Shown here in pieces: positions 1 to 64,000 of a stretch of DNA of 64,000 nt. The DNA is from Bacteriovoracia bacterium (lineage in GTDB: Bacteria > Bdellovibrionota > UBA1018 > CAIPTA01): positions 32,001 through 96,000 of the forward strand of contig JBFWVL010000002.1 of the NCBI GenBank assembly GCA_050246755.1, read 5' to 3'. Position numbers and translations under genes: made by a program. Numbering within the stretch: position 1 is the first letter of the stretch; each line of letters opens with the position of its first letter. Below the pieces are notes generated by a model. It was given only the letters and a program-made list of their open reading frames with translations, was not told where the DNA came from and ran no database searches.

Positions 1-455
1 AGCATGGAATTTCTCAAAGCGATGAAGCCGAGGCGGCCGCGATTGAATTTTCCGTCGAATCCCTTAACGTTTCCGATATTATCGTGTGCGGTCATTCGGA
101 ATGTGGTGCGATGCGAGCGCTCATGGGCAACCGGCATACGGTGGCATTTCCCAATTTAAAAAGCTGGCTACGCCACGGGGATGAAGCGGTGGAGCGCCTG
201 AGGGCAGGGGCCGCCCTGGATAAGATGATGCCCGAGCACAATCAGCTTTCCCAGCTCAACGTTTTGCTCCAGATGGAGCACGTGAAATCCTACCCGGCGG
301 TGAAGAAACGCATCGAAGAAAAACGCCTGGCGGTGCATGGGTGGTGGTTTGATATCGCCCGCGCGGAAGTGTACGTGCACGATGATGAGTCCAATCTTTT
401 TGTGCTCATCGATGAAGAAGGCGCCGAGCGGATGCTGGCTAAGCACACCAGGTAA
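1..455 (+). CDS. Beta-class carbonic anhydrase, 5' end outside window
   Basis: Frame is open from base 3 (..EAAAIEFSVESLNVSDIIVCGHSECGAM..); has the CGHxxCG Zn motif and C-terminal VHGWWFDI. Confidence 0.9.
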   Translation, partial: HGISQSDEAEAAAIEFSVESLNVSDIIVCGHSECGAMRALMGNRHTVAFPNLKSWLRHGDEAVERLRAGAALDKMMPEHNQLSQLNVLLQMEHVKSYPAVKKRIEEKRLAVHGWWFDIARAEVYVHDDESNLFVLIDEEGAERMLAKHTR

Positions 456-618
456 AAGTCAGCCGCGGCAAATGGCTAAAAACAAATGTTCTAGTTTGTG
501 GAGTATGGCCGCTCGGCCAGATGGGCAAATTTCCGCAGTCAAAAAAATGCCGCTTGTCCCGGTACTCTGCCGCGCAGGTAAAACCGAAAACTATGTTTCA
601 ATTTTAGTGGAGGCAAAA

Positions 619-1083
619 ATGAAAACAAGTTTTTCCCGCAGGATACCCACTGAATTAAAACCGGACGACTTATGGAGGTTCGTAGCCTCCTCGTTGCGAA
701 ATTCAGACGCGCAACGCCTTTGGCCTTCAGCCTTGGAAACTTCACGGGCCGAATCCCTACGCGTAGGCAGTGTGATTCACGTTACCTATCACGCTTGGAT
801 ATTGGATAAGCCCGTAAGGTACCGGGTGGCGGAGCTGAATCCCGACCAGTATAGGTTAAGTTACCATGCCACGAAGGATCATCCGTTGAAGGGCGGAGCT
901 ACCATACAAGTGCAGGCTTCAGCTAGGGGCAGCGACCTTCTTTGGAAGGGAGCCTACGAGCATCCCTGGTACTCGGCGGCCGGTTTTTTTCTCCGTTACT
1001 ATTTTCTCGAGCGTTTTTTCGATCAGCTCGAACTTGGTCTCCGCTCCCTCGAAGAGAGAGCGAAGCGCAAACGCGCTGCCTAA
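619..1083 (+). CDS. SRPBCC/polyketide cyclase-like (START-fold) protein
   Basis: GGAGG RBS before ATG 619; ~154 aa with a START-like pattern and C-terminal helix. Confidence 0.55.
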   Translation: MKTSFSRRIPTELKPDDLWRFVASSLRNSDAQRLWPSALETSRAESLRVGSVIHVTYHAWILDKPVRYRVAELNPDQYRLSYHATKDHPLKGGATIQVQASARGSDLLWKGAYEHPWYSAAGFFLRYYFLERFFDQLELGLRSLEERAKRKRAA

Positions 1084-1138
1084 GGCATGGCATCCCGCAG
1101 TATGTGTTCGGGGAGGGGGTTTGGTATGAATTTAGCCC

Positions 1139-1675
1139 ATGCCGAGCAAGCCGAAAAGTGTAGCTTTCAAATCCAAGGTTGAGAAATTCACCAACTTTTC
1201 GATGTACTACCTGGAAGTTCCCGCCAAGGCGATAAAGGTGCTCGGCGGTAAATTCCGCCTCCGGCTCATCTGCACCGTGAACAAGAAAATTTCCTTCCAG
1301 TGTGGGTTAATGGCCCTCGGGGAAGGGCGGGGTTATATCACGCTCGCGAAGAAACGCATGGAGGAGCTCGGAGTCGGCCTCGGTAGCTCTTTGAAAGTGG
1401 AACTAAGGCCTGATACCAGCAAGTACGGGATGAAGGTGCCGGCGGAGTTTCTGGAAGTCTTACGTCAGGACGACGAGGGCAGAAGGAGATTCGACGCGCT
1501 CTTGCCCGGCAAAAAGCGCACGATGCTGTTTTATATTTCCGGAACCAATAACGTGGACCTGCGGATTGAACGGTCTTTGCGTATGCTGGAGAATCTTAAA
1601 TTATTACCCAAAGGCAAAGAGACCATCTCGGGAATTTTCGGAAGGCGAGCTTCTCCCGGTAGCGGCCGCTGGTAA
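1139..1675 (+). CDS. DUF1905 + YdeI/OmpD-associated family protein
   Basis: VELRPDTSKYG-VPAEF..FDALLPGKKR pattern. Confidence 0.75.
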   Translation: MPSKPKSVAFKSKVEKFTNFSMYYLEVPAKAIKVLGGKFRLRLICTVNKKISFQCGLMALGEGRGYITLAKKRMEELGVGLGSSLKVELRPDTSKYGMKVPAEFLEVLRQDDEGRRRFDALLPGKKRTMLFYISGTNNVDLRIERSLRMLENLKLLPKGKETISGIFGRRASPGSGRW

Positions 1676-1687
1676 GGGAAAAAAATA

Positions 1688-1722
1688 AGGCCGAGGTGCT
1701 TATCGCAACCCGGCCTCATTTT
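1688..1722. terminator. Hairpin between convergent genes, probable terminator
   Basis: AGGCCG...CGGCCT stem with A-run upstream and T-run downstream. Confidence 0.5.
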
Positions 1723-1736
1723 GCAGAACCTAAAGA

Positions 1737-2057
1737 CTATTTCAGGTGCTTGCTAACCAATTTGGTCATTTCGAACATGTTCACAACGGCTTTGCCGAAA
1801 ACTGCTTTGAGTTTTGCGTCGGCATTGATGTTGCGGCGGTTTTTGGAATCTTGAAGGCCGTGCTTCTTGATGTAAACCCAGAGTTTCTTTACCACTTCCG
1901 TGCGGGGAAGGGCTTTAGGGCCGAGAACAGCAGCGAGTTTATCGCTAAGTTCTAGGGGACGCATGAATGCGGCACTTGGTTTACGTTTGCTTTTTGCGGC
2001 TTTTTTAGCAGCAGGTTTCTTAGCGGCTTTTTTCGTAGTTTTCTTTTTGGCAGCCAT
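1737..2057 (-). CDS. Stand-alone SWIB/MDM2-domain protein with Lys/Ala-rich N-terminal tail
   Basis: AFMRPL..LAAVLG..PRTEVVKKLWVYIKKHGLQD..INADAKLKAVFG..MFEMTKLVSKHL; GGAGGAG RBS. Confidence 0.9.
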   Translation of the reverse strand: MAAKKKTTKKAAKKPAAKKAAKSKRKPSAAFMRPLELSDKLAAVLGPKALPRTEVVKKLWVYIKKHGLQDSKNRRNINADAKLKAVFGKAVVNMFEMTKLVSKHLK

Positions 2058-2168
2058 TATGACTCCTCCGAGTGGGTTGTTTTTTTCCGTGTACAACACC
2101 AAGATACAGGTGATTTCCGCTTTGTCCAAAAGAAAGTGCGGATCTGCTATTCTATTTCTCCGAGGAGA

Positions 2169-2420
2169 ATGGCGATGAGTTGGTTTCTTTATCTCTTAGA
2201 ATGCGAGGACGGAAGCCTCTATACCGGGATCGCACGCGACGTAAACGCTCGTTTTGCCCTTCATTCTTCAGGGAAAGGCGCGAAATACACCCGGTCGCAT
2301 CGTCCGGTTTCCATAGTGGGATTCGCGGAATTTCCCGATCGCTCCTCTGCGTCAAAGGCGGAATACGCGGTGAAATGCCTTTCGCCAGGGGAGAAATGGT
2401 CGCTATTTTTGTCTCTTTGA
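2169..2420 (+). CDS. GIY-YIG nuclease (YhbQ/UPF0213-like)
   Basis: YLLECEDGSLYTGI..RF..H..GKGAKYTR. Confidence 0.9.
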   Translation: MAMSWFLYLLECEDGSLYTGIARDVNARFALHSSGKGAKYTRSHRPVSIVGFAEFPDRSSASKAEYAVKCLSPGEKWSLFLSL

Positions 2421-2432
2421 GGGGGGAAAACG

Positions 2433-2461
2433 AAAAAACCTCCCGCGAAGGAGGTTTTTTT
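2433..2461. terminator. Bidirectional intrinsic terminator
   Basis: AAAAAACCTCC-cgcgaa-GGAGGTTTTTT between convergent genes. Confidence 0.85.
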
Positions 2462-2478
2462 CAGGGGGAAAGGGCGCG

Positions 2479-3072
2479 CTACTTCTTGCGCTTGAAAACC
2501 ATCTCCATATTTTTGAATTCCTTCTTCGTGTTCATGTCGGGCGCCCACATGGTGTAGATCATATTATTCTTATCAATGATCTTCCATTCCGAGCGGTATT
2601 CGGCCTTTTTATCGGCTTCCATTGGGCAGGTGAACTCTCCGCTATCTTTCAGGGTATTGCTTACAGAATCGAAAGATCCAGATCCATGCATCATTCCCGT
2701 GCCCATATTGTCGGCCCAGAAAGTCTCGTATTTCTCGGTGAGATTATTGTAGCCGGTAAGCCCGAGCCCTTCAAAAGGCATGCCCATCGCTTTTCCTTTG
2801 ATGTCGTGCTGCAGGAAGCGACCGCCGAGAATCATTTTGATTGTGCTCGTACCGGAAGACTCCTCGGGCTTGGCACCTTCGGACATCCAGGCCTTCGAGG
2901 TATAGCTCCATTTTCCCGCCATCGGAGCGAGCAGTTTATGAGCGGCACTAGGGGTGGAGTACTTTTGCCACGCGGCCATCATTTCTTTCATTTTCGCGTC
3001 GCCGGGAGCGTCCTGCGCGAAAACCGAAATGCTGGATAGGGCAATGAAAGCGACAAATAGAAGCTTAGGCAT
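2479..3072 (-). CDS. Secreted DUF1579-domain protein
   Basis: Signal peptide; HKLLAPMAGKW, MILGGRFL, FEGLGLTGYNN, WADNMGTG. Confidence 0.85.
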   Translation of the reverse strand: MPKLLFVAFIALSSISVFAQDAPGDAKMKEMMAAWQKYSTPSAAHKLLAPMAGKWSYTSKAWMSEGAKPEESSGTSTIKMILGGRFLQHDIKGKAMGMPFEGLGLTGYNNLTEKYETFWADNMGTGMMHGSGSFDSVSNTLKDSGEFTCPMEADKKAEYRSEWKIIDKNNMIYTMWAPDMNTKKEFKNMEMVFKRKK

Positions 3073-3108
3073 AGATTTCTCCTCTGAGGATTGGCCGTAT
3101 GCGCCGAA

Positions 3109-3477
3109 TCAGCGAACGTTGCAAGTGGTGGAAACGGTGGTGCCCATTCCTTGGCCACCCAAAGACATGGTGCCGTTGTATTGGCCGGGGGCCGAGTAAG
3201 TGGTGCTGATCACTACGCGGCTGTCTGGGCCTTGGGCAGTGAAGCGCAGCGCCTGGTTCGGAGTGAATTGGCTGTCCACTATGGGAAGCGCGCCTTTTTC
3301 CGTTACGGTTCCGCTTTTCTTTACGACAACCATCGCGCTGCCCGCAACTTTGGAGCTGGCGGTTTTTGCACTCACGATGAATTCATAGTTCAGCATGCTG
3401 CCCGTGCAAACTACCGAGGCGGCATGCGATACGCCGCAGAATAAGAGGGAGGCTACGATAACGGCAAATTTCTGCAT
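3109..3477 (-). CDS. Small secreted beta-rich hypothetical protein
   Basis: AGGAG RBS, signal peptide ending SHA, Cys near both ends of the mature part. Confidence 0.7.
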   Translation of the reverse strand: MQKFAVIVASLLFCGVSHAASVVCTGSMLNYEFIVSAKTASSKVAGSAMVVVKKSGTVTEKGALPIVDSQFTPNQALRFTAQGPDSRVVISTTYSAPGQYNGTMSLGGQGMGTTVSTTCNVR

Positions 3478-3611
3478 TAAATTCTCCTTAAACGGGGTGG
3501 TTATTCCTAAATATGCTGCCCAGTTTTTTTCGGAATGACAATCTTTAATCCCCGGCCGATTTGCCGCGTAGGTGGTTGCCCGCGAGTCTGCCTCGGCATA
3601 TCCTGCTGGTA

Positions 3612-4352
3612 ATGGCCGATCCCATTTTTAGCGAAGACTACCGCATCACTTCTTACCTCGTGAATTTACGCCAGCGGGCTGGCCTCTATGCCATTTTGAA
3701 TCTCGTGCAAGACGTGGGCTGGCAACAGGCCGTGCACTTGGGATTTGATTTGGCGGGGCAGGGGCTTTCCTGGGTTTTTACCCGGCAGAAACTGGTGATG
3801 AGCGCCTGGCCGAACTGGAACGATACCGTGACGCTTCGAACTTGGCTGCGCCCGGCCACGAAATCTCCCTTCGTGTTTCGCGACTATGAGTTACTCGTGA
3901 AAGGGAAAAAAATTGGAGAATGCACTAGCTCCTTCACCCTGATCGATTCTACTACCCGCAAGCTCGCCATTCCCGACTGGAGCTCGTTCGAAACTGTATG
4001 GCGCAGAGACGGCTCGCTCACTCATCAACCGGAAAAAATTTTATTGCCTAGAGAGGTAAAAGACTTGGCCGCATTCGAAGTGCGCAATAGTGATCTCGAT
4101 TTGAATAACCACGTGAACAATACCAAGTACGCGCAGTGGGTGCTCGATGCCGTGCCGCTCCAGACGCTCAAGACCGCCGATCTGCACGAATACGAAATCA
4201 ATTTCCTCGCCGAGACAAAAAAAGGCGACGTGATTACATTGCAGCAGCCGGAATCGGCGCCGGTGGACGGCAACGAGCTATTCCAGGGGCTGCGCAAGGC
4301 CGACGGGAAAATCGTATTCACTTCGAGACTGAAAGTGACGCAGCATGAATGA
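3612..4352 (+). CDS. Acyl-ACP thioesterase (double hotdog fold)
   Basis: VRNSDLDLNNHVNNTKYAQW motif. Confidence 0.9.
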   Translation: MADPIFSEDYRITSYLVNLRQRAGLYAILNLVQDVGWQQAVHLGFDLAGQGLSWVFTRQKLVMSAWPNWNDTVTLRTWLRPATKSPFVFRDYELLVKGKKIGECTSSFTLIDSTTRKLAIPDWSSFETVWRRDGSLTHQPEKILLPREVKDLAAFEVRNSDLDLNNHVNNTKYAQWVLDAVPLQTLKTADLHEYEINFLAETKKGDVITLQQPESAPVDGNELFQGLRKADGKIVFTSRLKVTQHE

Positions 4353-4947
4353 ATTCCGTCCCTCCGAGCGGCGTTTTCTCCGTTCCCTGAGCACGCCCGC
4401 GAAAATTCAGTCTTTTCTCGACCGTATTCCTTACCATCTGGCCGGAACCGCCTTTTCTCCCCGCATGGTACTGAATGAAAAAACCGCGCACTGCCTCGAG
4501 GGAGCTATTTTTGCCGCCGCCGCTCTTCGTGTGAATGGACACGCTCCGCTTATCCTAGATTTAGAGGGGCACCGAGATTCCGATCACGTGATCGCCGTCT
4601 TTAGGGAAAATGGGGGCTGGGGAGCGATCGCGATCTCTAACTACGCGGGTCTTCGCTACCGGGCACCCGTTTATAGGAGTCTGCGCGAGCTCGCCATTAG
4701 TTACTTCAACGATTATTTTAATCTCCGCCGGGAGCGATCACTCCGTACTTTTTCCCGGCCGGTGAACCTGAAGCGATTCGATTCGCTGAACTGGATGACT
4801 CGAGAAGATAACGTGTGGTTCATTGCCGAATACCTCTGCGATATTCCTCATACCCGTTTGCTGACGCCGAAAATGGAAAAGACGCTAACGCTGGTAGACC
4901 AGCGGGCACTGGGTGCCGGTACCTTTGGGAAGAAATATAAAAAATAG
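4345..4947 (+). CDS. Vasohibin-like / transglutaminase-fold cysteine peptidase
   Basis: HCLEGAIFA, DHVIAV, WGAIAISN..LRYRAPVYRSLREL parallel the vasohibin CLEA / HIVLG / GALGMS..RTLSEL motifs. Confidence 0.65.
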   Translation: MNEFRPSERRFLRSLSTPAKIQSFLDRIPYHLAGTAFSPRMVLNEKTAHCLEGAIFAAAALRVNGHAPLILDLEGHRDSDHVIAVFRENGGWGAIAISNYAGLRYRAPVYRSLRELAISYFNDYFNLRRERSLRTFSRPVNLKRFDSLNWMTREDNVWFIAEYLCDIPHTRLLTPKMEKTLTLVDQRALGAGTFGKKYKK

Positions 4948-4970
4948 CTCCCCTGCAGTACAATTCTTTC

Positions 4971-5342
4971 ATGAGCATTCTTATTCTTCTCTGCATCGGT
5001 CTCGTGGCAATTTTGCATATTTATTTTCTCGTGCTGGAGATGTTTCTTTGGACTAAACCCCTCGGCAGAAAGGTATTTCGCCAGTCGCCCGAGAGGGCGG
5101 AAGCCACCGCGGTATTGGCGGCGAACCAAGGGCTATACAATGGATTTTTAGCGGGCGGGTTGCTGTGGGCCTTATTTCTGAATCTGCAGAATAATTTCCA
5201 GTTAGGCAGGCCAATAGCGATCTATTTTCTGGGCTGCGTGATTTTGGCGGGCGCTTACGGCGCCTACAGCGTGAACAAGAAAATCTTATTCGTACAAGCG
5301 TTGCCCGCCGCCGTGGCGCTGGCCTTCGTGCTTATTTCTTAA
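4971..5342 (+). CDS. DUF1304 family membrane protein
   Basis: LEMFLW..AANQGLYNGFLA..VQALPA. Confidence 0.9.
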   Translation: MSILILLCIGLVAILHIYFLVLEMFLWTKPLGRKVFRQSPERAEATAVLAANQGLYNGFLAGGLLWALFLNLQNNFQLGRPIAIYFLGCVILAGAYGAYSVNKKILFVQALPAAVALAFVLIS

Positions 5343-5799
5343 GATTCTGGTCGGAGACAATCAGGGAATGATTGGAAGCGGAAGCGATGAGCTTTCCTTC
5401 TTTAGAGTGAACCTCGGCCTTAAGCACGAGCAGTGTTTTAGATTTGGATACAACCTCAGCTTTGATCGTCACGAATTCGTCTTTTGCCGTGAAGGGTCGT
5501 AAAAAGCTAGTGCTCATTTCGATGGTCACAACCGGCCGTGCGGCCGCCATGTAGGTAAGGGGGCCGAATACCTCATCGATGGCCGCACAAAGAAATCCGC
5601 CCTGAAGCATGCGCATGGGATTCGTGAAGCGGGTATCGAATTTAATCTGGGCCGCGAGCATTTTTCCGTAGTCGATCTCTACGTACTCGGTGTTGAGGGT
5701 GCGATTTGATTGGGGCGGCATTTCGAGCGCCACGCCATTTTGGGCGAAGGCCTCGGCCATTTCTTCCATGCTCTTTCTTACTTGCTCGTGTGGACTCAT
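5332..5799 (-). CDS. PaaI family thioesterase
   Basis: NPMRMLQGG..AAIDE..VTIEMSTSFLRP. Confidence 0.85.
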   Translation of the reverse strand: MSPHEQVRKSMEEMAEAFAQNGVALEMPPQSNRTLNTEYVEIDYGKMLAAQIKFDTRFTNPMRMLQGGFLCAAIDEVFGPLTYMAAARPVVTIEMSTSFLRPFTAKDEFVTIKAEVVSKSKTLLVLKAEVHSKEGKLIASASNHSLIVSDQNLKK

Positions 5800-5815
5800 T
5801 AGAAAGAAATAGCAC

Positions 5816-6220
5816 TTAGAAATCGAGTTCGCAGTTAACTTTTTTCCCGTTGGCCTCAAGGGAGGCGTGGAAGTAGGAGTCGTCCGCGGTCAGGGCGGTA
5901 AGCTTTCCTTGGCCGGGGATTTCGTACTCTCTCACGTAAGAGCCGTCGTCCTGATAAGACTGCGTAAGCACCACGGCACTGTCGTTGCGGACGTCGAGCC
6001 AAGTGAGGCCTTCCTCCGAGATCATGCCCAAACGAATGCCGCCGTCAAAACGCTGAATTTTTAAAGCGCACTCTTGGCCTTCGCCGATCATCAGGGAGAA
6101 GTTTCTCGCATCGGATTCGAGCTCATTCACCGAAGCCAGCTTTTGCGGCAATACCGCCAGCGCAGGTTGGGCGGCGAAGAGGGTGAGGGCTAGCAGGCTT
6201 AGGGGCAGTATATTTTTCAT
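5816..6220 (-). CDS. Secreted hypothetical protein
   Basis: GGAG RBS, signal peptide (ALA), two Cys. Confidence 0.7.
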   Translation of the reverse strand: MKNILPLSLLALTLFAAQPALAVLPQKLASVNELESDARNFSLMIGEGQECALKIQRFDGGIRLGMISEEGLTWLDVRNDSAVVLTQSYQDDGSYVREYEIPGQGKLTALTADDSYFHASLEANGKKVNCELDF

Positions 6221-6329
6221 AAATTCTCCGAACCAGTTTATGGGCAGAAGCTACTCCTCTCGTATTTATTATGCAAAATAATACGTTAAGGCATATTTGT
6301 ATTCTCTTTATGAATAATAAAAATGAGGC

Positions 6330-7247
6330 CTAAAGGATGGTTCCCTTGGAATTGCGCGTCGGCTCTTCGGGAAGAGGAATAAATTCACTTTCGTCGCCGG
6401 GAACTTTCGGAAAACGGCTGCCCGCTTCTCCAGGCCCTTTGCTCCATGCGGCTTTTGCCTCCGTGATATTTTTTTCCGAGCTCGAAACGAAATTCCAGTC
6501 GATAAAACGCCGCCCCAGCGGTTTGCCGCCAAAGAGCATTACCCGCGAAGGAGCCAGCGCTTCCATCGTAAGGTCGGTACCCACACGGCCGATTCCCATC
6601 GAAAATTCCTTCAATTCTTTTTCTTCCACTTTCAGGGAGCCGCTTACCACGTATAAGCCCGTCTCCTGATTCTCGGCGGGGAGAGTTAGCTTGGTGCCCT
6701 GAGGGAACACGGCATCAACGTAAAATAGTTCTGAGCCGGCCGCAGCGGCGCTGGTTTTTCCGAAGGCCGATCCAAGAAGGAGCTTTAATTTTACTCCGCC
6801 GAGTGTAAATTCCGGGAAGCTTTCCGCCGGGTGATGCACGAAACTGGGCGGTACGTCTTCGCTGCCTTCCGGCAGCGCCACCCAAAGCTGAATTCCGCTC
6901 AGGCGCCCGCCCGCCTTTCGCAAATCATCCGGCGTGCGTTCCGAGTGCACTATTCCGTGCCCCGCCGTCATCCAGTTGATGGCACCCGGCTCGATCAGCT
7001 GCTTGGATCCGAGGCTGTCGCGGTGAAGGATTTTCCCTTCGAAAAGGTAGGTTACGGTGGCGAGGTGAATATGGGGGTGAGGCCTTACGTCGAGGCCCTC
7101 ACCGGGCGCAAAGGCGGCAGGGCCCATATGGTCGAAAAAGATAAAAGGACCAACCATCCGATGCGAAGCGTAAGGGAGGAGTCGGCGCACCGAAAAACCG
7201 CCGAGGTCTTTTTCGCGCGAGGTGATAACGAGTGATAAATTTCCCAT
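6330..7247 (-). CDS. Pirin family protein
   Basis: GPFIFFDH, PHPHI, NWMTAGHGIVHSE, IQLWV. Confidence 0.95.
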   Translation of the reverse strand: MGNLSLVITSREKDLGGFSVRRLLPYASHRMVGPFIFFDHMGPAAFAPGEGLDVRPHPHIHLATVTYLFEGKILHRDSLGSKQLIEPGAINWMTAGHGIVHSERTPDDLRKAGGRLSGIQLWVALPEGSEDVPPSFVHHPAESFPEFTLGGVKLKLLLGSAFGKTSAAAAGSELFYVDAVFPQGTKLTLPAENQETGLYVVSGSLKVEEKELKEFSMGIGRVGTDLTMEALAPSRVMLFGGKPLGRRFIDWNFVSSSEKNITEAKAAWSKGPGEAGSRFPKVPGDESEFIPLPEEPTRNSKGTIL

Positions 7248-7277
7248 GCCCTACACTTACGGACTTTAACTGGTCTG

Positions 7278-7985
7278 TCAAATTTGCGCGGCGGTTTTGA
7301 CGGCAGCGGTGGGGGAGAGGCGGTAGCCGGATCCCTTCACGGATTCGATATAGGAAGAAAGAGGGCCGAGCTTTTTGCGGATGGCGGAAATGTGGGTATC
7401 TATGGTGCGGTCAAAAACGGAACTTGCGTTACCCCAAACGGCGTCGAGCAACTGCTCGCGGCTGAGGATATTATTTTCATTCTTGGCGAGAAATACCAAA
7501 AGCTTGAATTCCCGGCCAGTGAGCTTAATGGTTTTTTGATTCTGAAGGTCGAAGGCTTGCTGACGGTCGAGGTCGATCTGCAGCTGGCCGATTTTAAATA
7601 CATTTTTATTCGACTTCTGGCGGAAAAGCTTCTTTACTTGCGCGTCGAGGCGGGCCGCGAGCTCCGTTACTTCGAAAGGTTTTACGATATAGTCTTCCGC
7701 GCCGAGTGCGAAAGCGGCCACTTTAATGGCCACTTCCTGCTTGCCGGTAATAAAGATCACGGGAATTTCGCTCGAAGCGGTCTGAATTTCGGAGAAAAAT
7801 TGAAAGCCATCTTCGTCGGGGAGGGAGAGATCCAGAAGAATCATATCCGGGAAGGCCGCGCCGGCGGACGCACGTGCCTCGGCCGCAGTGGAAACACATT
7901 CCACCTTCACTTCGTGCCGCGCCAAGATTTTCGCCAGAAGAAACTGCGTTTGGAGGCAGTCCTCGATCACTAGTATTTTCTTCAC
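7278..7985 (-). CDS. OmpR/PhoB-family response regulator
   Basis: Receiver domain (ED, LLD, KP) plus winged helix (RTIDTHISAIRKK..GSGYR). Confidence 0.92.
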   Translation of the reverse strand: MKKILVIEDCLQTQFLLAKILARHEVKVECVSTAAEARASAGAAFPDMILLDLSLPDEDGFQFFSEIQTASSEIPVIFITGKQEVAIKVAAFALGAEDYIVKPFEVTELAARLDAQVKKLFRQKSNKNVFKIGQLQIDLDRQQAFDLQNQKTIKLTGREFKLLVFLAKNENNILSREQLLDAVWGNASSVFDRTIDTHISAIRKKLGPLSSYIESVKGSGYRLSPTAAVKTAAQI

Positions 7986-8201
7986 GTACTACCCATCGGA
8001 AGTACGCGAAGAAAACCTTTCAGGATGAGACGTTTTTTTGCCAGATTTACGTGGCAGCGTGTTTTTAGGGGGCGTTCTCGCTTCCTAAGGAAGGGCTTTG
8101 GAGGGGCTGACACGCCTAATTTTGTTTCCGGCATCGTCGGCTATTATTATTCGAGGATCCCACCGTTTTTGAAGGAACAGGCAAAAATGAGTCAAGCCAA
8201 G

Positions 8202-9443
8202 CTAGTGGAGCGGCGCCACAATTTCCTCGGCCGAAGGAACGGCTTCTAGCCCCTCCGGCATTCTTCGTTTTCCGAATAGGAAAACCAGCAAGGCGGCGGA
8301 AGACGAAGTGGCAAAAATAGCGACGATGGGAAAAGTTTGGCGCGCATCGAGTAACCCAATGCCCATTGAGGCCAGGGCGCCGGCGCCAATTTGGAGGAAG
8401 CCGAGTAGAGCGGAGGCGCTGCCGGCATTTCGGGAAAAAGGCGCGAGCGCGAGGGCCGCCGCATTCGGGTAAAGAAAGCCGAGGGTAGATAAATACGCGA
8501 AGAGCATGGCGATGGTAGTTAGCAAGCCAAACCAGCCGGCGGCGGTGCCCACCAGAAAGAAAAAGGCCATGGCTACTTGGGCGCAGAGGGCGGCCTGGTA
8601 AATGCTTTCGGGACGAAAGCGGCGCGAGAGCAAAATATTCACCTGGCCGGCGCCGATAAAGCCTACCGAGAGCAGGGCAAAGATTCCGCCGTAGGTCTGG
8701 GCTGAAACGTGAAACACTTCCATGAAAATAATCGGCGATCCCGCCACGTAAGCGAAGAGGCTAGCAAAGGAAAGCGAGCCCGATAGCGCGTAGGTGAAAA
8801 ATTGGGGGTCGCGGAAAATTTCGGCATAGCCGCGCAAAATCGGCACGATCCGGAGTGAGATGGAAGAGTCTGGCTGATGACCTTCGGGTAAAACGAAAAA
8901 AGTAACTGCGAGGATAGCCGCCACCACGAGCAGAAGAAAAATAAATACCGCGTGCCAGCCGAAGTGCACCGAAATAAAACTTCCGGCCGTGGGTGCCAAA
9001 AGGGGCGAAACGCTGAGGATGAGCATCAGCATGGAAAAAACCTTGGCGCCTTCCTTGACCGGAAAGAAATCGCGCACCATCGCCGTGGCGGCCACTCCGG
9101 CGGCGCAGCCCCCGAGGGCTTGCAGGAAACGGAAAGCGATCAGGGCCTCCACGGTATGGGAATAAAGGCAGCCAACCGAAGCCAAGATAAAAAGTAGGAG
9201 GCCAAAATGAAGGGGGGGCTTTCTGCCAAATCGATCGAGCACCGGGCCGTAGAATAGCTGGCCCACCGAAAGGCCCACGAAGTAGCTCGATAGTGACAAC
9301 GCAACTTTTCCCACCGTGCTATTGAGGTCGGTGGCGATTTGCGGAAAGGCGGCTAGGTACATGTCGATCGCGAGAGGGCTGATCGTGGTGAGTGCCCCGA
9401 GAATCAAGATCAGCACGAAATTACTTCTCGGGGTCACGGTCAT
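8202..9443 (-). CDS. Bcr/CflA-family MFS efflux transporter
   Basis: IDMYL, GPVLDRFGRKP, about 12 TM segments. Confidence 0.93.
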   Translation of the reverse strand: MTVTPRSNFVLILILGALTTISPLAIDMYLAAFPQIATDLNSTVGKVALSLSSYFVGLSVGQLFYGPVLDRFGRKPPLHFGLLLFILASVGCLYSHTVEALIAFRFLQALGGCAAGVAATAMVRDFFPVKEGAKVFSMLMLILSVSPLLAPTAGSFISVHFGWHAVFIFLLLVVAAILAVTFFVLPEGHQPDSSISLRIVPILRGYAEIFRDPQFFTYALSGSLSFASLFAYVAGSPIIFMEVFHVSAQTYGGIFALLSVGFIGAGQVNILLSRRFRPESIYQAALCAQVAMAFFFLVGTAAGWFGLLTTIAMLFAYLSTLGFLYPNAAALALAPFSRNAGSASALLGFLQIGAGALASMGIGLLDARQTFPIVAIFATSSSAALLVFLFGKRRMPEGLEAVPSAEEIVAPLH

Positions 9444-9445
9444 TT

Positions 9446-9625
9446 TTATTCCAGTTCTTTGAGGTAGCTGACCACTTTTTCCACCCACGCCACTCGTTCC
9501 ACCGGCGTGGCTTGGGCCGGGCTGCGGTTTTCGAGGATGGGGGATGAAGGCTCGCCTTCGGCAAATTTTTGCACGAAGGCGAGGAGGGATGCGAGTACTA
9601 ATAGTAGAAAAAAGTGATTCCGCAT
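9446..9625 (-). CDS. Small exported/membrane peptide (59 aa)
   Basis: Fills the gap between SDR and MFS; hydrophobic N-terminus; ENRSPA motif. Confidence 0.5.
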   Translation of the reverse strand: MRNHFFLLLVLASLLAFVQKFAEGEPSSPILENRSPAQATPVERVAWVEKVVSYLKELE

Positions 9626-9635
9626 AACGGTACCG

Positions 9636-10385
9636 TTAGATTTGGCCGAAGCCGCCGTCCACGAACAGCTCACTGCCGTTCACGAAGCTGCTTTCCTCGG
9701 AAGCCAGGAAGGCCACGGCTTTGGCCACTTCGTCGGGATCGCCCATTCGGCCTAAGGGAATTCCCTTCACCATTTGCTCCTTAAACTGCTGGGCCTGCGC
9801 TTCGCTTCCGGCAATTTTAGCGATGGCCGGCGTGGCGATGGGGCCGGGGCTTACGGCATTCACCCGAATTTTCCTGGCTTTCAAATCCAGAATCCAAGAG
9901 CGGGCAAACGAACGCACGGCCGCCTTGGTGGCGCTATATACGCTGAAGGACTCCATGCCCATGCTGGCCGCGGTGGAGGCATTGAGGATGATCGAGCTTC
10001 CGTCGCGCAGGAGAGGCAGCGCTTTCTGCACGGTAAATACGAGGCCCTTCACGTTATTGTTGAAAGTGGTATCGAAGTGTTCTTCCGTAATTTCGCCGAG
10101 GGCCGCAAATTCTCCGCCGCCGGCGTTGGCGAAGATCACGTCGATCTTTCCTTTTTCTTTTTTCACCGCGGCGTAGAGCTTATCCAGGTCGGCTAGTTTA
10201 GCCACATCACCCTGAATCCCGGTGGCATTGGGCCCGAGCAAACTGAGGGCCGCATCTAGCTCCCCTTGGCGGCGGCCCGTGATGAATACATATGCGCCTT
10301 CGGCGATGAAGCGTTTTGCTGTGGCCAGCCCAATCCCGCTCGTGCCGCCGGTGATTACCGCAATTTTTCCTTCTAACTTTTTCAT
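9636..10385 (-). CDS. Short-chain dehydrogenase/reductase
   Basis: [16 protein letters not shown]. Confidence 0.95.
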
Positions 10386-10401
10386 GGTCTCTTCCTTTTT
10401 C

Positions 10402-10420
10402 TGTAATGATTAAAGTAACA
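10402..10420. promoter_or_regulatory. Putative Rrf2 operator 3
   Basis: TGTAATgattaaAGTAACA upstream of SDR 10385. Confidence 0.65.
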
Positions 10421-10443
10421 ATTCAGCGCAAAAAAATTCAGCT

Positions 10444-10665
10444 TCAGTTCCGCTTTTCACGGCCTCCTCTCAGGAACTGAAGCTGGGTGGATGGGTCCTG
10501 GCTTTCCGTTATGCCGGCGGCGTAGGAACTAGGAGAGCGTGCATTTTCCGCCTTTGCGTTCGTGGAGATCGCCGAGCAGGAGCTGAACAGGGTGAGCCCC
10601 AAGAACAGCGCCGAGATGAACGAGAGTTCCACGAAATCTTTTTGCCGGGCGATCGCGTTACGCAT
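10444..10665 (-). CDS. Small putative lipoprotein (73 aa)
   Basis: ATG overlaps the upstream SDR stop; hydrophobic stretch ending LFSSC; ARSPSS motif. Confidence 0.45.
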   Translation of the reverse strand: MRNAIARQKDFVELSFISALFLGLTLFSSCSAISTNAKAENARSPSSYAAGITESQDPSTQLQFLRGGREKRN

Positions 10666-11425
10666 TGAAGCCTCCGTCGATATCGAGAGTGGTACCGGTG
10701 ATATAAGAGGCGGCAGGGCTAGCGAGGAAGACCACGCCGGCGGCGATTTCTTCGGGGCGGCCATAACGTCCAAGCGGGATGCCGGCCTTCATCGTCTCCG
10801 CCATCGCTCCGTCTTCGGGGTTCATGTCGGTAGCGATCGGCCCGGGCTGCACGGCGTTCACCGTGATTTTTCTCGGGGCGAGGTCACGTGCGGCGCCCTT
10901 GGTATAACCGGCCACGGCGAATTTCGTCATGGCGTATTCGGTCATGCCGGGGAAAGCGGTGCGCACTCCCAACACTGAACCGATATTGATGATGCGGCCG
11001 CCATCGGAAAGCAGGGGGGCCGCTGCGCGGGTGGCCGCGATCACTCCACCTACGTTCACCGCCAGCTGGCGATCAAGGGCCGCAAAATCATTCTCGGCCC
11101 CCACCATTGCCGAAGTAGCCACGCCGGCATTGTTCACCAAGATATCGAGCTTGCCGAATTGCTTGTGCACGGCCTTTACGAGCTCGGTCACTTGCTTGGC
11201 GTCGGCTTGGTCGGCCTTGAAGGCGGCGGCGCGCACGTCTTTGCTTTCAAGCTCCTTCACGAGGGCGTTCGCTTTATCGGCGGAGGCCACGTAGCTGATC
11301 GCCACGGAGGCCCCTTGCTCGGCAAGGGCGATGGCGATCGCTCGGCCGATGCCGCGGGATCCGCCGGTTACGAGAGCTACTTTACCTTTGAGTGTATTTG
11401 CGTTGTTCATTTTCTGATTCCCCAT
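10658..11425 (-). CDS. Short-chain dehydrogenase/reductase (BdcA/FabG-like)
   Basis: TGGSRGIG, NNAG, YAMTK. Confidence 0.95.
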   Translation of the reverse strand: MGNQKMNNANTLKGKVALVTGGSRGIGRAIAIALAEQGASVAISYVASADKANALVKELESKDVRAAAFKADQADAKQVTELVKAVHKQFGKLDILVNNAGVATSAMVGAENDFAALDRQLAVNVGGVIAATRAAAPLLSDGGRIINIGSVLGVRTAFPGMTEYAMTKFAVAGYTKGAARDLAPRKITVNAVQPGPIATDMNPEDGAMAETMKAGIPLGRYGRPEEIAAGVVFLASPAASYITGTTLDIDGGFNA

Positions 11426-11449
11426 CTTTTAGTTAGTTATTGTTTATTC

Positions 11450-11468
11450 TGTTATTTTATAAGTAACA
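11450..11468. promoter_or_regulatory. Putative Rrf2 operator 2
   Basis: TGTTATtttataAGTAACA upstream of SDR 11425. Confidence 0.7.
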
Positions 11469-11490
11469 CTTAATGTCAAAAAAAATGCGC

Positions 11491-11919
11491 CTAGCCCGTG
11501 TCCATTTTCAGATCCGCGATCACCTCCGCTAAACTAAGTTTCTTTAAGCTTTCTTCCATGCCTTTTTGGGCCTTATTCAGCACGCCCTCGAGGGCCGGTT
11601 TGATATTGCAGCTCACTTTGCAGGCTTTCTCCGCTTCGTAGTTATGGATCGCGAAGGCCTGGGGAGCTTCCACGGCTTTGTAGATATCGTAGAGTGAGAT
11701 GTCGGCGGGCTTGCGGGCTAGGCAGCAGGAGCCGCCTTTGCCGGTGGTGGTATGCACGAGGCCGGCTTTCGAAAGTTTCGCGATCACGCGGCGAACGAAG
11801 CTCGGGTTCGCGTTCACGCTGGAGGCGAGAGTGCCCGAGCAAACGTCGGCTTCCTTGCGGTAGCCCAATCCAGCCATCAGGTGGATCGCGATCGAGAATT
11901 GTGTGTTAGCGGCGGCCAT
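11491..11919 (-). CDS. Rrf2-family regulator (HypR/YwnA-like)
   Basis: FSIAIH, LASSVNANPSFVRR, GKGG, ISLYDIYKAVE, CxVxxNI. Confidence 0.92.
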   Translation of the reverse strand: MAAANTQFSIAIHLMAGLGYRKEADVCSGTLASSVNANPSFVRRVIAKLSKAGLVHTTTGKGGSCCLARKPADISLYDIYKAVEAPQAFAIHNYEAEKACKVSCNIKPALEGVLNKAQKGMEESLKKLSLAEVIADLKMDTG

Positions 11920-11921
11920 AT

Positions 11922-11940
11922 TGTTATTCTAATAGTAACA
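11922..11940. promoter_or_regulatory. Putative Rrf2 operator 1, overlapping the gene's own -10 (TAGAAT)
   Basis: TGTTATtctaatAGTAACA directly upstream of the Rrf2 ATG. Confidence 0.7.
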
Positions 11941-12251
11941 GATCGGAAGGGCAAGGGGATTTATTGAGGGGGAAGGGGGTTCGCTATAAATTATTGATTT
12001 TATTAATGAAATTTTAGATCTAAATAGGGCGGAGCATCTGGGGGAGTGCGGCTTATGAAAAAAAACAGGGCTTTAGTGAAGGATAGAATTCAGAGCATTT
12101 CTGATCGAGCTTTATATCGGAAGTTTCTGATCTTGGAACGGTATTCGCAACCGATGCTGGCGACTGCTTAAATCGAATAGGTGACCCTAGATAGAGACTT
12201 CATTATCCGAATTGTTGGCATCTGTCGAAATATTAGACAAGGAATACCGCG

Positions 12252-13289
12252 GTGTTAGAAATCTACAAATCTTCTATCCTCCTCTCGCTTACTCTTTTCA
12301 CTTTGACCGCTGGTGCGGCGCCCGTTGGCACCCGCGTTGAAGATTCTGATCGCGATCAACTGGTCGTTTTACAAAGTGCTCTGGAGAAAACATTCAAAAG
12401 TAAGTGCCAAGCAATCTCAAAAGACGGCAACAGATTCGTATTGGATACTTCGAGTTGCATCCCCGGCCGGGTGCGAGACATCTTGGGTAAACGCGCGCTC
12501 ATCGGTGGCCCCAACTGCTATAATTTCGCACTGTATTCCATCGGCATACTCGATTCACTTCGGGCTGTGAATAGCAATGAAGTCGACGAGCAGTTTTTTA
12601 CCCCGAGAAGCTCCACCTGCTCTGAAATGAAAACCGCACCTCAGCCCGGACAAATTGTTTCGCTTGAAGAGAAACGTGAAAATGCGAGCAGAAAGATTCA
12701 CGCTTACGTGCATCTAACGGACAAGTACGCTTTAACTAAAAACGGTCCAGACACGGATTCATTTTGGCAAATCAGCACACTCGACCGAATTAACGCCGCA
12801 TATCCCATTCCTAATTCGGAACGATTGGCAATTTCGTACAAGTGCACCCCACAAACCATCCCCCAGTTGCCAGGATCGAGGGAAATCCGCGATTTCTCCA
12901 AGCTTGTTACTGATGCTCAGATCGCATCTAAAATCCCGGCGAACCTAACAAGAGATATGGAAGCTAACATCGCCAATCTCGACGCTATCCTCAACGCCAA
13001 AAATATTAAAGCACTCGACTCTGGTGACCCGACCAAGCTCTATGAGCTGGTCGCCCAACTCTACCCGGTAAAAGTTTATTATTACGGCTTACAGAAAGTG
13101 TCGCAAGAATCTGCAGATTCGTTCCGTCCATCAGCCGAGACGTTTCTTAAAATACTAAGTCGCGTCCTCGATACTTCTCGGAAGGAATACGGTCTACTAG
13201 ATGTCACAAATGCTGACGATCAACTGGAATATGAGTTCTGCAAGAATCACCAAGCAAGCATTTGTTCATTAGATAGTGGCGGACACTAA
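12252..13289 (+). CDS. Secreted hypothetical protein, possible papain/NlpC-P60-like Cys-His enzyme
   Basis: Signal peptide; GPNCYNFAL, IHAYV, TKNG; more AT-rich than its flanks. Confidence 0.55.
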   Translation: MLEIYKSSILLSLTLFTLTAGAAPVGTRVEDSDRDQLVVLQSALEKTFKSKCQAISKDGNRFVLDTSSCIPGRVRDILGKRALIGGPNCYNFALYSIGILDSLRAVNSNEVDEQFFTPRSSTCSEMKTAPQPGQIVSLEEKRENASRKIHAYVHLTDKYALTKNGPDTDSFWQISTLDRINAAYPIPNSERLAISYKCTPQTIPQLPGSREIRDFSKLVTDAQIASKIPANLTRDMEANIANLDAILNAKNIKALDSGDPTKLYELVAQLYPVKVYYYGLQKVSQESADSFRPSAETFLKILSRVLDTSRKEYGLLDVTNADDQLEYEFCKNHQASICSLDSGGH

Positions 13290-13373
13290 TCTGAACGTCA
13301 GTCTAAATCTCTAACTTTTAGAACGCCTTTCGAGCAGAAAGACTTAGGCATTTAGTTTGTGATAAAAGAACCC

Positions 13374-13721
13374 ATGCCTGAACCAACCGATTTCTCCAAA
13401 AAAGTAATCGCCACGATCAAGAAAATTCCAGAGGGAAAAGTAGCCACCTACGGACAGATCGCGGCCCTCGCCGGCAAGCCCCATGGCTCGCGGGGAGTAG
13501 CGTGGTTGTTGAATTCCAGCACGCGCGCTCACGGCCTACCTTGGCAGCGCGTGATCAATAGCAAAGGGAAGATCTCGTTCCCCGTAGATTCCGATTCTTT
13601 CCTGCGCCAGAAAGCGATGCTGGAGCGAGAAGGCGTGGAGTTTCTTACGCACGAGAGCGTGGATATGAAATCCCACCAGTGGAAGAAGTTCGCGAAGATC
13701 CCGAAGTTTCTTAGGGGCTAA
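13374..13721 (+). CDS. Alkyltransferase-like (ATL/YbaZ) MGMT-family protein
   Basis: IPEGKVATYGQIA..LPWQRVIN, with Trp in place of the catalytic Cys. Confidence 0.9.
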   Translation: MPEPTDFSKKVIATIKKIPEGKVATYGQIAALAGKPHGSRGVAWLLNSSTRAHGLPWQRVINSKGKISFPVDSDSFLRQKAMLEREGVEFLTHESVDMKSHQWKKFAKIPKFLRG

Positions 13722-13769
13722 TACCTGCTGGCGCGTACGCGGTTTCGCTTCCCCGTCCGATAAGAAGGA

Positions 13770-15743
13770 GTGAGATACCCATTCCTCATTTCCGCTCTTT
13801 CTTTGGTGCTGGCTCTGGCTTCTCGTCCAAGCCTTGCCCAGGAACCGCCTCTGGCAGAAAAGGTCCGCGACATCCAGCGCTTCGTGGATACCCAGTCCGA
13901 AGTGGGAGGACTAAAAAATCTAGAGATAGAAATAGGAAAGGGAGCGAAGGTTGTTTTCCGGCAGGAAAGCGCTCGTTCGGGAGTGATCCAAATCTTGAGA
14001 GGCAGCGAAGTAGTGCATACTCTGGATTTGCCCCAGTCCTTTCCCCTTCACGCGAATCAGTTCGCCATCGACCGGGTTCGATCCAGGGTGGGTTTTCTCA
14101 CGCAGTCGAATACCACGACACTGCAGATTCAGCCCATTGATGGAGCTTTACTCAAATGCCCCTCCCTGCAATTTTCTCCCTATGCCCGGATGGTCGAAAT
14201 GGCGGGAGAGTTTTTCGTTCTCGTTCCCGGAGATAAAAAATTAGAGCTCTATCGATATAGAGCAGCAGAGGGGAAGTGTGCAGTTGATTCGCTAGAAAGC
14301 GTTTCCATTTCGGCGGTGGAATCATTTCGGGTTGCCAGTGTAGGCAAGGAGCTTCACCTGTTTTTAGAGCAAGGGAATAAGAAAGACGGTTTGTATTTAG
14401 AATGGCTAATTTTAGATAAATCCGGAGCGCCAAAGGAAAAGCATATTTTTCCGGATTTCACTCCTGATTTCTCAACCGATCATTATTATACCGGCCCCTC
14501 CGTGAGTGAACAGGGCGTTCTGATTTCGCTCCTGAATAAAAATGGAGATACGAGAAGGCGCGGTATTTATTGGCTACAAAAAAACGGGTCCATTAAAGTG
14601 ATGGATGAAGCGGGACTGGCCGCTTGGTGGCTTCGGCACGGAGAAGTCTTGCTCCAGCGGGGTAAGCACGCCCGTGGCTCGGAACTCGTGGTGATAGACG
14701 CAAAAAACTTTCAAGAAAAAAGGAAGCTTACGACGGATGCCGGATACCAGCAGGCCGTTTACTTCGATGGGAACGCCGTTTCCTTCTTGGAGTATAAAGT
14801 GGGCGAACCGGTGGCGAGGGTTTCTGTAGAAGTTACCAGCCGAAAAAAGATAACCAGCAGCTCTCTGCTGGCTGCGCCTTCGCTCGGCCGGTTGCCGGTG
14901 GTAAAAGAAATTGAGTATATCCAGGCAGAGGGCTCAATTCCCGGGATGCTTTTGCTTCCGCCAAGCCTGAGAAGTTGCAATAGCACTAAAAAGGTTCCGG
15001 CCATCGTATATGTTCATGGAGGTGCCTTTGAAGCTCTCCCTGACGGACAATACAATACAGACACTGAAGCGCTGGCATTAAGCCAAATGGGCTTCGTGGT
15101 TTTGCAGGCGAATTATTTTGGAAACTTATTTTTTGGCAAAGAGTATCCGAGCCTCAGCCAGCGAACGATGGTGGAAGAGCGCGCTCGCCCGCAGTTGAGC
15201 GGCCTGGCGGCCGCGGGGAAATATGCTCAATCTCTTCCCTGCGTAGATAAGGGAAAAGTCATTTATTTTGGCCATTCCTACGGGGCGATCTTAGGGGGAC
15301 TATTCTTTACTGATGCTGCGCAAAAGAAATATTCTCCGTATAGGGCGGCGATTCTCAAGAGCGGACGCTATACCGAAGAGAATAACGGCGTTCTCCTTTT
15401 TCCTTCGAAACCTCCGGCGGCTCTTGCCGCCACCCGAGAATTAAAGAAGCGATGCTTTGGCTTTGGTGCCGACGAAAATCCCGATAGGCAATTCTGCGCA
15501 AAATTTTTAGAGGATCTAGTCGCCATTAGGCGTGCCGCAAACGCTCATACCCAAACGCCGATTTTCCTCATAACCGCCACGGACGACGGCGCGGCCGATA
15601 CTCAGCGCTTCGAGACCAAGCTGAGGGAGGTCCATCCCAGCGTGTATTCCTGGTACCCGGAAAACGCCCATCACTCGTTCCATGGGGTGCATGAAGTTGA
15701 GCTGGTAGAGAGAGTAAAAGAATTCGTCGATGGTCTGAACTAA
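13770..15743 (+). CDS. Secreted S9/prolyl-oligopeptidase-like hydrolase
   Basis: Signal peptide, beta-rich N-terminal part, VYVHGG, GHSYG nucleophile motif, C-terminal Asp/His. Confidence 0.8.
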   Translation: MRYPFLISALSLVLALASRPSLAQEPPLAEKVRDIQRFVDTQSEVGGLKNLEIEIGKGAKVVFRQESARSGVIQILRGSEVVHTLDLPQSFPLHANQFAIDRVRSRVGFLTQSNTTTLQIQPIDGALLKCPSLQFSPYARMVEMAGEFFVLVPGDKKLELYRYRAAEGKCAVDSLESVSISAVESFRVASVGKELHLFLEQGNKKDGLYLEWLILDKSGAPKEKHIFPDFTPDFSTDHYYTGPSVSEQGVLISLLNKNGDTRRRGIYWLQKNGSIKVMDEAGLAAWWLRHGEVLLQRGKHARGSELVVIDAKNFQEKRKLTTDAGYQQAVYFDGNAVSFLEYKVGEPVARVSVEVTSRKKITSSSLLAAPSLGRLPVVKEIEYIQAEGSIPGMLLLPPSLRSCNSTKKVPAIVYVHGGAFEALPDGQYNTDTEALALSQMGFVVLQANYFGNLFFGKEYPSLSQRTMVEERARPQLSGLAAAGKYAQSLPCVDKGKVIYFGHSYGAILGGLFFTDAAQKKYSPYRAAILKSGRYTEENNGVLLFPSKPPAALAATRELKKRCFGFGADENPDRQFCAKFLEDLVAIRRAANAHTQTPIFLITATDDGAADTQRFETKLREVHPSVYSWYPENAHHSFHGVHEVELVERVKEFVDGLN

Positions 15744-16630
15744 GAGCTGATCGGCAAACCGCCCGTTTCGGCGATGATCGCGCCGGTCACGTAGCTCGAA
15801 TCCGCATCCGAAGCCAAGAATACGTAAACGGGCGCCAGCTCTTCGGGCTGAGCCGGGCGCTTGATCGGCTGGTCGCTGCCAAATTTTCTTACCTTGCCCA
15901 CGGAGGTTCCTCCGTCGGAAACATTGAGCGGAGTCCAAACGGGGCCGGGGGCCACGGCGTTCACGCGGATCCCTTTTTCCACCAGCATTTGCGCCAGCGA
16001 TTTCGTAAAAGTATTGATCGCGCCCTTGGTGGAGGAATAATCCAAAAGTTCTTTCGGCGCCATCGAGGCGGTTTCCGAGCTCGTGGCGATGATCGAAGAG
16101 CCGGGTTTCATGTACTTCACCGCCGCCTGTGCGAGCAGGAAGTAGGCGTATACGTTTGTCTTGAAGGTACGGTCGAATTCGGCGAGCGTGATTTCTTCGA
16201 TGCTGTCTTTGCGCATCTGGTGGGCGGCATTGCTCACGAGGATATCGAGAGCGCCGAATTTTTTTACGGTTTTCTCGATCACACTTTTGCAAAACGCCGG
16301 TTTCGTGAGGTCGCCGCCGAGGAGGAGGCACTCACGGCCAAGGCTCTCGATATATTTCTTCGTTTCTTCCGCATCACTGCGCTCTTCGGGCAGGAAAGTG
16401 ATGGCCACATCGGCGCCTTCGCGCGCGTAGATCACGGCCACGGCCCGGCCGATTCCGCTATCCCCGCCGGTTACGATCGCTACTTTGCCCGCCAGCTTTC
16501 CGGCCGGCTTATACAGCGGCGCTTCGAAAAGCGGGCGGGGCTTAATTTTGGATTCCAAACCGGGAGATTTTTGTTTCAAGGCCTTGCGAAAGGGGGGCTT
16601 TGGTTCGTGCTGGATTTGGGGGCTCGCCAT
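15740..16630 (-). CDS. SDR of the general-stress YhdF/YdaD/YghA type
   Basis: Pro-rich N-terminal extension, TGGDSGIG, LLDYSSTKGAI, APGPVWTPL. Confidence 0.9.
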   Translation of the reverse strand: MASPQIQHEPKPPFRKALKQKSPGLESKIKPRPLFEAPLYKPAGKLAGKVAIVTGGDSGIGRAVAVIYAREGADVAITFLPEERSDAEETKKYIESLGRECLLLGGDLTKPAFCKSVIEKTVKKFGALDILVSNAAHQMRKDSIEEITLAEFDRTFKTNVYAYFLLAQAAVKYMKPGSSIIATSSETASMAPKELLDYSSTKGAINTFTKSLAQMLVEKGIRVNAVAPGPVWTPLNVSDGGTSVGKVRKFGSDQPIKRPAQPEELAPVYVFLASDADSSYVTGAIIAETGGLPISS

Positions 16631-16661
16631 GATTGCTCCTCAGAAATAGTTCTGAGAGCTC

Positions 16662-16677
16662 TGCAATGCGTATACCA
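16662..16677 (-). promoter_or_regulatory. sigma54-type -24/-12 promoter
   Basis: TGGTATA-CGCA-TTGCA (GG-N10-GC) upstream of SDR 16630. Confidence 0.65.
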
Positions 16678-16754
16678 GCGCGATTGGGGAATTTTTCCCT
16701 GCGCGCTTAGCAATACTTGAACTTAACGCAGCGCTTGGCCGGCGGCGGCGGTGC

Positions 16755-19211
16755 TCAGCATTTAATCTTTTTATTCTCGGGATCGAAAAGGGGCTTTAGT
16801 GAAACGGCCGCCGGGTAGATCTTTCCGTTCACTTCCACTTCCCATTTGCCGGCGTCGAGCCAAGCCAAATTGATCGGCTCATTGCCGCCTTCGATCATGG
16901 CGAGGCCCACGGCCGCGCCGAGGGTATGGCCGTACGAAGCCGCGCGCACATAGCCCACGGGCTTGCCGTTGCGCCGTACCACTTCCGCATGGAACATCAT
17001 CGGCTCTGGATCCTTTAAGATCACTTGCACTAGGCGGCGGGTGAGGGGCGCGGCTTTTTGCTTGAGCGCTTCCTCTTTGCCGATGAAATGATCTTTCTTG
17101 AGGTCCACGGCGAAGCCGAGGCCGGTCTCGAAGGCATTATCAGTATTATCGATATCATGGCCGTAGTCGCGGTAGCCTTTTTCCATGCGCAGCGAGGCGA
17201 GGGCCTTGAGGCCCGCGTGTTTCAGGCCGAAATCGTCGCCGGCCGCTACGATGCGGTCGTAGACGTGCGTGGCTTGCTCGGCGGGAATATAAAGCTCGTA
17301 GCCGAGTTCCCCTAGGTAGGTGATGCGCACGCAGAGGACGCGAGCAAAACCAATATCGATTTCTTTGGCAGCGCGGAAAGGGAAGGCTTCGTTCGAGAGG
17401 TCGGTGGTGGTGAGCGACTGTAAGAGCTCGCGGGATTTTGGTCCCTGGATATTGAGCTGTCCATAGGCGGAGGTAACGTCGGTCACGAAGGCGAATTCGT
17501 CCGGTTGGATCTCGCGCTTCATCATCGTTTCGGCGTGGCGGAGCTGCGTATCGGTTACCACCACGAAGAATTTATCTTCTTCCAGTTTCGTTACGGTGAG
17601 ATCGGCTTCGAGCTTGCCGAATTTATTCAGCCATTGGGTATAGGTGATCATGCCGAGAGTGCCGTCTACGTTGTTCGCAGAAAGGCGGTTGAGTACCTTG
17701 CCGGCGTCGCGGCCCTGCACGAGGAATTTGCACATGAAGCTCATGTCCATGAGGATCACGCCTTCGCGTGCGGCTTTGTGTTCGGCTTCCCAATAAGGAA
17801 ACCAGTTATGCCGGCCCCAGCAGAGTTGCTCGACCACGGGCTCCACGCCTTCGGGGGCGTACCAATCGGCGCCTTCCCAGCCACTCACGTCTTTGAAGTA
17901 AGCGCCGGCGGCGGCGAGGCGATCGTGGAACGGAGATTTTTTGGCACCACGCGCGGTCTCGGGACTCTTCGTGGGGTAGTGGCATTTATACACCATGCCG
18001 AGGGATTCCACGGTGCGGGTTTTGCGGTACTCGGGATTGCGCTGGTAGGTTTGCAGGCGATCGATATTGAAACCGGTGATATCAGCCTGGGGATCGCCGG
18101 TCATGATCCAGTTCGCTACGAGGCGGCCCATTCCGCCACCGGTGAGAATCCCGATCGAGTTGAGGCCAGCCGCTACGAAATAATTTCTCAGCTCGGGCGC
18201 TTCGCCCACGATGGGGCGGAGATCCGGCGTAAAACTTTCGGGGCCGCAGAAGAACTTGCGCACGCCCACTTCCATGGATTTGGGCACGCGGCTCATGCCT
18301 TTTTCGAGGTAAGGGCCCATGCGGTCCCAGTCTGGCTGAATTTCGCCAAAAGAAAAGTCTTGGGGAATGCCTTCCACCATCCAGGGGGCGCAGATCGGTT
18401 CAAACATTCCCACCATCAGTCCGCCCACTTCCTGGCGGATATAGGCGTGAGAGGCGGGGTCTTCGAGCACCGGCATATTCTGGGGAAGATCTTTGATATC
18501 GTCGGTGATGAGGTAGTAGTGCTCGGCGGCTTGGTTCGGAATATTCACGCCGGCCATTTCGCCGAATTGGCGCGCCCACATACCCGCGCAGTTCACCACG
18601 TACTCAGCCTTGATATCGCCCTGGGCGGTGCGCACGCCGGTCACGTAGCCGTTCTTTTTCAGGATCCCGATGGCGGGAGTTTCTTCAAGGATGGTCACGC
18701 CCTGCATGCGCGCTCCCTTGGCCAGCGCCATGGTCACGTCGATGGGATTCACCACGCCGTCGTCTTTCACGTAGAAGCCGGCCAAGAGATCGTCCACCTT
18801 AGCGAGGGGAAAAAGTTCCTTCACTTGGCTGGGAGAAATTTCCTGCACGTCGATCCCGCAATAGCGGTTGAAGGCGGAAACGCGGCGGTATTCTTCGAGG
18901 CGGTCTTTATCGCTGGCTACTTCGATGAAGCCGATTTTTTTCAAGCCGGTAGCTTGCCCAGTTTCGGCTTCGAGGCGTTCGTAGAGATCGCGGGAATATT
19001 TGCGGAGCTCGGTGGAGGTTTCGGAAGTAGAACCGAACGTTACCATCAATCCGGCGGCGTGCCAGGTGGTGCCCGAGGTAAGGCGATCGCGTTCGAGGAG
19101 GACCACGTCTTTCCAGCCGGCGTGGGCTAGGTGGTAGGCGATAGAGCATCCGATGATGCCGCCGCCCACGATCACTACGCGTGCGTCTTGAGGTAATTTT
19201 TGATTCTGCAT
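16755..19211 (-). CDS. FAD-dependent oxidoreductase with GcvT domain (sarcosine/dimethylglycine dehydrogenase-like)
   Basis: GGGIIG, SGTTWHAAG, ESFTPD, GELGYELY, LRMEKGY. Confidence 0.93.
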   Translation of the reverse strand: MQNQKLPQDARVVIVGGGIIGCSIAYHLAHAGWKDVVLLERDRLTSGTTWHAAGLMVTFGSTSETSTELRKYSRDLYERLEAETGQATGLKKIGFIEVASDKDRLEEYRRVSAFNRYCGIDVQEISPSQVKELFPLAKVDDLLAGFYVKDDGVVNPIDVTMALAKGARMQGVTILEETPAIGILKKNGYVTGVRTAQGDIKAEYVVNCAGMWARQFGEMAGVNIPNQAAEHYYLITDDIKDLPQNMPVLEDPASHAYIRQEVGGLMVGMFEPICAPWMVEGIPQDFSFGEIQPDWDRMGPYLEKGMSRVPKSMEVGVRKFFCGPESFTPDLRPIVGEAPELRNYFVAAGLNSIGILTGGGMGRLVANWIMTGDPQADITGFNIDRLQTYQRNPEYRKTRTVESLGMVYKCHYPTKSPETARGAKKSPFHDRLAAAGAYFKDVSGWEGADWYAPEGVEPVVEQLCWGRHNWFPYWEAEHKAAREGVILMDMSFMCKFLVQGRDAGKVLNRLSANNVDGTLGMITYTQWLNKFGKLEADLTVTKLEEDKFFVVVTDTQLRHAETMMKREIQPDEFAFVTDVTSAYGQLNIQGPKSRELLQSLTTTDLSNEAFPFRAAKEIDIGFARVLCVRITYLGELGYELYIPAEQATHVYDRIVAAGDDFGLKHAGLKALASLRMEKGYRDYGHDIDNTDNAFETGLGFAVDLKKDHFIGKEEALKQKAAPLTRRLVQVILKDPEPMMFHAEVVRRNGKPVGYVRAASYGHTLGAAVGLAMIEGGNEPINLAWLDAGKWEVEVNGKIYPAAVSLKPLFDPENKKIKC

Positions 19212-19355
19212 TCTTCCCCCTAAATCGTCGATGGACTCGGCACTTTATCCGCCAAGGCGGGGCTCGTCAAATTCTTCGTCTCATAGAGGAATTCGCGGAA
19301 ATTCTTTCCGTTTTCATAGAGGAAATTGGGGTTATTTTGCAGCGCGGCGAAAGGC

Positions 19356-20633
19356 CTATGGGAGCTGAAACCGCTTCTTCAGGCGCGCCAGCTGAGTGGC
19401 GCCGGCTTTCACCACGAAACGGGTGCCTTCTTCTTCGAAACTTTCGGAGATCACCAGCATATTCGCGCGGATTTGGCCCACCATTCCCTCGAGGCGATAA
19501 GGAACGAACACTTCTTCCTGAATCATGCGGTCTTCGAAAAATTTTACGATCTGCGCGCGAAGCTCCGCGATGCTTTCGGGCTCGAGTGCCGAAGACTGAA
19601 TGGCGTTCGGAAATTCCAATTTCAGGCGCTTGCGCTGCCCTTCGGGCACGCGATCGATCTTATTGAGCACGAGCAGGCTGGGAGTTTTTCCGGATCCCAC
19701 TTCTTTGAGGGCTTCGTCCACCACTTCGAGCTGGGTGCGAAAATTCGGATCGGCGGCGTCCACCACATAGAGTAGAAGGGAAGCATTATTCGCTTCATCG
19801 AGCGTAGAACGAAATGACGCCACGAGATCATGCGGAAGTTTTTTGATAAAGCCCACCGTATCCGAAACCAAAATACGGGGTAGGGTCTCCGGTTTCAGGG
19901 CTCTAACGGTGGTGTCGAGCGTGGCGAAGAGCTTGTCTTCTACCAGTACCTCGCTGCCGGTGAGGGCGCGCATGGTGGAGGATTTTCCGGCGTTGGTATA
20001 ACCCACTAGCGCCACGCAGGCGAGCTCGGCACGAGAGGCGCGGCTTTGGCTGAGCTCGTGGTCTAGTCCCGCGAGCTCTTTCTTCAGTTCCGCCAAACGA
20101 TCGCGCACGTTGCGCCGGCCCGTTTCGAGCTCGCTTTCCCCGCCGCCGCGGCCCTGCTGGCGTTCTCCGCTCGGGCCTACTTCGCGCAGGCGCGGGGAAA
20201 GATAATTGAGGCGGGCGATTTCCACCTGAAGGCGGGCGGCGCGGGTTTTGGCGTGGCGGCTGAAAATTTCGATGATCACGCCGGTGCGGTCGAGCACCTC
20301 CACTTTAAGGGCCGCTTCGATCACCCGTAGCTGAGAAGGACGGAGGTCGCAGTCGAATACCACCACATTGGCGAGTTCGATTCCTGGGGAAGTGGTATCG
20401 GCCGCAGCCGTAGTGAGCTGAGCTAATTCTTCCAGCTTTCCCGCGCCCACGGCGGAGGGGCCGGTGGTATTCGGCATCCGCTGGAACTCTTTGCCGATCA
20501 CGCGAAAACCCAGGGTGGTAACTAGGCGCTCGAGCTCCTCGATGGAATCGAGGGACTCTTCGTCGCTTACGTCGGGGGTTTTTACGGAAACCAGGAGGGC
20601 TTTGGGAATTTCTTTTTCGGTCTTAAACGTCAT
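19356..20633 (-). CDS. hflX: Ribosome-splitting GTPase HflX
   Basis: GYTNAGKS, LFATLDTT, DTVGFI, NKID. Confidence 0.93.
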   Translation of the reverse strand: MTFKTEKEIPKALLVSVKTPDVSDEESLDSIEELERLVTTLGFRVIGKEFQRMPNTTGPSAVGAGKLEELAQLTTAAADTTSPGIELANVVVFDCDLRPSQLRVIEAALKVEVLDRTGVIIEIFSRHAKTRAARLQVEIARLNYLSPRLREVGPSGERQQGRGGGESELETGRRNVRDRLAELKKELAGLDHELSQSRASRAELACVALVGYTNAGKSSTMRALTGSEVLVEDKLFATLDTTVRALKPETLPRILVSDTVGFIKKLPHDLVASFRSTLDEANNASLLLYVVDAADPNFRTQLEVVDEALKEVGSGKTPSLLVLNKIDRVPEGQRKRLKLEFPNAIQSSALEPESIAELRAQIVKFFEDRMIQEEVFVPYRLEGMVGQIRANMLVISESFEEEGTRFVVKAGATQLARLKKRFQLP

Positions 20634-20678
20634 TCGTCTTGGAATTAGACCAAGATTTTACCGGGAAAGCGAGGCCTC

Positions 20679-21536
20679 TTAACGGTCTTTGCGGAGGGAT
20701 TCGCGGAATTTTCCCGGGCTGGCCTTCGTATTGTTGCGAAAAAAACGGGCAAAATAATTGGGGTCGTCGAAGCCGAGAGCGTAACCGATGTCGGCAATGG
20801 GGTCTTCGGAATGGGCTAAGATTCGTTTGGCCTCGAGAAGAATTCGATCATGAATGATCCGCCGCGGTGGAGCGCCGACGGCCCTGCTTATTCTCATGGT
20901 GAGCACCTGGGCGGAAACACCTAGCTTTCGTGCGTAAAATTCCACCGAGTGCTCGTGGTGGAAGTGGCTTTCTACGAGTTCCTGGAAGCGCTCCGTTTCC
21001 GCGCTAACCTCCGGCATACGCGGGGAGGTGGAGCTGCGCCCCAGGGCAATCAATAAAATCCGCAAAAAATTCTCGTTCGCGAGTTCAAATAACGAAGGGC
21101 GATCGCGGAACTCGGCCAGCATCTCTTCCGCAAGGCTAAGAATTTTTTTCCGGTTGGCGCCGCTGACCTGCAACGAATCCGCGCTGCCGCGCAGCCACTG
21201 GAGGAGGGGGCCTTTCTCGCGAAGCGACTCCCCTGTGAACTCAATCACGTATCCTTTGGTGTTCTTCCCCAGCTGCCACGAGTGCACTTGTCCAGGCTTC
21301 ATCACGAAGATCTTTCCCGCCTCCACTTTAAGGCGGCGAAAATCAATTTCGTGCCAGCCCGACCCGGACTGGATTAACAGAATTTGGAAAAAATCGTGCT
21401 TATGGGGAAAGGGCACGCGGGGGCTGAGCCGCTCTTCGAGCTTTTCCGCGCGCACCGCGCCCCGGCCCACCTCCGCGATGCCGAGGGCGCGGAGAGGGTG
21501 TAGGATACCTAAGCTACTTGATTTCTTTACCGCCAT
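20679..21536 (-). CDS. AraC-family regulator with cupin domain
   Basis: PHKHDFF cupin; LGFDDPNYFARFF HTH. Confidence 0.92.
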   Translation of the reverse strand: MAVKKSSSLGILHPLRALGIAEVGRGAVRAEKLEERLSPRVPFPHKHDFFQILLIQSGSGWHEIDFRRLKVEAGKIFVMKPGQVHSWQLGKNTKGYVIEFTGESLREKGPLLQWLRGSADSLQVSGANRKKILSLAEEMLAEFRDRPSLFELANENFLRILLIALGRSSTSPRMPEVSAETERFQELVESHFHHEHSVEFYARKLGVSAQVLTMRISRAVGAPPRRIIHDRILLEAKRILAHSEDPIADIGYALGFDDPNYFARFFRNNTKASPGKFRESLRKDR

Positions 21537-21633
21537 TTTCCTCTTCGCCCATCCGCTCCACGTTCTCCAGGAGCTCGGTGATGGGAAATATACTCAGGAA
21601 CGTAAGCAACGCTATTTTTAGCATTTTTTTCAT
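21514..21633 (-). CDS. 39-aa ORF with signal-like N-terminus, possibly a remnant
   Basis: GAGG RBS; MKKMLKIALLTFLSIFPITELLENVERMGEEENGGKEIK; overlaps the AraC start. Confidence 0.35.
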   Translation of the reverse strand: MKKMLKIALLTFLSIFPITELLENVERMGEEENGGKEIK

Positions 21634-21740
21634 ATTTCTACCTCTCTTACTAATTCTACCTGCGGGAAACGAATCCGACAGGGACGGGCTTCGCGCGTAC
21701 TAGCACAAATTTCACAATATTGGCCGCGGGGATGGTAGGA

Positions 21741-21998
21741 ATGAGTATGGACGAGCCCAAGAAAATCAGGAAAAAAGACCCGCTCGAAGGCGTGACCTTG
21801 GAAAAGTTACTCACCGAGCTCGTGGAGCACTACGGTTGGGAAACGCTGGGCCAGGAAATCCGCATTAATTGCTTCAGCAACGATCCGAGCATCAAATCCA
21901 GCCTTACGTTTTTGCGGCGTACGCCCTGGGCGCGCACGAAGGTGGAAAAATTATATCTCAGCTATTTGCGCGAGAAGCAGAATCCAGAGGAATGGTGA
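21741..21998 (+). CDS. VF530/DUF2132 family protein
   Basis: [30 protein letters not shown]. Confidence 0.9.
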
Positions 21999-23565
21999 CG
22001 GAGAAGGTGGATCCGGAGCCGAGCTCGCTGGCCACGCTGATCGTGCCCCCATGGGCCGCCACAATTTGCCGGGTGATATAGAGGCCTAGCCCCAGCCCGC
22101 TGATATTCTTGGAGGAGATCGCGCGCTCAAAGCGCTCGAAAATTTTGTCGAGGTACTCGGGGCTGATGCCGATGCCGTGATCGATCACCTGCAAAAGCGC
22201 GGCGGGGCCTTCGGTTGAGATAATCACCTGAATTGGCTTGCCGTCGCCGTACTTCAACGCGTTAGTGAGGAGGTTTTCCATCACCTGAGAAAGACGGGAA
22301 GTATCTCCACGCACCAGTAAAGAAGGTGGCGCCTGCAGGCTCACGGGAGAGCCTCGTTCCTCGGCCTGCGTGCGCAGCATGCTCAAGGTTTCCGTAACTA
22401 CGGCCACCAGATCCACCGGCGCGAGCGCGAATTGGAGCTTGCCGAGGGCGATCTTGGAGACGTCTAGCATTGATTCCACCAGCTGGGACAAGCGATCGAT
22501 TTGGCGGCTCGTGATCGTCACGAATTCGCGCATCTTGGCGGCGGGGTAATTCTCTCCGGTGATTTTCTTAAGGTCGCGTTCGAGGATTTGATTGCGTAGC
22601 TTCAGCGAAGTCAGGGGAGTCTTCAGTTCATGAGAGGCGATCGAAATAAACTCGTCGCGCACACGTATGTTTTCCGCAAGGCTGCGAGAGGAAATTCTTT
22701 CCTGCTCCATTTTCTTGCGGTCGCCGATGGGCTGCACGGTAACCAGGCGGACCTGTTTATTGCCGTCGGTGAAATTTTTAGCACGCACTTCAATATCTAT
22801 CGATCTCCCGTTTGCCCCTAGTCCCCGTGTTTCGTAAGGTGTTTGGTCGGCGAGACCGATTTTTTCCGCCGCGGATGCACGGTCGGCGGGATAAACGATA
22901 TCGAGGATGTCTTTGCCGACCAGGTCCTGCCGACTGATTCCTACCATTTTCGCTAGCGATTCATTGGCGTTTACGATCCGTCGGTTTTCGTGCACCAGCA
23001 CTCCCTCAAAGGTGGCATTGAACAGGAGCTGGAACTGCTCGTTGCTTTCGGCTAAGGCCCGGAGGGCTTTGAGCCGCGTGTGCATGCCGATATTAGCTTG
23101 CAGAACGATGGTGAGCAGGCCGGGAAGAAAAATGGAGTGGGAAAGAGAAGGAAGGAGGAGCGTGGCCGCGACTGACAGCGCGAGCACGAATCCCGAATAA
23201 AGCAGCAGCGCCGGCTCAGAAAGAAAACAATAGTTGATGGCCATCACGGTGATGAAAGCCCCGATGATCCAATTCGAATCTCCCCCATTGCGATAGAGGA
23301 GATAGAAAAAGTGCGCCGTGAGAAGCCAGACTCCTACATAGAGGAGCGGGCCGAGATGATTTTTCACGCGTTGACTGAAGTAGGAGAGGCCTAGGGCCAA
23401 AGCAAAAAATCCAACCACCGACAGGCGGGAGGAAAGGGGGTTGTAGTAGTTGGGGAGAAGGAGCTCCACTGCGAACCACCAAAGTAAATAAACGACCCCC
23501 GCCACTGCGTGGAGACGGCGCAATGTCACCAAATCTTTCCCTGGAATGGCCTCCATCGATGGCAT
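21958..23565 (-). CDS. Membrane PAS sensor histidine kinase
   Basis: About 5 [29 protein letters not shown]. Confidence 0.92.
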
Positions 23566-23670
23566 CGGCTGAATCTAGAGGAATTTTTTTTAGAATGCTA
23601 CCGATAATGAGCCGCGTTAGGCTCTGCGCATTATCGCCGCAATTCTTGTTTGGTATGTAATACTATTCTT

Positions 23671-24447
23671 ATGGATACGCCCATTTTCTTAGCCTTATTG
23701 GGCAGTTTGGTGACCATTTTGTCTACGAGCCTGGGAGCCCTGCCAGCGCTCGCGGCACGCCGAGTTTCGGAACGCACGCAAGATACCCTCATGGGATTTA
23801 GCGCCGGAATCATGCTGGCGGCGGCGTCTTTTTCTCTGATCAATCCCGCGCTGCGCCTTACCGCGGAAAGCTCCGGGCGAGTGAACGGATCTTTGCAGGT
23901 GGGAGCGTTCATGCTTGGCGGGGCGCTCTTTCTGCACCTCTGCAATCGTTTCATTCCCCACGAACATTTTTCTACGGGGCGCGAAGGTGGGCCGTCCCAA
24001 ATTCAGCTAAAGCGCATTTGGCTTTTCGTGTTTGCCATCACCCTCCATAATTTCCCGGAAGGCCTCGCGGTGGGAACCGGCGTTGGCAGCCAAAGCCTAA
24101 AGCTAGCGCTGCCGATTCTCGTGGGCATCGGCCTGCAGGATCTGCCGGAAGGTTTCGTGGTGGCGATGGCGCTGCTCACGGTGGGGTATTCTTCGCGCCA
24201 GGCGATTGGCGTGGCCGTGCTCACGGGTTTGGTGGAGGGTTTCGCGGCGCTTTTGGGTTACTGGGCGGTGGTGGAAGTACGTTCGATTCTTCCCTGGGCG
24301 CTGGCCCTTGCTGGTGGTGCCATGCTCTACGTGGTGAGCGACGAGATGATTCCCGAGAGCCACCATAAAGAACACGCCAAGTACGCCACGGGCGGCCTCA
24401 TGGTGGGATTCGTGCTGATGATGATTTTGGATTCGGCGCTGGGTTAA
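23671..24447 (+). CDS. ZIP-family (ZupT/GufA) metal transporter
   Basis: PHEH, LHNFPEG, QDLPEG, EMIPE. Confidence 0.92.
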   Translation: MDTPIFLALLGSLVTILSTSLGALPALAARRVSERTQDTLMGFSAGIMLAAASFSLINPALRLTAESSGRVNGSLQVGAFMLGGALFLHLCNRFIPHEHFSTGREGGPSQIQLKRIWLFVFAITLHNFPEGLAVGTGVGSQSLKLALPILVGIGLQDLPEGFVVAMALLTVGYSSRQAIGVAVLTGLVEGFAALLGYWAVVEVRSILPWALALAGGAMLYVVSDEMIPESHHKEHAKYATGGLMVGFVLMMILDSALG

Positions 24448-24464
24448 TTTGTGACGGAGAAAGT

Positions 24465-25514
24465 ATGAAGACTTTTATACTAGGGGCGGGAGCGAGTTAC
24501 AACTACGCTTATCCGTTAGGCGCGGGCTTGGTGGACCGTTTGATTCGAAGCGCCGAACCTCCCGACCCGCTATACGCCTCGTTGCACGAGCTTTCCCAGG
24601 CGGCAAGGGTGAACGTTTCCGCTGATATGCTGCGAATGTTTGCCGATGATTTTCATGCATCGGGAAGGCCATCCGTAGATGCATTTCTCTTTGATAGAAA
24701 AGAAGACTATGGAGACCTCGTAAAGGTAGCCGTGGCCACTCTATTCTCTGACATAGAGAATAGATTTCCCATCATTGTAAGAAGAGGCGCCGGTGATCAG
24801 ATGGCGATTGGCGCCCATGTGCGCGCGGGAACGGATAATTATTGGGACGAAGCTGCAAATACTACTGCCTGGTATAAACCCTTTTTCAACGCCATTTTCT
24901 CCAATAAAGCGGAATGCTTTAGGGGAGACATTAAGATCATTACCTTTAACTATGACCGTTCATTCGAATTTCATCTAGAAGCGTTCTTGAGGTCCATTGG
25001 TCTAAGCACTTCTGATATCGAGAGGGTATTTGCCAATCTAGAGATCATTCACGTGTATGGCTGCCTTGGTTTTCATCCCGCGCACCTCGAAGCGAAGAAA
25101 AAGGGTGCGGTGGTTAGAGCCTATGGCGATAAAAATGTGACGCACTTATGCAATTCACTCCATATGCTCACCTTCATTGGAGATAATCCCGGACGTGCCG
25201 AAGAGATTAAGGAAATAACCAGTGCATCGAAAGAAATTTATTTCGTGGGGTTCGGGTTTTCTGCTGATAATTTGAAAATTCTTGGAATGAAAATGAAAAC
25301 AAGCGAACGGGCTGTGATGGCGTCCACCTTGGCCGGCAACGACTGGAGTTTTGACCGTGTAGTATTCGCGCAAAGGCTTGGCATTCGCCCTGAGAAAATA
25401 TTTCCCAATATGCGAATAACGGCATCTCAATTCGTTTCACGCGTGATAGGGCCACGATTCGCCATGAATTTGACCCTACAGGAAGCGAGAAATATTGGAT
25501 TCGGAAGTTTTTAG
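24465..25514 (+). CDS. SIR2-like / AbiH-like domain protein
   Basis: FILGAGAS, IITFNYD, IHVYG, FVGFGF; more AT-rich than its neighbours. Confidence 0.7.
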   Translation: MKTFILGAGASYNYAYPLGAGLVDRLIRSAEPPDPLYASLHELSQAARVNVSADMLRMFADDFHASGRPSVDAFLFDRKEDYGDLVKVAVATLFSDIENRFPIIVRRGAGDQMAIGAHVRAGTDNYWDEAANTTAWYKPFFNAIFSNKAECFRGDIKIITFNYDRSFEFHLEAFLRSIGLSTSDIERVFANLEIIHVYGCLGFHPAHLEAKKKGAVVRAYGDKNVTHLCNSLHMLTFIGDNPGRAEEIKEITSASKEIYFVGFGFSADNLKILGMKMKTSERAVMASTLAGNDWSFDRVVFAQRLGIRPEKIFPNMRITASQFVSRVIGPRFAMNLTLQEARNIGFGSF

Positions 25515-26578
25515 AACGCCTCGATGAATTTCCATAAGCTTTCGCCAATGGCGTTCACGTACTTAGGAATTTCCGTAGGAGAAGGAATCTTTTCCTGTCC
25601 CATCTCGATCGCGATGCCGGCGGTGCCGGCTTTCCAATAGTAGTAATCCGCGCTGGATCCCGGGGCGATATAGATCACGTCGGAAATAGGGCCATAGGCA
25701 TAGTGGTTTTGCGCCGCCATGCTTTGCGTGAGGGAGTGCAGCTTCGCCTTGGTATTGGAATCGATTGGATCGTGGGTATAGGCCCAGGGGTACATGATCA
25801 TTTCTCCGTAGGCGTGGAAGTCCAGCGAGGCCACGGGTTTGATCGTCTCGAATAATTTAATGATACCCGCGATGCTCGCCGTGGGCGTGGCATTTTCCAC
25901 GCCCGGGTAAGGGTAGGAGCGGTTCGGATCCGCGTTTCCATCGAAGCGGCGGGTAGCCGAAAATCCATCCACGTTGAGCACCGGCACGAAATAAAGGTCG
26001 TGCCGGTCGATCATTTGGGTGAAGCGCTCATTGCTTCCGTAGCCCGCGAGGAGCTGATCGATGAGGTTCATCGTAACTTCGGTGGTGATGAGCTCATCAC
26101 CGTGCGTGGCGGCCGTGATCATGAGCGCGGGCTTTGGCGCAGATCCGATATTTAGGCGCAACGCAAGGAGCGGCTTTCCGGAAGCGGACGTTCCGTACTG
26201 CACCACTTTGGCGAAAGGGTACTTGAAGGAGCTGGAGCGCATCCAGTTCTGCACTTCCACGAGGGTGCGGTAGCCGCGGGCTCCATCGAACGCAAAGAGG
26301 CCGTTTTTGAAAGAAGCGAGGCGCTTCTGGTTCGCGGCGGCCATATCCGCCTCGACCAATTTCGCGCGGGGAGCAATCGCGAGAAGCAATTCGGCCTGTT
26401 CTTGGGGGACCACGACTTCAAAGGCGCCGTCGTGGTGGTGGTCGAGGTTAAAGTATTTGGCTACCGAAGCGATCGTGGCGGCGTCGGGGCTTTCTAGCTC
26501 GTAGCTGGAAAGGATCGAGTCCTCGGCTTGGGCAGAAATAGATAGAACGGTAAGTGCGGCAATAAATAGGTATTTCAT
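25511..26578 (-). CDS. Secreted M14 zinc carboxypeptidase
   Basis: Signal peptide; HGDE, NVDG, DPNR, DFHAY, GSSADY, IEMG. Confidence 0.9.
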   Translation of the reverse strand: MKYLFIAALTVLSISAQAEDSILSSYELESPDAATIASVAKYFNLDHHHDGAFEVVVPQEQAELLLAIAPRAKLVEADMAAANQKRLASFKNGLFAFDGARGYRTLVEVQNWMRSSSFKYPFAKVVQYGTSASGKPLLALRLNIGSAPKPALMITAATHGDELITTEVTMNLIDQLLAGYGSNERFTQMIDRHDLYFVPVLNVDGFSATRRFDGNADPNRSYPYPGVENATPTASIAGIIKLFETIKPVASLDFHAYGEMIMYPWAYTHDPIDSNTKAKLHSLTQSMAAQNHYAYGPISDVIYIAPGSSADYYYWKAGTAGIAIEMGQEKIPSPTEIPKYVNAIGESLWKFIEAF

Positions 26579-26650
26579 GATTCCCTCTATGGAAATCATC
26601 TGGGGTAGAGGGGCGGAACGCAATCCTCTGTAAGGAAGCGTTAGGAGAAT

Positions 26651-26666
26651 CGGCCCAAATTATGCA
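26651..26666 (+). promoter_or_regulatory. sigma54-type promoter
   Basis: CGGCCCA-AATT-ATGCA (GG-N10-GC) about 35 nt upstream of ATG 26701. Confidence 0.55.
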
Positions 26667-26700
26667 AATCCGAGGGCAAACGACCTTAAAAGGAGGATCT

Positions 26701-26904
26701 ATGCCACAAGGAAGCAAATCTAGTTATACGAGCAAACAGAAACGCCAAGCCAAGCACATTGAAGACAGCGAGAAGAAGAGCGGAAAATCCGCCAAGTCCG
26801 CCGCCCGCATCGCTTACGCCACGGTGAATAAGCAGGACGGGGGAGGGAAGAAATCCGGCTCCGGCCGCAAAAGTTTCAGCCACGGCCATCGCGCAGCGGC
26901 TTGA
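26701..26904 (+). CDS. Small basic protein (family often labelled 'plasmid stabilization protein')
   Basis: AGGAGG RBS; YTSKQKRQAKHIE..RIAYATVNK..GGGKKSGSGR. Confidence 0.8.
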   Translation: MPQGSKSSYTSKQKRQAKHIEDSEKKSGKSAKSAARIAYATVNKQDGGGKKSGSGRKSFSHGHRAAA

Positions 26905-26964
26905 GCTTCGAAACCGGCCGCCAGATACTAGCGGCCGGTTGAATGAAAAAATCTGGAGAATAGT

Positions 26965-27315
26965 ATGAGAATTTTTATGGCGGTTTTCCTCGGCTCTTCT
27001 TCCGCAATGAAAGAATGGGAATCCCTGAGCGCGGAAGAAATGAGAAAACGGCAGGTGGCCGGCCAGGAAGCTTGGGGAAATTGGGTGAAGAAGAACCAAG
27101 CCTCGATCGTAGAGCATGGCTCTCCTCTAGGGAAGACGCTGAAGGTAAATTCCAGTGGAGTTTTGCCAACCAAAAATGCATTAACCGCGTATACGGTGGT
27201 GAGAGCCGACTCTCACGAAACCGCCGCAAAGCTATTTTTAGAGCACCCACATTTCACCATCTTCCCGGGAGATTCCGTGGAAGTGATGGAGTGCTTACCG
27301 ATTCCAAAAGTATAA
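26965..27315 (+). CDS. YCII-related protein
   Basis: PLGKT..YTVVRADSHE.AAKLF..HPH..VEVMECLPIP. Confidence 0.75.
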   Translation: MRIFMAVFLGSSSAMKEWESLSAEEMRKRQVAGQEAWGNWVKKNQASIVEHGSPLGKTLKVNSSGVLPTKNALTAYTVVRADSHETAAKLFLEHPHFTIFPGDSVEVMECLPIPKV

Positions 27316-27322
27316 GCTCGCG

Positions 27323-29656
27323 CTAAGTTTTTAGATTTTTCTTCAGCGAAGCCAAGCCAGCGAAGGCATTGTTCTTCAGTTCCTGAACCTTCGGCGGAGG
27401 AGGGGGCGTCGATCCGCGAGGGCCACGCGAGCCTCCGCTGGAAGCGCTGGTGCCTGTGGGCCGAGCGCCCGTGTTCGTATTCGCTTCCTTCTTCATCGAG
27501 AGGGCAATTTGGTTCTTCTCGAAATTCACTTCGAGCACGCGTACTTGCACCTTATCGCCGGGACTCACCACTTCACGGGGATCCTTCACGAAGGTATCGC
27601 TGAGCTGTGAAATATGAACGAGTCCATCCTGGTGCACGCCGATGTCCACGAAAGCGCCAAAGTTGGTCACGTTGGTCACGATCCCTGGGCAAAGAATGCC
27701 GGGCTTCAGGTCTTTCACTTCGTGGATATCTTCGCGGTACTGAAAGGCCACGAATTCTTCCCGGGGGTCTCTTCCCGGCTTTTCCAATTCTTTCACCACG
27801 TCGGCATAGGTAAAGGCACCCACGTCTTGGGCAAATTGCTTATCGGCTTTCAGCGCCGCCACTCCGGGGCCGATCAGATCCGAAACTTTTTTTCCTAGGC
27901 GCTTGGCCACGGTTTCGAGGGCCGGGTAGCGCTCGGGGTGCACGCCCGTATTATCGAGGGGATTTTCGGCATTCGGGATACGCAGGAATCCGGCGCATTG
28001 CTCGAAGGCTTTCTCGGTAAAGCGGGGAAGCTCTTTTAGCTCGGCGCGGGACTTGAATAGTCCTTTTTTATCCCGGTGGCTCACGATGGTTTTCGCGAGC
28101 GAGCTCGAGATGCCGGAAATATGCGCCAGCAGATGAGAGGAGGCGGTATTCAAGTTTACTCCCACGGAGTTCACGCAAGAATCCACGACGAAATCGAGGG
28201 ATTTCTTCAGTTCGTTCTGGGAAACGTCGTGCTGGTATTGGCCCACGCCGATGCTCTTGGGGTCCACCTTCACGAGCTCGGCCAGCGGATCCTGTAAGCG
28301 GCGGGCAATCGAGATCGCGCCGCGCACCGTGAGATCGAGCTCCGGGAATTCCTCGCGCGCTACTTCGCTGGCGGAGTAAACGGAAGCTCCCGACTCACTC
28401 ACCATCACCACGGGTATCTTAATATCGTGTTTTTTGAATACTTCGCGGAAGAAGGTTTCGGTTTCGCGGCCCGCGGTTCCGTTCCCCACGGCCACGGCTT
28501 TCACGTTCGCGTTCTTCACCACTTCCTGGATCATTTTCTCGGCGGTGGATCTCTCCCCGGCGCTCTGGGTATGAATCACGGTAGAAGCCATGTACTCACC
28601 CGAATCCGAAACGAGGGCGAGCTTGCAGCCCGTGCGGATCCCGGGGTCCACGCCGAGCACGGATTTAGAACCGAAGGGGGAGGCGAGCAAAAGTTTGCGC
28701 AGGTTCTCGGCGAATACGTGAATGGCCGCTTCGTCGGCAATCTGTTTCAAGTTTTTATTCACTTCGTTTTCGATGCTGGGGAATACGTAGGCTTTGTAGG
28801 CAAGGAGCGCAGCGCGTTTCAGCAAGGCTGCACCGGGAGCAGATTCCACCTTCACGGCGGCGCGCTCGAAGTGCTGGAGATTTTTCTCGTGAAATTTGTC
28901 GGCCTCGGAGGCTCCATCGATGCCGAGGGTAAGCTCTTCTTCCGTCCAGCCGCGGCGCATGGCTAGGTAGCGGTGCGAGTTGGCGGGATTCTGGAGAGAG
29001 GCGATAGCCTCCACGTGATCGAAATAGCGCTCGAATTTGCTGTTGGGCTGGGGCTTTTTCCCTTTACCGGACTTCATATAGCCGGTTTTGAACGTAGTGG
29101 TGCGCACGAATTCCCGCAATTCAGGTTTCATCGAGAGCATCTCTACGAGGATATCCATGGTTTTTTCGAGCACGGTTTTGAGGTCGGGAACTTCTTTCTC
29201 TTTCGAGATGAATTCCATCGCTTTTACTTCCAGGGCGGCTTCGGCTTTTTCTTCACCCTGCGCCGTATTCCAAATCCAGAGAGCCAGAGGCTCGAGGCCG
29301 GCTTCTTTGGCCAGCATTGCCTTGGTTTTTCTTTTCTGTTTGTAGGGCAGATAAATTTCTTCGAGCTGATCGAGGTCGAAGGTAGAGGTCAGAATTTTTT
29401 TCAGTTCGGGGGTGAGCTTCTTTTGGTGCTCGATTTCGCCGAGAATGAAGGCCTGGCGCTTGAGCACGTTGTCCATCTCCTCTTTGGTCTCGATCACCTT
29501 CTGGACCATCACCTCGTCCATATTGCCGGTTTGCTCTTTGCGGTAACGGGCGATGAAAGCCACCGTGCCGCCCTCCGCGGCGAGCGTGAGAACCGTGCTC
29601 GCGTGGTGAAGGGAAATGCCGGGAATTTTTTTGCTCAACCAAGTTTGAAAATCCAT
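27323..29656 (-). CDS. tex: Tex-family RNA-binding protein
   Basis: FIARYRKE, GVDPGIRTGCK, SIARRLQDPLAELVK, C-terminal S1 domain. Confidence 0.95.
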   Translation of the reverse strand: MDFQTWLSKKIPGISLHHASTVLTLAAEGGTVAFIARYRKEQTGNMDEVMVQKVIETKEEMDNVLKRQAFILGEIEHQKKLTPELKKILTSTFDLDQLEEIYLPYKQKRKTKAMLAKEAGLEPLALWIWNTAQGEEKAEAALEVKAMEFISKEKEVPDLKTVLEKTMDILVEMLSMKPELREFVRTTTFKTGYMKSGKGKKPQPNSKFERYFDHVEAIASLQNPANSHRYLAMRRGWTEEELTLGIDGASEADKFHEKNLQHFERAAVKVESAPGAALLKRAALLAYKAYVFPSIENEVNKNLKQIADEAAIHVFAENLRKLLLASPFGSKSVLGVDPGIRTGCKLALVSDSGEYMASTVIHTQSAGERSTAEKMIQEVVKNANVKAVAVGNGTAGRETETFFREVFKKHDIKIPVVMVSESGASVYSASEVAREEFPELDLTVRGAISIARRLQDPLAELVKVDPKSIGVGQYQHDVSQNELKKSLDFVVDSCVNSVGVNLNTASSHLLAHISGISSSLAKTIVSHRDKKGLFKSRAELKELPRFTEKAFEQCAGFLRIPNAENPLDNTGVHPERYPALETVAKRLGKKVSDLIGPGVAALKADKQFAQDVGAFTYADVVKELEKPGRDPREEFVAFQYREDIHEVKDLKPGILCPGIVTNVTNFGAFVDIGVHQDGLVHISQLSDTFVKDPREVVSPGDKVQVRVLEVNFEKNQIALSMKKEANTNTGARPTGTSASSGGSRGPRGSTPPPPPKVQELKNNAFAGLASLKKNLKT

Positions 29657-29730
29657 AGGGGAAGAGCATAAGGACAAATTTTCAGAATCTCAATGCGAGA
29701 TCGGCTCTGATGCGAAGCGCATCGTAAAAT

Positions 29731-30531
29731 TTAGCACTGGAACCAATCAATATTGAGGCAGACCAGTTTTTCCGAGGGCGAATCGGCCACTTTTTTTGTT
29801 TGCTTTTGGATGAACTGTACGATCTCTTCGCGGATTTTTTTGGCGAGATCCGCGCTCAGGCTCAGTGGCGCAGTATAGTGAAGGTTCTCTTCGTTTCTTC
29901 TGTCCATGGACTGCATGGATTTCATGCGCCAGTTCATGTGGTGCTTCACCACGAACGGTGAATCGTGCGGGACGTGCACCACGTTGGTGCCGAAATCGAA
30001 ACCTTTGCTTTTTTTTATGAGTAAGCCTTTGTCCAAAAGAAAACGGAGCACATCGGCGAGCACTTCTTCCGGAATATTGAAATGTTTCGAGAGCGCCGAG
30101 ACGGAAGAAAATTCCGCAATGGGGGCGGCGAGCCAGGTGGCGATAAAGTACCAGCTGGAATAGAAAACGGCTTTGTCCTCATCGGTAAGCTGCTCATGTT
30201 TTATACGATTCTTGATTGCCTGCCCGCGCAAGCGGCATTCCTCCGCCTGGCGTTTGAGGATAGTGGTGAGGTCGTGGGTGCCGGAGCGGGCGATCTGCAC
30301 GAGCAGCAGGAAATAGTCAGTCTCATTGCTTCCGAGGCCCATGAACTGGGCTAATTTGGCGGCTTGTTCGAGGTTCAGGTCTCTATCACCCTTAAAAACC
30401 TGGCTCATGATCACGGAATTGGTGCCGAGATAGGCGGCGATTCTGCTGTAAATTCCGTAGCCTTTATTTGGCTGTTCCTGCACCCAGGCATTGACGCACT
30501 GCTTATAACTGTCGTATTCGTAGACCGTCAT
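29731..30531 (-). CDS. TIGR02147-like protein (N-terminal HTH + DUF4423-like domain)
   Basis: SQVFKGDRDL, ETDYFLLLV, YSSWYF, HMNWR, C-terminal LNIDWF. Confidence 0.8.
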   Translation of the reverse strand: MTVYEYDSYKQCVNAWVQEQPNKGYGIYSRIAAYLGTNSVIMSQVFKGDRDLNLEQAAKLAQFMGLGSNETDYFLLLVQIARSGTHDLTTILKRQAEECRLRGQAIKNRIKHEQLTDEDKAVFYSSWYFIATWLAAPIAEFSSVSALSKHFNIPEEVLADVLRFLLDKGLLIKKSKGFDFGTNVVHVPHDSPFVVKHHMNWRMKSMQSMDRRNEENLHYTAPLSLSADLAKKIREEIVQFIQKQTKKVADSPSEKLVCLNIDWFQC

Positions 30532-30662
30532 TCTTAGCCCCGATTGTTAGCAATTTAGATAAAACTATCACTATTTTTTAAGATAAGAGATGTGGAGAGC
30601 GCAAGCGTTATCTGCGAAATGTTGGTGGAGACGATTATTCGAAACCACAACGAGGATCTAGT

Positions 30663-31775
30663 ATGAAAAAGTTTACGATTTGGAATCTAGCATTTCTGAC
30701 GCTCACTTTGAGCAGCATCGCCTTGGCGGATGGAGGGGTAGGTAGCGGAGGCGGCGGGACTACGAATCCGAGTCCTGCCAATCCAGAACATATTTGGTTA
30801 TCGGCCCATTTGTACGGAGCCAAAATAATTACTGCTTGGCTTCATAAGAAGGAAGATGAGTTCAATCACTACAAGGAAGCCGATCAAAAGATATCACCTT
30901 TGGCGAAATTATTCCGGCCAAGCGGAGGAAAAAATATTTACGATCTGTTGATCGATACGGAAATCGAATTTCGCATGAACGAGCCTTGCCGGGATTTCGT
31001 CGGTAATCCTGTCGATGGCAGCATTTACGGCACCCGGCCCGGGTCTATTTGCCTAAGCCCATTTTCTATGGCGCCAAAGCTAAGCGAGATAAATGCCAAC
31101 GCAGAGACTATCGCGCTCCTCATTCACGAGTTTAGCCATTTAGTGGGAGCCAACGAAGAAGAAGCAGTTAAATTGCAGCAAGCTGCTATTTGGGATTTTT
31201 CAAGATTCGATATGTTTGATGCCCTAAGTGCCATCGACGTTTTGGCTACTCCCAAAATGCCTCCTCGCTCAAACGAAATCAATATTCTGATGACGGAACT
31301 TCATATCCTTAAGGCGCAGTTGGAGAATGGTAGAATGCGCTATCGCGATTTTTCTAGCCTAGCGGAGCAGTTTGGCCATATCCGTAGAAAAATCAGTATC
31401 GAGTTTCGTTATCTGCTTTTTATCAGCCCGGCTATTTCTAAACTGTTAGTACCTCACGCGTTGCACTTAGACATTCCTTTAACCTTTGCTTGTGCCAATG
31501 ATGTTACGGAACCCGATCACCAAAAGTGGTGCCAAGACAAATTAGACAAAGGTTTTGGGAGCGAGGAATCTAGTTCTCTTCTTATTTATTTGGCGCGGTT
31601 GTCCGACTCCCCTGAGTCCACTTTTCCTGCGGAATATTCACTGTTAGAGGCAAGGCGGCCAAGATCGGCTCCTGATCTCGTTTTCTACTTGGATTCTTTG
31701 GAGCAGTACCTTGTTGCTCTTCAAGTTGAGGTAGATCATCTCCGTGATCTGCAGCTAAATTTCTACCGAAATTAG
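30663..31775 (+). CDS. Secreted protein with N-terminal Gly-rich motif and HExxH
   Basis: Signal peptide ALA-DGGVGSGGGG; LLIHEFSHL; more AT-rich. Confidence 0.7.
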   Translation: MKKFTIWNLAFLTLTLSSIALADGGVGSGGGGTTNPSPANPEHIWLSAHLYGAKIITAWLHKKEDEFNHYKEADQKISPLAKLFRPSGGKNIYDLLIDTEIEFRMNEPCRDFVGNPVDGSIYGTRPGSICLSPFSMAPKLSEINANAETIALLIHEFSHLVGANEEEAVKLQQAAIWDFSRFDMFDALSAIDVLATPKMPPRSNEINILMTELHILKAQLENGRMRYRDFSSLAEQFGHIRRKISIEFRYLLFISPAISKLLVPHALHLDIPLTFACANDVTEPDHQKWCQDKLDKGFGSEESSSLLIYLARLSDSPESTFPAEYSLLEARRPRSAPDLVFYLDSLEQYLVALQVEVDHLRDLQLNFYRN

Positions 31776-31786
31776 TTTTGTTCCTA

Positions 31787-31824
31787 AAGCAGAGGGGCCT
31801 CAGAAGAGCCGCTTCTGCTTTTTT
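31787..31824 (+). terminator. Intrinsic terminator
   Basis: AAAGCAGA..GGC/GCC..TCTGCTTT stem followed by T-run. Confidence 0.6.
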
Positions 31825-31926
31825 GCGCACGCTCCTTGCTACCCCTCCCCCGAGCTTTGAAATGCTCCGTTATTCGAGGCCAAACGCCTCGGACGCGGGG
31901 CAAAAACACGCAAGGGGAGAATTTAT

Positions 31927-32955
31927 ATGCGTTCGGTCACCTCCATTTTCATTCTTTCTGTTTTGGCAGTCAGTTTCAGTGCGGCGTTTGCGATCGGCGC
32001 GCCCTCCAGGCCCCGTTCCGACATGAACAAGGTGCTAAATGAGCTTCTGGAGAAAGAAGGGCAGCCAATCGAAACGCTCACGGCCGAAGAAGCCCGCAAG
32101 CAGCCTACGCCCACGGACGCCGTACAATCAATTTTGCTGCGAGAGAAGATCAAGCCAAAATCCGATCTCGCCAGCGTGGCCGATACGAAAGTGCAGGGCG
32201 CGGAAGGCATGATTCCAGTGCGGGTGTATACGCCCAAGGGTAAACAGCCTCTGCCGGTGGTGGTTTACTTTCACGGCGGCGGTTTCGTGATCGCTACCAA
32301 CGACGTCTACGACGCCACTCCGCGCGCCTTAGCGGAACAAACGGGCGCCATTTTTATTTCGGTGGAGTACCGCAAAGCCCCCGAGCATAAATTTCCGGCG
32401 GCCCACGACGATGCCTTTGCGGCCTATAAATGGGTTCTGCGGAATGCGGCCTCGCTCGGCGGAGATCCCAAGAGAATTGCCGTGGCGGGGGAGAGCGCCG
32501 GCGGAAATTTAGCGATCAACGTAGCAATTCGCGCTCGCGATGAAAAAGTGCAAGCCCCGGCCTACCAAGTGCTCGTGTACCCCGTGGCCAGTAATAATAT
32601 GAATTCTCCCTCCTACGAGGAGAACGCCGGTGCGCAGCCGCTGAATAAACCGATGATGGAGTGGTTCGTGAAGCAGTACCTGCACAGCCCGGCCGAGGCG
32701 GCCGATCCCCGGATCAACCTTTTGGCCGCGAATCTTAAAGAATTACCCTCGGCCACGGTGATCACGGCCGATATCGATCCTCTGCGTTCCGAAGGCAAGG
32801 AACTCGCCGATAGGCTGAAAGCAGCCGGCGTGAAAGTGGAGTATAAAAATTATAAAGGCGTGACCCACGAGTTCTTCGGCATGGCGGCCGTGGTGGGAGA
32901 GGCCAAGAGCGCGCAGAAATTGGCCGCGAAGAATCTGAAGAAGGCGCTTTGGTAA
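31927..32955 (+). CDS. Secreted HSL-family esterase/lipase
   Basis: HGGG, GESAG, DPL, HEF. Confidence 0.93.
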   Translation: MRSVTSIFILSVLAVSFSAAFAIGAPSRPRSDMNKVLNELLEKEGQPIETLTAEEARKQPTPTDAVQSILLREKIKPKSDLASVADTKVQGAEGMIPVRVYTPKGKQPLPVVVYFHGGGFVIATNDVYDATPRALAEQTGAIFISVEYRKAPEHKFPAAHDDAFAAYKWVLRNAASLGGDPKRIAVAGESAGGNLAINVAIRARDEKVQAPAYQVLVYPVASNNMNSPSYEENAGAQPLNKPMMEWFVKQYLHSPAEAADPRINLLAANLKELPSATVITADIDPLRSEGKELADRLKAAGVKVEYKNYKGVTHEFFGMAAVVGEAKSAQKLAAKNLKKALW

Positions 32956-32966
32956 GCGAAAAGAAT

Positions 32967-34220
32967 TTACGCTTCGGGACTCACTGGAGAAAAAACAGTA
33001 TCCGCGGGGATACGGCGGGGGTCCGTGGGCGAGAGCAGAGTACGGCGCACTTGCTCATCCTGAAAGCGCCAGAGCACGCTGTCGATGAAGAAATGGTGGA
33101 TATTGATAAATACGGCGAAGGCGATCGTAAAAAATACGGGAATATTGCCTAGCGAATAACTCAGCCCGGTATCGAGCGTGGAAGGCAGGGCCTCGAAGGC
33201 CACGAAGCCGATGACCAAGAGAATCACTAGCCGAAACGCGAACTTTCTTTCTAGGTTTCGCCTATTCTCCAGGCCCTTCATTTCCATGCGATAAGCGAAG
33301 GGAAGGTATTGCAAGGAATGAAAAAACGGCACGATCATGAAATAGAATTCTTTTTGGTAAAAGAGCGGTATCCACCAGGCGTAGAAGGCCACGAAGGGTA
33401 CGAGGAAGTTTGCGGTGGGCAGTTTTCCAAAGGCGCGAAAGTTACGGTAGACCACCGCGTAGAGAAATCCGGCCACGCCCAGGCCTAATCCGAGAAAAGA
33501 CAAACCTTCCAGAATGGTGGGGAGGCCTAGCTCGCTCAGCGCCAAACCGTAGAGCTGAAAAGAGGAGGCAAAGGGAAAATAGTTCCGCCAGTGAAAGCTG
33601 AGATGGCAAAAACTGAAAAAGGCCACGCTAAATACGGCTAATTTAATGAAGCGCCGTTGCGTGCCGCTGAGCGGATAGGCGTCGTAGTTGGCGTAGACCA
33701 TCATGCAGCCGAAGATTTGTTTGGCGTAATGCCAGCCCACCGTGAGGTACATCAGCCAGATCGAAGCGCCCACCAGCTCGGATCCGAGGTTCTGCACGTT
33801 GCCGAAGCGGAACCCGATTCCGATATGCTCGAACACGAAATTAAAGGGAACGATCCAGGTGGCGTTGATGACCGGATTTTCCATCGCAAAATAAGCCACC
33901 GCGTAGAGAAGGATCAGTGCGGCGGGCACGGCGATGAGGGTGAACCAATGCTTGGCGCAGAACCGCCAGCCGCGCCCGTAGGCCATGCGGTAGGACGCCA
34001 TAAAGTGGGGATGATTGCAGACGATGGAGAGCAGGGCGAAGGTGCCGGCTATTTGCTCGAAGCGCTGGCCTACGTAAGAATAGTCGGTGCGGATGAATTG
34101 GCCTAGTAAGAGGGCGGCCCAAACCACGAGGCTCGCACCTCCCATGAGCCAGAAGTCCCAGAAGCGAGGAGAAAGCGCGTCCCCGTTGGAATGCTGAGAA
34201 CGAGAGTAAGTGGGCAGCAT
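32967..34220 (-). CDS. Polytopic membrane protein with four His motifs
   Basis: NHPHF, GWHYAKQ, FHSLQY, IHHFFID. Confidence 0.7.
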   Translation of the reverse strand: MLPTYSRSQHSNGDALSPRFWDFWLMGGASLVVWAALLLGQFIRTDYSYVGQRFEQIAGTFALLSIVCNHPHFMASYRMAYGRGWRFCAKHWFTLIAVPAALILLYAVAYFAMENPVINATWIVPFNFVFEHIGIGFRFGNVQNLGSELVGASIWLMYLTVGWHYAKQIFGCMMVYANYDAYPLSGTQRRFIKLAVFSVAFFSFCHLSFHWRNYFPFASSFQLYGLALSELGLPTILEGLSFLGLGLGVAGFLYAVVYRNFRAFGKLPTANFLVPFVAFYAWWIPLFYQKEFYFMIVPFFHSLQYLPFAYRMEMKGLENRRNLERKFAFRLVILLVIGFVAFEALPSTLDTGLSYSLGNIPVFFTIAFAVFINIHHFFIDSVLWRFQDEQVRRTLLSPTDPRRIPADTVFSPVSPEA

Positions 34221-34346
34221 AGTTTCGTTTTCGTGAAGGGGAAAAGGCGGGTGGAAGTCCTTCCTTAATTCTAGAGTACGGTGGTGGTGGATGTCACGGC
34301 CGCAGTGGAAGGACAGCGTGTATCTGGCAAAGGGGGCCAATCAGGC

Positions 34347-34691
34347 TCAGTGCTTTTTTAACCGTTCTAGCATTTCTTTGGAAAACTCTTCTTGGTAGAT
34401 TCCGTAAGATTCCATGAATACGCCCTTCAGGTGATGCGAGGGGGAGGAAATCGCATAAACGATAGCTTGGTCGTCGGGGTCCGACGCGTTTTCGAAGCGA
34501 AATACCTCATCCACCACGAAATCTTGAGGGAAAAGCTTCTCGGCTCCCGAATTCACCTCAAAATGGTCGAAGCGGGGAACGATGTTTTTGTCATAGCCAC
34601 GCTTCTCATAGTAGGCCAAAGCCTCGCTCACGCTTTCCATGAATCCGGTGCCGGCTCGTTGGGTATCGTCGTTAGGGTTTTGTGTATTCAT
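34347..34691 (-). CDS. Small acidic conserved protein (family often mislabelled PRPP synthetase)
   Basis: FRFENASDPDDQAIVYAISS..KG..YG. Confidence 0.75.
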   Translation of the reverse strand: MNTQNPNDDTQRAGTGFMESVSEALAYYEKRGYDKNIVPRFDHFEVNSGAEKLFPQDFVVDEVFRFENASDPDDQAIVYAISSPSHHLKGVFMESYGIYQEEFSKEMLERLKKH

Positions 34692-34702
34692 GTTCCTTTA
34701 GA

Positions 34703-34718
34703 TGCAGGGAGAATACCA
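34703..34718 (-). promoter_or_regulatory. sigma54-type promoter
   Basis: TGGTATT-CTCC-CTGCA (GG-N10-GC). Confidence 0.5.
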
Positions 34719-34803
34719 AATCTGGCAAGTGGGTCGTATTGTCAGGGTTTGCTGTGCGTCATGAGTGGGACTTTGCACATGTGGTAGCCTGCCAGTTACG
34801 CGT

Positions 34804-35799
34804 ATGCTGGCCAAACTACCGAAAGGTCTCTACTGCCCAGAGGGCAATTTCTTTATCGATCCTATGAGAGCGGTGGACAATGCCGTGGTCACGCACGCGC
34901 ATAGCGATCACGCGCGGCGGGGAAGCAAGCAGTATTTTTGCGCGCGCACCGGCGTGGAATTGCTGAAGGCGCGCCTGGGAAATTCCATCCGCATTAGCGG
35001 CGTGGATTTCGGAAAGCCCTTCGAGCTGGGGCGTGTGAAAGTTTCTTTTCATCCGGCGGGCCATATCTTGGGCTCCGCGCAGGTGCGGATGGAATGCGAT
35101 GGAAAAGTTTGGGTGGCATCGGGCGATTATAAACGGGATCCCGATCCTACCTGCGAGCCCTTCGAGGTGGTGCCTTGCGAGGTGTTCGTGACCGAAGCCA
35201 CCTTCGGCACTCCCGCCTACCGCTGGAAAAAAGACGCCAACGTGGGGCGGGAAATTTTCGAGTGGTGGCAGGAAAATAAAAAAGAGGGCGTGAATAGCGT
35301 AGTATTCGCGTATTCGCTGGGGAAGGGGCAACGAATTCTCGGAATGTTGAGGGCCTTCACCGAAGAAACGATCTTTTGCGATCCCAACATGAAGGCCATG
35401 AATGATTGCTACCGCGCGCAAGGGATTGCCCTCGCCAATACGGCTTGCTTGTCGGAAGTGGAAGCTCCGTTGCGGGGGGCTTTAGTATTGGCGCCCCAGT
35501 CTTTTTTGAAATCGGAGAGAGCCGCTCTACTGGGCAATAATTTTAAGACGGCCTTTGCCTCCGGCTGGATGGCCGAAGGTAGCGAGGGCTACGATAGGGG
35601 ATTTCTGCTCTCCGATCACGCGGACTGGGACGATCTCCTACTCACCGTGAAAGAATCCAGGGCCAAGCGAGTATACGTGCAGCACCGGGGTAAGGGCGCG
35701 CTCGTTCGTCACCTTAGGTCTATCGGCCTAGAGGCTTTTCCTGATACTGATTTAACGATGCCCATGCCCCTTAGCGAACAGCTGGCCCTGCCATGGTAA
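34804..35799 (+). CDS. Ligase-associated DNA-damage-response exonuclease (MBL/beta-CASP fold)
   Basis: THAHSDHAR, PAGHILGS, SGDYK, TEATFG, LSDHADW. Confidence 0.9.
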   Translation: MLAKLPKGLYCPEGNFFIDPMRAVDNAVVTHAHSDHARRGSKQYFCARTGVELLKARLGNSIRISGVDFGKPFELGRVKVSFHPAGHILGSAQVRMECDGKVWVASGDYKRDPDPTCEPFEVVPCEVFVTEATFGTPAYRWKKDANVGREIFEWWQENKKEGVNSVVFAYSLGKGQRILGMLRAFTEETIFCDPNMKAMNDCYRAQGIALANTACLSEVEAPLRGALVLAPQSFLKSERAALLGNNFKTAFASGWMAEGSEGYDRGFLLSDHADWDDLLLTVKESRAKRVYVQHRGKGALVRHLRSIGLEAFPDTDLTMPMPLSEQLALPW

Positions 35800-38177
35800 A
35801 GAAAGTAAAAATCAGTATCGGTGATTTTGCTTTGCCCGTTCCGCGCCGGGGCAGCATCGAGGCGCATTCCGGTTTTGGCCGCGCCTCCGCGCTCGGGCAA
35901 GAAATCCACCAGCGGGTGCAGGCCAATCGCGCCAAAGATCACGCCAGCTACCAGGCGGAAGTACCCATAAGCTGCGAGTTTGAGCGGGGTGGATTTATTT
36001 TTGAAGTTAGCGGCCGGGTGGATGGTTTTTTCGGGGAGAAAGATCCGCGCATCGAGGAGATCAAATCCAGCTTTAGCCTGAAGGAGCTTTCCAAGCGCCT
36101 GCGCGAAACTCCGGATCACCCCTATTGTTTGCAGCTAAAAACCTACGGCTATTTTCATTTTCTAAAGACCAAGCAGGTGCCCCAGCTTTCGTTTCACCTC
36201 GTTTCCACCCGGAACTGGGAAACCGAAGATATGGCATTGCGCCTGGATATAGAGGAATACGAAAAATGGCTCGATCTGAGGCTCGATGAGCTGGTGGAAG
36301 AAGCGATCTTGGCCGAGAAGCGTGCCAAGCGGCGCCGCAAGGCGGGCGAAGCGCTGGTATTTCCCTTTACCCAGCCTCGCGCTGGCCAGATCGATCTCAT
36401 CCGCACGGTGGAAGAAGGCATGCGGGAAGACAAACGCATGCTGATCCAGGCGCCGACGGGTCTGGGCAAAACCGTGGGCGTGCTCTTCCCCGTGCTCCAG
36501 GAAGCTCTAGGCCGCGGGCAGAGAATTATTTACGTTACGCCTAAAAACAGCCAGCACTCAGTGGCCGAAGAGGCCGTGGCCAAGCTCCAGGAGCAGGGCG
36601 CGAAGATCAAGGCGATGACCCTCACCGCGAAGAGCAAGATCTGCTTCAAGAATGAGCCGCTCTGCAATCCCGAATACTGCGAATACGCCAAAGGCCACTA
36701 TACCAAAGTGGCCGAGCATAAAGTTTTGGAGGAGTTGGGGAAAAAACGAAAGCTTAGTTCGAAAACCTTTCGCGAGCTCGGGGAAAAGTACGAAGTTTGC
36801 CCCTTCGAGCTGCAGCTGGATTCGGCCAAAGAAATGGACGCGGTGATCTGCGACTACAACTACGTGTTCGCGCCTCGTTCCGCTTTTGGCCGCCTGGCCG
36901 CGAGCGGTTTCGATCAGGAAGGCAAGCCCAACCTCGTGATCGACGAAGCCCACAATCTTCCTGCCCGAGCCATGGGCTACCATTCCCCCGAGCTTTCCGT
37001 CCAGGCGCTGCGCCGGATCGCCGATGATTTAGATGCCATCCCCAAAAAATTCCAGATCGAAGTGAGGGAGCTCATCGATCTTTCCGTGGCGGCCATCCGC
37101 CAGTGCGAGCCCGATGATTGCAAATCCACCGTGAAGATCGATCCTCCGGCCGAAGTTTTTCTCGAGCAAGATGCCTTACTGCGCGCTTTCCTTTCCCGTT
37201 ACCTCGAATCCGACGTAGACATCCAGCCCCGGGATCCCGTGCTCCGGCTTTGCTTTTACTGGTCCGAGTTCACCGCCGCCCTCGAATTCGTGGAGGAGGG
37301 GAAGCGCGAAGAATTTTTCACCACCTATAATCCGCAGGGCGCAGTGAAGATCACTTGCTGCGACGCCTCCGAGATGCTCAAAGACGCCTACAATGAGTAC
37401 GAACAGGTGGTGGGATTTTCGGCCACGCTCAAGCCCTTCGATTTTTATAGCCAGCTTTCGGGGCTGGAAGGAACTGATCTCAAAACGGCGGAGTTTCAGT
37501 CTCCCTTTCCTAAATCCCAGCGAAAACTCCTGATCATCCCGCAGATTTCTTCCAAATATTCCGAGCGCACGCGCAACTATCCCCGGATCGCCGAAACGAT
37601 CTCCAAAATTTCCTCGCTGAAACCGGGAAACTACCTGGCCTTTTTTCCGAGCTTTGATTTTTTGGATAAGGTGCTCGCGCAATTCCAAATTCCGGAAGGT
37701 TTTTCGATTCGGCGCCAAGAGCGCTACATGAAGCAAACCGATACCGAAGCTTTGCTCGATGATTTGCGCTCGGAAACCAAGCCCACCATCGTTTTCGCGG
37801 TTCAGGGGGGAGTTTTTTCCGAGGGCGTGGACTATCCCGGCAAGATGGTGATCGGGGCCTTCGTGGTGGGGCCTCCGCTTCCCAATTTCGATCTCGAACG
37901 GGAAGAGATGCGGGCTTACTACGAGAAGAATTATAAGGCCGGCTTCGACTACGCCTATACCTATCCGGCGATGGCGAAGGCCGTACAGTCGGCGGGGCGG
38001 GTAATTCGCTCCGAAACGGATAAGGGCATCGTGGTGCTTATGGACAATCGGTTTCTTCAGCCCAGTTATACCAAGTCTATGCCCAGGGACTGGTTCGATA
38101 CCGACGCCAAAGAGCTGGTTTCGACGGGGATTCTCAAGGAAGTTTCGGATTTTTGGCTGGAGCCTAGTCCGGGCTAG
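35793..38177 (+). CDS. DinG/XPD-family Fe-S helicase with N-terminal PD-(D/E)XK nuclease
   Basis: GRVDG..EEIKS..QLKTY nuclease; APTGLGKT; Cys cluster; DEAH; QSAGRVIR. Confidence 0.9.
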   Translation: MVKKVKISIGDFALPVPRRGSIEAHSGFGRASALGQEIHQRVQANRAKDHASYQAEVPISCEFERGGFIFEVSGRVDGFFGEKDPRIEEIKSSFSLKELSKRLRETPDHPYCLQLKTYGYFHFLKTKQVPQLSFHLVSTRNWETEDMALRLDIEEYEKWLDLRLDELVEEAILAEKRAKRRRKAGEALVFPFTQPRAGQIDLIRTVEEGMREDKRMLIQAPTGLGKTVGVLFPVLQEALGRGQRIIYVTPKNSQHSVAEEAVAKLQEQGAKIKAMTLTAKSKICFKNEPLCNPEYCEYAKGHYTKVAEHKVLEELGKKRKLSSKTFRELGEKYEVCPFELQLDSAKEMDAVICDYNYVFAPRSAFGRLAASGFDQEGKPNLVIDEAHNLPARAMGYHSPELSVQALRRIADDLDAIPKKFQIEVRELIDLSVAAIRQCEPDDCKSTVKIDPPAEVFLEQDALLRAFLSRYLESDVDIQPRDPVLRLCFYWSEFTAALEFVEEGKREEFFTTYNPQGAVKITCCDASEMLKDAYNEYEQVVGFSATLKPFDFYSQLSGLEGTDLKTAEFQSPFPKSQRKLLIIPQISSKYSERTRNYPRIAETISKISSLKPGNYLAFFPSFDFLDKVLAQFQIPEGFSIRRQERYMKQTDTEALLDDLRSETKPTIVFAVQGGVFSEGVDYPGKMVIGAFVVGPPLPNFDLEREEMRAYYEKNYKAGFDYAYTYPAMAKAVQSAGRVIRSETDKGIVVLMDNRFLQPSYTKSMPRDWFDTDAKELVSTGILKEVSDFWLEPSPG

Positions 38178-38209
38178 GCAATTCTCCCTCCCTTTGCTAG
38201 AAATCCCCG

Positions 38210-39175
38210 GTGAGAAAAAAGAAAAATAAACCGAAGCGGATCCGGTTCGCCAAGCTCGATACCGAAGGGATTCCCCTCCGCGAAGTGATCGCCGTGCACC
38301 GTCAATTTGCTCCTGGGGATTCATTGCCGGACAATTTGGGGGACGGTTTTTTGGTGCAGACCAATCCCGTTTACCGTTCCATCCGCAGAGAATTCCTGAA
38401 GAGGGGATTTAGCTATAGCCCGGAAGATCCCCACAATTATTTCGCTTTTCCTCTCATGAGCCTCGATGTCGCGATCGCGCATAAAACGGTTCCTTACCGG
38501 AAAAATTTTGCCTGGCTCGAGGTGCTGGAAAAGAGGGCCCCCCGGAAATTCACGCTCACCGAGTTAAAGAAGAGCGAGCTGCAGTTCAATTATCTTTTTC
38601 ACGAGTCGGCTCATTTCATCGCCCACGACGTTTTGTTCGGGAATACGGCGCCGGATTCAGTGCCCAAGAACGCCGATTCCCTGATGCGGATTTTCATTGG
38701 GGAGGCGATGGCCAATTCCGTGGAATGCCTCGCCTCCGTTTTTGCCGAAGGGGAAATCGGGGGCTATTTTCTCGATGCCAACTGCCATTTCCGCTCCACC
38801 GAGAGGGAAGCCATGGCGCTGGCGAAGGCGGCGCAGAAAGTTGGATTCCGCCGCCTCACTAAAGCCGTGATGGCGTCTTTTCTTTATGCGAACTATCTAT
38901 ATGAGCGGCTAAATGAGAGAGAAAAAAAGCTAGTGGCGGCCATCGCGGGAGTGGAGAATTTCGCCGTGGTCGCCCCCGCGATTCGGGTGGGATTCGAGTT
39001 ATCGGAAATTTTTCGCACCAATACCACCCACCTGCATTTGCTCAAGCTCGGATTCCCCGCAGACCTGCAGAAATTGATTCCCTCCGATCCTCTGAAAAAA
39101 CTAATGGACGATAAAAAGCTGCTCGCGCAGTTTAACGAGTTGGCCGAAATTATCGTGGAAGAATTAAAGCGCTAA
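38210..39175 (+). CDS. Hypothetical HExxH protein
   Basis: LFHESAH followed by GEAMAN. Confidence 0.6.
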   Translation: MRKKKNKPKRIRFAKLDTEGIPLREVIAVHRQFAPGDSLPDNLGDGFLVQTNPVYRSIRREFLKRGFSYSPEDPHNYFAFPLMSLDVAIAHKTVPYRKNFAWLEVLEKRAPRKFTLTELKKSELQFNYLFHESAHFIAHDVLFGNTAPDSVPKNADSLMRIFIGEAMANSVECLASVFAEGEIGGYFLDANCHFRSTEREAMALAKAAQKVGFRRLTKAVMASFLYANYLYERLNEREKKLVAAIAGVENFAVVAPAIRVGFELSEIFRTNTTHLHLLKLGFPADLQKLIPSDPLKKLMDDKKLLAQFNELAEIIVEELKR

Positions 39176-39180
39176 CCGCA

Positions 39181-39612
39181 CTATTCTACGATCAGGTAGC
39201 TTTGGATGAGGTCTTGGCCGCCGCGCCGAATATTGATTCGGACCACCGAACCTACCTTCGCCTTCGCCAGCTTCTGGCCCACCGCCATGATATCGCCCAG
39301 GCCCCCCAGCTGCTGCCCGTTTACGGTTTCGATCACGTCGCCTTCTTTGATCCCGAACGAGGGAAGCAGGCAGTTTTTGCCAAAGCGAGAAACTTCGATG
39401 CCCGATATATAGCCCATGCCGAAGGAAGGCAGGGCCCGGAAGGTGGAGAGCTGGGCCTGAGGATCCTTCACGTCTTTTTCCATACGGCTCTTGCTCACTT
39501 CGAATTTCGCCCTGGAAACTTTCGCCACTAGGGGTACGAGGTTTTCCGCGCTCTTTTTCGCGAGGGAGGCGAGGGGGCTGAGGGCTAACAGCAGGAGTAG
39601 AAGGGCTTTCAT
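39181..39612 (-). CDS. Secreted PDZ-domain protein (GspC C-terminal-like)
   Basis: Signal peptide; GIKEGDVIETVNG..IRRGG. Confidence 0.75.
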   Translation of the reverse strand: MKALLLLLLALSPLASLAKKSAENLVPLVAKVSRAKFEVSKSRMEKDVKDPQAQLSTFRALPSFGMGYISGIEVSRFGKNCLLPSFGIKEGDVIETVNGQQLGGLGDIMAVGQKLAKAKVGSVVRINIRRGGQDLIQSYLIVE

Positions 39613-39734
39613 AAAGAAAATTCTACCAGGCTGGAAGATGCTTCCCAATTGGATAGCTGATAGGGACTCTCTTTTCTGCCACCTTTGCGCACAGCTTGTT
39701 TTTCGCGGCCTGTTTACGGTAGTTTCACTCGATA

Positions 39735-40409
39735 ATGACCGAGCCAAACAGAATAGTTCATCACGGCGATGCCCTCATCTGGCTGAAAGAAAACGGCATC
39801 CAGGAAAATGCCTCCTTCATCACTTCGATGCCGGATTTCACGGAGTTTCCTTCTTTGAGCTTGGCCGAATGGAGTGCCTGGTTCACGGGCGCCGCGCAGG
39901 CCGTACTGGAATCCTGCCCGGAAAATGGCGTGTCGATTTTTTACCAGCGCGATAGCAAAAAGGACGGCGCATGGGTAAACAAAGCCTACCTCATCCAGAA
40001 AGCGGCCGAAGCCGCGGGCCACGCGCAGCTCTGGCATAAAATAATTTGTCGTGTGCCGCCCGGAAATATCACGTTCGGGAAGCCCGCCTATTCTCATTTG
40101 CTCTGCTTTTCCAAAGGGGTACGGCCGGATTTGACGAAATCCACGGCCGATGTGGTTTTGATGGCCGGGAAAACCACCTGGGCCCGCGGCATGGGCACCA
40201 AAGCCTGTGAAATCGCCTGCCGCTTTATTTTAGAGAATACGGACACCCGCACCGTGGTGGATCCGTTCTGTGGCCAGGGGGCCGTACTCGCCATCGCTAA
40301 TAAGCTCGGGCTCGCCGCGGTGGGCGTAGAGCTCAGCCGCAAGCGGGCCGAGAAGGCTCAAGCCCTCGAAATGTCGCTCGAGGGAGCCTGGTCTTTGCCG
40401 CGGGCTTAG
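39735..40409 (+). CDS. SAM-dependent methyltransferase, N4/N6 DNA-MTase-like layout
   Basis: HGDAL..ITSMPD near the N-terminus; VVDPFCGQG..GVEL near the C-terminus. Confidence 0.7.
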   Translation: MTEPNRIVHHGDALIWLKENGIQENASFITSMPDFTEFPSLSLAEWSAWFTGAAQAVLESCPENGVSIFYQRDSKKDGAWVNKAYLIQKAAEAAGHAQLWHKIICRVPPGNITFGKPAYSHLLCFSKGVRPDLTKSTADVVLMAGKTTWARGMGTKACEIACRFILENTDTRTVVDPFCGQGAVLAIANKLGLAAVGVELSRKRAEKAQALEMSLEGAWSLPRA

Positions 40410-40425
40410 CGTAGTCTCGCCACGC

Positions 40426-40974
40426 ATGAGCAACGGCACCGCCCTCTATCGCTTCCAGATCAATCTTTCCGACGTGGATCGCAACCTTTACGAGAAACTC
40501 GATTTTCGTTTGGCCAAGCATCCATCTGAATCTTCGGATTTTCTGCTCACCCGCATGTTCGCCTATGTTTTAAATTTTCAGGAAGGCTTGGTGTTCTCGC
40601 CGGCCGGCCTCGCGGAGCCCGACGATCCCTGCCTGAGCATGCCGGATCCCCGGGGCGGGCTCGAGCTCTGGATAGAGGTAGGCAGCCCGAGCGCGCGGCG
40701 TCTGCACAAGGCGGCCAAGGCCTCCACGAAGGTGAAGGTGTATACCTATAAAAATCCTCAGGCCCTGGTGAAGGAGATCGTTACGGAGAAAGTATATAAT
40801 CTGGAACGCATCGAAGTGTATTCCCTGACCTTCGAATTTCTCGCGCGTCTCGAAGCCGCGATGGAGCGGGATAATTCCTGGGACGTGCTGCATAACGAGG
40901 GCTCGCTTACGGTGAATATCGGCGATCTTTCGGAAGCCGGTGAATTATCCCGGCACGAGATCCCGAAGGCGTAG
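40426..40974 (+). CDS. yaeQ: YaeQ family protein
   Basis: LSDVDR, AKHPSES, LWIEVG.P..RLHKA. Confidence 0.9.
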   Translation: MSNGTALYRFQINLSDVDRNLYEKLDFRLAKHPSESSDFLLTRMFAYVLNFQEGLVFSPAGLAEPDDPCLSMPDPRGGLELWIEVGSPSARRLHKAAKASTKVKVYTYKNPQALVKEIVTEKVYNLERIEVYSLTFEFLARLEAAMERDNSWDVLHNEGSLTVNIGDLSEAGELSRHEIPKA

Positions 40975-40976
40975 TT

Positions 40977-41810
40977 ATGGGTAAAGTAAGCCAAAAATTG
41001 CAGTTCGTTTGCCCGATCGACGGCCTTCCCCTCGCGAAGGAAGGAAATTCCCTTCGCTGCGAAAAGAAGCATACCTACGATCTGGCCAAAGAAGGTTACT
41101 GCAATCTATTGCTCGTGCAGCAAAAGAATTCCCTCGATCCCGGAGACAATAAGGAGATGGTGGCGGCGCGAAGGCGTTTTCTCGACGGGGGATTTTACGC
41201 GCCCATCGCCGAAAAACTTTCCACCCTTGTTTCTTCCATTACCGGGCATACCGGATTCAGCATCGCCGACGCCGGCTGCGGGGAGGGATACTACCTCGAT
41301 TACCTAAATAAAGCGGGGCACTATAATCTGGCCGGTTTCGATATTTCGAAGTGGGCCGTGCAGGCGGCGGCGAAAAGAAATCCCAGGCTGAGCTGGGCGG
41401 TGGCCAGCAATCGCAAAATTCCTTTTGCGCCGGGAAGCGTGGATTTGATCCTCTCGCTCTTTGGCTTTCCGCTCTGGGATAGCTTTCGGAAAGTTCTCGG
41501 GAAGGAGGGGCTTGTTCTCCTCGTGGATCCGGCTCCCGGGCATTTACTAGAACTAAGAAAGATTATCTATCCGGTGGTAAATGCAACGGAGCTCTATTCG
41601 CTTCGCGAGGCGGAGGCGAGTGGATTTCGCCTCGCGAAAGAAGAGGTGCTCAATTTTTCTATTTCCTTAAATAGCCAAGAGCAAATCCAAGACCTATTGG
41701 CTATGACTCCCCATGCGCACCGGATCGGCCAAGAGGGGCGCGAGGCGCTTGGCAAATTGCGGCAGCTTACGGTGACGGCTGAAGTAGTGCTCCGTGTGAT
41801 TGCCGTCTGA
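40977..41810 (+). CDS. rlmA: RlmA-like 23S rRNA m1G methyltransferase
   Basis: Zn-finger N-terminus, PGDNKEMVAARRRFL, DAGCGEGYY, MTP. Confidence 0.85.
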   Translation: MGKVSQKLQFVCPIDGLPLAKEGNSLRCEKKHTYDLAKEGYCNLLLVQQKNSLDPGDNKEMVAARRRFLDGGFYAPIAEKLSTLVSSITGHTGFSIADAGCGEGYYLDYLNKAGHYNLAGFDISKWAVQAAAKRNPRLSWAVASNRKIPFAPGSVDLILSLFGFPLWDSFRKVLGKEGLVLLVDPAPGHLLELRKIIYPVVNATELYSLREAEASGFRLAKEEVLNFSISLNSQEQIQDLLAMTPHAHRIGQEGREALGKLRQLTVTAEVVLRVIAV

Positions 41811-41817
41811 CTATTTC

Positions 41818-42408
41818 CTAGTTCGCCTTGCGGCAGCTGCCGTTGGCCTGGCAGCTCATGATCTGCTGGCGAAGCTCCATGAGCTCCTGCAGGTCCATTT
41901 CGAGGGCCATATCGAAGCCGGCGCGGTCGGCGCCTTCGCTGGAAATCGAGATAAAGTTAGTTACGCTGGCGAATTGGCTCTTGCTGTAGTGCTGGCCGTT
42001 CTTCGTGGCCCAGAGGTTTACGTCGTCGCCGGTGCCGATCACCGAGAGAAAACGGGATCTTTGCTTATTGGCCTTATTTTTAGCGCTGTTGAAGTTGCTC
42101 CAGCACTTCACTTCACCTACCAGCACGGCTTTCATGGTGGGTTTTTCGAATACCACCACGTCTAATTCACCTTCGGTGGCGCGGTTGCGGCCGTAGGCGA
42201 TGCCGTTGGTGATTGCGTAGCGATTTTCGGGATAATCTTTCATGAGCTCCAGGCGGGCCACTTGTTCACAGATGGTCCCCACCACGGTCATGTTCTCGCC
42301 GCTGTCGCGGAGTAGGGCGAAGGCTTGGCTTTGGCTCAAAGCGAAGGCCGAAGGAGAGAGGAAAACAAGCAAGCAGGCGAACGCAAAACAATTGCGGAAA
42401 GTGGACAT
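41818..42408 (-). CDS. Secreted protein with PD-(D/E)XK-like motif
   Basis: Signal peptide (AFA); E..GELDVVVF..GEVKC. Confidence 0.6.
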   Translation of the reverse strand: MSTFRNCFAFACLLVFLSPSAFALSQSQAFALLRDSGENMTVVGTICEQVARLELMKDYPENRYAITNGIAYGRNRATEGELDVVVFEKPTMKAVLVGEVKCWSNFNSAKNKANKQRSRFLSVIGTGDDVNLWATKNGQHYSKSQFASVTNFISISSEGADRAGFDMALEMDLQELMELRQQIMSCQANGSCRKAN

Positions 42409-42649
42409 CGTAACCTCGTAGGCAAGCATTGCGGTGCTTGGTAGAAACGCCGAGCCAATTCTCGGCTTATACAAAGGACGCAGGGGTTGTAACGCTGATT
42501 TTGCCTTATTGCACCCATTTAATGGTTTGATGCAAGTCATTAATTTTAAAAGAAAAATAACTCGCTCGGTTGTAAATAAAAATCGCCCGAGAGGAGGGGG
42601 CTCTTTTTTGATTCTTGGGATTCTAAACCCTCTTCGCTACCATGGCCTC

Positions 42650-43468
42650 ATGCAATTGCAGCCAAATGAAGCGCAGCCCGGCTTGCGCGAACCACTGCGC
42701 TTCACACGCAAAACCTTCGGCGCATTGATCGCGCTCGCGGCGGTGATCGCCCTTTTGGCCATTACCCGCAATGACCTGGCTTCGGCGGAATGGAATGCCA
42801 TCTTCGGCCACGGGAACTGGGCGGTTCGCATGGACTGGCTGCTCTTTGGAATCTTCCTGTTTTTTTTGATCTGTACCTCTCTGGATCCCAATCTGCGATT
42901 GGATCTTGCCACCGTGGCGGCGGGTTTCGCGGGCGGAACAGTGATTGAGATCTGGGGCACCCAGACCGGCCTTTGGTATTACTATACGGGCGAGAAGCCT
43001 CCGCTATGGATATTGCCGGCCTGGAGCGCCTCCGCCCTCGCTAACGAAAAATTGCAGCGGGCGATAATGAGGCTTTTACCAGAATCTTGGCGGGAGAAAA
43101 TCATCAGCGATGCCGGGGGAGGAAGGGAGGTAAGGGTTCTGCACGCCTTCATCGCGGCGCCGTTACTCCTGTTTTTTCTGTATTGGTCGAGCCCCACGAT
43201 CACGCAACCTATTTCGATCGCCGTCACCCTGCTGATCTTTACTGCGATTTGTCGCCATCGCTTTCCTTACTATGCTTTCTCTCTATTTTTTGCGGGCGCA
43301 GTGCTGGGTATTTTTTTAGAAATTTGGGGCACTACGCGTCATTGCTGGAATTATTACGACGGAAAAACTCCTTCTCCATTTCCTATCTTAGGGCACGGAA
43401 TGGCGGGGGTCGCTTTTTGGCGCCTAAAAGGCTTTATGAGAAGCCTTTTTTCCTTCTTAAAAGCCTAA
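42650..43468 (+). CDS. Membrane protein with duplicated EIWGT..WxYY domain
   Basis: Internal repeat IEIWGTQTGLWYYY / LEIWGTTRHCWNYY. Confidence 0.65.
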   Translation: MQLQPNEAQPGLREPLRFTRKTFGALIALAAVIALLAITRNDLASAEWNAIFGHGNWAVRMDWLLFGIFLFFLICTSLDPNLRLDLATVAAGFAGGTVIEIWGTQTGLWYYYTGEKPPLWILPAWSASALANEKLQRAIMRLLPESWREKIISDAGGGREVRVLHAFIAAPLLLFFLYWSSPTITQPISIAVTLLIFTAICRHRFPYYAFSLFFAGAVLGIFLEIWGTTRHCWNYYDGKTPSPFPILGHGMAGVAFWRLKGFMRSLFSFLKA

Positions 43469-43596
43469 AATTTACTGCGTATTTCAAGAGAGGCGCGGAG
43501 ATTCGCCGCATGCCGATCCTGAACCGGTGTTTTGGTCTATTTGCGACTAAAATCATGCTAAGTCGCATATAGCCAAAACTAACCGAAGGTGATCCT

Positions 43597-46500
43597 TTGA
43601 CGCACGTAGACTCTCCTACTTTTAAACGCATCCTTTTACGCAACCTCGCGCTCCCCCTTTTTATGAGCGCATTATTGGTGGCGATTTTTATTGGGGTACT
43701 TAGCTACTTACTCGCGAGAAACGCCGAAATCGCGGAGATCGACCTCGCCATTAGCGAAGAAACCGAAACCTTGAAGCTGGTAGTAGATGCCGAAACCGGG
43801 CTGCGCGGTTTTCTTTTAGGAAAAGACAAAACCTACTTGGATCCTTATACCACCGGCGTAGCCCAGATTGGCGGCCGTTTCGATTCGCTGGAAAAGCATC
43901 TCCAAGCCACGATCGGCGAGTCTCACTCTCTGCGCAGTGTTCGAGAAAAGTTTGACCGCTGGAATAAAGCGGCGGAAGTGGCCATCGAAAGGGGCACGAA
44001 GGGGCACGCCTCCGATAACCAAGGAATGCTCAGCCGCAAAGATGACATGGACTCCATCCGTGCAGATTTTGGCGCCATTCACCAAAAATTGGAAACTAGC
44101 CGCAGCGAATTGGCAGCGGTCGCCGATACGCGTTCGCGGCAGGTAGCGCTCGGTACGGCACTGTTCACGTTAGTGATCGGGGCTTTCATGGCGCTCTCGG
44201 GGCGTAGCCAGTTGATCGCTTTGTCCAGTTCCTACGAAGAATCGATGGCCGTGCAGGCCAAGCAAAACGAGCTGCTCGCTAAAAGCGCGTGGATTAAAAG
44301 CGGGCAGGCACAGCTGGCGGAAAAGGTGCGCGGGGATTTGAGCCGGGAGGTTCTCACCAAGCAAATTTTGAATTTTCTTGCAGGCTATTCCGGGGCCCAG
44401 GTGGGAGCATTTTACACTAAAAATCAGCTGAACCGTTTCGAGCGCACCGCGCAGTTTGCCTATGCGGAAAATGAGTTAGGCGTGCAGAGAAGAGAATTTG
44501 CCTACGGCGAAGGCCTGGTAGGGCAGACGGCGGAGACGCGTACGATTTTAAGCCTATCGAATATTCCGGATAACTACGTGAAGGTGACTTCCGGTACCGG
44601 CGATGCCCTGCCGCGGCACCTCATCCTGGCTCCGGCTTACGCGGATGGAGTTTCTCAAGGGGTAATCGAGCTGGCCTTCCTACAGCATCCCAAGGAAGAA
44701 GTCTTGGCGCTGCTCGACGGCTCGGCCGAGATCATCGGAAATGCCGTGCAGTCGATGATTTTCCGCACCCGCTTGCAACAGCTTCTCGAAGAAAGCCAGC
44801 AACTGACCGAAGAGCTGCAGGCCCAGCAGGAAGAGCTGCGGGTTTCGAACGAAGAGTTGGAGGAAAGAACGAGAGTCTTGCAGGAGACTCAGTCGCGACT
44901 CGAAAGCCAGCATGCGGAACTGGAACAGACCAACGAGCAGCTCGAGGAACAAGCCAGCGTGCTCGAAGAGCAAAAACGGAACCTGGATTCCCAAAATCGC
45001 GTGCTCGAAGACGCAAGCCGCGAAATCGAAAAGAAAGCGACGGAGCTCGAATCGGCGAGCCGCTACAAATCGGAATTTTTGGCTAATATGTCGCATGAGC
45101 TGCGCACTCCGCTCAACTCCACCCTCATCTTGGCCACTCTCCTCAAAAATAATTCCACGGGGAACCTTACCGAAGAGCAGATCGAGTTCGCGAATACGAT
45201 TTATTCTTCCGGCAATGATCTGCTCCAGCTGATCAACGATATCCTCGATCTCTCCAAAGTGGAGTCGGGAAACCTAGAGATTTTGCCCGAGCCGATCGAA
45301 GTGAAAGATATGCTCATCGGCCTTGAGCGCACGATGCGACCGGCCGCCGGCCAGAAAAAAATCGATTTCCGCCTAGCGGAAAATAGGGGCCCAAAGGTGG
45401 TGGTATCTGACCGCCAGCGCGTGGAGCAAATTCTAAAAAATCTGCTTTCGAACGCGATTAAGTTCACCGAGCATGGCCACGTAGAGCTGAGCTGTGAAAA
45501 AGACGGCGAAGACCGGGTGCGGTTCCGGGTGCGCGATACCGGGATCGGAATCGATCCCAGCCAGCAGCAAATTATCTTCGAGGCATTCCGCCAGGCAGAC
45601 GGCACCACGAGCCGCAAATTCGGCGGAACGGGGCTGGGGCTTTCGATCTCGCTTAACCTAGCTCGTCTATTGGGAGGAACGATTTCGGTGGAGAGCGCCC
45701 CGGGCAGAGGAAGTGTGTTCACGCTGGAGCTGCCGCTTAAGTACGAAAAAATGAAGGCGGAAACTCAGCTTCCGCACGCCGCCGTGCTCCCGCCTCCGCG
45801 CACCGAGACGGCGAGTGCCCCCGCGCAGAAGCCCGCCAAGAGAACCAAGCCGGAAAGGCTCACGGGGGTGCCCTTCGAGGATGACCGCGAAAAAATTAAG
45901 CCCGGAGACCGAAGGGTGCTCTTGGTGGTGGAAGACGAGCCTAAATTCGCCCACCTGCTTTATAAATTCGCCCATGAGTTTAAGTACAATTGCCTGGTGG
46001 TAGACAATATCGCCGAGGGCTTCAAGAGTGCCGAAGAATTTTTGCCCACCGCGATCATTCTCGACGTGAAATTGCCGGATGGATCTGGCCTAGCCCTCCT
46101 CGATCGCCTGAAGCAAAATCCTCGCACCCGTCATATTCCGGTATACGGATTATCCGTGCAGGACTATTCGATGGAGGCCCTTCACCTCGGCGCTGCCGGC
46201 TTCGGGCTCAAGCCTCATGATGCCGATGAGCTTCGCAAGGTTTTTGAAAAAATCGAGGCCAAGATGCGGGCTCAGACCAAGCGCGTGCTCGTGGTGGAAG
46301 ACGATCCAGTGCAACGCGCGGGAATCGAGCGATTGGTAGGGGAAAAAGGCGTAGAGATCATCTCGGTAGGCGCCGGCCAAGAGGCCCTCGAGCAGCTAGG
46401 GAAAACCGTATTCGATTGCATGATCATGGACCTGCGCCTACCCGATATGGAGGGCAATGAGTTGCTCGAACGCATGGTGAAGAATTCCGCGGCGCCAATT

Positions 46501-47097
46501 CCGCCGGTGGTGGTGTATACCGGCAAAGAAATCGACCGTCGGGAAGAGGAAGCTTTGTCCCGTTATTCTAGGAGCATCATCATCAAGGGCGCTAGATCGC
46601 CCGAGCGCCTCCTGGATGAAGTAACGCTTTTCCTGCATCAGCCGGAAGCCGAGCTCTCGGCCGAACGCCAAAAAATGCTCCGTTCCTCCCGTAACCGGGA
46701 GAGGGCCTTCGATGGGCGTAAGATTTTGCTCGTGGACGACGATGTTCGGAATATTTTCGCGCTCACGAACGCGCTGGAGCAAAAGGGCGCCTCGATCGTG
46801 ATCGCGCGCAATGGGCGCGAGGCGATCGAAAAAGTGAATACGGAATCCGAGCTCGATCTTATCCTCATGGACGTGATGATGCCGGAGATGGACGGACTCG
46901 AGGCTACGCGCAGAATCCGATCCGGAGCGCGCTCGCCGGAGATTCCCGTTATTGCCGTGACCGCCAAAGCAATGCGCGATGACTACGAAAAATGCCTGGA
47001 AGCTGGTGCAAATGACTACCTCGCTAAACCCGTAGACGTGGAAAAGCTAGTCTCTCTGATCCGTGTGTGGCTCCCTAAAAGGCTGGGGGGAGCTTGA
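43597..47097 (+). CDS. Hybrid kinase CHASE3-GAF-HisKA-HATPase-3xREC
   Basis: DAETGLRGFLL, EELQAQQEEL coiled coil, MSHELRTPL, three receiver domains. Confidence 0.93.
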   Translation: MTHVDSPTFKRILLRNLALPLFMSALLVAIFIGVLSYLLARNAEIAEIDLAISEETETLKLVVDAETGLRGFLLGKDKTYLDPYTTGVAQIGGRFDSLEKHLQATIGESHSLRSVREKFDRWNKAAEVAIERGTKGHASDNQGMLSRKDDMDSIRADFGAIHQKLETSRSELAAVADTRSRQVALGTALFTLVIGAFMALSGRSQLIALSSSYEESMAVQAKQNELLAKSAWIKSGQAQLAEKVRGDLSREVLTKQILNFLAGYSGAQVGAFYTKNQLNRFERTAQFAYAENELGVQRREFAYGEGLVGQTAETRTILSLSNIPDNYVKVTSGTGDALPRHLILAPAYADGVSQGVIELAFLQHPKEEVLALLDGSAEIIGNAVQSMIFRTRLQQLLEESQQLTEELQAQQEELRVSNEELEERTRVLQETQSRLESQHAELEQTNEQLEEQASVLEEQKRNLDSQNRVLEDASREIEKKATELESASRYKSEFLANMSHELRTPLNSTLILATLLKNNSTGNLTEEQIEFANTIYSSGNDLLQLINDILDLSKVESGNLEILPEPIEVKDMLIGLERTMRPAAGQKKIDFRLAENRGPKVVVSDRQRVEQILKNLLSNAIKFTEHGHVELSCEKDGEDRVRFRVRDTGIGIDPSQQQIIFEAFRQADGTTSRKFGGTGLGLSISLNLARLLGGTISVESAPGRGSVFTLELPLKYEKMKAETQLPHAAVLPPPRTETASAPAQKPAKRTKPERLTGVPFEDDREKIKPGDRRVLLVVEDEPKFAHLLYKFAHEFKYNCLVVDNIAEGFKSAEEFLPTAIILDVKLPDGSGLALLDRLKQNPRTRHIPVYGLSVQDYSMEALHLGAAGFGLKPHDADELRKVFEKIEAKMRAQTKRVLVVEDDPVQRAGIERLVGEKGVEIISVGAGQEALEQLGKTVFDCMIMDLRLPDMEGNELLERMVKNSAAPIPPVVVYTGKEIDRREEEALSRYSRSIIIKGARSPERLLDEVTLFLHQPEAELSAERQKMLRSSRNRERAFDGRKILLVDDDVRNIFALTNALEQKGASIVIARNGREAIEKVNTESELDLILMDVMMPEMDGLEATRRIRSGARSPEIPVIAVTAKAMRDDYEKCLEAGANDYLAKPVDVEKLVSLIRVWLPKRLGGA

Positions 47098-47921
47098 GCC
47101 GAGATACCGACACATGGGAGTTTGAGATAAAATTGCTCCTCGAGGCGATTTTCTTCAAGTACAGGAGCGACTTCCGTCATTACTCCACCTCGTCGATACG
47201 CCGCCGTCTCGGCATCGCGCTCCCTAAGCTCGGCCTGCAGACGATCAGCCAGCTCCAGGATAAAATTTTGGCGGATCCCGCCGTGTTCGATTTTATTTTA
47301 CAGCACCTGAGCGTGCCTACCACCGAGATGTTCCGAGATCCCTCTTATTTCGCGGCATTACGCACGGAGGTGTTTCCGGTTCTCGCTACCTACCCGTCGC
47401 TGAAGATCTGGTCGGCGGGCTGCAGTACGGGGGAGGAGGTTTTCTCGCTGGCGATTCTGCTCCACGAGGAACGACTCCTGAGCCGGTCATTGATCTACGC
47501 CACGGACATTAATCCGGCGAGCCTGCGTAGCGCGCAGGCGGGAATTCTCGCGCAGGACGAGCTCGCCAAATTCACCGCAAACTACCAGAAGGCGGGCGGT
47601 AAGGCGGCCTTTTCGGATTATTATACCGCGGGAGAAAAAGGCGCCTTTCTGCACCAGGAGCTGCTCGATCGCATGGTATTCGCCGATCATAGCTTAGCCA
47701 CCGACAGCGTGTTCGCCGAGGTGCAGCTGGTTTCGTGTCGCAATGTGCTTATCTATTTTACCAAGCCTTTGCAGGACCGAGCGTTCGGACTTTTTCATGA
47801 TTCGCTATCGAAGCGCGGCTTCCTTGGCATCGGCTCTAAAGAGTCGGTACGTTTTTCTACTTACCGCGATCAGTTCCAAGAGTTCGACGCGCGCCAAAAA
47901 ATCTACCGGAAGGCCCAATAG
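47094..47921 (+). CDS. CheR-type methyltransferase
   Basis: EMFRD, IWSAGCSTGEE, CRNVLIYF. Confidence 0.93.
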   Translation: MSRDTDTWEFEIKLLLEAIFFKYRSDFRHYSTSSIRRRLGIALPKLGLQTISQLQDKILADPAVFDFILQHLSVPTTEMFRDPSYFAALRTEVFPVLATYPSLKIWSAGCSTGEEVFSLAILLHEERLLSRSLIYATDINPASLRSAQAGILAQDELAKFTANYQKAGGKAAFSDYYTAGEKGAFLHQELLDRMVFADHSLATDSVFAEVQLVSCRNVLIYFTKPLQDRAFGLFHDSLSKRGFLGIGSKESVRFSTYRDQFQEFDARQKIYRKAQ

Positions 47922-48521
47922 ATGCTTATTCCCGCAGAAATTGGAAAACAAATAGATTTCGTGGCGATTGGGTGCTCGGCCGGGGGCTTCGATGCTCTGC
48001 GTATGATCCTTCCAAAGCTGCCCGCCGACTTCGATAAGGCCGTGGTGGTGCTGATTCATCTGTCGCCCGACAGAGAATCGCTCGTAGCCCAAAATTTTCA
48101 GGGACGCTGCCTCATCCCGGTAAAAGAAGCCGAAGATAAGGAAGTGATCGCGGGAGGAAATATTTATATCGCCCCCCCGAATTATCATCTTTTGGCGGAA
48201 CCCGGCGGATCTTTCTCTTTGAGCGTAGATGAGCCCGAGAACTGCTCTCGGCCTTCCATCGACGTATTGATGGATACCGCCGCCCACGTGTACGGGCCCA
48301 GAATGATCGGGGTATTGCTTACCGGCGCCAATGCCGACGGAGCGCGCGGCTTAGCAAAAGTTAAGGAACTAGGCGGGATTGCGGTCGTAGAGGATCCCGC
48401 CACCGCCATGTATCCACAAATGCCGGGGGCCGGCCTGGAAGTGGCGAGGCCCCAATTGGTAATGCCGGTGGCGATGATTGCCGACTGGCTGGCGGCCTTG
48501 GCGAAAAAGGAAGGGAAGTGA
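47922..48521 (+). CDS. CheB-type methylesterase without receiver domain
   Basis: GCSAGG, IH, RPSID, LTGANADG. Confidence 0.92.
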   Translation: MLIPAEIGKQIDFVAIGCSAGGFDALRMILPKLPADFDKAVVVLIHLSPDRESLVAQNFQGRCLIPVKEAEDKEVIAGGNIYIAPPNYHLLAEPGGSFSLSVDEPENCSRPSIDVLMDTAAHVYGPRMIGVLLTGANADGARGLAKVKELGGIAVVEDPATAMYPQMPGAGLEVARPQLVMPVAMIADWLAALAKKEGK

Positions 48522-49726
48522 ACGTGAAAGATATCAAAGTTCTCCTCGTGGACGACCGGGAAGAAAATCTTCTGGCGCTGGAAGGCCTGCTCAAGGGGTC
48601 GGTGGGTCAGGTGGTTCGCGCCCGCTCCGGCAGAGAAGCCCTGGAGAGCCTCCTGCAGCACGAATTCGCCGTGGCGGTAGTGGACGTGCAAATGCCCGAG
48701 ATGGATGGATTTGAGCTCGCGGAGCTCATGCGCGGTAACGAAAGAACTCGCACGGTGCCGATCATCTTCGTGACGGCCGGAGCCCATAGCCGTTCTAGTA
48801 CCTTTCGTGGATACGAGAGTGGGGCGGTGGATTTTCTCAATAAGCCGTTGGATCCGCACGTCGTAAAGAGTAAAATTCAAGTTTTCATCGAGCTAGCTAA
48901 GCAAGGCCAGCTCGTGAAGGAGCAGCTCGCGGAAACACAGGAGGCGCTCCGAGACCGCGACTCCGCGCTTAAGGCCGCCCGTGAGGCGTTGCAGTCGCGT
49001 GACGAATTTCTTTCGATTGCCAGTCACGAGCTTAAAACGCCGCTCACGAGTTTGTTTCTGCAGCTGCAGATGATGGACCGTATTCTGAAAAAAAATATCG
49101 GTCTGAGCGATGATTCCAAGAGCCGGGAGACGTTCGCTAAGTACCTTGAACGCTTCACGGGCTCGATCGATAACGCTCTCCGCCAGAGCACGAAGCTTTC
49201 TTCGCTGCTCGATGAGCTGCTCGATCTCACGCGAATTCGTCTCGGCAAGTTATCCCTCCAGAAGAGCGAAGTAGACGTTTACCAACTCGTTTCCGAAGCT
49301 TTCGATCGGATCAATGCGCTGGCGCAAAAGGCAAAAATTGAAATGGCCTTCGATTGCCCCAAAGGCTTGACCGGCTTTTGGGATCCGGTGCGTATCGACC
49401 AAGTGATCTCCAATCTGCTCACTAACGGTATCAAATACGGCGGCGGCTCGGCCGTGACCATGACGGTAAAAAAAGCGGGCATGGACGCGGTGGTCATTTC
49501 CGTGGAAGATCGCGGCCCCGGAATCCCCCATGAGCTCCAGGACAAAATTTTTGAGCGCTTCGAGCGCGCCGTTTCCGGAAATCAGATATCCGGGTTGGGT
49601 CTCGGCCTCTATATTTCGCGGCAAATTGCGGAAGCGCACCAAGGCTCGATTCAGGTGCGTAGCGAAGAGGGCAAGGGCGCTTGTTTTGAGGTTACCCTGC
49701 CGTTAGGAAGAAAGGAGGGGGCGTGA
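48518..49726 (+). CDS. Hybrid REC-histidine kinase
   Basis: VDD..DVQMPEMDG; ASHELKTPL; GLGLGL. Confidence 0.92.
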   Translation: MNVKDIKVLLVDDREENLLALEGLLKGSVGQVVRARSGREALESLLQHEFAVAVVDVQMPEMDGFELAELMRGNERTRTVPIIFVTAGAHSRSSTFRGYESGAVDFLNKPLDPHVVKSKIQVFIELAKQGQLVKEQLAETQEALRDRDSALKAAREALQSRDEFLSIASHELKTPLTSLFLQLQMMDRILKKNIGLSDDSKSRETFAKYLERFTGSIDNALRQSTKLSSLLDELLDLTRIRLGKLSLQKSEVDVYQLVSEAFDRINALAQKAKIEMAFDCPKGLTGFWDPVRIDQVISNLLTNGIKYGGGSAVTMTVKKAGMDAVVISVEDRGPGIPHELQDKIFERFERAVSGNQISGLGLGLYISRQIAEAHQGSIQVRSEEGKGACFEVTLPLGRKEGA

Positions 49727-50109
49727 AGAATATCATGGTAGTGGAAGACGATGACGATATTCGGGATGTGCTCGAATCCGTGCTTAGCGATGAGGGGTAT
49801 TTGGTAAACAGTTTCGAAAGTCTTCCGGCCGCTTCCGATTGGCTCGCCGGCGAGGAGGCGCGTCCCGATCTTATTCTTTTGGATTTTATGTTCCCCCAGG
49901 GAAATAGCTCCAACTTTTTAGCCGCTCTACAGCTACGCGCCAACCGCGTGCCCGTATTGCTCATGTCGGCCGGAAACAGCGTAATCCTCGGTGGCGATGC
50001 CGACCGCGCCGACGGGTTTATTAGCAAACCCATCCAAATAGACACGCTTCTCGGGGAAATTGGGAAATGGGTCTCGCATGGCCAGTCGCCTTTCGGGCCC
50101 TGCGGTTAA
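49723..50109 (+). CDS. Single-domain response regulator
   Basis: VEDD, LLD, KP. Confidence 0.88.
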   Translation: MKNIMVVEDDDDIRDVLESVLSDEGYLVNSFESLPAASDWLAGEEARPDLILLDFMFPQGNSSNFLAALQLRANRVPVLLMSAGNSVILGGDADRADGFISKPIQIDTLLGEIGKWVSHGQSPFGPCG

Positions 50110-50576
50110 AGGGTTTTTCGCATCTCGATATTGCAGCGCTCGTAGTCTGGGTGCGGACCGAGATGGGTAACGGTATAGCCATGCTTCCGGTAGAGCGAAA
50201 TTGCCGGCTCGAGCACGGTATTGGAGAGAATTAAGATTTCGTTGGCGCCTTTTTCTTTGGCCCACGCTTCGGCCTTCTCCATGAGCAGATCGCCATAACC
50301 TAAACCGCGATAATTGGGATCCACGGCCATTTTCGCCAGTTCAAATTGCCGGGGGCCGGTTTTATACATTGCGCAGGTGCCCACTGCTTCACCTTCCACT
50401 ACCACGAAAAATATTTCACCGCCCCCGCGCAGGCATTCTTCCGGATTATTCACCTGCTCTAAGTCTTTTTTCTCTACGCGAAAATATTGCTCGATCCAGG
50501 CGAGATTCAGGCGCTTGAAAGCCGGGTTAAAGCTCGGGTTATGGGTTCGCAGTTCTTGAATGGGTTTTGCGCTCAT
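50106..50576 (-). CDS. GNAT acetyltransferase
   Basis: ELAKMAV..YRGLGYG..AISLYRKHGY. Confidence 0.9.
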   Translation of the reverse strand: MSAKPIQELRTHNPSFNPAFKRLNLAWIEQYFRVEKKDLEQVNNPEECLRGGGEIFFVVVEGEAVGTCAMYKTGPRQFELAKMAVDPNYRGLGYGDLLMEKAEAWAKEKGANEILILSNTVLEPAISLYRKHGYTVTHLGPHPDYERCNIEMRKTL

Positions 50577-50657
50577 GCGGATTTTTTATCTGGATCCGCG
50601 GGAAAGGGAAAGTAGCAATTTTTTTGTGACTAGTATGGTTTGTGATACTAGAGGGCT

Positions 50658-51014
50658 ATGAAAAAGAAAAAATTTAACTGCCCCGCCGAGCTGACCGTGC
50701 ATTTGATGGGGGGTAAATGGAAAGCAGTTCTTCTCTATAACCTGCGCAAAGGCCCCCGGCGTTTTGGCGAGCTGCGGAGATTCAGCCCCGGGATTTCCAC
50801 CGCCACGCTCACCGGCCAGCTCCGGGAAATGGAAGACACGGGGCTTATTAAACGGCGCGTGATAAATCCTTTACCGAATTTGGCGGTGGAATATGCCCTC
50901 ACGGAAAAAGGGGAATCGCTGCGCCCTATTTTGACCGCCATGATTCGCTGGGGCATTGCCCACCAACGGGACTATATTTTGGGTGAGTTCGGGATGGCTA
51001 TTTTCAAAAAGTAG
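50658..51014 (+). CDS. HxlR-family regulator
   Basis: CP..GGKWK..RFGEL..VEYALT. Confidence 0.92.
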   Translation: MKKKKFNCPAELTVHLMGGKWKAVLLYNLRKGPRRFGELRRFSPGISTATLTGQLREMEDTGLIKRRVINPLPNLAVEYALTEKGESLRPILTAMIRWGIAHQRDYILGEFGMAIFKK

Positions 51015-51041
51015 CCTATCCTTTAGCAAAATGGAGTTGCC

Positions 51042-51554
51042 ATGAATTGCCCCTGCGGAAGCCAAAAAGACTATAGCCAATGCTGCGAGCCCTATATTAC
51101 GGGCAAAGAAAACGCGCCTACCCCGGAAGCCCTGATGCGCTCGCGCTATACGGCGTACGTGAAGGTAGCCGAACCCTACTTGAAAGAAACGTTGGCCCCC
51201 GAATCTCGCGGAGATTATAACGAAGGCGAAGTGCGCGAGTGGGCGAAGAAATCGGAGTGGCTTGGGCTGCAGATTTTGTCGGCCAAGGGCGATACGGTGG
51301 AATTTATTGCCAAGTACCGTACCCAGGGAAAGGTGCTAGAGCACCATGAGGTTTCTAAATTTAAGAAAAAAGGCGACCGCTGGTATTTCGTGGACGGGGA
51401 TTCTCACGTGCATGAAGAGGGAAAGGGGCATGAGCATCATGCGCCGCGCGAGCCGCAGAAGCCCATGGTGCGGGAAGAGCCAAAAGTTGGCCGTAACGAC
51501 CCTTGCTCCTGCGGAAGCGGGAAAAAATTCAAGAAATGCCACGGGGCCGCTTAG
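51042..51554 (+). CDS. ychJ: YchJ-family protein with SEC-C motifs
   Basis: [35 protein letters not shown]. Confidence 0.9.
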
Positions 51555-51724
51555 CTATTTTTTCGCTTCTTGCCTTTACTCACGCTATTTCCTAACCGTT
51601 TTTGGCTTTTCTCGGCTTTAGTCTGCCTTCCCGGTTCATTTACTGCTAGGGGATCCAGGCTTTTGGGCCACGGTTTTCCTTTGAGGGTTTTGGGCGTGAT
51701 CGGCTTGCTTTGCATTTGGGGCAT
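51551..51724 (-). CDS. Uncalled 57-aa basic protein
   Basis: GAAAGGA RBS; [57 protein letters not shown]; stop overlaps the ychJ stop; sigma54 motif upstream. Confidence 0.6.
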
Positions 51725-51779
51725 GGGGGTCCTTTCGGTTGGCGGTTATCCGTTGGCGCTTGGCCACCCTAGACTAGTA

Positions 51780-51795
51780 AGCAAGCGGGGCACCA
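51780..51795 (-). promoter_or_regulatory. sigma54-type promoter
   Basis: TGGTGCC-CCGC-TTGCT. Confidence 0.65.
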
Positions 51796-51880
51796 AATGA
51801 GTGTGATGCGGTAAATTTGCCATTTTTCCTCCCCCGAAATTTCCCGGCACTGCTAAAATCTCTCCATCGCTTGGGGAGTA

Positions 51881-53302
51881 ATGAGGTACGTAAATATACT
51901 TATTGATCGTTGGGCCCGGTTAAATTTCCGTACTCAATTAATTTTTTCCCACGGCCTGCTGGTGATCTTTGCGGTGGCCGCTTTAGGCCTCCTGGTGAAC
52001 GGCCTGACCGAAAAAATTCTCTTTAGACGAGGCTTCGATTTATTGGAGTCCACCAACCGGCTTTCTTTCACGCGATTCCGCGAGCGAATGGACGTGTTGG
52101 CATCGGCCGCCGACTCCTGCGACCCGAGCAGCAAACACTTGTGGAAGAGCCTTTTGTCTTCGCCCCATTTTGTCGGGTTCGATGCGACGGGAACGGAAAA
52201 ATTAGACATCATCAAAAAAAATGGCGAGTCCTTATTGCGTGTGGCGAGTGGCTGCGCCAAGAAAGCGGCCTTGCTGCGCACTAGCTGGCTTTCCAGTCTT
52301 TTCAACGACCGTACCGGCTTGGGAAAAAGCGGGGAAACTTACCTGATCGACCTGGCGGGAAGTCTCGTGACCGAATCGCGATTTTTAAAGAATCCGTCTT
52401 CGGCACCGCTCCCGACGAGATTAGCTGAGCACTGGCAGGGGTTGAAAAAAGACTACCGTGGTATTTCCGTGCTGGCCAGCTGGCGAAAAGTATCCTTGGG
52501 TGAATTTTCCGGCTACATTGCTTCCGAGATCGATGAAGCCGAGGTGAGAGAGCCGATCAAAGAGCTTTTTATTTCAGTGTTTGCGTTCTTTCTCGCGGTG
52601 TTGGCCGTGGCGGCGGCCATGGTGCCTTGGCTCGCAAAGGCTTTATCGAAAAATTTCGAGCGCGCGCAGGAGATGGAGCAGGTTAAAAACTTAGCCCTCA
52701 TCGAGGGCCAAGAAAAAGAACGCAACCGAATCAGCCTAGAGCTTCACGATGATATTGGGCAAAAGCTTACGGCCTTGGGCTGGAAGGTTTCGAGCGAAGG
52801 CGGCAGCGGTGCGAAGGCGCTCAACGATTTGGTGCGCGCGCTGGCCCAGCAAGTGCGCGCGCTTTCCGGTGATTTGTCGAGTTTGCTTATTCAAGAGGTA
52901 GGGCTGACGAAATCGCTCCGCCAGCTGCTAGATGAGGCCGGGGAAGCCCAGCGCGGAGCGACCAAATTTAAGCTGAACGTGGAGGGTAACCAAGCTGCGC
53001 TCCCCGGACAAAAAATCAGCACGGCGGTATACCGCGTGGGCCAGGAGGCGCTGTCGAATATCGTAAAGCATGCCCGGGCGAGAAACGTGGAATTTTCTCT
53101 TTTGCTTACCTCGGCGAAAATCGGCCTAGTCGTGACCGACGACGGGATCGGATTTGAATCCGGCGAGCGTGGAGGCGGCCTCGGCTTAAAAAATATGCGG
53201 TCTCGCGCCGAGGCATTCGGCGGAAAACTATACGTGACGAAGAACCAGCCGTCGGGCACGCGGGTGGAAATGACGATTCCATTAGAAGGAGGAAATGCGT
53301 GA
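51881..53302 (+). CDS. HisKA_3 (NarX-type) sensor kinase
   Basis: Two TM; ERNRISLELHDDIGQ; QEALSNIVKH; GLGL. Confidence 0.9.
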   Translation: MRYVNILIDRWARLNFRTQLIFSHGLLVIFAVAALGLLVNGLTEKILFRRGFDLLESTNRLSFTRFRERMDVLASAADSCDPSSKHLWKSLLSSPHFVGFDATGTEKLDIIKKNGESLLRVASGCAKKAALLRTSWLSSLFNDRTGLGKSGETYLIDLAGSLVTESRFLKNPSSAPLPTRLAEHWQGLKKDYRGISVLASWRKVSLGEFSGYIASEIDEAEVREPIKELFISVFAFFLAVLAVAAAMVPWLAKALSKNFERAQEMEQVKNLALIEGQEKERNRISLELHDDIGQKLTALGWKVSSEGGSGAKALNDLVRALAQQVRALSGDLSSLLIQEVGLTKSLRQLLDEAGEAQRGATKFKLNVEGNQAALPGQKISTAVYRVGQEALSNIVKHARARNVEFSLLLTSAKIGLVVTDDGIGFESGERGGGLGLKNMRSRAEAFGGKLYVTKNQPSGTRVEMTIPLEGGNA

Positions 53303-53904
53303 AAATTTTATTGGTGGACGATCATGTGATGGTTATCGAGGCATTGGCCCAAATGGTGAGAAAGTACTTTCCCCGGGCTCAGATATCCACCGCCGCCGAC
53401 AGGGCCGCGGCGCTCAGTTTTCTAAAAGCGAATGAAGATTGCGATGCCTTGGTTAGTGATCTTAGTTTTCACGGAAAAATGGATGGCTATGCAATCGTGA
53501 AAGAAGTGAGCAGTAAGTACCCGGAGATAGGAGTGGTAGTGCTTTCGATGCACGATGAGCATGCTTTCGTGCGCAAAGCTCTCGTTGAGGGGGCCCGCGG
53601 GTACATCGTAAAAACCGATCCGCCGGAAGAAATCTGCCGAGCGATCGAAAGTGTGGTGGCGGGGAAAACGTATTTATCCTCTTCGCTGAACGCTAAAAAA
53701 ATTGGCGAGCTCGAATCCTCGGCCCAGGAGCTTTCCGCGCGCGAGCAGGAAATCGCGCAGCTCGTGAAGAGTGGCGCAAGCTCCAAGGTAATTGGAGAGA
53801 AGTTAAGTATTAGCCCCCGCACGGTAGAAGTGCATCGGCGCAATTTAATGCGAAAGCTCGAGGTTCACAATACGGCGCAGCTGGTGGCGCTCTTAAATAA
53901 ATAG
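53299..53904 (+). CDS. NarL/LuxR response regulator
   Basis: REC plus LSAREQE..ISPRTVEVHRRN. Confidence 0.92.
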   Translation: MKILLVDDHVMVIEALAQMVRKYFPRAQISTAADRAAALSFLKANEDCDALVSDLSFHGKMDGYAIVKEVSSKYPEIGVVVLSMHDEHAFVRKALVEGARGYIVKTDPPEEICRAIESVVAGKTYLSSSLNAKKIGELESSAQELSAREQEIAQLVKSGASSKVIGEKLSISPRTVEVHRRNLMRKLEVHNTAQLVALLNK

Positions 53905-53972
53905 CCGCGACACTTTGCCGCGAAGGGGCGGGTTGCCTCGTTTTTAGCCGGAAATATTGGTAAATCTGGACG

Positions 53973-54212
53973 ATGGAAAATATTGAAACCACGCAAGCCG
54001 TTCCCTCCACTAAAGTAAAATGGGGCATCAAAGTTCGCTGTGAGCCGGAAAGCCAGCTCTACGAAGTGAAGATCGTTCTGCCGATGGGCGAAGAAGATAA
54101 TCTTCCTACCCTGATGGAGCCAAACGTGATTCAGGCGTTTCCGGAAATCATGCGGGCGCTCGCCTCCGGGCGTTTACCGGGCAACGAGATTGACCTCGCC
54201 AATCGCCAATAG
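53973..54212 (+). CDS. Small hypothetical protein
   Basis: 79-aa ATG ORF filling the gap; no motif recognised. Confidence 0.55.
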   Translation: MENIETTQAVPSTKVKWGIKVRCEPESQLYEVKIVLPMGEEDNLPTLMEPNVIQAFPEIMRALASGRLPGNEIDLANRQ

Positions 54213-54321
54213 CCGCCCGAACAATCTGCCGCGTATCTAGAACCTGGGCCCTATCTTGTATACGCTTTGGTCGTGCCTAATGCCCGCCAGGCGAAAGGGG
54301 GGGCCTTTATTCAGGGGTTTT

Positions 54322-54690
54322 ATGAGATTTTCTAAGATTTTTTCCTGCACCGTCGTTTCCCTCCTCTCCTTTGCCTTAGTGGAGGTGACTTTTTCTCTCA
54401 ACGCGCACGCCGGCATGATCGCTACCAGCACCGCCGTGGCTGATATGGCGCGAAGTGAGAACCGCGCGAAGGTGGACGCGTTTCTCGCCCGGCAAGACGT
54501 GCAGAACGAAATGATGAAGCGGGGGGTATTCCCGCAAGAGGCGGCCCAGAGGGTGGCGGCGCTATCGGATTTTGAGTTGCAAAACCTCGCGGGCAAAATT
54601 GATAGCGCGCCGGCCGGCGCCGACGTGATCGTGATCAGCTTGACCACGATTTTGCTCGTGGTGATCATCCTGCTTCTCCTTGGCCGCTAG
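54322..54690 (+). CDS. PA2779-family protein
   Basis: Signal AHA-GMI; RVAALSD.EL; PAGA plus hydrophobic tail. Confidence 0.8.
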   Translation: MRFSKIFSCTVVSLLSFALVEVTFSLNAHAGMIATSTAVADMARSENRAKVDAFLARQDVQNEMMKRGVFPQEAAQRVAALSDFELQNLAGKIDSAPAGADVIVISLTTILLVVIILLLLGR

Positions 54691-54698
54691 GCGGGTGA

Positions 54699-55634
54699 TT
54701 GAACAGAGCTCTTTGTCTCTTAGGTATCTCCATATTTGCTTTCGCCGGCTTCGGCTGCGCCGTTCCTGCGCGGCAAACCGAAGCTTTTCTATTAGCTCCG
54801 CGGGATATTCCCGAAGCTTATAAAATAGAAAATGTTTGGTTCATAAAACAGACCGAGAACTATTGCGGGCCTGCCACCCTGGCGATGGCCATGCGGTTCT
54901 GGGGAGAGCCTAGATCCGTGGAAGAATTGGCCTCGCAGGTATATACACCCGGAAAAAAGGGAACCTTGCAGCTCGATCTGATGAGCGCTAGCCGCCGTCA
55001 GGGAATGCTGGCGGTTCCGATTCAGGGCCTTTCGGCTTTGCTCCATGAAATCGCGGCGGGGCATCCTGTGATTGTGTTCGAGAATCTTGGCCTGAGCTGG
55101 TACCCAAGGTGGCATTACGCATTGGTTTATGGATACGACCTGCGTGAGCCGGAGATTATCCTTCATTCGGGGCCTGATAAAGAAAAGCACTGGAGCATGC
55201 GCAAATTCGAGCGGTCTTGGATGCTCGGCGACTATTGGGGGCTGGTGGTACTACCGCCGGATAAAATGTCGGCTTCCGGCGATGAGCTTGGGCACGCCGC
55301 CGCCGCGGCCGGCCTGGAGCAGGCGGGAAAAATTCCGGCAGCCGAGCTGGTGTATCAGAATATTCTGAAGCGCTGGCCCGGAAGCCTCGGCGCGCTGATT
55401 GGCATGGGAAATACTTCTTACGAAAAGAAAGAGTATCGGACGGCAGTTCGCTACCTCAAAGAGGCCACCGAGAAGCATCCGCTTTCGGCGGCGGCCTGGC
55501 ATAATCGCGCCACGGCCGAGGGGGCCGCGAAAATGGTTAAGGCCGCAAAAAAAAGTGCGGCCGAAGCTTTGCGTCTAGCTCCGGCCGAATCTATTTCCAC
55601 TTATCGCGAAAGCCTTAAGAATTGGCTGAACTAA
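54699..55634 (+). CDS. PA2778-family C39-like peptidase lipoprotein with TPR
   Basis: Lipobox FGC; Q..YCGPATL; WHYALVYGYD; TPR C-terminus. Confidence 0.88.
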   Translation: MNRALCLLGISIFAFAGFGCAVPARQTEAFLLAPRDIPEAYKIENVWFIKQTENYCGPATLAMAMRFWGEPRSVEELASQVYTPGKKGTLQLDLMSASRRQGMLAVPIQGLSALLHEIAAGHPVIVFENLGLSWYPRWHYALVYGYDLREPEIILHSGPDKEKHWSMRKFERSWMLGDYWGLVVLPPDKMSASGDELGHAAAAAGLEQAGKIPAAELVYQNILKRWPGSLGALIGMGNTSYEKKEYRTAVRYLKEATEKHPLSAAAWHNRATAEGAAKMVKAAKKSAAEALRLAPAESISTYRESLKNWLN

Positions 55635-57433
55635 CTTTCCGCGGATCCGTCTTTTACCCATTTCTTTAGGACGAATTTCTTCTTTTTGGGACGGGCATCG
55701 CCGCCGAGAGAAGGGGGCATATAATCTTTTTTTGCTTCCGAAGCGGCGGCCGTTTTGGGGGCCGACTGTTGCTGCGCCGAGAATGGCTTGAAGGAAGGCT
55801 TGGATCCGTAGCGGGCGCCAGGGGTCTTATCGGAAAAGGTAGGGCGGCTGCTATGGCCTTCGGCTTTGCGTTTCCAGGGCGGTAGGCGCGTGTCGGCACC
55901 GGCCGCGCGGGGCTGGTAGCTGCGCTTTTCCCCGTAGGCTGGATTTTCGGAAAATCTCGGTTTGTCCGAAAATTTAGGACGGTCGGAGAACTTGCGATCC
56001 GAAAATTTAGGCTTATCGAAACGAGGGCGTTCCGAATCCTCGCGGCTGCGGGGAGCTGGACGTCCGGCACGGGCACCGCGCTCGGAATCGCCTTTGGGAG
56101 CGGCGGGCCGGGAGTCGGCCATTTTTTCGGTTTTTTTATCCGAGAACATATCGGGCAGCATCAGCGCGAGGAAACGGCCGGCCACGTCTTCGGGGCTCAT
56201 TTCTTTCAGCGCGGTCTTCCACTCTTCGGGCAAGATCGCGGTGGCGCGCCCTTGCGGGCCGGCCGCGTCGAAAGCTTTTTGCACGTTCGTGATGCGCTTC
56301 ATGGCGATATCGCGGGCCGTAGGAATCACGCCTTCGTTGATCTTGCTCTTCGTCATGCGCTCGATGCGGCCGAGCAATTCACGGTGGGAGAAGGTAACGA
56401 GGCTGATGGCCACGCCTTTCTTGCCGGAGCGGCCGGTGCGGCCGATGCGGTGAACGTAGTTATCGAGCTCGCGGGGAATCGAGTAGTTCACCACGTGGGT
56501 GATATCTTTTACGTCGAGGCCGCGGCAGGCTACGTCGGTGGCGATGAGCACCGAGATCTTGCGGTCGCGGAAACCTTTCATCACGCGGTCGCGGGCAGTT
56601 TGGTCGAGATCGCCATGCAAGCAATCCACGCGATAGCCTTTGCCGGAAAGGAAAGAATTTACGTCGGCCACGAGGGCTTTGGTTTGGCAAAATACGATTC
56701 CGTAGAAATCATCGGCGGCGTCGATGATCTTGGTGAGCAGCTCGGGCTTATCATATTCGTGAGTTTTGTAGAAAATCTGCTCTACGGTATCGGGAACCAT
56801 CTCGGTGCGATTCACTTGCACCTTTTTAGGGTTTTTTAGGTAGGCATCGGCTACGCCGCGCACGTCGCCGCTCATGGTGGCGGAGAAGAGCCAGATATTA
56901 GACTGGCCTTTGGGCGCAGCCTGGAGAACTTTCTCGAGGTCTTCTTTAAAGCCCATCGAGATCATCTCGTCGGCTTCGTCGAGGATGAGGGTTTTGAGGT
57001 TATTTAATTTCAGGGTGCCTTTATCGATATGGTCCACCACGCGGCCGGGAGTTCCCACCACCACGGTGGCGCCGTATTTCAGGCCATCGATCTGTTCGCG
57101 GTAGCCGGTGCCGCCATAAACTGGCAGGGATTTAATGCCGAGGTGTTTTCCCAAAAGATCGATCTGGCCGGCCACCTGAATCGCGAGCTCGCGAGTGGGG
57201 CAGAGGATGAGTGCTTGCACGCCGGTCTTTTTCTTGTCGATACGCTCGAGCAGCGGGATTCCGAAGGCAGCCGTCTTGCCGGTTCCGGTGGCGGCGAGGC
57301 CAAGGAAATCAGTGTCTGCGCCGAGCAGGAGGGGAAGGGTTTCCGCCTGAATCGGAGTAGGGGTTTCGTACCCTAACTCTTGAATGGCTTTCATTACGGG
57401 GGCAGAGAGGCTTAATTCATTGAAATTTTGCAT
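55631..57433 (-). CDS. DEAD-box RNA helicase (DeaD/CshA-like)
   Basis: ATGTGKT, PTRELA, DEAD, SAT, HRIGRTGR; basic tail with (K/R)FSD repeats. Confidence 0.95.
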   Translation of the reverse strand: MQNFNELSLSAPVMKAIQELGYETPTPIQAETLPLLLGADTDFLGLAATGTGKTAAFGIPLLERIDKKKTGVQALILCPTRELAIQVAGQIDLLGKHLGIKSLPVYGGTGYREQIDGLKYGATVVVGTPGRVVDHIDKGTLKLNNLKTLILDEADEMISMGFKEDLEKVLQAAPKGQSNIWLFSATMSGDVRGVADAYLKNPKKVQVNRTEMVPDTVEQIFYKTHEYDKPELLTKIIDAADDFYGIVFCQTKALVADVNSFLSGKGYRVDCLHGDLDQTARDRVMKGFRDRKISVLIATDVACRGLDVKDITHVVNYSIPRELDNYVHRIGRTGRSGKKGVAISLVTFSHRELLGRIERMTKSKINEGVIPTARDIAMKRITNVQKAFDAAGPQGRATAILPEEWKTALKEMSPEDVAGRFLALMLPDMFSDKKTEKMADSRPAAPKGDSERGARAGRPAPRSREDSERPRFDKPKFSDRKFSDRPKFSDKPRFSENPAYGEKRSYQPRAAGADTRLPPWKRKAEGHSSRPTFSDKTPGARYGSKPSFKPFSAQQQSAPKTAAASEAKKDYMPPSLGGDARPKKKKFVLKKWVKDGSAES

Positions 57434-57551
57434 TGTGACAGCTTCATATCACGCATTGCGCAAATCTCTGACTGATTCTCGGCATGGTGCAAAAATAAAA
57501 AGTAACCATTGGTCATTTTTATAAAAAATTAATGATATCAGCAGGTTAATA

Positions 57552-57713
57552 TATGGTGAGCCGAGCGAGCCCCATGCTCAATCGGCTTGCCGTACCCCTC
57601 GCTCGACCCCTCATCCGCGCGCGCTGTGAGGGCTACAGCGAGATTTCTTTCTGCCAAGAAAGTGACCGAATTTCCGGCCTCGGAAATCGGCACGTTCATA
57701 AAAATATTGAACG
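57552..57713 (+). ncRNA. Candidate structured RNA or REP/MITE-like element
   Basis: Five consecutive hairpins; G-U pairs favour the + strand. Confidence 0.35.
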
Positions 57714-57825
57714 CGGTTTCCAAGATAAGTTTTATTTATTCCGTGAGCGCGTAGGCGCCCGGCCACGGAGGAGCAAAGGCGCTCAGAAAACAATTGGGGT
57801 TTTGCGCGAGATTACCACTCATCCC

Positions 57826-58218
57826 TTATTTCCCCTGTCGGCCCGCGAGCTCTTTGGCGAAATGCTGGTGAAGATCGTGAAACTCTTTTTGCAGCATTTC
57901 CAGTTCTTCGTCGCTAAGGCATTCCAAATCTACGAGCGCATTGCGGGCGCCCTTCGCTGCCTTAAGGAGCTCGTTGAGCTTAAGGTGAACGGCGCGGGAA
58001 TCACGGTTCTGAGAATTTTGGATCACGAAAACCATGAGGAATGTAATGATCGTGGTGCTGGTATTGATCACGAGCTGCCAGGTATCGGAATAGTGGAAGT
58101 AATGGCCGCAGGCGAGCCAGGCTCCCACCGAAAATAAGGCGATAATGAAGGCAAACGGAGATCCTGCGGCCTCGGCGGTAGCATGGGAAAATTTGCGAAA
58201 TTCATCTCGGAAGGTCAT
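57826..58218 (-). CDS. Low-affinity iron permease (Fet4-like) family protein
   Basis: SDTWQLVINTSTTIITFLMVFVIQNSQNRD..KLNEL. Confidence 0.92.
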   Translation of the reverse strand: MTFRDEFRKFSHATAEAAGSPFAFIIALFSVGAWLACGHYFHYSDTWQLVINTSTTIITFLMVFVIQNSQNRDSRAVHLKLNELLKAAKGARNALVDLECLSDEELEMLQKEFHDLHQHFAKELAGRQGK

Positions 58219-58301
58219 GAAGGCTCCTAGAATTACCGCGCCGAAGCTCTCACACTCCAATAATGGAGAGTTAGCGCGAACTTGCCGCACAGTTTACCCC
58301 T

Positions 58302-58739
58302 TTACGCTCGAAGGCGCTTACGGAATTTTTCCCAGTCCCATTTGGGCTGTTGGCATAGGGCGGTGAGCTCGAGGCAGATCTCGTCGGGCATGGAATCGTA
58401 AAGCGCCATATAGGTGGCGGGCGGATTCCTTATTTTTAGCGTAGCGATCGCCGCCTGATCGAGTGAGAAACCGAAAGCACGGCAAATGACCAGGAGAATT
58501 TCTTTAGGATCTGGAGAAACTTTCTCGGCGCAGTCTCGGAAGAGCTCCGATTCAGAAACCTTGAGGGTTTTGGCGAGAGTGGTGATGGTTTCCGGGCCTA
58601 CCCATTTTTTTCCCGCCTCAATATTCTGCAAGAAGCTCGTCGAGAGTTTCGCGCGTTTCGCGAATTCTCCCTGAGTGAGGTCGCGCTCTTGGCGTAAGCG
58701 TTTGATATTTTCTCCGAGGCATTCCGAAACTGTTTTCAT
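58302..58739 (-). CDS. XRE/Cro-CI-family HTH regulator
   Basis: NIKRLRQERDLTQ..LQNIEAGK; GAGGAGG RBS. Confidence 0.9.
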   Translation of the reverse strand: MKTVSECLGENIKRLRQERDLTQGEFAKRAKLSTSFLQNIEAGKKWVGPETITTLAKTLKVSESELFRDCAEKVSPDPKEILLVICRAFGFSLDQAAIATLKIRNPPATYMALYDSMPDEICLELTALCQQPKWDWEKFRKRLRA

Positions 58740-58802
58740 TTTTCCTCCTCTACACGCAAAGGTTTATCGTCGGGCAATTACAGCCTAACAGAGTGTTTTT
58801 GA

Positions 58803-58832
58803 TTGACAAAGAACATTCTATTGGAGTATATT
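58803..58832 (+). promoter_or_regulatory. sigma70 promoter
   Basis: TTGACA-N18-TATATT, with an imperfect inverted repeat (58790-58819) spanning the -35. Confidence 0.75.
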
Positions 58833-58848
58833 GAGCCTATCAGTAAGA

Positions 58849-58934
58849 CCGGGTTTTGGATCCCAAGGATTGGGGTAGTGGGCTGGCAGACCCAGACCGA
58901 GAGGCTTGCACGCTAGCCAAATTGCGGTACCCGG
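58849..58934 (+). ncRNA. Candidate structured 5' leader (multi-stem junction)
   Basis: CCGGGT/ACCCGG closing stem around three hairpins. Confidence 0.4.
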
Positions 58935-58957
58935 CCGCTTAGCACAAGGAAGTAAGT

Positions 58958-59683
58958 ATGAGTCGTACGTTTATCACTGAACAGGGCACGGAATTGCCGT
59001 TGCTCAATCTCAAAGGCAAAGACTATCTCGAGGTGAAATACCGCCTCGTGTGGTTCCGCGAAGAACACCCTCAATGGTCGATCGAGACGGAATTCCTATC
59101 GATGGACGATCGCTCCGCCTGCGCGCGGGCGGTGGTGCGGGATGAAACCGGCAGGATCATCGCCACTTCCCATAAGGCAGAAACGGCCGGAAATTTTCCG
59201 GACTTTATGGAAAAGGCGGAGACCGGTGCCATCGGCCGCGCGCTCGCGCTGATCGGATTCGGAACCCAGTTCTGCGCCGATGAGCTCGACGAGGGAGATC
59301 GCATCGTGGATGCCCCCGTGGCCAAAAAATCGGACTACCAAATTCCTCCCAGCGTGGGTTTGGCGCGAATGGCCTCGGACAGGGAATTCAGCCTCGGGGA
59401 TTTCGAAGTGAAGTTCGGGAAAAAATATTTCGGCAAACGCCTGAAAGACATTCCCCGCGCGGAAATCGAATCCTATGTGGATTGGCTCGAAACCAATGCC
59501 AAACAAAAAATGACGGGCCCAAGCTACGAGCTTACTTTGCTGAAAGAAGCCGTGGACCGCTTCCACCATCCGGAGAAATACAAAGCTCCGGTGAAGGAAG
59601 AAAAAGTGGCGAAGAAAGAGGAGAAGCCCGCTAAGAAAGAAGAAAAGGCAGTGGTGGCCAAGGAAACGAACGCCGTGGTTTAG
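58958..59683 (+). CDS. Rad52/Sak-like single-strand annealing protein with C-terminal FGK-motif domain
   Basis: KGKDYLEVKYRLVWFR..AETGAIGRALALIGFG; FGKKYFGKRLKDIP..YVDWL; Lys/Glu tail. Confidence 0.65.
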   Translation: MSRTFITEQGTELPLLNLKGKDYLEVKYRLVWFREEHPQWSIETEFLSMDDRSACARAVVRDETGRIIATSHKAETAGNFPDFMEKAETGAIGRALALIGFGTQFCADELDEGDRIVDAPVAKKSDYQIPPSVGLARMASDREFSLGDFEVKFGKKYFGKRLKDIPRAEIESYVDWLETNAKQKMTGPSYELTLLKEAVDRFHHPEKYKAPVKEEKVAKKEEKPAKKEEKAVVAKETNAVV

Positions 59684-59699
59684 TTCTTAAAGACCAAGA

Positions 59700-59738
59700 G
59701 AAAAAGAGGCCGGTGTTTCCACCGGCCTCTTTTTCTTT
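59700..59738. terminator. Strong bidirectional intrinsic terminator
   Basis: GAAAAAGAGGCCGGTG-loop-CACCGGCCTCTTTTTC. Confidence 0.9.
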
Positions 59739-59749
59739 CGGGGGCTCAA

Positions 59750-60160
59750 CTAATAAACATCATTCCGTTCATTCCAGGATTTACGGGCCTCTTCCGAAGG
59801 ATGCTTCGCGAAGATCGCTTCGAGCTCTCTTTTTTGTTTCAGGGAAGCCCGCTTGCCGTTGAATAAATCCGCTATCGTGGCGGCGTAATCCGGCGACGTA
59901 TCGGTCTTGAGGCGCTCAATCAAGGCGCGGGCAATGGGTTCGGGAGAGGGAGTTGGCCCTTGCCTGTTAGCGGCGGCGTAAGTAAGTAAGTAAGTTTACG
60001 TTGTCGGGGCTAGCGGTGGCTGCAATTTTGGGGGCGTAGCGAATGAGTTCCTTATCGTCGGGCATGTGATAGGCTAGGTGCCCAATCAGCCTAAGTTGAT
60101 CTACCTCGGGATCTTCTTTCAAGTTGAGGACGGGTGTCGAAGGATCAGGCAGCTTGAAGC
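59750..60160 (-). pseudogene. Frameshifted, apparently 5'-truncated gene remnant
   Basis: Two open frames are joined in frame if one unit of (GTAA)4 at 59978-59993 is removed. Confidence 0.55.
59978..59995. repeat. (GTAA)4GT tetranucleotide repeat
   Basis: Read directly from the sequence. Confidence 0.95.
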
Positions 60161-60216
60161 AAGGATCGACTAAGCTAATGCCTAGTCGATTATTGTTTAT
60201 AGTGAGTTGGTGCTGA

Positions 60217-60660
60217 TTATCCGGCGCGGTCGAGGCGAACTTTATTACCGCGGATCTTCAGCTTGCCGGCGCTATTTTTCGTGGCCGTGAAGGTGAAGAT
60301 CAACGAGCTCTCGAGTTCAGGGCCTTGGTAGCCCGTTTCGGTGGCGGTATAGTCGCCATTATTGATCTGCAGGCGGCATTCGAGGAGCGCGCCGCGGGTG
60401 GCTTCGCAGTGGCCCGAAACGCTATTGATCACGATTTCTTGGCCAACCTTCTCGATGCGGGTATCGAGCGCAAGGGCTTGGCCCAAAAGCTCGGGCAGGC
60501 TCTGCTCGGCTTTTTGGCCATCCTGGTATTCGAGCTGAAGGCCGGCGGAATTTGCGATAAGGGCGGTGAGGATGTCCTGGGCTTTCACTTCCTCCTGGGC
60601 GTAGGCGCTGAGGCCGGTGAGCAAGGCGGAAGCGAGGGCGAGGGCGAAAAACTTTTTCAT
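60217..60660 (-). CDS. Secreted hypothetical protein
   Basis: AGGAG RBS, signal peptide (AYA), Cys pair. Confidence 0.75.
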   Translation of the reverse strand: MKKFFALALASALLTGLSAYAQEEVKAQDILTALIANSAGLQLEYQDGQKAEQSLPELLGQALALDTRIEKVGQEIVINSVSGHCEATRGALLECRLQINNGDYTATETGYQGPELESSLIFTFTATKNSAGKLKIRGNKVRLDRAG

Positions 60661-60775
60661 AAAATCTCCTGGGAAATGGTGGCACCGTTTTGGTGTGCTC
60701 CTCTTATAGGAAAGAAATTAACATCTAAAAAGTAGATAAATTGCATAGAAACCATTCTTTTTTTGAATGGATGGG

Positions 60776-62167
60776 TTATCGAAGCAAATCCACGCGGAAC
60801 TTCCGCCCTTTGATTTTTCCGTCTTGCAGGCATTTCAGCGCTGCCGTAGCAATGGAGCGCGAAACGGCCACGTAAGAAAATCGATCATGGATTTCGATCT
60901 TGCCTACGTCGGCGCCGTTGAATCCGCCGGCATCGCCGGTGAGGGCGCCGAGGATATCGCCGGGACGTACTTTGTCTTTTCGTCCGCCGCTTATATAGAA
61001 CGTGACCATTTTCGGCGGCGCTAATTTCTCGCCGGTGGATTCCATGTCGGTACGGCCCGGAAGCTCACCCACGGTGAGCGGATTCTCTTTTTCCAAAAGC
61101 GACGCGCGGTGGCGCTCTTTGGGGGAAACAAAAGTAATGGCCACGCCGCTCTTTCCCGCCCGGCCCGTGCGGCCCACGCGATGGGTATAGATATCCGGCT
61201 GGGGCACGTCGAAATTGATCACGAGCTCAAGATCGGCCACGTCGATCCCGCGCGCGGCCACGTCGGTGGCCACGAGGATGCGGGTGCTGTGGTTGCGGAA
61301 TTTCGCCATCACCTTATCGCGGTCCTGCTGCTCGAGGTCCCCTTGCAGCCCCTCGGCCTGGAAGCCACTCTGGTTCAGGATTTTCGTGAGCTCCACCACC
61401 GTAACTTTCAGGTTACAAAAAATGATCGCCTGCTCGGGTTTACGCTCCCGTAAGCAGTGGAGGAGGGAGGGCAGTTTATTTTGCTCCTCCACTTCGTATA
61501 AAATCTGTTCGATCGAGCTGGCGGCCCCGGAAGCTTCGTCTTGGATTATTATGCGGGCCGGTGATTTTTGGTAGCGCTCGCTCATGGCCTCGATGGAATC
61601 GGGAAAAGTGGCGGAAAAGAAAATCGTCTGGCGCTCTTCGGGAAGTGCGGCCAGGATTTCTTCCATCTCTTCCTGAAAACCCATATCGAGCATGCGGTCG
61701 GCTTCGTCCAATGCGATTTGCGTGCAGCGGCTTAAATCCACGGTTCCCCGGCGCAAGTGATCGAGCACGCGGCCAGGGGTACCCACCGCGATATGGGCCC
61801 CCATGCGGAGGGCTCCAAGCTGGGACTGAATGGGCTGACCACCCACCAGGGAGGCCACGTTGAGGCCCTGGAAGCGGCGGCCGAGGCGGCGGATCTCGCG
61901 GGTCACTTGGGTGCAGAGCTCCCGGGTAGGGCAAAGCACGAGGGCCTGGAGCTCGCCCTCGGAATCGGGAAGGCGGGCCAGGATGGGGAGGGCGAAGGCG
62001 AAAGTTTTGCCAGATCCCGTTTTGGATTGGCCAATGAGATCCTTCCCTTCAAGGAGGAGGGGGATGCTTTCGGCCTGAATGGGCGTGAGTTCCGTAAAAC
62101 CCAGTTCCTGGATTACGGTGAGCACCTCTTCAGGGAGGGGGAGAGAATCAAAACGGACTTTACCCAT
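60776..62167 (-). CDS. dbpA: DEAD-box helicase DbpA
   Basis: DEAD motifs plus the DbpA RNA-binding domain GGRKDKVRPGDILGALT. Confidence 0.93.
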   Translation of the reverse strand: MGKVRFDSLPLPEEVLTVIQELGFTELTPIQAESIPLLLEGKDLIGQSKTGSGKTFAFALPILARLPDSEGELQALVLCPTRELCTQVTREIRRLGRRFQGLNVASLVGGQPIQSQLGALRMGAHIAVGTPGRVLDHLRRGTVDLSRCTQIALDEADRMLDMGFQEEMEEILAALPEERQTIFFSATFPDSIEAMSERYQKSPARIIIQDEASGAASSIEQILYEVEEQNKLPSLLHCLRERKPEQAIIFCNLKVTVVELTKILNQSGFQAEGLQGDLEQQDRDKVMAKFRNHSTRILVATDVAARGIDVADLELVINFDVPQPDIYTHRVGRTGRAGKSGVAITFVSPKERHRASLLEKENPLTVGELPGRTDMESTGEKLAPPKMVTFYISGGRKDKVRPGDILGALTGDAGGFNGADVGKIEIHDRFSYVAVSRSIATAALKCLQDGKIKGRKFRVDLLR

Positions 62168-62269
62168 GGGCCAGCTTCTATCACTTAGAGTTCGGGGACT
62201 CCAGTTTCTTGATTCGGAGAGTCAAAATCGCCCCTTTTTTGCTGGCTGGGCTTCGGCTAGTATCCGCCC

Positions 62270-62665
62270 ATGCAAAACCAACATCCCAATGCCCTGATCC
62301 TACAGAAAATATACGCCCATTTCATTGATGGCGACCTGCCCGCCATGCTCGCCCTCTGCGACGATAAAATTAAGTTCGATGTGCCGGGGAAAAGCAGGCT
62401 CGCCGGCAAGTATACCAAGGAAAATTTCGCCGCTGGTTTTGCGGAAAAGCTCATGGAGCTTTCGGGCGGCAATTTGAAGCTCGAAGTGCACGACACGATG
62501 GCTACGGATCGCCACGGGGTGGCTTTGGTTTCATCTACCATCACGCGCCAAGGCAAGCCGGAAGTGGTGCGTGCGGCCCATGTGTGGCGCTTCGAAAATG
62601 GCAAGCCCGTAGCATGGTACGAATACGCTAAGGATCTTTACCAGTACGACAGCGTGTGGAGCTAG
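62270..62665 (+). CDS. SnoaL/NTF2-like protein
   Basis: IY..F..GD..PG.S.LAG..HVWRFENGK. Confidence 0.85.
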   Translation: MQNQHPNALILQKIYAHFIDGDLPAMLALCDDKIKFDVPGKSRLAGKYTKENFAAGFAEKLMELSGGNLKLEVHDTMATDRHGVALVSSTITRQGKPEVVRAAHVWRFENGKPVAWYEYAKDLYQYDSVWS

Positions 62666-62666
62666 A

Positions 62667-63494
62667 TTGGGCGCGGGGTTCAAAATCGTGACCCTTCCTT
62701 CGGGCGCAAATACCCTGCGCTCGCTCTCGCGCAATGAAACCTACCATCCCTGCGGGGGCCCGCTCGAAGAGGCGCGTGTGCTGCACGTGGAGCAAAACCA
62801 GCTGGCCGAGCGCTGCGCGGAAAAGCGCAAGTTCGTGCTCTGGGATGTGGGCCTTGGCGCGGCCGGAAATTCCGTATCCGCCATCTCGGCGCTGGAGGGC
62901 TGCGCGGCCGACTTGGAAATCCATAGCTTCGATAAGTGGACCGACCCCCTGGAGTTCGCCCTCGAGAATTCCGAAGCTTTGCCTTACCTGAGCCCCTATC
63001 GCGAAATCATCGCGCAGCTGCTGGCCCATAACGAAGTTCAGGTGCGCCCGAATTTAAAATGGTTCTTCCATCGCGGGGATTTCTGCGAGCAGATCGAACG
63101 CAGCGATCTGCCTCCGCCGAACAGTATTTTTTACGATCCCTATTCTCCGGCCACGAACCGCGAGATGTGGACGCTCGCTCATTTCCAGAAAATTTTCGCG
63201 CACCTGAAATCCGACTGCATGCTCAGCAGCTATTCGCGTTCCACCGCCGTGCGCGTAACCTTGCTGCTGGCCGGCTTCCAGGTGGGGATCGGGCGATCGA
63301 TCGAAAACAAAGCCGAGACCACGGTGGCCGCCAACCGCCTGGAGCTGCTAAAGCAGCCGCTCACGAGAAAATTTTTACAAAGAGTGAAAATTTCCGGCAA
63401 TGCGGCGCCGATGCGGGATCCGGTGTATTCGATCACCCCGATTTTGCCCGAAGACCTTGCGGCCCTAGAGTTGCACGCTCAATTCGCGCACTGA
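62667..63494 (+). CDS. MnmC-type (MnmD-like) methyltransferase domain protein
   Basis: ETYHP..EAR..DVGLGAAGN..FYDPYSP..MWT. Confidence 0.75.
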   Translation: MGAGFKIVTLPSGANTLRSLSRNETYHPCGGPLEEARVLHVEQNQLAERCAEKRKFVLWDVGLGAAGNSVSAISALEGCAADLEIHSFDKWTDPLEFALENSEALPYLSPYREIIAQLLAHNEVQVRPNLKWFFHRGDFCEQIERSDLPPPNSIFYDPYSPATNREMWTLAHFQKIFAHLKSDCMLSSYSRSTAVRVTLLLAGFQVGIGRSIENKAETTVAANRLELLKQPLTRKFLQRVKISGNAAPMRDPVYSITPILPEDLAALELHAQFAH

Positions 63495-63501
63495 GGAATA
63501 G

Positions 63502-64000
63502 ATGAAAATAAAACTCAGAAATATGGCTCCCGACGATACCGGTAAATTTAAGGCCAAAGAAGAAGCGGCCTCCGAAACCGAAGCGTTGCTGGAGGAGATG
63601 TACCGCCTCATGTACCTGATGTTCGCCGAAGACCGCCGCTCCTTGCTGATCATCTTGCAGGGCATCGATGCTTCGGGCAAAGACGGCACGATCCGGCATA
63701 TTTTCTCGGGTGCCAATCCCCAGGGCATCCGCGTTTATTCTTTTAAGCAGCCCTCCGAAGAAGAATTGCGTCATGATTTTTTGTGGCGCTGCCAGCGCTT
63801 GGCTCCTGAGCGTGGTTCGGTGGCGATTTTTAATCGGTCGTATTATGAGGATGTGACCACGGTGAAGGTGCACCCCGAATACTTGGAGGCCAGGCGGTTG
63901 CCGCTCGGCGTGAAGCCCGCCAAAATTTTTTCGCAGCGCTTTGCGCAGATCAATGACTACGAAAAAATGCTCAGTGAGAATGGCACCACGGTACTGAAAT
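63502..64000 (+). CDS. Polyphosphate kinase 2 family protein, 3' end outside window
   Basis: GAGG RBS; LQGIDASGKDG, FKQPS.EE..HDFLWR, FNRSYYE. Confidence 0.92.
   Translation, partial: MKIKLRNMAPDDTGKFKAKEEAASETEALLEEMYRLMYLMFAEDRRSLLIILQGIDASGKDGTIRHIFSGANPQGIRVYSFKQPSEEELRHDFLWRCQRLAPERGSVAIFNRSYYEDVTTVKVHPEYLEARRLPLGVKPAKIFSQRFAQINDYEKMLSENGTTVLK

Follow-up and report, generated by a model that had tools for sequence, protein, structure and literature searches.

A divergent XRE–annealase gene pair in a Bacteriovoracia chromosome as a possible stranded piece of a phage immunity region

Introduction

Does a gene for a Rad52-like annealing protein that faces its own putative repressor, with no prophage around it, serve repair in its bacterial host, or has it been left behind by a phage? 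This question is raised by two divergent genes in a contig of a Bacteriovoracia bacterium (Bdellovibrionota), of which a stretch of 64,000 nucleotides (hereafter, the window) was analyzed. One gene encodes an XRE-type regulator and the other a candidate single-strand annealing protein (SSAP). A first-pass annotation of the window had described the two genes as a self-contained module and proposed that they form a domesticated, inducible system for RecA-independent annealing or repair.

Organization and surroundings of the locus

The XRE gene (58302..58739, minus strand, 145 aa) and the annealase-candidate gene (58958..59683, plus strand, 241 aa) diverge from a control region of 218 nt (58740..58957), and a hairpin terminator (59694..59741) closes the annealase gene. 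Both open reading frames (ORFs) have good ribosome-binding sites, that of the annealase being AAGGAAG before the ATG. This divergent arrangement agrees with the first-pass annotation, which had also recorded the promoter, a leader of about 120 nt, the terminator, an extra FGK-motif domain and a Lys/Glu tail in the annealase, and the lack of integrase, exonuclease, SSB and structural genes nearby; all of these could be recovered.

The pair is located in a variable stretch of 3.3 kb (57434..60775) between two DEAD-box helicase genes, which also contains an iron-permease gene (57826-58290, minus strand), a lipoprotein-like ORF (60217-60660, minus strand) and small ORFs. This stretch is absent from same-genus genomes; in one of them (G002), the two helicase genes are separated by ~830 nt that contain a response-regulator gene. 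Depth spikes at 56408-56634, 61175-61401 and 61629-61855, together with the 'joints' between them, were rejected as features of the locus, as they represent conserved DEAD-box motifs recruiting contigs of other organisms.

No phage genes could be identified within 22 kb upstream and 18 kb downstream of the pair. Pfam searches of 45 ORFs in this range (25 in the window at 35.8-64 kb, 14 in the 14 kb of contig that follow and 6 of the unit itself) returned cellular families only; genes for an integrase, for packaging, capsid or tail, or for lysis were not seen around the pair, nor were exonuclease, SSB or structural genes. It should be noted that several ORFs matched no family, so small phage genes might still be present. 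When the integrases, exonucleases and RecD2 proteins of related loci were used as tblastn queries, no debris of them was detected in the window, the best match (E 0.056) being 57 kb away. No exonuclease gene adjoins the annealase candidate in the window; that is, an exonuclease–annealase pair of the SynExo type was not found. The window contained neither a tRNA gene nor a compositional step, and a repeat search of a 3.6-kb stretch revealed no att-like flanking repeats, the direct repeats there being only pairs of 12-15 nt and one 27-nt pair at 70% identity.

Control region and putative repressor

A promoter scan detected TTGACA-N18-TATATT on the plus strand at 58803-58832, which matches 11 of 12 consensus positions. 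Promoter-like sites in the region numbered 2, compared with 1.0 ± 1.0 in shuffled sequences, which is not above chance; what is notable about TTGACA-N18-TATATT is the quality of this single site, not the site count. A weaker site (CTGATA-17-TAGAAT, 58843->58815) was present on the minus strand. Judged from the end of the -10 element at 58832 and the ATG at 58958, the leader has a length of ~118 nt; no Rfam family was found in it, and folding gave no structured RNA (z-score 0.19). The terminator is a strong hairpin; a repeat search gave it arms of 22 nt that are 91% complementary around a 4-nt loop, and the promoter and terminator scan a stem of 17 pairs, 9 of which are G-C. The terminator looks bidirectional because it is flanked by an A-run and a T-run.

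The first-pass annotation had noted an imperfect dyad over the -35 element, which would be a candidate operator. A dyad of this kind, AGAGTGTT-N14-AACATTCT (58790-58819), does exist, with one mismatch and its centre on the -35, but when the 218-nt spacer was shuffled 300 times, 194 of the shuffles contained an equally good one, and thus the candidate operator does not rise above chance level. Similarly, a 10-nt direct repeat flanking the promoter (58782/58834) was matched in 86 of 300 shuffles. Comparison of the window spacer with related loci by blastn revealed similarity only in the SSAP coding part, and no operator shared with the spacer of one such locus (L006) was obvious by eye.

The XRE protein matched Pfam HTH_3 (E 3.8e-13; 49.7 bits, the cut-off being 23) as well as HTH_31 and HTH_19. 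The helix-turn-helix occupies residues 8-68, and the C-terminal part of ~75 aa matches no known family. PHROG matches were to 'transcriptional regulator/repressor' families, and PADLOC gave generic HTH matches only. No match to Peptidase_S24 could be found at E ⩽ 1, and the protein was not classed with the self-cleaving LexA/CI-type repressors. It is likely that XRE is the repressor of the divergent promoter.

Predicted structure and family of the annealase candidate

The 241-residue protein comprises a Rad52-fold N-domain (residues 1-111; DNA 58958-59290), a disordered linker (residues 112-144), a helical domain with the FGK motif at residues ~149-158 (residues 145-208; DNA 59390-59581) and a Lys/Glu tail (residues 209-241). 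An AF2 model based on a 56-row alignment had a mean pLDDT of 84 (92-98 over residues 1-100), and a single-sequence model was discarded (pLDDT 47). The core of the Rad52 superfamily, namely a beta-hairpin, a three-stranded sheet and a long helix, is present in the alignment-based model (strands 41-49, 53-61 and 67-76; helix 83-101). In Foldseek, RAD52 was matched with E 4.3e-4 and a probability of 1.00, and Mgm101, 80alpha Sak and Red-beta also headed the list. In VIA, RAD52 ranked first of 48,161 chains (Z 8.1, rmsd 3.6, 98 residues aligned); dsRBD-like folds came close to the Rad52 scores (Z 6-7), but over 55-79 residues compared with 96-99. Matches in BFVD include proteins named Rad52/59/22, Erf and SAK3, the top one being a 405-aa exonuclease–SSAP fusion with 46% identity. 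Thus, the modelled protein shares with 80alpha Sak (PDB 8qe9/8pq8), human RAD52 and yeast Mgm101 the core fold and the long helix with its conserved basic residue.

When four copies of residues 1-112 were modelled together, ipSAE reached 0.73 (0.79, 0.73 and 0.73 in the individual runs) compared with 0.00 for the best control; in calibration, 20 of 30 solved homo-pairs attained the mark applied, as did 1 of 23 single chains. At the predicted interface, strands 41-46 of each copy are paired with strands 68-74 of its neighbour. The N-domain is therefore predicted to self-associate, and assembly into rings or filaments is likewise a prediction, although this pass may stem from likeness to solved Rad52 rings. 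Such side-by-side self-association is also found in phage Sak/Rad52-type SSAPs, with which the family shares its place in phage recombination modules.

At the sequence level, kinship of the protein to known SSAP families is not demonstrable by the searches used. Neither Rad52_Rad22 (PF04098) nor SSAP_Sak (PF06378) was matched by the window protein at E ⩽ 1 or by any of 56 family members at E ⩽ 10. The hhalign probability was 0.8% against 80alpha Sak and 1.15% against a 16-row Sak alignment, with only the signature helix aligned in the latter. PDB searches with the protein and with a profile returned nothing at E ⩽ 10, and NCBIfam and PADLOC had no family for the protein. Instead, the window protein and 120 of 120 homologues among the matches listed carry the precomputed label PF27148.1 (Slr1353_N), a Pfam family separate from those of Sak and RAD52. 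The assignment to Rad52/Sak in the first-pass annotation thus held for the fold and not for Pfam membership. One Atlas cluster mixes PF06378 (64%) and PF27148 (30%), which hints that the two are neighbouring families.

The C-terminal parts of Sak and RAD52 also differ from that of the window protein, with its helical FGK-motif domain and charged tail. Among the 56 aligned relatives, ExoX-like_C (PF20600) was matched in 11 (best 3.4e-6) and QSregVF_b (PF12843) in 8, whereas the window protein itself matched neither at E ⩽ 10. The columns of the FGK motif align across the family, and the helical domain of the window protein aligns with the ExoX-like_C domains of its relatives. When the C-domain by itself was searched against the Atlas, no score exceeded 0.75, which is below use, and the paper on the ExoX structure does not treat a C-terminal domain. 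Taken together, we infer that the 241-residue protein is a candidate SSAP that would anneal single strands.

Relatives of the pair in phages and bacteria

The nearest neighbour of the window gene in the family tree was found in a viral contig of 40 kb (L111), which grouped with it at an SH-like support of 88. In this contig, an HTH_3 gene on the minus strand diverges from an 81-aa ORF, a DUF3799 PD-(D/E)XK nuclease gene and the SSAP gene, with an integrase 0.75 kb further on. A second viral contig (L113, 38 kb) encodes in the repressor position a homologue of the window XRE (34% identity, E 4.6e-9), divergent from an operon with Bro-N and SSAP genes. Homologues of the XRE gene are also divergent from the annealase in L006, L020, G292 and G388, and an exonuclease gene adjoins the annealase in L010, L020, L083, L084 and L111. 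In phages, the SSAP homologue was seen beside exonuclease and SSB genes; in Thermus phages, it adjoins helicase, Holliday-junction resolvase and primase genes; and other phage neighbours were genes for Sipho_Gp157, a Mu Gam-like protein, SSB or Endo VII. Sipho_Gp157 and Gam are given as usual upstream neighbours of erf-ssb modules in the available text of a previous study (PMC8093625).

Of 400 further genomes from the phylum, 3 contained homologues of XRE (E ⩽ 1e-8). In two of these three, both other Bdellovibrionota, the gene lies within ~1 kb of an SSAP gene and divergent from it. The synteny check suggested in the first-pass annotation thus showed that the pair recurs elsewhere as a unit. 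Among the 40 relatives searched, the annealase gene was found in none, which would fit a gene acquired recently and perhaps only transiently. In a separate study, a contig of 39 kb was colinear with the window over 57747-59949, with ~92% identity, 171 differences and 14 gap letters. This contig carries ~3.3 kb where the window runs from 59949 to 60128, and ~1.1 kb where it runs from 57501 to 57747.

Other members of the family form cellular lineages. The SSAP gene is immediately upstream of recD2 in 10 of 19 Bdellovibrionota-type (Pseudobdellovibrionaceae) loci, where ordinary genes flank it, and directly behind recA in 4 Armatimonadota loci. RecD2 could not be found in the window's genome with two queries.

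Origin and retention of the pair

On the basis of these results, we consider it somewhat probable (roughly 55%) that the pair is a stranded piece of the immunity/early region of a temperate phage, which now stands alone in the chromosome and has lost its exonuclease. The layout in the relatives is that of the junction between repressor and early operon in a temperate phage, which argues that the module is phage-derived and not a host invention. The notion of a domesticated module remains plausible in view of the indel-free ORFs and low dN/dS described below, whereas its host origin was not borne out.

If so, the CI-type XRE gene would face an early promoter that now drives one gene only, that of the Rad52-fold SSAP of Slr1353_N. 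An XRE dimer would bind in the 218-nt spacer and keep the near-consensus promoter shut. Once repression was lifted, the SSAP would be made and its N-domains might join one another side by side, forming rings or filaments; such an assembly would bind single-stranded DNA (ssDNA) exposed by host nucleases and anneal a complementary strand to it, and the helical ExoX-like C-domain with the charged tail may serve for docking a partner. As the exonuclease (and elsewhere also the RecD2 helicase) is missing, the SSAP would have to use host enzymes or ssDNA arising otherwise.

Retention of the pair under selection is suggested by the lineage with ~92% identity. None of the indels listed for the colinear stretch is in the XRE or annealase ORF, which together make up 53% of it; those listed for the control region (58893, 58896, 58940 and 58956) are all in the leader. 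Since both ORFs are intact and free of listed indels in this lineage, selection is probably still acting. The dN/dS values were 0.14 against L020 and 0.17 against L084, dS being saturated in the other 4 of 6 comparisons; such low values mostly reflect constraint across the whole family, phage lineages included, and not necessarily constraint since stranding.

Similar arrangements are known. In the lambda-type immunity region, the CI repressor gene is divergent from an early operon that includes exo and bet. An HTH repressor divergent from an exonuclease/annealase-type early operon was seen in the viral contigs L111 and L113, whereas the operon in the window is the annealase alone, with no Cro-like gene or exonuclease and no operator above chance. 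The recET genes of the E. coli Rac prophage provide an example of a phage-derived annealase that a chromosome has retained and that prophage-type control normally keeps silent. Rac, though defective, can still be recognised as a prophage of 23 kb and has its exonuclease RecE, and RecT belongs to another SSAP family; in contrast, the window keeps only repressor and annealase, with no phage genes within -22/+18 kb. A stranded phage-derived annealase would thus be an already known sort of thing rather than a new repair system, and for the locus itself our result is mostly a clarification, from a 'self-contained repair module' to what is probably a minimal remnant of a phage immunity/early region. 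The family of the annealase is large and has a name in Pfam, but it is uncharacterised in the literature searched, where no functional study of Slr1353_N was found and the accessible text on slr1353 gave expression lists only. Being compact and of Rad52 fold, and having many relatives both in phages and in cells, the putative annealase is a candidate from which recombineering tools for Bdellovibrionota could be developed.

Alternative explanations

A tentative possibility is that Slr1353_N includes true cellular Rad52-type annealases working with host motors, coupled to RecD2 in Pseudobdellovibrionaceae and to recA in Armatimonadota, and that the window pair is a third, regulator-coupled form and not a phage leftover. 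These two cellular lineages are of more interest than the window pair, and they would make a bacterial Rad52-like pathway directly testable.

It appears unlikely that the pair is a host-domesticated, damage-inducible pathway for RecA-independent annealing or repair, as the first-pass annotation had proposed. The intact ORFs, strong promoter, clean terminator and conservation of the pair in the ~92% lineage would be compatible with such a pathway, as would the cellular family members beside recD2 or recA, and a precedent exists in DdrA of Deinococcus radiodurans, a damage-induced host protein that, in the available part of its description, protects 3' ends (PMC515370). Like DdrA, the window protein is a Rad52 homologue (here at the level of fold) on a bacterial chromosome outside a prophage, ssDNA binding being a feature of DdrA in the same partial source, but it belongs to another sequence family. 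On the other hand, XRE has no S24 peptidase domain or adjacent protease and gave only generic HTH matches in PADLOC, RecD2 was not found in the window's genome, the annealase gene was missing from all 40 relatives searched, and the copies closest to it in the tree are either viral or linked to an exonuclease.

We also think it improbable that the pair is an inert residue of a decayed prophage, functionless and just not degraded yet. The phage-type layout without an exonuclease, the location in a variable stretch absent from same-genus genomes and the patchy distribution (14 of 401 genomes of the phylum) would all be expected of such a residue. Against it, phage genes such as integrase or exonuclease have left no debris that could be found around the pair, neither ORF is truncated and each has a good ribosome-binding site, the listed indels avoid the ORFs, and the XRE–SSAP pairing has been kept in three different families of the phylum. 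That the pair is only the residue of a decayed prophage, which the first-pass annotation had named as the finding that would speak against it, is thus neither established nor excluded.

That the 241-residue protein coats or caps ssDNA without annealing, either in the manner of DdrA or as a phage SSB substitute, seems decidedly unlikely. One set of Thermus phage records names the SSAP homologue 'ssDNA binding protein', an SSB-like ...PF tip is found at the end of 21 of 150 cluster representatives (in 18 of them an acidic residue precedes it), and DdrA is described in the part available as binding and protecting 3' ends (PMC515370). However, a separate SSB gene adjoins the SSAP gene in several phage loci, which argues against an SSB substitute, and in phage operons the SSAP is placed relative to exonuclease, Gam and Gp157 as Erf/Sak proteins are (PMC8093625, available text).

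Finally, it is highly improbable that the repressor is the selected part, giving immunity against related phages, with the SSAP as a passenger: although the XRE protein matches PHROG repressor families and has a homologue in the repressor position of the 38-kb viral contig, the indels listed for the ~92% lineage spare the SSAP ORF no less than the XRE ORF.

Organization of the gene pair and its control region

The pair consists of an XRE/Cro-CI regulator gene (145 aa; 58302-58739, minus strand) and a divergent gene for a candidate annealase (241 aa; 58958-59683, plus strand), separated by a spacer of 218 nt. The ORF list and the sequence agreed with the first-pass annotation on both genes, their divergent layout and the hairpin that closes the unit 3' of the annealase gene (59694-59741; 22-nt arms, 91% complementary), for which a second analysis gave 17 pairs, 9 of them G-C. 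The regulator was assigned by Pfam (HTH_3, E = 3.8e-13), as had been proposed for the annealase's partner, and its C-terminal ~75 residues had no family match in Pfam or NCBIfam. The reported plus-strand promoter TTGACA-N18-TATATT (58803-58832) is present, with 11 of 12 consensus positions, and a weaker minus-strand promoter-like site (9/12) overlaps it; the region contained two promoter-like sites vs 1.0 ± 1.0 in shuffles. The annealase leader of ~118 nt had no match in Rfam and an ordinary fold (z 0.19). The imperfect dyad claimed over the -35 element (AGAGTGTT-N14-AACATTCT) does exist, but an equally good one was found in 194 of 300 spacer shuffles. A 10-nt direct repeat flanking the promoter was matched in 86 of 300. 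Because the dyad and the repeat were so often equalled, the operator is a guess, to be regarded as a candidate only.

Family and predicted fold of the annealase

No match to the 241-aa protein was found in NCBIfam or in the Pfam set searched, which was without the PF27148 model, and its PHROG matches were families of unknown function (phrog_27776, 7e-20). All of the 120 homologues listed carried the precomputed label PF27148, named Slr1353_N in the Atlas. With 4129 proteins at E≤0.001 and 5626 cluster representatives, this is a very large family; in the available excerpts of the literature slr1353 appears in expression tables only.

A structure model built from a 56-row alignment (mean pLDDT 84) comprised a confident N-domain (residues 1-111), a disordered linker (112-144), a helical domain (145-208) and a low-confidence tail (209-241). 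Foldseek placed human RAD52 at the top for the N-domain (E = 4.3e-4, probability 1.00), with Mgm101, 80alpha Sak and Red-beta further down the list. RAD52 was also the best match among 48,161 chains in an independent VIA search (Z 8.1, with 98 residues aligned at rmsd 3.6); Z was 6.8 for both Mgm101 and Sak, and dsRBD-like folds reached Z 6-7 across 55-79 residues. Among viral models in BFVD, 74 matched at E≤0.001, and Rad52/59/22, Erf and SAK3 occur among their names. The top match, A0A6J5S1P5 (405 aa), is an exonuclease-annealase fusion: it is named a PDDEXK-like exonuclease, includes the annealase domain and is 46% identical to the 241-aa protein over 149 columns.

The suggested relationship to Rad52/Sak proteins was recovered at the level of fold but not of sequence. 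In hhalign, the family alignment gave probabilities of 0.8% against 80alpha Sak and 1.15% against a 16-row Sak alignment, and the aligned part was only the helix EKAETGAIGRALALIGFG, which contains G93, R94, L96, G100 and G102, five of the 13 residues invariant in the 56-row family alignment. Taken together, the fold matches and the negative hhalign results place the modelled protein in a predicted Rad52 single-strand annealing protein (SSAP) fold, outside the Sak and Rad52 sequence families. Four copies of residues 1-112 were predicted to associate edge to edge (0.73 vs 0.00 for the best control). Of the solved homo-pairs, 20 of 30 passed the self-association mark, as did 1 of 23 single chains, and the score may stem from resemblance to the Rad52 rings already solved.

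Of 56 aligned relatives, 11 had an ExoX-like_C match in the FGK-motif domain and 8 a QSregVF_b match, whereas the window copy matched neither; the Lys/Glu tail was peculiar to the window's close kin. Of 150 cluster representatives, 21 (P0131, P0135, P0142 and P0145 among them) end in ...PF, 18 with an acidic residue ahead, much as bacterial SSB does at its C-terminal tip; none of the 120 closest homologues has this ending. Enzymes that bind SSB may dock there.

Gene neighbourhoods and distribution of the family

An annealase homologue was present in 24 of 50,697 phage records, where it adjoins exonuclease and SSB genes or, in Thermus phages, those for helicase, Holliday-junction resolvase and primase. 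IMG/VR contained 282 matching stretches and bacterial genomes 262, and the neighbours of the latter were scanned in two batches. The first batch comprised 130 ORFs of 19 loci: 17 under Bdellovibrionota titles and one each under candidate division WWE3 and Deltaproteobacteria. In 10 of these loci, the annealase gene was directly followed by a RecD2-type helicase gene in the same orientation (L004, L006, L007, L011, L012, L014, L016, L017, L018 and L019; annealase match at ~6001-6700 in most). The helicase was of RecD2/YrrC type (~720-775 aa), the genomes were Pseudobdellovibrionaceae-type and ordinary cellular genes lay on either side, an arrangement that looks like a chromosomal SSAP-RecD2 operon. 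Locus L010 had a DUF3799 nuclease upstream of the annealase and a RecD2 fragment downstream. An S1/P1-type nuclease gene was seen one or two genes away in three Bdellovibrionota loci (L012, L013 and L021).

In the second batch (125 nearest-neighbour ORFs from the remaining loci), the gene directly upstream encoded a PD-(D/E)XK nuclease in L020, L083 and L084. In four Armatimonadota loci (L056, L068, L070 and L071) it was recA, oriented like the annealase gene. An RluD-type pseudouridine synthase followed the annealase in six other loci, five of them titled Fimbriimonadales or Armatimonadota. These RecD2-coupled and recA-coupled cellular lineages represent a more interesting lead than the window's pair. 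Phage-type neighbours were Sipho_Gp157 (four loci) and Mu Gam-like, SSB and Endo VII (one each). Since Sipho_Gp157 and Gam are typical upstream neighbours in erf-ssb modules, according to the accessible part of the source (PMC8093625), the Slr1353_N family fills the SSAP slot.

N-domain DNA (window 58985-59323) was 66-77% identical across loci titled Bdellovibrionota, WWE3 and Deltaproteobacteria (L008) as well as viral contigs, and the rest of the unit gave no alignment in that comparison; such conservation is unusually strong for a mobile gene. The gene was found in none of 40 relatives searched, including five of the genus and three more of the family, and in 14 of 401 sampled genomes of the phylum, the window's own included (10 copies full length, one truncated where its contig stops and three C-domain matches only). 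Two queries found no RecD2 in the window's genome (completeness 95.7%).

Genomic surroundings

The absence of a prophage around the pair was borne out. Pfam scans of 25 ORFs of window 35.8-64 kb, 14 ORFs of the contig's next 14 kb and the unit's six ORFs detected no phage genes, only ordinary cellular families (including two-component systems, CheR/CheB, DEAD-box helicases, PPK2, a molybdopterin enzyme and an ABC-F protein). The window had neither tRNA genes nor a compositional step, and tblastn with two integrases, four PD-(D/E)XK nucleases and one RecD2 from related loci found no phage or recombination debris (best E 0.056, distant from the unit).

The pair sits within a variable 3.3-kb stretch bounded by two minus-strand DEAD-box helicase genes (55631-57433 and 60776-62167, the latter encoding a DbpA RNA-binding domain). 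In the same-genus genome G002, an interval of ~830 nt that holds a response-regulator gene separates the two. These helicase genes were also noted as direct neighbours in G002 and G004, another genome of the genus, in differing orders.

Probable phage origin and retention of the module

XRE-SSAP pairing recurred among relatives. By tblastn, a divergently oriented homologue of the window XRE accompanies the SSAP in L020 (43% identical) and in L006 (36% identical across 140 residues); at E≤1e-8 the XRE was found in three of 400 other genomes of the phylum, in two of which (G388 and G292) it lies within ~1 kb of the SSAP. A FastTree phylogeny was built from 128 columns of 171 N-domains and had many weak forks. 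In it, the window copy fell together with L111, a viral contig, and L085, a metagenome locus (support 88), adjoining nuclease-linked Bacteriovoracaceae copies; RecD2-linked copies clustered tightly in one subclade. At least 20 changes between viral and genomic labels were needed on this tree, at least five of them forced by well-supported branches. L111 (40 kb) carries a minus-strand HTH_3 gene followed on the plus strand by an 81-aa ORF, a DUF3799 nuclease, the SSAP and a 77-aa ORF, with an integrase 0.75 kb beyond. The integrase of L112 lies 1.4 kb downstream of the SSAP, and in L113 a window-XRE homologue (E = 4.6e-9) lies divergently from an operon that includes Bro-N and SSAP. This layout is the repressor/early-operon junction of temperate phages, of which the window retains repressor, promoter and annealase only. 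On the best reading, the module is a stranded immunity/early-region cassette of phage origin without its exonuclease. One of its closest precedents is recET of the Rac prophage. The other is Deinococcus DdrA, as presented in the accessible part of its source (PMC515370).

The first-pass annotation had regarded the module as domesticated, which is plausible; retention was favoured over decay. A 39-kb contig from sequencing run X3 of another study was colinear with window 57747-59949 at ~92% identity (171 differences, 14 gap letters). All listed indels of that stretch (57805, 57833, 58290, 58301, 58893, 58896, 58940 and 58956) fell outside both ORFs, which make up 53% of it, four further indels of the 6.8 kb aligned in all having no listed positions. 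Comparison with more distant copies gave dN/dS of 0.14 (L020) and 0.17 (L084); the remaining four of the six comparisons had saturated dS. The indel pattern and dN/dS thus point to retention but fall short of proving a host function.

Two small minus-strand ORFs, of 57 aa just beyond the terminator (59750-59923) and 51 aa (59967-60122), had no family match. The former is inside the part aligning with the X3 contig (to 59949); the latter is probably not a gene, because it lies almost wholly outside. The X3 contig also has ~3.3 kb extra between window 59949 and 60128, and ~1.1 kb extra between 57501 and 57747.
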